The translations under genes and the position numbers were made by a program. Positions 1 through 21,458 of a DNA stretch of 21,458 nt are shown here, piece after piece (within the stretch, counting starts at the first letter, position 1; each line of letters starts with the position of its first letter). The notes beneath the pieces were generated by a model. The model was not told the DNA's origin. It did not search any database and saw nothing but the letters and a program-made list of their open reading frames with translations. Source of the stretch: an uncultured bacterium (GTDB lineage: Bacteria > CSSED10-310 > CAZUFC01). The stretch is from NCBI GenBank assembly GCA_964619725.1, contig CAZUFC010000131.1, positions 1 through 21,458 on the forward strand, written 5' to 3'.

Positions 1-330
1 TTCGGGGATGTCTCCCTTGCTGATCCGGTCAACGTATTCGGCAGCAACGTTCAAAGGATTTATCACAGCATCAAGCGTATCGTTTACGCCCTGAACGATT
101 TTGGCGTAGTCCCCGCTGAATTTGTCCACATCTCCTCGCGTATCCAGACGACCTTCGACTGCCGCTTCAGACAGCATTCCCGCTTCCGATATCAGTCCGT
201 TCACAGCATCTATGCACTGGTTAAGGTTGTTCTTGATCTCGTTGAAATCGCCCTTGTATTCGTCCGTTATCGGTTCGGGGATGTCGCCTTTGCTTATCCG
301 GTCAACGTATTCGGCAGCAACGTTCAAAGG
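1..330 (-). repeat. Intragenic HAMP-pair repeat, period 273 nt (91 aa)
   Basis: Near-identical ttcggggatgtc..ccggtcaacgtattcggcagcaacgttcaaagg at 1-57 and 274-330. Confidence 0.85.
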
Positions 331-945
331 TTGTATTACTGCATCAAGCAGTTCATTCATGTCATTAAACAGTATCTTGAAGTCCCCCGTCGCCTTGTCC
401 GGATCAGCCCTCTGGTCCAGCTTTCCGTCCTTTGCCGCATCAATCAGTATTTTCACTTCATTCAAAGCTTTTTTCTGATCCGTCAGATCGAAAATAACTT
501 CCATTCCGCCTGCAGGTCGACCCTCATCATCAAAAACGGCGCTGCAGCAAGCAGCTATAGGTATTTCTTTTCCCTCTTTAGTCCTGGCGATCGTTTCGCC
601 CACGATCTCCTCACCTGTCTTCATGCATTTTTTAATAGTGCAGTCTGCCGTACGACACAACGGCGTGTTGCACAAGTCCGCACACGACATCTTCCCCACG
701 ACTTCATCTCTCATATAACCTAATGCCCTCAGCGTGGCTTCGCTTATATTAGTTACCGTAAGATTCTCATCAACGACGAACATCGTCGTCGGTACGGCTC
801 GAATCAGCTTATCAAGTTCAAGAGTGTGCCCCTTTTTTTCTTCAGTCAATTTCTTCTCTCCTTTTTGTTTTTCATTTGTCGATTTGGTCCTACGGTTCCC
901 CCCGGGACCTTTACCGGCAGTCTTCTCTTTGCTTTTGACGGCCAT
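1..945 (-). CDS. PAS domain + poly-HAMP signal transducer, probably a methyl-accepting chemotaxis protein (5' part only; continues beyond window)
   Basis: Manual translation from ATG at 945 (GGAGG at 956-960): MAVKSKEK...LIRAVPTTMFVVDENLTVTNISEATLRALGY..EVVGK (PAS), then repeated LDAVIxPLNVAAEYVDRISKGDIPE / YKGDFNEIKNNLN units typical of soluble poly-HAMP chemoreceptors. Open for 315 codons to the window edge; the signalling domain is not visible. Confidence 0.85.
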   Translation of the reverse strand, partial: MAVKSKEKTAGKGPGGNRRTKSTNEKQKGEKKLTEEKKGHTLELDKLIRAVPTTMFVVDENLTVTNISEATLRALGYMRDEVVGKMSCADLCNTPLCRTADCTIKKCMKTGEEIVGETIARTKEGKEIPIAACCSAVFDDEGRPAGGMEVIFDLTDQKKALNEVKILIDAAKDGKLDQRADPDKATGDFKILFNDMNELLDAVIQPLNVAAEYVDRISKGDIPEPITDEYKGDFNEIKNNLNQCIDAVNGLISEAGMLSEAAVEGRLDTRGDVDKFSGDYAKIVQGVNDTLDAVINPLNVAAEYVDRISKGDIPE

Positions 946-1171
946 TTCTTATAAACCTCCTTAAAAAGATATTCTCACAAATATAATATTCGACCCATTC
1001 AACTCATGCGTTTTCTATGAGTTTTCAATAATACTGTCTTGTTGGAACCGTTTTTTGATACACCAGTACACAATCATAAAATTAATGCCAAACGTTGCCT
1101 TCCGCTATACTTGCGGAAGACGACCGATCAGCCCACTTTGCCTGTGGACTTCGTCCATTAACCCCCTATTT

Positions 1172-1187
1172 TACAATATCCGTGCCA
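1172..1187 (-). promoter_or_regulatory. sigma54 (-24/-12)-like promoter for the chemoreceptor gene
   Basis: Minus strand TGGCACGGATATTGTA matches TGGCACG-N4-TTGC except GT for GC at -12; oriented toward the ATG at 945. Confidence 0.6.
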
Positions 1188-1269
1188 GCTTCCGGTATTT
1201 CTCGTCCCGCAAATGAAATACCTGTTTTCCCCTTATAAATAATATGACGTATTTGCTGTGAAAGTATTT

Positions 1270-1472
1270 AGTTTTTGTCCATAAACGGCGAATTTTCCCC
1301 AATACTGCGTCTGGCTGCGGATTTGCTCAGTCAACGTATATGCATTACCCCTGCCTCGCAAATCCTTGTCTTAATTGCTTTAAGATAAATTCGCCCGTTT
1401 ATGGATCAAAAACCCAAGTGGCTGTCCAGCATTAAATTTTGAATCGAGATTCGAGTTTATGGACAGGCACTA
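1270..1472. mobile_element. Two adjacent MITE-like palindromic units
   Basis: Unit 1 has imperfect terminal inverted repeats tttttgtccataaacggcgaattt / aaattcgcccgtttatggatcaaaaa (about 1272-1411). Unit 2 has agtggctgtcca / tggacaggcact. tatttagtttttg occurs at both 1265-1277 and 1471-1483. The left half recurs at 6961-7037. Confidence 0.6.
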
Positions 1473-1685
1473 TTTAGTTTTTGGGCATTGATCAAAATTA
1501 GGCCCTTAGAGGTTGCAGTTTGATCAGCAAGAAATCTGCAAAAGGCCGGGTGATATCATGAATTCAAGACGCAATTGTGATTCCGTAAGAAGAAAAGCAA
1601 CCCCCGATACGCTAATGGGGATTTCACTCAATTAATTTTTTTGCAGGCAAAATCTGTTGCCTCGGTTTGATCAGTCACTTAAATT

Positions 1686-1976
1686 TTATTCATTATCGCT
1701 TCCGCAATATCCGTTTCCAGGACGACCGCTGCGCGCCATCTCCTTCAATCCTTCCAACCTGTCCTCATAAAACCTTTTACGCCATTTGCTCACGATCTGT
1801 CTCGGCATGTCGATCCTCGCTGCAATCTGATCGTTGGCCAGTCCCATCGCTGCATACAATATGATCTTCGCCCGGATCACATCCCGATATGGCAAAGTAT
1901 ATTTGCGGGCAATCCCCTGAAGCTCTCGTCTCTCCTCTTGCGTCAGCCTGATGGGATAGGGACTCTTTCGAGGCAT
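1686..1976 (-). mobile_element. IS630-family transposase N-terminal HTH fragment (no DDE domain)
   Basis: LTQEERRELQGIAR...RAKIIL...QIAARID...VSKWRKRF..DRLEGL...RSGRP is the IS630/Tc1 HTH signature; RBS-like aagggga; no catalytic ORF downstream. Confidence 0.8.
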
Positions 1977-2311
1977 AGTATCCCCTTGAAAACAGGAGCT
2001 TAATTCAGCAAACGTATGAGCGCCGAAAATTACTCAGACGCTCTTTCTATAAAAATTCCACATGTATAGTTCTACCCCTCTCACTCCCCCAGACTGATGA
2101 ATTTTAAAATCGAACCGAAACTTTTTACCGGCAATAAGAAGAATTCCAAAACCGCTTTTTTTTTAGCATGAAGATCAAACCATGTCAAAGGCAAACATCT
2201 ACTTCAGAGCAAAAAAAAAATCAGCCAACGGTTAATCCGTTTCTGTCCCTGAACGGCCGATTGCCCTCAATGCTGGAGCAGACTGCGGATTTGCCCGGTC
2301 AACGCATAACC

Positions 2312-2343
2312 AATCCGCTTACGCCAAGGCTTCAGCGAGACAG
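2312..2343 (+). repeat. 32-bp dispersed REP-like repeat, copy 1
   Basis: aatccgcttacgccaaggcttcagcgagacag; 30/32 identical to the reverse complement of 6930-6961. Confidence 0.75.
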
Positions 2344-2685
2344 ATTATACTTCCCTGGAAAATCCTTGCCTTCCTTGCCTTGAATATTATTATTCCGTTT
2401 GCGTATCAGATACCGCAGCGGTCCATAGGCTGGATAAAGGGTTCAGGTAAGCTGTAATTATGAATATACGTCATAGTATTTATTTACTTATGTGGGAGTC
2501 CGCCCTGGAAACGTGTTGCCGGCAGCCCGACTTGAAAGGCATCGCTCACGACAAGGATAAACACAGCATTTCTTCTATTATCAATAAATTAAAACACCTG
2601 TCCTGTCTCTTTATCCTGGATGACCAGTCGAATATTTTTACCGTGGAACATAATCACGAACAGATTACAGCTCCGAATTCTGCAT

Positions 2686-2703
2686 AAATACGGCGACGTA
2701 TTT
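2686..2703. promoter_or_regulatory. Perfect 7-4-7 palindrome AAATACG-N4-CGTATTT (candidate regulator site; variants at 1237-1254, 2464-2481, 2832-2849, 2985-2998)
   Basis: Seen directly; several related copies within 1.8 kb of mostly non-coding DNA. Confidence 0.5.
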
Positions 2704-3091
2704 TGCTTGCAGTGAAAACAGTGAACTTTGTTCTTTGATCCTGCGATTTCTTTGGCGAAGGAAATTTTCATGATAATTAAAACTCTTTCGCAAGCTGAAA
2801 TTTCAGTAACCTCTATGGATGATTGAAAAGAAAATATGTCATCGTATTTAACGTAAAATTTTTTAAGGCGACCGTCCGTTTTCAGCAGCCGGGCATTATT
2901 TTCTGTGCGCCAACAAGAGGGGATTTTCCAATTAAATCATTAAATTTCAATAATTTAAAAGTTTTTCATCAATTTCAGTCCGGTGTACGATATCGTACTG
3001 TAGTGTTTAAAAAACGGACATATCGATTCACATATTCACTTTGGAAATATTTATCTTATCCCGTCTGGCATTGCGGCGAGAAGGGCTAACT

Positions 3092-3853
3092 TTACTGAGC
3101 GTTATCCGATTCCATTCTTTTTTGGACTTTTTTCCATGATTCCGTAATAAGGAAACTTTCATCCATATCATTAACCATACGGACGAATTTGGACCACGGA
3201 GCGGCGAGCGTAAGGGTATGTGAAGGCACGCAAGGTCTGGCGGAAACGTCAAACATCCCGAGAACGGTTTTAGGATTGGGTAGGTCGATTTGCCGATAAG
3301 GATGTTGAATAATGGAGCCGCATCCGGCGCTGAAAGGGGCGATGACAGCATAGGTATCGGACTCGTCGAATCCTGCGAGCGTAAAAAGTCCTGAGAGCGT
3401 ATCCGGCGAAGCGAAGAATATGACGACGGCGGGTTCGTCCTGTTCATCCAGGTTGTCCCATCTTTTAAAGACGATATATTTGCCGGGCGCCTTAAAATCC
3501 GGCTGAGTCATCAACATTTCTTTTACAATTTCCGGCGACTTTTTATATCTTTCACCTTCCATAACGTTGGGGATGCCGCAACTGAGGAAATATTCGAATC
3601 CGTGCCGCAGATGTTGAGTGAAACCCAGGTATTTTTTAGCGCCTCCGCACGCTGCCGCCTGTTCATTGAACTGGAGAGACGCTCCGTTTCGAACCCTGGC
3701 CAAATCGCAAATGATGCACCGGTGTTCTTTAGCCGCAGGCATTGTATCTGCGTTTTGCTCTTCGTCAGCGTAATGAAATGTGATGGGCAGTTCAGCTCCG
3801 GGAAAATAGTTGTTCCATTTTTCAATAAAAAGACTTTTAAATTTCAGGTCCAT
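3092..3853 (-). CDS. DUF169 family protein
   Basis: 253 aa; ELPITFHY, CGGAKKYLGF, FLSCGIP..EGERYKKSPE, PFSAGCGSI and GMFDVSARP motifs recalled from DUF169 proteins; aggagg RBS. Confidence 0.8.
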   Translation of the reverse strand: MDLKFKSLFIEKWNNYFPGAELPITFHYADEEQNADTMPAAKEHRCIICDLARVRNGASLQFNEQAAACGGAKKYLGFTQHLRHGFEYFLSCGIPNVMEGERYKKSPEIVKEMLMTQPDFKAPGKYIVFKRWDNLDEQDEPAVVIFFASPDTLSGLFTLAGFDESDTYAVIAPFSAGCGSIIQHPYRQIDLPNPKTVLGMFDVSARPCVPSHTLTLAAPWSKFVRMVNDMDESFLITESWKKVQKRMESDNAQ

Positions 3854-3996
3854 AGCGATCCTCCTTGCCTGCTACTTTATAGGGAGCGAGAGTAAGATTC
3901 AAATTTTTTGAGATTCAGATGTGATGATGATGAGCGAGTGTTCGTAAATGGCTGTTGATCGGCGACTCCGGCAGCGGATTACGGTCAAAAGGCTTA

Positions 3997-4025
3997 TTGA
4001 CTGAAATTGTAATACTAAATAAAAT
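3997..4025 (+). promoter_or_regulatory. sigma70-like promoter for the MNT gene
   Basis: TTGACT-17 nt-TAAAAT, ending 26 nt before the ATG at 4052. Confidence 0.55.
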
Positions 4026-4051
4026 CAGGAGAGGAGAAGAAGGGTAGTATC

Positions 4052-4393
4052 ATGAAAACGGCATTCTGGAAATTAAAAAGAATTAAACGACGGGAAGCGA
4101 TCAGCAGAGAAGCGAAAAGGAAGGTCTGCTTAAGAGAGGTCAAAGCCGGGGTAATCGATTATTTTACTGCAGAAGGAATCGGAACAGCTTATCTTTTCGG
4201 GTCTCTTGTCGAGGAAAACGATTTCTATGATTGGTCGGACATAGATATCGCCATAGCCGGCCCTGTTAAAAAGGATTATTTTCGTATGCTTTCAGAAATT
4301 GAACGATTATTGAACAGAGACGTCCATCTTATTCTCCTCGAAGAATGCCCGTTTGCCGATTTTATCGAAAAGAGCGGAGTAAGAATGTTATGA
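4052..4393 (+). CDS. Minimal nucleotidyltransferase (MNT/MntA-like antitoxin)
   Basis: AYLFGS...SDIDIAI and RDVHLI motifs; 113 aa. Confidence 0.85.
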   Translation: MKTAFWKLKRIKRREAISREAKRKVCLREVKAGVIDYFTAEGIGTAYLFGSLVEENDFYDWSDIDIAIAGPVKKDYFRMLSEIERLLNRDVHLILLEECPFADFIEKSGVRML

Positions 4394-4503
4394 CTGGAAA
4401 AATGGAATTGCTTAAAGCGCTCATTAAACGCCAGGAAAGAATCATTGATCAGATACGACACAAGCTGCATCCACGGCTATGCCTTGTTTGGGATGGAGTA
4501 TGA
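4390..4503 (+). pseudogene. Probable truncated HEPN (HepT-like) toxin remnant
   Basis: ATGA overlap with the MNT stop. MTGKMELLKALIKRQERIIDQI is an amphipathic helix, and the frame then runs into the convergent ligase gene and stops after 37 aa. HEPN identity is inferred from position only. Confidence 0.45.
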
Positions 4504-6565
4504 AAGGATTGAGGTCGAGCTGTTCTATTTGCGGATACTTGATGGCGAATTGAGACAGCCGTTCGATAACAAAAGCGAGAAAATGGATATCATATGTGAT
4601 GTCTTTTCTGTAACCCTTCAGGAGTGGAAACCCCTGCAATTCTTTAATCATGGAGATCGCTTCTTTTTCGCTTAAAGGAGCTATACGCAAGGCGCTATCT
4701 TTGAATATCTCGGTATATACGCCGCCCAGCCCCGTCAGGATAACGGGACCGAAAGCGGGGTCTCTCTTTATGCCCAGGATCATCTCTATTCCCTGTTCAG
4801 CCATGGGCTGAAGGAGGAAACCTTCAATCTTGATCTGCGGATGATTTTTCTGCAGATATTCGTTCATTTCGATATACTTATTTTCCAGTTCTTCCGGACC
4901 TTTTATATCCAGGCTTATTCCTCCGATTTCGGTTTTATGAATGAGTCCCGGGGAGATCAATTTGAGCGCTGCGGGTTTGTTTATTTTTTCCAGTGCATCC
5001 TGCGCTTCTTCCAGCGTTTTAACGATATAGTAATCCGTGACGGGTATGCCGGAATTTTTCAGAAGTTCAAAGGTATCCTTTTCCGAGAGGATTCTTTTAC
5101 CGTTCGATTTATTCATTACGTCAGGATCAGCTGCGACGGCGATACGGGTTTTCGCTTCGATTTTTTCTCCTGTTGTCGATGCAATATGGCGACGATAAAA
5201 ATGCCTGTTATTATTCATGCATTCGAAAGTTTCTTCCAGATTGCTGAAAAGAGGATAATTCAATTCCTTTTGCGCCGCCTGTCTCAGGTTTTCGGGCGCA
5301 TACCAGACCACATAGGCAGGTTTTCCGCTTTGCCGGATATACCGGATGATTTCGGGCATGAAACTCATGCGATTGAAGTTGGTATAGACGTTTTCCCATT
5401 TCCATTGATTATCCAGTCTCGGCTGTTTCAGCATAATGAACACAGCGGCGTCAACGTTTTTTTCAGCGAGACCCAACCGGGCTATTTCGGGAATGACCTC
5501 AGGCGAATACACATCGCCCAGGTCTACCGGATTGGCCAGTTTAATGACGCCGGCGTGCATCCGGTCGACTTTTCGGTAAAACTCAGCAGACAGTTCGGCG
5601 AACTCGTAACCGTAACGTGCGCATTGGTCTGCGGCAATTACGGAATAACCGCCTGAGAGGGAAATAATCAGCAGCTTTTTTCCTTTGAGGGGCGGCAGGC
5701 GGAAACTTTTCGCCTGAGCGACCAGCCGGTTTAATGTACTTACACGGATAATTCCGCTTTGCTTAAATGCTGCGGAAACGACGTCGTCGTCATTAGCGAT
5801 GGCTGCGGTGTGGGACATGGCGGTTTGAGCAGTCAGGGGATGAACATGAGCCTTGCAGATTATGACCGGTTTATCGGCTTTACATCCCAGGCGCATCAAT
5901 CTCCTTCCCCTTTTAATGCTTTCCAGATAACAGCATATTGTTTCCGTTTCGGGATCATCCAGAAGATATTCAATATAATCGGTTTCATCCAGGTCGCTTT
6001 TGTTGCCCATGCTGATGAATTTGGATACTCCCAGGTTTTCATCCTGCATCCAGGTCAGCATACTCAATCCAATGCCGCCGCTCTGCACGGCCGCCGCCGT
6101 ATTGCCGGGAATAACCCTGGAAATGGGAAAAAAGGGAAGACACAGACCATTGGATGCATTGGCGACGGTCAGACCGTTCGGTCCAATGATCCGAATGCCT
6201 TGTTCCCCGGCTTTTTGCAGGATTTCTTTTTCCATATCCGCTCCGCTCCTGCCGTATTCAGTAAAACCGCCTGCAGGCAACGCTATCGTTTTTATTCCCT
6301 TGGCAGCGCATTGTTCGATTAATTCCGGAACCATCGCCGCCTTGACCAGGATGACCGCCATGTCCGCCGGCGCCGGAACATTTTCAAGCGTTCTATGAAT
6401 CTTTATTCCTTCAAATTCTCCGCCGCCAGGATGAACGGCTGATATTCGTCCCTTAAATTTCCATTCAATCAGATTCTCCAGAATGATTCTTCCCAGGTTC
6501 CTGTCTTCACTCGAAGCGCCTATCACCACAACATGCTCAGGATAAAAAATGTTTTTCAAGCTCAC
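4442..6565 (-). CDS. ADP-forming acetate/acyl-CoA ligase, fused alpha-beta (CoA-binding + ligase + ATP-grasp)
   Basis: VVVIGAS, RIIGPNG, SMGNKSDLDE, SHTAAIA (phospho-His), NPVDLG, HKTEIGGI, RDPAFGPVILTGLGG and LDLNP motifs; 707 aa; GTG start. Confidence 0.92.
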   Translation of the reverse strand: MSLKNIFYPEHVVVIGASSEDRNLGRIILENLIEWKFKGRISAVHPGGGEFEGIKIHRTLENVPAPADMAVILVKAAMVPELIEQCAAKGIKTIALPAGGFTEYGRSGADMEKEILQKAGEQGIRIIGPNGLTVANASNGLCLPFFPISRVIPGNTAAAVQSGGIGLSMLTWMQDENLGVSKFISMGNKSDLDETDYIEYLLDDPETETICCYLESIKRGRRLMRLGCKADKPVIICKAHVHPLTAQTAMSHTAAIANDDDVVSAAFKQSGIIRVSTLNRLVAQAKSFRLPPLKGKKLLIISLSGGYSVIAADQCARYGYEFAELSAEFYRKVDRMHAGVIKLANPVDLGDVYSPEVIPEIARLGLAEKNVDAAVFIMLKQPRLDNQWKWENVYTNFNRMSFMPEIIRYIRQSGKPAYVVWYAPENLRQAAQKELNYPLFSNLEETFECMNNNRHFYRRHIASTTGEKIEAKTRIAVAADPDVMNKSNGKRILSEKDTFELLKNSGIPVTDYYIVKTLEEAQDALEKINKPAALKLISPGLIHKTEIGGISLDIKGPEELENKYIEMNEYLQKNHPQIKIEGFLLQPMAEQGIEMILGIKRDPAFGPVILTGLGGVYTEIFKDSALRIAPLSEKEAISMIKELQGFPLLKGYRKDITYDIHFLAFVIERLSQFAIKYPQIEQLDLNPFILHPKQGIAVDAACVVSDQ

Positions 6566-6770
6566 TCTCTCCCCTTGTCAATGTTATTCTTTCAAGATCA
6601 TCAGTCTTGCTCCATCCGTTCATCCCATTCTAGCCTATCGCCGCAACCGCTTCAACCTTCAAATAGAGATGAATATCCCGCAATCTAAATCTAAATCGAA
6701 ACAAAATGATGGGAGATTCTTTAGAATTTTAACCTTAAATTCGGGTGCGGGCCTTAATAAAAAAGGACAA

Positions 6771-6824
6771 AGGGACCAAAGGGACCTAAGGGACCTAAGG
6801 GACGGAAGGGACGGAAGGGACGGT
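6771..6824 (+). repeat. 9-bp tandem repeat (AGGGACNNN) x6
   Basis: agggaccaa agggaccta agggaccta agggacgga agggacgga agggacggt, with a partial unit at 6763-6770. Confidence 0.9.
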
Positions 6825-6929
6825 ACACTTCTTTCAAAACTTTTTACAGTTTGTTTCAGTAATTCGGGTCGGCGTCGGTATCGTTATCGGAATATTTGAA
6901 TCTCGATTAATCAACGATCTTGTCAGCGC

Positions 6930-6961
6930 CTGTCACGCTGAAGCCTTGGCGGAAGCGGATT
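6930..6961 (-). repeat. 32-bp dispersed REP-like repeat, copy 2
   Basis: Reverse complement aatccgcttccgccaaggcttcagcgtgacag, compared with 2312-2343. Confidence 0.75.
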
Positions 6962-7037
6962 ATTGCTTATACGTTTACTGAGCAACTCCGAGGTTGACGC
7001 AGAATTGGAGGAAATTCACCGTTTTTGGACAAAAACT
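6961..7037 (-). mobile_element. Partial inverted copy of the MITE-like unit at 1270-1347
   Basis: tattgcttatacgtttactgagcaactccg..gacgcagaattggaggaaattcaccgtttttggacaaaaact aligns end to end with the reverse complement of 1270-1347; the terminal 26 nt differ at 2 positions. Confidence 0.7.
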
Positions 7038-7151
7038 TTTAAAGGGGCAATGTTGTACGCCGATTTTTTTGATTGGTTTGATCAGTTTCGTTTTACCTGA
7101 CCCAAGCTTCCATTATGCACTCAGCAGTTATGATTAAATATGATTGTCCAA

Positions 7152-7191
7152 AAAAGCCCGATACTCACTTTAAGATGAATATCGGGCTTTT
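7152..7191. terminator. Intrinsic (likely bidirectional) terminator after the collagen-like gene
   Basis: aaaagcccgatactca...tgaatatcgggctttt hairpin with A/T tracts on both sides, about 15 nt past the stop at 7206. Confidence 0.8.
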
Positions 7192-7205
7192 GTCGAACCG
7201 TTGAG

Positions 7206-9380
<2,175 letters not shown>

Positions 9381-9701
9381 CTCGTCATCTTCCTCCTCTG
9401 TTAAGGTTAAAATGAAATGTTACTTTTTGTTCGCGTGGTTGCAGCACGCCATCTATTTTCCCGGCATACCCGAATTTTTCCACGTAAGCCGAATTAAATT
9501 GCACGTTTGATATAGAAATCAGGAGTTTTAAAATCATGAGCAACTCGTTCGACAGATTTAGAAACGTCTTACTGTAGTTATTGATTTCCGCAGTGTTTGT
9601 CAAATTTTTAATTAAAATAATCCTGATGTTGTCCTCTTGAAAAATATATTGACAAAGCAGACGAAACTTATGAAGCTTAAAGCAGAAAGGAAATCTCGTC
9701 A

Positions 9702-10697
9702 GTGATAGACTTGCAAAGAAAGAAACTGTCCGGCCATAAATCCAGGGCCGGGGTCCAGGCAAGAGGGTTATTTCTGATATTGATTTTCGGGTTGCCCTTT
9801 CTGGGATTCGGCATACTGGTGATGCTTCTGGCGGGCGGGGTAATAGGAGAAAAAGCATCCGAGATTCAGGAGGCGCCGGAGTTTATTCCCGTTGCTGTAG
9901 GCGGCTTACTCGCTTTCGTCGGTTTATGCATGACGGTTTACGGGGCGAGTCTTGAAATTAAAGCCGTCACCAGAATTCTTCGCGAAAGGAAGTGTCCGGA
10001 TGAACAATGGTTTCTTGATTATCCGTGGAATCCCGAGGGCATCCGGGAGGGCGTATTTTACAAGGCCATCTGGTCAGTTCTGTTCATGATAGGGTTTTCT
10101 GTTTTCCTTCTGCCTTTTAACTGGTGGGCTTTCTTTGCCCCCGAAGGAACATCGGGAATCATAGTCCCTGTCCTCGTCGTTCTCTTCGACTTGATTTGTC
10201 TGGCCTCCTGGTATTTTACAATCGTTTTTATATTAAAAGGGGTCAAGTATGGAGGGAGTCGAATCCGATTTTCCAGTTTTCCGTTTTTTGTCGGAGAAAA
10301 TATCGATGTCTTCTTTGAAAAGGCCGGACGACTCAAAAAATTCGACAAACTTGAGGTCATACTTCGTTATATCGAAGAAGAAATAACCGTAAGAGGAGCA
10401 GGGCGCTCCCAGCGAAGAGAAATGGCAAGCTACAGCGTTTATGAGGATAAGAGGACATTAACCCCTGAAATGTCTCTCGAAGGGGAGGATTCAGAAATAA
10501 GACGGGTTCCCGCGGCCGCCGGCAGCAGCTCTCAGGAGGAATTGCACATCGTTCTTCCGATACCTCGCGGGAGCTACGGCAATGCTTTGAGCGAGTCACC
10601 GCCTTCTTACTGGGAACTGGAAATCAAGGCGGAAATGCCGGGACTGGACTATAGCTCAGCCTTCCTGCTTCCGGTGTATCAGAAGTCCCTATTCTAA
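9702..10697 (+). CDS. Hypothetical integral membrane protein (about 4 TM helices plus soluble C-terminal domain)
   Basis: 331-aa ORF with four hydrophobic segments; start codon uncertain (GTG). Confidence 0.7.
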   Translation: MIDLQRKKLSGHKSRAGVQARGLFLILIFGLPFLGFGILVMLLAGGVIGEKASEIQEAPEFIPVAVGGLLAFVGLCMTVYGASLEIKAVTRILRERKCPDEQWFLDYPWNPEGIREGVFYKAIWSVLFMIGFSVFLLPFNWWAFFAPEGTSGIIVPVLVVLFDLICLASWYFTIVFILKGVKYGGSRIRFSSFPFFVGENIDVFFEKAGRLKKFDKLEVILRYIEEEITVRGAGRSQRREMASYSVYEDKRTLTPEMSLEGEDSEIRRVPAAAGSSSQEELHIVLPIPRGSYGNALSESPPSYWELEIKAEMPGLDYSSAFLLPVYQKSLF

Positions 10698-10703
10698 TTT
10701 TTC

Positions 10704-10733
10704 TTGACATAACGTTCATTCTGCTTATAAGTT
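10704..10733 (+). promoter_or_regulatory. sigma70-like promoter upstream of the CDF gene
   Basis: TTGACA at 10704-10709, with TATAAG (16-nt spacer) or TAAGTT (18-nt spacer) as the -10 element. Confidence 0.5.
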
Positions 10734-10855
10734 GCCTTACACCGTCAGCTTCAAAATGGAGGAGAAGCGAGACGGCGTTTTTTCGTTTAGCTGGAGCGAA
10801 TAACATCGGCGCTGATCTAGCTTAAGGAGAACGCTTTTATTATTCGAATTTCCTC

Positions 10856-11449
10856 ATGGATGATTCACACGAAAAAGCCCTCATCCTGGAGTATTTCACG
10901 ATCGGATACAATCTCCTGGAAGCTCTGGCCTCGATTTTTTTTGGCCGTCTCGCAGGGTCCATCGCCCTGATCGGATTCGGATTGGACAGCATCGTCGAAA
11001 GCCTGTCGGGCTTCGTACTCGTCTGGCGCTTGAAAAAACACGGCAGAATCTCGCAAGAAGAAGAGGATCGTATTGAAAAAAAAGCTTCACGGTTCGTCGG
11101 CGCGACCTTCTTCATTCTCGGATTCTATGTACTCTTTGAATCAATCAAAAAACTCTGGTTAAAGGAAATTCCGGAACCTTCGATCCCGGGCATCGTTATC
11201 GCTTCAGTCTCCCTTACTGTGATGCCCATCCTGGCACGGGCCAAATACCGCCTGGGATAAAAATTGAACATGAAATCACTGATTGCCGACTCAAAGGAAA
11301 CTTTAGTTTGCTCCATACTCTCTTTTGCCCTGCTCCTGGGTTTGACTTTGAATTACTTTTTCGGGTTATGGGCTGCCGATCCCCTCGCAGGCCTTATCAT
11401 CGTCATTTTTTTATTCAAGGAAGGGCGCGAGTTACTGTTTGAAGAATAA
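10856..11449 (+). pseudogene. Short cation diffusion facilitator (CDF/TMEM163-like) transporter interrupted by an in-frame TAA at 11258-11260
   Basis: YNLLEA..GSIALIGFGLDSIVESLSG, PEPSIPGIVIA and, in the same frame after the stop, SLIADSKET..WAADPLAGLII. ORFs 10856-11260 and 11264-11449 are one reading frame. Confidence 0.8.
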
Positions 11450-11576
11450 AATAAACTTGAATGACTAATTCCATTCTGGTAAGTAAATCCATTGATATTG
11501 GTCGTCACTGAACGCGGCCACAGAGAAACAAATAATAAGATTCTGCTTCAAACCTTGATATTGAAAGGATAATGGG

Positions 11577-12917
11577 ATGACTAAACAGACGAAAAACGGC
11601 GCATTAACGTCGAAAGACCTGAAAAATTTTGAGAAAGATTTCAACCGGCGCCCGGAAAACCAGGCCATGATGAACGCCGTCACCCGCACCAATCTGCAGG
11701 AAGTCGCTCTCAATCGCCGCACCATTAATGAATTGAGTTTTGCTTTTTCCGACGAAGTGGAATTTGTCGGTCCCATAACCGATCAAATGCGTGCAGGAAC
11801 CTGCTGGCTTTTCGCAGAACTGAACTGGCTAAAATGGCACACCGCTAAAAAACATAAGCTGGAAAACTTCGAGTTTTCTCAAAATCAGGTCATATTCTGG
11901 AATAAACTCGAAAAAAGCAATTATTTCCTGGAAAACATCATCGAACTGAGGGATAAACCCTGGGACGACCGCAAGGTATACCACCTGCTCGATAATCCCG
12001 TTCCCGACGGCGGAGAATGGCATATGCTGGCGGACATCATCGACAAATACGGTTTAATTCCGAAAACCGCCATGCCCGATACCTGGAATCGGGAAAAATC
12101 GCCCCTGTTGAATAAAATACTGAACTATCGCCTGCGCAAAGGGGCAGCCGAACTAAGGGCCATGCATCAGGCCGGCAAACCCGTCGAAGCATTACGGGAA
12201 AAAAAGATGGAAATCATGAAGGACATCTACCGCATCAACGCCATTTTACTCGGAGAACCGCCCCATAAATTCGATTTCGTCTACAAGGACAAGGACAAAA
12301 AAATCCATGTGGATCGCAACTTGACGGGGAGAGATTTCTACGACAAGTACGTAGGAGTCGATACGAAGGATATGTTCTGCCTGATGAGCGTTCCGACTCC
12401 GGAGACGCCCTACAACCGGCCCTTATCAGCCGATTTCTTCGGTAATACTGTCGGAGGTCGCTCTCTGCTCGCAGCCAACATTCCCATGAAAGAACTGAAA
12501 TACAGGGCCCTAAGAGTACTGAGCAAAAAAGAACCCTGTCTTTTCAGCGCTGACGTGACCCAGGACTCCCACAGCAAATTAGGCCTTCTTCATACGAATT
12601 TGTACGACTTCGACCTTATTTTTGATGCTCCTTTCGATATGGACCAGCAAACCAGAATCCACACGCTGCAAACAAGGCTGACTCATTGCATGGTTTTCAT
12701 CGGCGTAGACCTGGTCGACGGGGAACCGAAAAAATGGAAAATAGAAAACAGTTGGGGAGAGCAGTTCGGCAAAAAAGGAATATTCCTGATGAGCGATGCC
12801 TGGTTCGATGAACATGTTTATGCGCTGATCATTCATAAAAAGTTCCTCACCAAAAAAATACTGGAAATTTTCGACAAAGAACCTGTAGTGTTGCCGCCGT
12901 GGCATCCCATGGTGTAA
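11577..12917 (+). CDS. pepC: Aminopeptidase C / bleomycin hydrolase (peptidase C1B)
   Basis: ITDQMRAGTCWLFA (catalytic Gln/Cys), FEFSQN, DGGEW, THCMVFIGVD (His), WKIENSWG (Asn), C-terminal LPPWHPM; 446 aa. Confidence 0.93.
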   Translation: MTKQTKNGALTSKDLKNFEKDFNRRPENQAMMNAVTRTNLQEVALNRRTINELSFAFSDEVEFVGPITDQMRAGTCWLFAELNWLKWHTAKKHKLENFEFSQNQVIFWNKLEKSNYFLENIIELRDKPWDDRKVYHLLDNPVPDGGEWHMLADIIDKYGLIPKTAMPDTWNREKSPLLNKILNYRLRKGAAELRAMHQAGKPVEALREKKMEIMKDIYRINAILLGEPPHKFDFVYKDKDKKIHVDRNLTGRDFYDKYVGVDTKDMFCLMSVPTPETPYNRPLSADFFGNTVGGRSLLAANIPMKELKYRALRVLSKKEPCLFSADVTQDSHSKLGLLHTNLYDFDLIFDAPFDMDQQTRIHTLQTRLTHCMVFIGVDLVDGEPKKWKIENSWGEQFGKKGIFLMSDAWFDEHVYALIIHKKFLTKKILEIFDKEPVVLPPWHPMV

Positions 12918-13014
12918 AGACGGCAGAACTTGTTAACTCGTTCAGGGACTGGTATTTTTTTTCCTGATTCTTCACCCGATGAAATAATTGTGACTTCGAA
13001 ACACGGATTTTTGA

Positions 13015-13860
13015 TCAACGCCGCAATTTTTGTTTGATCTCCTGCAATAAATCTTCGGCATCCTTTACATGTTCATCATTCAACTCGATAACAACACGCA
13101 ACTCCCGAACGGCAAGATCGTATTTCCCTGCCTGAAGCGCCGCCATTGCCAGGTAATATCTGTAACGAGCTTCATCGTCGTCTGATTCGACCGCTTTCTG
13201 CAGTGAATCGATCGCCTTGTCATATTCGTGCAACATGCGGTAGGTTTCACCCAGATAAAAATGTCTTCCGGCGGCCGACGGCTTCTGTCGAACGGCTTTC
13301 TCTAAATTAGGGACCGCTTTTTCCCATTTCCTGTTTTCATAAAATTCCATGCCGATATCAAACGCATCGGGAGCAGAACCGGGACAGCGCAGTACAATCA
13401 TGGTCGGCAAAGGCGCCGGGTTATACTCAATGAATTCTTCGAACGGCATCTCGGTGTCGCGATAAATCAATACCACCAGAATCAGAATCCCGCCCAGAGC
13501 CGCCGCCAGTTTCCTCCGGTAATGAAAGACCGAAAAAAAGTCTCTGAAAATTCCGCTTATACCTCCGGACTTATTCCCGCATTGAGCGTCGGGGTGCGCA
13601 TCCCCGGGAATTAAATCAGCCACATGAGGATACATAGTAGAGACATCTTCACCCAGGTCCTCCGAAACCGCCTTCATGTAAGTTCCAAGAACTTCCCGGC
13701 ACATGCGGCAGTTTTCAATGTGACGTTTCACATACCCTGTTTTCGTTTCGCTGAGACGCCCTGACAGGAAATCCATGAGCGTTTCGGAATCAAGCATGCA
13801 GAATTCCGGGTCTTTTAATAACCTCTTTATTTTTTTGTTCCTATCGGACAGGATTCCCAT
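13015..13860 (-). CDS. Putative anti-sigma factor: zf-HC2 + transmembrane helix + extracytoplasmic TPR domain
   Basis: C..ETLMDFLSGRL..HIENCRMCR (HxxxCxxC); TM LAAALGGILILVVLIY; TPR-like helices (GMEFYE..KAVPNLEKAV, HFYLGETY, YYLAMAAL); lies directly downstream of a sigma-like gene. Confidence 0.75.
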   Translation of the reverse strand: MGILSDRNKKIKRLLKDPEFCMLDSETLMDFLSGRLSETKTGYVKRHIENCRMCREVLGTYMKAVSEDLGEDVSTMYPHVADLIPGDAHPDAQCGNKSGGISGIFRDFFSVFHYRRKLAAALGGILILVVLIYRDTEMPFEEFIEYNPAPLPTMIVLRCPGSAPDAFDIGMEFYENRKWEKAVPNLEKAVRQKPSAAGRHFYLGETYRMLHEYDKAIDSLQKAVESDDDEARYRYYLAMAALQAGKYDLAVRELRVVIELNDEHVKDAEDLLQEIKQKLRR

Positions 13861-13910
13861 CGCTTCGACCTCTCATTATATTAATTGCCAGAATTTCCCG
13901 TAAGACAAAA

Positions 13911-14798
13911 TTATTCCAATCCTTTCCTCAGTTTATCGAGTATTTCCCTGACAGCTTTAGCTATAAAATATTCGGACTTGTACTCCGGATGCTCCTTTAA
14001 CAATTGTTTATAACTCATCCCCAACTTAAATTTTTCTGTGATCAGTTTTTTTTCGTTAGCCGGCAATTTATCAATCGTCCCGTTCACGGCTCGGATTATT
14101 TCTGTTTTTATTACGCTCTCTTCAGGATCGGCATTAGTTTTTTCGATTTGAGGACGATGTTCAAGCGTCATTTCTTTAAATAGCCGGTGCATCGTGTCAT
14201 CCTTTTTCGACAAACCGCCCAGTGTTTCATACAGCTTTTCCCAGCAATAATTTATTTCATTGTAGACCTTTTTTCTTTTTAATCCGAAACTCTGCGATAT
14301 CTTCTGATAATCCTCGCCTTTCAGAAATGGAATGAATATGCGCCGGCAAAGGTGCTCGATGGTCTCCGCCGCCCGAATGCATTTCTGTTTCAGTTCGTCC
14401 GGCAGAGAGGTAAAATTTTCTTTCATTCGGGCAGCAGCAGGTCTCACGATATCATATCGCCAATGCCTGAGAACTGTATTTAAGCAAACCAGGTAAAGCC
14501 TGTTGACGACACCCTCCTCAACCTCGTCTCCCTCTTTTTCGCTCCTCAACCGCTCCACCTTGTAACCGCTCTCCCCAAGCCTCAGAAATTCAGCATACGC
14601 CTCATTGGCATATTCGTCTAAAGTCTCATCATCAATATTTCCCACGCATTTTATGCTGATGCGTTTCTTCATTTTTCCCTGGTACAATCGCCAAATTTCA
14701 ACCTGCGCCCCGTGTTCGTTTCCCTCAACAGCCCTTTTGAACAGATTCAAGAGTTCTTTGTCCGAATATTTTTTTTCTTTTTTAAAATCTTCGCCCAT
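13911..14798 (-). CDS. Divergent ECF-type RNA polymerase sigma factor with two region-4-like domains
   Basis: Region-2-like SDKELL..GNEHGAQVEIWRLYQ..DEYANEAY..LYLVCLNTVLRHWR; region-4-like CRRIF..GEDYQKISQSFGLKRKKVYNEINYCWEKL; second region-4-like DPEESV..IDKLPANEKKLITEKFKLGMSYKQL..AVREILDKLR. ATG at 14798 preferred over the ORF-track start at 14837. Confidence 0.65.
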   Translation of the reverse strand: MGEDFKKEKKYSDKELLNLFKRAVEGNEHGAQVEIWRLYQGKMKKRISIKCVGNIDDETLDEYANEAYAEFLRLGESGYKVERLRSEKEGDEVEEGVVNRLYLVCLNTVLRHWRYDIVRPAAARMKENFTSLPDELKQKCIRAAETIEHLCRRIFIPFLKGEDYQKISQSFGLKRKKVYNEINYCWEKLYETLGGLSKKDDTMHRLFKEMTLEHRPQIEKTNADPEESVIKTEIIRAVNGTIDKLPANEKKLITEKFKLGMSYKQLLKEHPEYKSEYFIAKAVREILDKLRKGLE

Positions 14799-14993
14799 GA
14801 CGACTATTGCGACTTTCCGTTGAATCAATCTGCACAAAAGTCAAAATGTTATGCACAGGCAGGAACCATGCATAACATTTATCCTGATTTTCCGTTTCAG
14901 ACTATCCTAATTTTTATTTTTATTTCAAGTGCTGACATTTCGCTCTATCCCAACTGGACAGTTATTTTGACAGCCTTCCGCTTCTTCAATATC

Positions 14994-15164
14994 CAAATAA
15001 TATTGTGTTTTTATTTGCTGAAAAATTTTATTTATTTTTTCCGAGACTGAAATTCTGACAATTATAATTGGATGGAAATCATTAAAAATTCCGCGTTACG
15101 GAATGCGGAAAAATTTTCCGAGGGAAGGAGGGGGAGGCCGGAGCAATTATCACAATATTATTTG
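14994..15164. repeat. Perfect 14-bp inverted repeat pair in the divergent promoter region
   Basis: caaataatattgtg (14994-15007) and cacaatattatttg (15151-15164), 143 bp apart. Confidence 0.8.
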
Positions 15165-15232
15165 TAAAATTCGGCAAAGAATTCGGAAGGTGAAATGAGG
15201 CAACAATTTCAAGTTCTGAAAGGAGAACAATT

Positions 15233-18200
15233 TTGAAGTATGGACAATTCATTTCATTGGCAATGACGATTATATATTTTTCAATGAGTTGGTTCGGAGT
15301 GAGTCATGCGGAGGAGAAGGGTATAGTTGAGATTCATCATATCGACGTGGGTTATGGTGATGCGGTATTGATCAAATCTCCGACGGGCGAATCGCTTCTG
15401 TATGACGCAGGCGGCCGTGGAAAGGGTTATACGGAGGTATTGTCATATTTGATAAGGCAGGGCATAGACGGAGCGAATGACGCTCTGGATTATATGGTAA
15501 TCAGTCATTATGAGCCGGAGCAGTACGGCGGCATTCAGGAAGTGATTTTCGGCCTGGACCGCGAGCCGGGCGACATGCATTATAACGACGATTTGAGGCC
15601 GGAGATAGCGATATATGATCGCGGTTGGTCCGGTTGCGGGATTGATTATGAGAATTATCTAAGGGCTGCCGGGGATATGCGTCAGACGCTTCAGCCCGGT
15701 GAGATATTCTCGATGGGACCTGTTACAGTTGAATGTGTAGCCGTGAACGGCATCATTGACGGAGTCGACTATCGACCGGGCGACAAGATTTCCGAGGAAT
15801 GCGGAGGTCCGGCCGGATACAGGGAGAATGATTTTTCGATAGCGCTTCTGGTTGAGTATGGCGAATTTCGTTATTTGGTCACCGGCGATCTGCCCATGGA
15901 ATTCGAGGCGGCTTTAGGCGATTATCTTGAGACTGTGGACGTTTATCGAGCCGGAGAACGAGGCGGTTCGTCATGTTCTTCACAGCATTTCATAGGTGAG
16001 ATAAATCCGTCGCTCTCCGTCATTTCATCGGGTCGTAACGCTTTCGGTAATCCTCAGACAGAGATATTAAGTCGTCTGGGCCAACAGGGAGAACTTTACC
16101 AGACGCATGTTGACGGAGATGTGATCATAAAAAGCAACAGCGTCGATTTCTGGAAGGAAGATATACCGGAGCCGGAGGGTAAGGTGAACGTTTATTTCGA
16201 TCATGACGTCGATCATGAATACATCATGTACGGCGGTATTCCTGCGACCTGGGAAGTCAACATCCAGGAAAAATTTCTGGAAAGAATAGAAGAGGCGGAC
16301 GAGAGCATCCTGATATGCATGACGCATCTGAATCGGTCTGATGCGACGCCGATATGCCAGGCGCTTGCGGATAAAGCAAATGCTATGGGAGGGATTGATA
16401 TCAGGGTAATGATAGATTACAGTATGGACAATGAAAATAATTTTAATTTAAATATGTTGAGAGACGCCGGCATACCGGTACAGAACAACGGAGAAAACGA
16501 ATATGACTATTCCATGCATATCAAAGGAGCATCTTTCGATGCCGGCGGCAGTTCAACAGAGGACGATCGGCTTTGGATAGCTTCACTTCACCGTTTTCGT
16601 ACCACTTATTACCATAAAATGGCAGCGATTTATCTTGATATTGGAAATGCGGAACTTGCGGCGGCATTCGTTGAAGAATTCGAAGTGATGTGGGATGACG
16701 ACGGACCCGACGGCCATGAGGATGAACCCTGCTGTTTAACCTGTAAAAAATTCGAGTATCCGTCTCGAATAGATTTTATAGTGGACGACAAGCCGTGGAC
16801 TTTTATCCCGGCGGCACGTCGAATATTAGATGAGGATTTCAATCGTCACAGGACATCAATGTGGGAGACGGTCAAACTGGCTGATATGACTTATCCCCGG
16901 TTCGGCAGTTTTGATGGCGGCTTTGGGTATTATTCTGATTATACTTGTCACGCCAATCACGAGTTTCTGATTATGACGATGCAATTGAGTTTTCTTTCGA
17001 AGAGCACATGCTATTTCCACTACTTTTCCCCGTTTGATCTTTACGAAGCATTGGAACGTAGAAGGTTGCAATCCGGTATAGACATCAAGGGCAAGCTTTA
17101 TAAATCTTCTTATGAATATCCTCCTCATTGGCCGGCCTGGCCTGAAGTCGTTCATCAGGGCGATATCAGCACGCATGAGCATTACGGGATATTCGACGGA
17201 CTTCATTACGATTCGGCCCCTGCTGTTGCATTCGGTTCGCGACGTTGGACGCGCCTGAGTGAGGAGCATCACGATGAAGTATCATTAATCAGTTGGGACC
17301 CGATGATAGTGAATCAATTCGTCCAGGAATTCGCTGCGCGTTATGCGGAAAATTACGGCGTTCTGGAAAATCCCAAGCCTGTAATCGATTCAATCATTCC
17401 CGGCTATGCATTCCCGGAAGAAACGACTCCAGTAATGATTTACGGTTCAAATTTCGATGTAAATGACCGTTTAGCCGTTAAGATAGGAGAACGTTTTTGC
17501 GGCGTGAACCTGGAAACTTCGAGGTCCTGGGCTATTGATGCCGTAATTCCCGAAGGTTTGGAACCCGGCGATTATACTGTTGAAGTAGTCAATTCCAGCG
17601 GGTGGCACGCTGAATACGCCATTCAGATTCTCGAAAACGGGGCTCAGACGCCGACTGCGCCTCCCACGCCCGAACAAACAACCACACCGACTCCGACCCA
17701 GGTTCCTCCGCCGACAGATACGCCCTTGCCGACTTTCACTCCAGCAAGCGTCATAGTAATTAATGAGATATATTTCGACGATCCTGGAGTGGACGATCAC
17801 AGTTTCGTCGAACTGTACGGCCCACCAGGCGCATCCCTTAACGGATACACGATCACGCCCGCCAACCAGGACGGTTGCGAAATATGCAACATCCGTCTCG
17901 ACGGTTACTCTATACCGCAGGACGGCTTCTTTGTTGCGAGCATGAGCGGATTGATCAACGCCGACCTGATCAACGACACATGTCTTCCGTTACTGCCGAA
18001 CGGACCCTGCGACAGCGTCTGGCTTCTTTACAATGATGTTATCGTGGATGCCGTCCAATATGGTCCCCCTGAAGAGTGTTCCCATTTTTACGGAGAGGGT
18101 CAGCCGGCTGCCGAACCCATCGGCTACAACAGCATTTCGCGTATTGCAGACGGATGGGACACGGACAACAACTACGACGATTTCTGCGAAAGTGAGTTGA

Positions 18201-20740
18201 CGGCCGGATTGCCCAATTTATGCGTACCGACTCCTTCTCCTGTCCCCACGCCGGCGTATAATATAGTCGTCAACGAAATTGAATATGATGATGAAGGAAC
18301 TGACGATCGAAACTATATCGAATTATACGGCCCGCCGGGCGCCGAGCTTCAGAATTATTCCGTTCAAATTTTAAATCAGGATTGCACAATATTGACCGCA
18401 ATAGTCCTTAACGGTCATGTAATCCCGAATGACGGATTTTTCGTAATTGGAATGCCGGCGCTCGGTGATGTCGTCGACCTTGTAGATTCAGAAAACCTGG
18501 AAAAACTCCAAAACGGCCCTTGTGATGCGGTAAGGTTGGTATACGGCGAAGAGGAAATAATAATCGACAGCGTACAATATGAACCGGACTTTTGCGAGGA
18601 AATGTGCGGTGAGGGATATCCCGCTCCGGAAGCTTCTGACATCTACAGCATAGGCCGATTCATAGACGGTTATGATACGAACGGCAACTCTTATGATTTC
18701 TGCGTTTGCTATACGAGTCCCGGTTCTGCTAACTCATGCATACCCGAATGGACGCCGCCGACTTTTACCCCGACGAACACGCCAGGCGAAACGCCGCCGG
18801 CGACTCCGACGGAGACGGTTCCTACGGTCACACCTTCGCCCACTGTTCCCCTGTTTTGCTTCCATCACGGGGATGTCGACAGTAATAGAATCATTACAGC
18901 GGGCGATGCGCAGACAGCTTATCGGATTGCCATGGAAATCCATTACCCAACGTATTATGAGGAGTGTGCCGCCGACTGCAACGGTGATATGGCCATTACA
19001 ACATCCGATGCTCAATCAATCTTTAACAGCGGGCTCGGGACAGATCAATGCACTGATAATATAAGTCAGGAAAATATTTTACCAGATGCATTGCTGAACA
19101 GTCCTTACTACGCACAATTACCTTTGCCGAACGACACAGAACCGGAAGAGATATATTATCGTTTCATTAGCGGAGTATTACCGCCTGGCTTGCAATTTAA
19201 ATCATGGGGAATAATAAAAGGCGCCCCTGTCAGTCTCGGCGCTTTTTCTTTTACTATAGCCGCTTACGATATCTCAGGACCTTTAGAGGAATGGATTTTC
19301 TCTATTGGCGTAAAAAACACACATAATGAACTTGCATCCATAATGGGCATCGTTGTTGATCGAAAAACAGAGTTACCAGTTGAAAATGCAGAAGTTACTG
19401 TTTTCGGATACGATGAAATAGAAACAAGCGACGAAAACGGGATTTATTCACTGGATGTGCCGACGGGTGAAATACTTATTCAGATAAAGAAGGAGGGCTA
19501 CGTCCCAATTAATCTGAAAATACAAACTTTTCCCGAAGAGCAGAACGCTCATTATCAGAATATACCTCGAGCAGAATTACAACCCTTAAATGAACCAATT
19601 CATGTAGGCCCTGAAGGGGGAATATTCACTTTCGAGGATAATTCGGATAGAACTTACGAACTTCGAATACCGTCAGGCGCTTTGGATTCAGAAACCGACA
19701 TTTCAATTACTCCTCTTAATTTGATGCCGTCTGTATCTGATCGAATGATTACGAATCCTGTACATATTTATCCTCCGAATCTTCAATTCAATGAGCCTGT
19801 CCAGTTGAAAGCGCCTTTAGGAATTAACATGGATTGCAATACCGAGATAGCGCTTTCTGAATTTCATCAGGATTTTATTGGTTGGCGGCGCAGCATCAAA
19901 AAAGCGGTCGTTGATGAAAATGGTGAAGATGCAATAATTGAGTTTACTGAATTCCCATTTTTTAATGAGCTTTCCAAGGACAAAGCTAAGGAAATGCTTT
20001 CAACGACATTGGGACTGGATTTCGGAGATAACGTATCCTGGAATGAACAGAATGAGCAACCGGATGCCCAGATTTGTGACGCTTCGGTCGGCGGATATAT
20101 AATTAATATATCATCCGTAAATGAGAACGAACAACAGGGGTCGCCAATGATTTCAAATATAGATAATTGTCAAGGGGCAGCTCCTGTAGTAGATACCTGG
20201 CAAGAATGCAAGAAAGATACGGTTCACTGGGAAGTGGGCGGCAGTGTAAGCGGTGAAGCCGGTTGGACAATAGCCGGCCTGGTTCAAGCAAAAGTCGGTT
20301 TTGAAATAAGCGGTTCCTATGGACAGGATTCAGAACATGAAGTTTGTTCATCTTCGCAGCATACCATTCCCCCTGGTTATACATCGAAAATTATAAAGCG
20401 ATGGGATGTTTTAACGAAAACTGTGGAAGGAGAGGTTTATCAGAGACAATGCTATTGGGGAGTAATTCGAACGGTTTTGATAGATGATTTCAGTATCGTG
20501 ACTAAGCAACACAATAACTATTATAAAGCCATCGACACTAAATGCACTCCAACACCGTCTCCATCGCCGACATTTACACCATCCCCGACAATGACTTCTA
20601 CTCCAACCGCAACGTTAACGCCGACGTCTACTATTTCTCCAACGCCGACAAAAACTCAATCCATTACTCCATCACCTTCTTTAACGCCTGTTACCCCACT
20701 TCCAACCATAGAGCCGGAACCATCCATTACCATTTACTAA
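15233..20740 (+). CDS. Large secreted multidomain dockerin-bearing protein (ComEC-type MBL fold, tandem PLD-like, IPT/TIG, 2x lamin-tail, dockerin, Ig-like, carboxypeptidase-regulatory-like, ZU5-like, aerolysin-like segment, Pro/Thr linkers)
   Basis: aaggag RBS + TTG; signal peptide ending SHA; IDVGYGDAVLIKSP..LYDAG..ENDFSIALLVEYGEF..TGD; HIKGASFD; PVIDSIIP..IYGSNF; two INE(I)..FVELYGPPG-type domains; GDVDSNRIITAGDAQ..AADCNGDMAITTSDAQ; SGVLPPGL; VGPEGG..LRIPSGAL. Confidence 0.85.
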   Translation: MKYGQFISLAMTIIYFSMSWFGVSHAEEKGIVEIHHIDVGYGDAVLIKSPTGESLLYDAGGRGKGYTEVLSYLIRQGIDGANDALDYMVISHYEPEQYGGIQEVIFGLDREPGDMHYNDDLRPEIAIYDRGWSGCGIDYENYLRAAGDMRQTLQPGEIFSMGPVTVECVAVNGIIDGVDYRPGDKISEECGGPAGYRENDFSIALLVEYGEFRYLVTGDLPMEFEAALGDYLETVDVYRAGERGGSSCSSQHFIGEINPSLSVISSGRNAFGNPQTEILSRLGQQGELYQTHVDGDVIIKSNSVDFWKEDIPEPEGKVNVYFDHDVDHEYIMYGGIPATWEVNIQEKFLERIEEADESILICMTHLNRSDATPICQALADKANAMGGIDIRVMIDYSMDNENNFNLNMLRDAGIPVQNNGENEYDYSMHIKGASFDAGGSSTEDDRLWIASLHRFRTTYYHKMAAIYLDIGNAELAAAFVEEFEVMWDDDGPDGHEDEPCCLTCKKFEYPSRIDFIVDDKPWTFIPAARRILDEDFNRHRTSMWETVKLADMTYPRFGSFDGGFGYYSDYTCHANHEFLIMTMQLSFLSKSTCYFHYFSPFDLYEALERRRLQSGIDIKGKLYKSSYEYPPHWPAWPEVVHQGDISTHEHYGIFDGLHYDSAPAVAFGSRRWTRLSEEHHDEVSLISWDPMIVNQFVQEFAARYAENYGVLENPKPVIDSIIPGYAFPEETTPVMIYGSNFDVNDRLAVKIGERFCGVNLETSRSWAIDAVIPEGLEPGDYTVEVVNSSGWHAEYAIQILENGAQTPTAPPTPEQTTTPTPTQVPPPTDTPLPTFTPASVIVINEIYFDDPGVDDHSFVELYGPPGASLNGYTITPANQDGCEICNIRLDGYSIPQDGFFVASMSGLINADLINDTCLPLLPNGPCDSVWLLYNDVIVDAVQYGPPEECSHFYGEGQPAAEPIGYNSISRIADGWDTDNNYDDFCESELTAGLPNLCVPTPSPVPTPAYNIVVNEIEYDDEGTDDRNYIELYGPPGAELQNYSVQILNQDCTILTAIVLNGHVIPNDGFFVIGMPALGDVVDLVDSENLEKLQNGPCDAVRLVYGEEEIIIDSVQYEPDFCEEMCGEGYPAPEASDIYSIGRFIDGYDTNGNSYDFCVCYTSPGSANSCIPEWTPPTFTPTNTPGETPPATPTETVPTVTPSPTVPLFCFHHGDVDSNRIITAGDAQTAYRIAMEIHYPTYYEECAADCNGDMAITTSDAQSIFNSGLGTDQCTDNISQENILPDALLNSPYYAQLPLPNDTEPEEIYYRFISGVLPPGLQFKSWGIIKGAPVSLGAFSFTIAAYDISGPLEEWIFSIGVKNTHNELASIMGIVVDRKTELPVENAEVTVFGYDEIETSDENGIYSLDVPTGEILIQIKKEGYVPINLKIQTFPEEQNAHYQNIPRAELQPLNEPIHVGPEGGIFTFEDNSDRTYELRIPSGALDSETDISITPLNLMPSVSDRMITNPVHIYPPNLQFNEPVQLKAPLGINMDCNTEIALSEFHQDFIGWRRSIKKAVVDENGEDAIIEFTEFPFFNELSKDKAKEMLSTTLGLDFGDNVSWNEQNEQPDAQICDASVGGYIINISSVNENEQQGSPMISNIDNCQGAAPVVDTWQECKKDTVHWEVGGSVSGEAGWTIAGLVQAKVGFEISGSYGQDSEHEVCSSSQHTIPPGYTSKIIKRWDVLTKTVEGEVYQRQCYWGVIRTVLIDDFSIVTKQHNNYYKAIDTKCTPTPSPSPTFTPSPTMTSTPTATLTPTSTISPTPTKTQSITPSPSLTPVTPLPTIEPEPSITIY

Positions 20741-20809
20741 AAATGAAAGGCAAAGAAATGAATTCTTCATCTAAAAACAGATACTTTAGAGCATCACAGG
20801 GAGGAAACG

Positions 20810-21442
20810 ATGCAAATAAATAGAAGTTTAACGATTTTCTCAATCTTACTTGCGTTTTCAATTTTTGGAGCGGTTTATCCTGTGGCGGCAGAGGTTGAAA
20901 TCGATCAGATTTGGCTGACGGATGCTGCGGGCGGTTCAGGCTCATCATTGCAGGTTGAATTAAGAATGGAAAACGACATCAATTCGGTTGACGCCTTCAC
21001 GATTTATGTTTCCTACGACCCGGACATGTTGAGTTTCGAATCCTGCGAAACGGGCGACATCCAACCTTCAGGCGGGTGGACCTATTTCGGCTGTCATAAT
21101 CCTGATCGACCGGGCAATTTGATTAAAATACTGGGCATGCATTTTTCAGATGAGGTCCCCTCCGGCAGCTACGGCAAATTAGCCGTGCTGAATTTTACCG
21201 TGACGTGTGATTCCTGCGTTAACGGGGATGCGAGCATGTTCAGAATTCAAGCTTTATGGGACGACGTCCAAGGATTTGAAGCTGCGGACGGCAGGTTCGT
21301 TTTCACCGGCGGTGATCCTACCCCAACACCGACGATTCCGCCCATACCCAGCGTGAACGCCTCCGGAATATTTGCGATACTGAGTTTGTTCACGCTCTTG
21401 TTCCTGATGCGCTTCAGTAGAAGAAAGAGCTTACGTCCTTAA
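20810..21442 (+). CDS. Single-cohesin anchoring protein with IPTL-CTERM-like C-terminal sorting/TM signal
   Basis: ggagg RBS; signal peptide; LQVELRMEN..VDAFTIYVSYDPDMLSF..GKLAVLNFTV cohesin pattern; PTPTPT linker; IPSVNASG + hydrophobic helix + RFSRRK. Confidence 0.8.
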   Translation: MQINRSLTIFSILLAFSIFGAVYPVAAEVEIDQIWLTDAAGGSGSSLQVELRMENDINSVDAFTIYVSYDPDMLSFESCETGDIQPSGGWTYFGCHNPDRPGNLIKILGMHFSDEVPSGSYGKLAVLNFTVTCDSCVNGDASMFRIQALWDDVQGFEAADGRFVFTGGDPTPTPTIPPIPSVNASGIFAILSLFTLLFLMRFSRRKSLRP

Positions 21443-21458
21443 TCGAATGACCACGGTC

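Follow-up and report, generated by a model that had tools for sequence, protein, structure and literature searches.

A probable non-cellulosomal cohesin-dockerin cargo/anchor pair with degenerate phosphodiesterase folds and an aerolysin-type module in the phylum CSSED10-310

The 21,458-nt stretch of DNA analysed here (the window), from an uncultured bacterium of the phylum CSSED10-310, ends in two adjacent genes that probably encode a non-cellulosomal cargo/anchor pair: P0001, a secreted multidomain protein of 1835 aa that carries a dockerin, and P0002, a 210-aa anchor protein with a single cohesin. Our preferred reading, to which we assign a probability of roughly 0.55, is that the two form a minimal specialised unit of a lineage-wide cohesin-dockerin display system unrelated to cellulose, in which the cargo arm is probably non-catalytic. 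Cohesin-dockerin pairing has mostly been studied as the glue of cellulosomes, and uses beyond polysaccharide breakdown have been proposed from genomes and seldom specified.

Both open reading frames lie where the first-pass annotation had placed them, 69 nt apart, as borne out by the ORF list and the sequence; the two genes and all domains described below are on the forward (+) strand. P0001 (15233..20740) begins with a TTG, located 7 nt downstream of an AGGAG at 15221-15225, and a public representative protein library contains an identical protein over the full 1835 aa (P0003). P0002 (20810..21442) follows after an intergenic spacer of exactly 69 nt (20741..20809, no strand), in which a GGAGG at 20800-20804 stands 5 nt upstream of the P0002 start and no terminator-like site was found. 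Read by eye, both N termini resemble Sec signal peptides, comprising aa 1-26 of P0001 (15233..15310, with cleavage after SHA, that is SHA/EE) and aa 1-27 of P0002 (VAA/E). At its other end, P0001 finishes in a Pro/Thr-rich tail (20549..20737) that, as read from the sequence, contains no membrane anchor. The contig ends 16 nt past P0002, and the remainder of the operon falls outside it; the source genome is a 9.2-Mb bin with an estimated contamination of 6.5%, and the phylum is known from metagenome bins only.

P0002 had been proposed to be a cohesin with a C-terminal membrane sorting signal, and both parts of this description were supported. The AF2 model of residues 28-172 (20891..21325; pLDDT 94.6, pTM 0.87) predicts a nine-stranded beta-sandwich (jelly-roll) of the cohesin fold, and all top matches listed by Foldseek are cohesins (best E 1.3e-10), with a TM of about 0.8 to solved structures (0.73-0.81). 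Pfam Cohesin (PF00963) scores 23.6 bits in the protein scan, for which the cut-off is 24.1, and 24.2 bits when the genome is scanned in six frames. Moreover, tblastn connects P0002 to paralogues that pass the Pfam cut-off with E-values down to 1e-30, and the subfamily profile A1 retrieves cohesins in 24 out of 24 matches to the PDB (best 7.7e-8). The C-terminal signal (21344..21439) is tripartite and consists of the motif IPSVNASG, a hydrophobic transmembrane helix at aa 187-200 and a basic cluster at aa 201-209, with RFSRRKSLR at the extreme C terminus. This type of tail is common in the organism, since a profile derived from 16 cohesin/dockerin proteins detects it in 108 of 22,392 genome ORFs at E ≤ 1e-3. 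It has no NCBIfam match at E ≤ 10, and the IPTL-CTERM model TIGR04174 (PF18203 in Pfam) exceeds its cut-off in two other ORFs of the genome and matches none of the cohesin proteins. A search of the genome for processing enzymes turned up no sortase and a single match to the exosortase family (35.5 bits to PF09721, on C134).

On the side of the cargo, the twin Ca-loop dockerin suggested for P0001 (aa 1209-1273; 18857..19051) stood up to alignment: in alignment A2, both duplicated segments with their EF-hand-like Ca loops (D1214/D1216/N1218/D1225 and D1248/N1250/D1252/D1259) are intact and the helix pattern is kept. Pfam Dockerin_1 (PF00404) reaches 18.5 bits in the protein scan (cut-off 22.9) and 23.0 bits against the six-frame translation of the genome, while a tblastn comparison links the segment to at least 20 paralogous dockerins at E-values of 1e-6 to 1e-10. 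Profile A2, which includes the P0001 segment, finds dockerin-bearing chains in all 20 of its PDB matches (best 1.9e-4). Within the dockerin subfamily of this genome, the P0001 module is the second most divergent of 22, with a best identity of 45% where the median best is 68.5%; it occupies an internal rather than a C-terminal position, lacks two of the six conserved cysteines and departs from the subfamily at loop positions 10-11, which are specificity determinants in type I dockerins. The P0002 cohesin is likewise an outlier, as the sixth most divergent of 42 (best identity 38% against a median best of 55%). These ranks are consistent with P0001 and P0002 forming a private pair.

The adjacency of the two genes is not an isolated case. 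Subfamily profiles reveal 25 dockerin ORFs in the genome, along with 32 cohesin ORFs that comprise 54 modules. Of the 12 ORFs that contain cohesins only, 11 have a dockerin ORF as their immediate upstream neighbour in the same orientation, so that the order of dockerin and then cohesin anchor recurs 11 times, far beyond what chance would give, although these two-gene modules are paralogous and their recurrences are hence not independent events. The sorting tail is present on 11 of these 12 ORFs as well. Eight further ORFs carry two to five cohesins and no dockerin, in the manner of multi-cohesin scaffoldins, all of them outside the window, which itself holds one cohesin module. P0001 is atypical for the system because 20 of the 25 dockerin ORFs have a cohesin directly behind the dockerin within the same chain and P0001 has none. 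A Pfam scan covered 18 of the 25 dockerin proteins (P0001 and 17 others) and found at least four cargo types, namely beta-helix proteins (11 of the 17 others), LamG, CARDB and, as the fourth, P0001. None of the 18 contains a glycoside hydrolase and one of the 17 others contains a CBM_4_9, which is in keeping with the proposal of a function outside polysaccharide degradation.

Alternatively, the adjacency may be a relic of module duplication, such that the P0001 dockerin binds cohesins encoded elsewhere, in the multi-cohesin scaffoldins or on cargo proteins, and P0002 holds other dockerin proteins. The paralogy of the two-gene modules and the presence of 54 cohesin modules next to 25 dockerins of one subfamily are in its favor, as is the fact that cellulosomal modules of one subfamily usually cross-bind. 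Against it speak the outlier status of both modules in their families, as expected under joint divergence, and a gene order that holds for 11 of the 12 cohesin-only genes and spans four cargo types; we regard this explanation as possible but unlikely. Comparison with relatives leads to a mixed result on whether the adjacency is conserved. The cohesin subfamily of P0002 occurs in 10 of 14 genomes of the phylum, and an LTD-dockerin gene adjoins a cohesin gene in two relatives (G013 and G006), in loci that were picked because both kinds of match shared one contig and that document the generic arrangement only. An orthologue of the whole P0001/P0002 pair was found in none of 40 other genomes. The gene order pairs anchors with their presumptive cargo and in this way yields directly testable predictions of binding partners.

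P0001 had been described as carrying ComEC-type MBL, PLD-like and lamin-tail cargo with no recognizable glycoside hydrolase or CBM, and homology supports each of these folds; the Pfam scan of P0001 found no glycoside hydrolase or CBM family at E ≤ 1. The ComEC-type metallo-beta-lactamase fold (aa 27-310; 15311..16162) matches NCBIfam ComEC_Rec2 at 6.4e-15, far under the equivalog cut-off because the match is confined to the C-terminal domain, and PDB 9ic4 at 4e-14. According to alignment A4 with eight homologues and to the alignment with 9ic4, its metal-binding histidines are lost: the motifs H-x-[HD]-x-D-H, HHG/HHA and GHP/GFP, whose histidines are kept by 9ic4 and all eight homologues, read HYEPEQ, ERGG and GNP in P0001. 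Metal could still be bound by E, E and Q standing for H, D and H. The subsequent two-lobed PLD-like domain (aa 315-715; 16175..17377) is recognized by Pfam PLDc_2 (36.4 bits, above the cut-off, and 42.4 bits) and retains a single full HKD motif. In lobe 1, HxKx4D is intact (HIKGASFD) and GSxN has become ASLH; in lobe 2, HEHYGIFD has H in place of K (HxH for HxK) and GSxN has become GSRR. The only near-length relative (P0044, 38% identical) has suffered the same losses of the lobe-2 lysine and both GSxN asparagines. The arm continues with an IPT/TIG domain (aa 716-790; 17378..17602; Pfam TIG, 36.2 bits, cut-off 20.9) and two lamin-tail-like domains (LTDs; aa 839-1000 and 1008-1170; 17747..18742), which form an internal repeat and have paralogues on C50, C10 and C16. 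Pfam LTD (PF00932) covers two stretches of P0001 with 30.3 bits (cut-off 34.3), and repeats in G013 that are 51-53% identical to the P0001 domains score 54.5 bits, from which we take both LTDs to be real.

Under a second alternative, what the pair displays is a catalytically active enzyme that processes DNA or phospholipids and serves in the scavenging of extracellular DNA or in hydrolytic attack on membranes. In its favor, neither of the PLD histidines nor the lobe-1 lysine varies in a three-sequence alignment, a canonical secreted LTD-PLD relative with both HxKx4D...GSxN motifs exists (L053), as do secreted relatives of the ComEC-type MBL whose motifs are intact, and bacterial LTDs accompany extracellular nucleases such as the LTD-bearing ExeM, as far as the available text of that report goes (PMC6085458). 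Against this, the HYEPEQ/ERG/GNP signature of P0001 replaces histidines that 8 out of 8 homologues keep, and lobe 2 is without its lysine and neither lobe keeps the GSxN asparagine, as in P0044. The processing function that the first-pass annotation had associated with these domains does not fit such losses, and we consider an active enzyme improbable. Having lost catalytic residues, the two phosphodiesterase folds are candidate pseudoenzyme binding modules.

C-terminal to the dockerin, P0001 comprises a cassette of four domains. The first two (aa 1291-1350 and 1369-1431; 19103..19525) are a He_PIG-like Ig domain, with 22.5 bits in Pfam (cut-off 24, which cassette homologues exceed), and a CarboxypepD_reg domain (34.1 bits, cut-off 32.3). 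They are followed by a domain modeled by AF2 with a ZU5 fold (aa 1451-1583; 19583..19981), which superimposes on the ankyrin ZU5 3f59 with Z 13.3 and an rmsd of 2.6 over 120 residues. For the last domain (aa 1619-1772; 20087..20548), the AF2 model points to an aerolysin/ETX-MTX2-type beta-pore-former fold, with 6lhz as the best match (Z 8.2, rmsd 3.8 over 135 residues) and lower scores (Z 7.6-6.6) for parasporin-2, LSL, Dln1, aerolysin and epsilon toxin; these Z values are middling and the underlying alignment has four sequences. In a wide structure search of 48,161 chains, 15 of the 16 rows covering model residues 180-333 are beta-pore-former chains, the remaining one being the botulinum haemagglutinin HA-70. 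Pfam finds no family for this region at E ≤ 1, aerolysin and ETX_MTX2 included, and the aerolysin-like segment noticed at first is supported at the level of structure only. Aerolysin-type pore-formers possess an amphipathic insertion hairpin between Ser/Thr-rich stretches, and a candidate for it lies at about aa 1666-1697, where hydrophobic and polar residues alternate about a central turn in all four aligned sequences and Ser/Thr-rich stretches border the segment (pLDDT 56-59 for the hairpin, 75 for the C-terminal model overall). The complete cassette is rare: among 1.84 billion representative proteins, just three others match it over its full length. It also occurs standing alone with other surface anchors, namely a T9SS tail in P0004 and IPTL-CTERM in P0005 (18.7 bits, cut-off 20.8).

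It is tempting to speculate that P0001 and P0002 constitute a cell-tethered contact weapon or prey-capture device, in which the aerolysin-type module would perforate a touching cell while the degenerate phosphodiesterase folds and the LTDs grip its envelope or released DNA. We hold this to be a long shot; if true, it would extend cohesin-dockerin assembly from the display of enzymes to that of pore-formers. The system as a whole would then be a machinery for surface assembly, so far undescribed, in a phylum that has hardly been studied, and would comprise giant beta-helix proteins with dockerin-cohesin ends, anchors with several cohesins, its own sorting tail and perhaps a secretin that bears a cohesin.

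Returning to the display unit that we favor, P0002 would be exported via Sec and then retained in the envelope by its tripartite tail ([IV]P[AS]-x4-G, transmembrane helix, K/R cluster), apparently the general signal of this organism for envelope proteins, and would use a short Pro/Thr stalk to present its single type-I-like cohesin. P0001, also exported via Sec and without an anchor of its own, would dock into this cohesin through its internal dockerin, presumably in a Ca-dependent manner. The dockerin-like segment could otherwise be a Ca-binding structural spacer in a released P0001, with P0002 an unrelated envelope protein, as its sub-threshold Pfam score, internal position, two missing cysteines and the anchorless Pro/Thr tail of P0001 would allow, but the conservation of both Ca loops and of the helix pattern, the paralogous dockerins found by tblastn, the exclusively dockerin-bearing PDB matches of profile A2 and the recurring gene order make this highly improbable. 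Once tethered as a cargo of the display unit, P0001 would extend from the cell as two arms. The N-terminal arm (MBL, PLD, TIG and two LTDs) appears to derive from secreted phosphodiesterases and, with most catalytic residues gone, most likely binds phosphodiester-bearing ligands such as extracellular DNA or membrane and envelope polymers rather than acting as an enzyme. The C-terminal arm is the portable four-domain cassette, whose last domain could insert into a neighbouring membrane, as suggested by its beta-pore-former shape and amphipathic hairpin. The genome encodes a diderm cell (6 Omp85 and 7 secretin matches), for which a Sec signal and an inner-membrane-type tail are insufficient on their own to place either protein beyond the outer membrane; their surface location is presumed. 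The cargo is unusual in its two phosphodiesterase folds that have lost catalytic residues, in an aerolysin-type fold that forms part of a rare cassette, and in that the protein would be tethered rather than free. Should both the binding and pore formation prove true, the two genes would encode a pore-former tethered through cohesin-dockerin assembly, and a compact orthogonal pair for protein engineering.

Non-cellulosomal cohesin-dockerin systems were reportedly surveyed by Peer et al. in 2009. Among the proposed examples are the "planctosome" of freshwater Planctomycetes (PMC6461901), a cellulosome-like complex in Ca. Stygibacter of the Cloacimonadota (PMC8542988) and dockerin/cohesin proteins in ANME archaea (PMC9012536). 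As far as the accessible text of these reports goes, they share with the present system the occurrence of cohesins and dockerins on secreted proteins without cellulases, anchors bearing one or several cohesins, cargo with LTD, peptidase or binding domains, and the fact that all were inferred from genomes. The literature searched contains no cohesin-dockerin report for the phylum CSSED10-310, and the matches listed for "dockerin" together with "aerolysin" are, judging from titles and abstracts, versions of one marsh-sediment community study. In contrast to those systems, the anchor described here is an [IV]P[AS]x4G-TM-K/R tail and not SLH, sortase or a T9SS CTD, the cargo consists mostly of giant beta-helix proteins with a terminal dockerin-cohesin cassette, and P0001 unites an aerolysin-type fold with MBL and PLD folds that have degenerated.

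The closest structural counterparts of P0002 are in clostridial type I pairs (4uyp/4uyq ScaC-ScaB, 6kgc CaCohA2-Doc0917 and 1ohz) and in 2xdh, an archaeal cohesin of non-cellulosomal origin, at the TM values given above, and the P0001 dockerin, like clostridial type I dockerins, is made up of two 22-residue Ca-binding repeats. The tethering of cargo to the cell by anchoring proteins with a single cohesin has precedents as well, for example OlpA and OlpC. Unlike the clostridial and 2xdh modules, to which sequence identity is 15-19%, those described here belong to a diderm host, come without GH or CBM cargo and contain extra conserved cysteines, as a CxxC in the cohesin and up to six in the dockerin. 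Glycoside hydrolases, which together with other plant-cell-wall enzymes bear the dockerins of a cellulosome, are absent from the 18 dockerin proteins scanned. With aerolysin/ETX-MTX2 proteins (6lhz from Bombina, 2ztb parasporin-2, 1w3a LSL, 4zno Dln1, 1uyj epsilon toxin and 5jzh aerolysin), the P0001 module shares an elongated three-stranded sheet; it differs in having no sequence-level family match and in its position towards the C terminus of a chain of 1835 aa, where it follows a ZU5 fold, whereas known aerolysins are small soluble toxins with a lectin-type receptor domain. The C-terminal MBL nuclease of ComEC (9ic4, 30bt and 9vc6) has a fold homologous to that of P0001 aa 27-310, which is 33-36% identical in BLASTP to secreted T9SS-tailed MBL proteins (P0036-P0039) and, compared with ComEC, is secreted, has its metal-binding histidines replaced and lacks the channel domain. 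Finally, the L053 ORF (656 aa, with a T9SS tail) and, in the accessible text, ExeM (PMC6085458) are, like P0001, exported proteins that pair an LTD with a phosphodiesterase fold.

Both reading frames of the proposed cohesin-dockerin pair described in the first-pass annotation were found at the end of the window, which is the entire contig CAZUFC010000131.1 within a bin of 9.17 Mb in 344 contigs (completeness 90.9%, estimated contamination 6.5%). The putative cargo protein P0001 (15233-20740, + strand; 1835 aa) begins at a TTG codon with AGGAG 7 nt upstream, and the putative anchor P0002 (20810-21442, + strand; 210 aa) begins at an ATG codon with GGAGG 5 nt before it. The 69-nt gap between them (20741-20809) contains this GGAGG and lacks a terminator-like site, and the contig ends 16 nt past P0002. 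Since a 395-nt spacer parts P0001 from a divergent upstream gene, P0001 appears to open a transcription unit. The N-termini of both proteins, read by eye, look like Sec-type signal peptides. The public runs listed as matching this stretch are all DNA runs from one study, labeled as microbial mat metagenome, and one of them may be its source. Elsewhere in the window, a 724-aa collagen protein with a long triple-helix repeat (7206-9380, - strand; Pfam Collagen, 167.6 bits) accounts for a GC jump to 64.6% at 8001-9000, and a 134-aa reading frame (10856-11260, + strand), possibly a gene fragment, aligns to the 198-position Cation_efflux profile over positions 7-125 only.

The model of P0002 aa 28-172 (pLDDT 94.6) is a cohesin, the fold whose absence would have refuted the first-pass annotation: every listed top Foldseek match is a cohesin (best E 1.3e-10; TM 0.73-0.81), and the archaeal non-cellulosomal cohesin 2xdh is among them. 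Its prospective partner, the dockerin at P0001 aa 1209-1273, has both Ca loops. Profiles of the two subfamilies as they occur in this genome hit nothing but solved cohesins (24 of 24) and chains that carry a dockerin (20 of 20). NCBIfam gave no match for P0002 or for its tail. In alignments of the two subfamilies (A2 for the dockerins, window 18839-19087; A1 for the cohesins, window 20891-21325), six cysteines are conserved in the dockerins and a CxxC in the cohesins. The P0001 dockerin is without two of the six, namely the cysteine after the second loop (QCIF to QSIF) and one of a C-x-C pair, and their joint loss hints that these two pair as a disulfide in other dockerins of the subfamily. 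P0002 ends in IPSVNASG, a hydrophobic helix and RFSRRKSLR (window 21344-21439); the corresponding signal across the genome reads [IV]P[AS]-x4-G, a transmembrane helix and K/R, usually with a Pro/Thr linker before it. With a profile made from 16 of these tails, 108 of the 22,392 reading frames in the bin are recovered (E <= 1e-3), and many of these run to thousands of residues. The P0002-type tail is, we assume, akin to IPTL-CTERM; the curated IPTL-CTERM model does not match the P0002 tail and places only two other reading frames of the bin above its cut-off. A search of the bin returned one exosortase-family match (C134:13003-13455) and no sortase.

A census with the subfamily profiles counted 25 dockerin reading frames in the genome and 32 cohesin reading frames with 54 modules. 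Twelve of the latter carry cohesin only, and all 12 are candidate anchors, the sorting tail reaching the profile threshold in 11. Eleven of the 12 also lie directly downstream of a dockerin reading frame on the same strand, a proportion that overstates the number of independent events because the modules are paralogous. By a rough estimate, far less than one such case would arise by chance, given about 25 dockerin genes in a total of several thousand. The paired modules span at least four cargo types (beta-helix, LamG, CARDB with CarboxypepD_reg, and the cargo of P0001), beta-helix cargo being present in 11 of 17 dockerin proteins scanned. By divergence, the P0001 dockerin ranks second of 22 and the P0002 cohesin sixth of 42, which fits a private pair without proving one. 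In 20 of the 25 dockerin reading frames a cohesin follows the dockerin within one chain; P0001 belongs to the three complete exceptions. The pair might have originated when a single dockerin-cohesin gene split. With a signal peptide and a ribosome-binding site of its own, P0002 is today a product separate from P0001.

Several further observations concern cohesins and dockerins elsewhere in the genome. The giants that end in dockerin-cohesin (loci L013-L028, on contigs C2, C7, C8, C15, C18, C19, C20, C25, C34, C64, C97, C154 and C182) are mostly right-handed beta-helix/NosD-like, the largest being a 12,092-aa reading frame on C34, and they could chain head to tail. On contig C12, an 845-aa secretin (72043-74580; L059:2044-4581, + strand) with TPR, Secretin_N and Secretin (121 bits) domains has a C-terminal cohesin-like stretch at aa 728-809 (Pfam Cohesin, 21.8 bits for the protein and 25.6 in six-frame translation), to which the cohesin-subfamily profile of this genome gives no match; this secretin could offer dockerin proteins a place to dock at the outer membrane. 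On the same contig (40012-40775; L029, - strand), a 116-aa dockerin reading frame overlaps a cohesin reading frame in another frame, with a TAG inside the cohesin match, which probably reflects a disrupted dockerin-cohesin gene or faulty assembly.

The genome stands alone in its family, and its nearest kin, 13 genomes, share only the phylum. The cohesin subfamily occurs in 10 of the 14 genomes of the phylum, where it has 6-55 matches per genome, and many of these relatives carry C-terminal dockerins. Full-length relatives of P0001 were absent from 40 other genomes and from a pattern scan of species-representative genomes. In both loci examined, which were picked for having LTD/dockerin and cohesin matches on one contig, LTD-dockerin genes adjoin cohesin genes: one (in genome G013) has the order CBM-LTDx2-dockerin, cohesin-dockerin adaptor and C25 peptidase, and the other (in G006) a scaffoldin with five subfamily cohesin matches followed by CBM-LTD-dockerin.

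The N-terminal arm of P0001 comprises a ComEC-type metallo-beta-lactamase (MBL) fold (aa 27-310; NCBIfam 6.4e-15, PDB 9ic4 4e-14), a two-lobed PLD-like domain (aa 315-715; Pfam PLDc_2, 36.4 bits), a TIG domain (aa 716-790; 36.2 bits) and two lamin-tail-like repeats (aa 839-1000 and 1008-1170). The repeats score 30.3 bits against Pfam LTD (cut-off 34.3), and those of a relative, 51-53% identical to them, score 54.5 bits. Bacterial LTDs are described alongside hydrolases of the MBL, EEP and calcineurin types, and also as part of the nuclease ExeM (PMC6085458; PMC8289736). The MBL motifs H-x-[HD]-x-D-H, HHG (one HHA) and GHP (one GFP) are present in all eight aligned homologues and in 9ic4; at these sites P0001 reads HYEPEQ, ERG and GNP, and for these losses it is not read as an active ComEC-like nuclease. 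In the PLD-like domain, motif 1 is intact (HIKGASFD), motif 2 reads HEHYGIFD, and the asparagines of both GSxN are replaced. The same losses are seen in P0044, a PLD and TIG protein with 38% identity that is the only relative of near length among 5.8 billion clusters. Both canonical PLD motifs are kept in a secreted LTD-PLD protein that is more distantly related and has a T9SS tail. Searched against PDB sequences, the PLD-like domain matched only MitoPLD, without significance (E 1.4), which gave no indication of a sub-type (nuclease versus lipid enzyme). The earlier description of the cargo as nuclease-fold is therefore right as to fold, while its role in processing DNA or phospholipid is made doubtful by the MBL and PLD motif losses, which weaken the enzymatic part of that interpretation. 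We infer that the arm descends from secreted phosphodiesterases and serves as a binding module.

After the dockerin, P0001 continues with a He_PIG-like domain and CarboxypepD_reg, and its last 63 aa are a Pro/Thr tail that lacks an anchor. In an AlphaFold2 model of aa 1440-1775 (pLDDT 75.4; alignment of 25 rows), two domains are seen, the first with a ZU5 fold (3f59; Z 13.3, rmsd 2.6, 120 aligned) and the second with an aerolysin-type fold (6lhz; Z 8.2, rmsd 3.8, 135 aligned). For the latter, the next matches are parasporin-2, LSL, Dln1, aerolysin and epsilon toxin at Z 7.6-6.6, and when 48,161 chains were searched independently of Foldseek, beta-pore-formers made up 15 of the 16 listed rows for the domain, the remaining one being botulinum haemagglutinin HA-70. 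Although these Z values are middling on the search tool's own scale, the assignment carries weight because the match list is consistent and because an alternating hydrophobic/polar hairpin with Ser/Thr flanks is conserved in all four aligned sequences. The toxin-like segment proposed earlier thus gains support of moderate strength at the level of the modeled fold. A search of the ESM Atlas with aa 1440-1775 gave only unnamed or CarboxypepD_reg clusters (0.90-0.91).

Among 1.84 billion representatives, 33 proteins, P0001 included, match aa 1440-1775 (E <= 1e-3), and only three others, P0004-P0006, span the whole stretch. P0004 and P0005 have a signal peptide, He_PIG, CarboxypepD_reg and then the ZU5-plus-X region as in P0001; in P0006, CarboxypepD_reg and ZU5 are present and He_PIG is not matched. 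Their ends differ: P0004 has a T9SS tail, and P0005 has thrombospondin repeats and an IPTL-CTERM match that stays below threshold. Cohesin and dockerin were not found in P0004 (hhalign probability 11.6% and 0.8%, respectively; Pfam Cohesin E 0.1). Judged from these sequences, the cassette is portable and rare, and since it stands in P0004 and P0005 behind its own signal peptide with other anchors, P0001 looks as if two secreted units had been fused on either side of the dockerin. Where the ZU5 fold ends (window 19901-19999, aa 1557-1589, alignment A3), the homologues have F-x-S-[ST] (FEST, FQST, FHSS) and P0001 has FPFF; the ZU5 fold also matches the autoproteolytic FIIND and GAIN domains (Z 7-9), and the homologues, unlike P0001, might cleave themselves at F-x-S-[ST].

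Taken together, the reading of P0001 and P0002 as a cargo/anchor pair is well supported by predicted fold, family and recurrent gene order. In such a pair, P0002 would bind P0001 in a Ca-dependent manner, the pair would be exposed at the surface, the arm would engage a ligand and the aerolysin-type domain might form a pore. The host is a diderm, with six Omp85 and seven secretin matches, and the caveat applies that an outer membrane would stand between the Sec-exported proteins and the outside. A cellulosome reading was rejected, as glycoside hydrolase cargo is absent from P0001 and from the 17 other dockerin proteins scanned. A full-text literature search found nothing on CSSED10-310 together with dockerin, and dockerin with aerolysin yielded, among the matches listed and judged by title and abstract, only versions of one marsh-sediment community study. 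Peer et al. reportedly dealt with non-cellulosomal cohesin-dockerin modules in 2009. The main text of a genome announcement on the phylum mentions neither cohesins nor dockerins (PMC8248873). Non-cellulosomal cohesin-dockerin systems are an established idea, and they have been described in ANME archaea (PMC9012536), in Ca. Stygibacter (PMC8542988) and as the “planctosome”, one of whose proteins has an LTD (PMC6461901).
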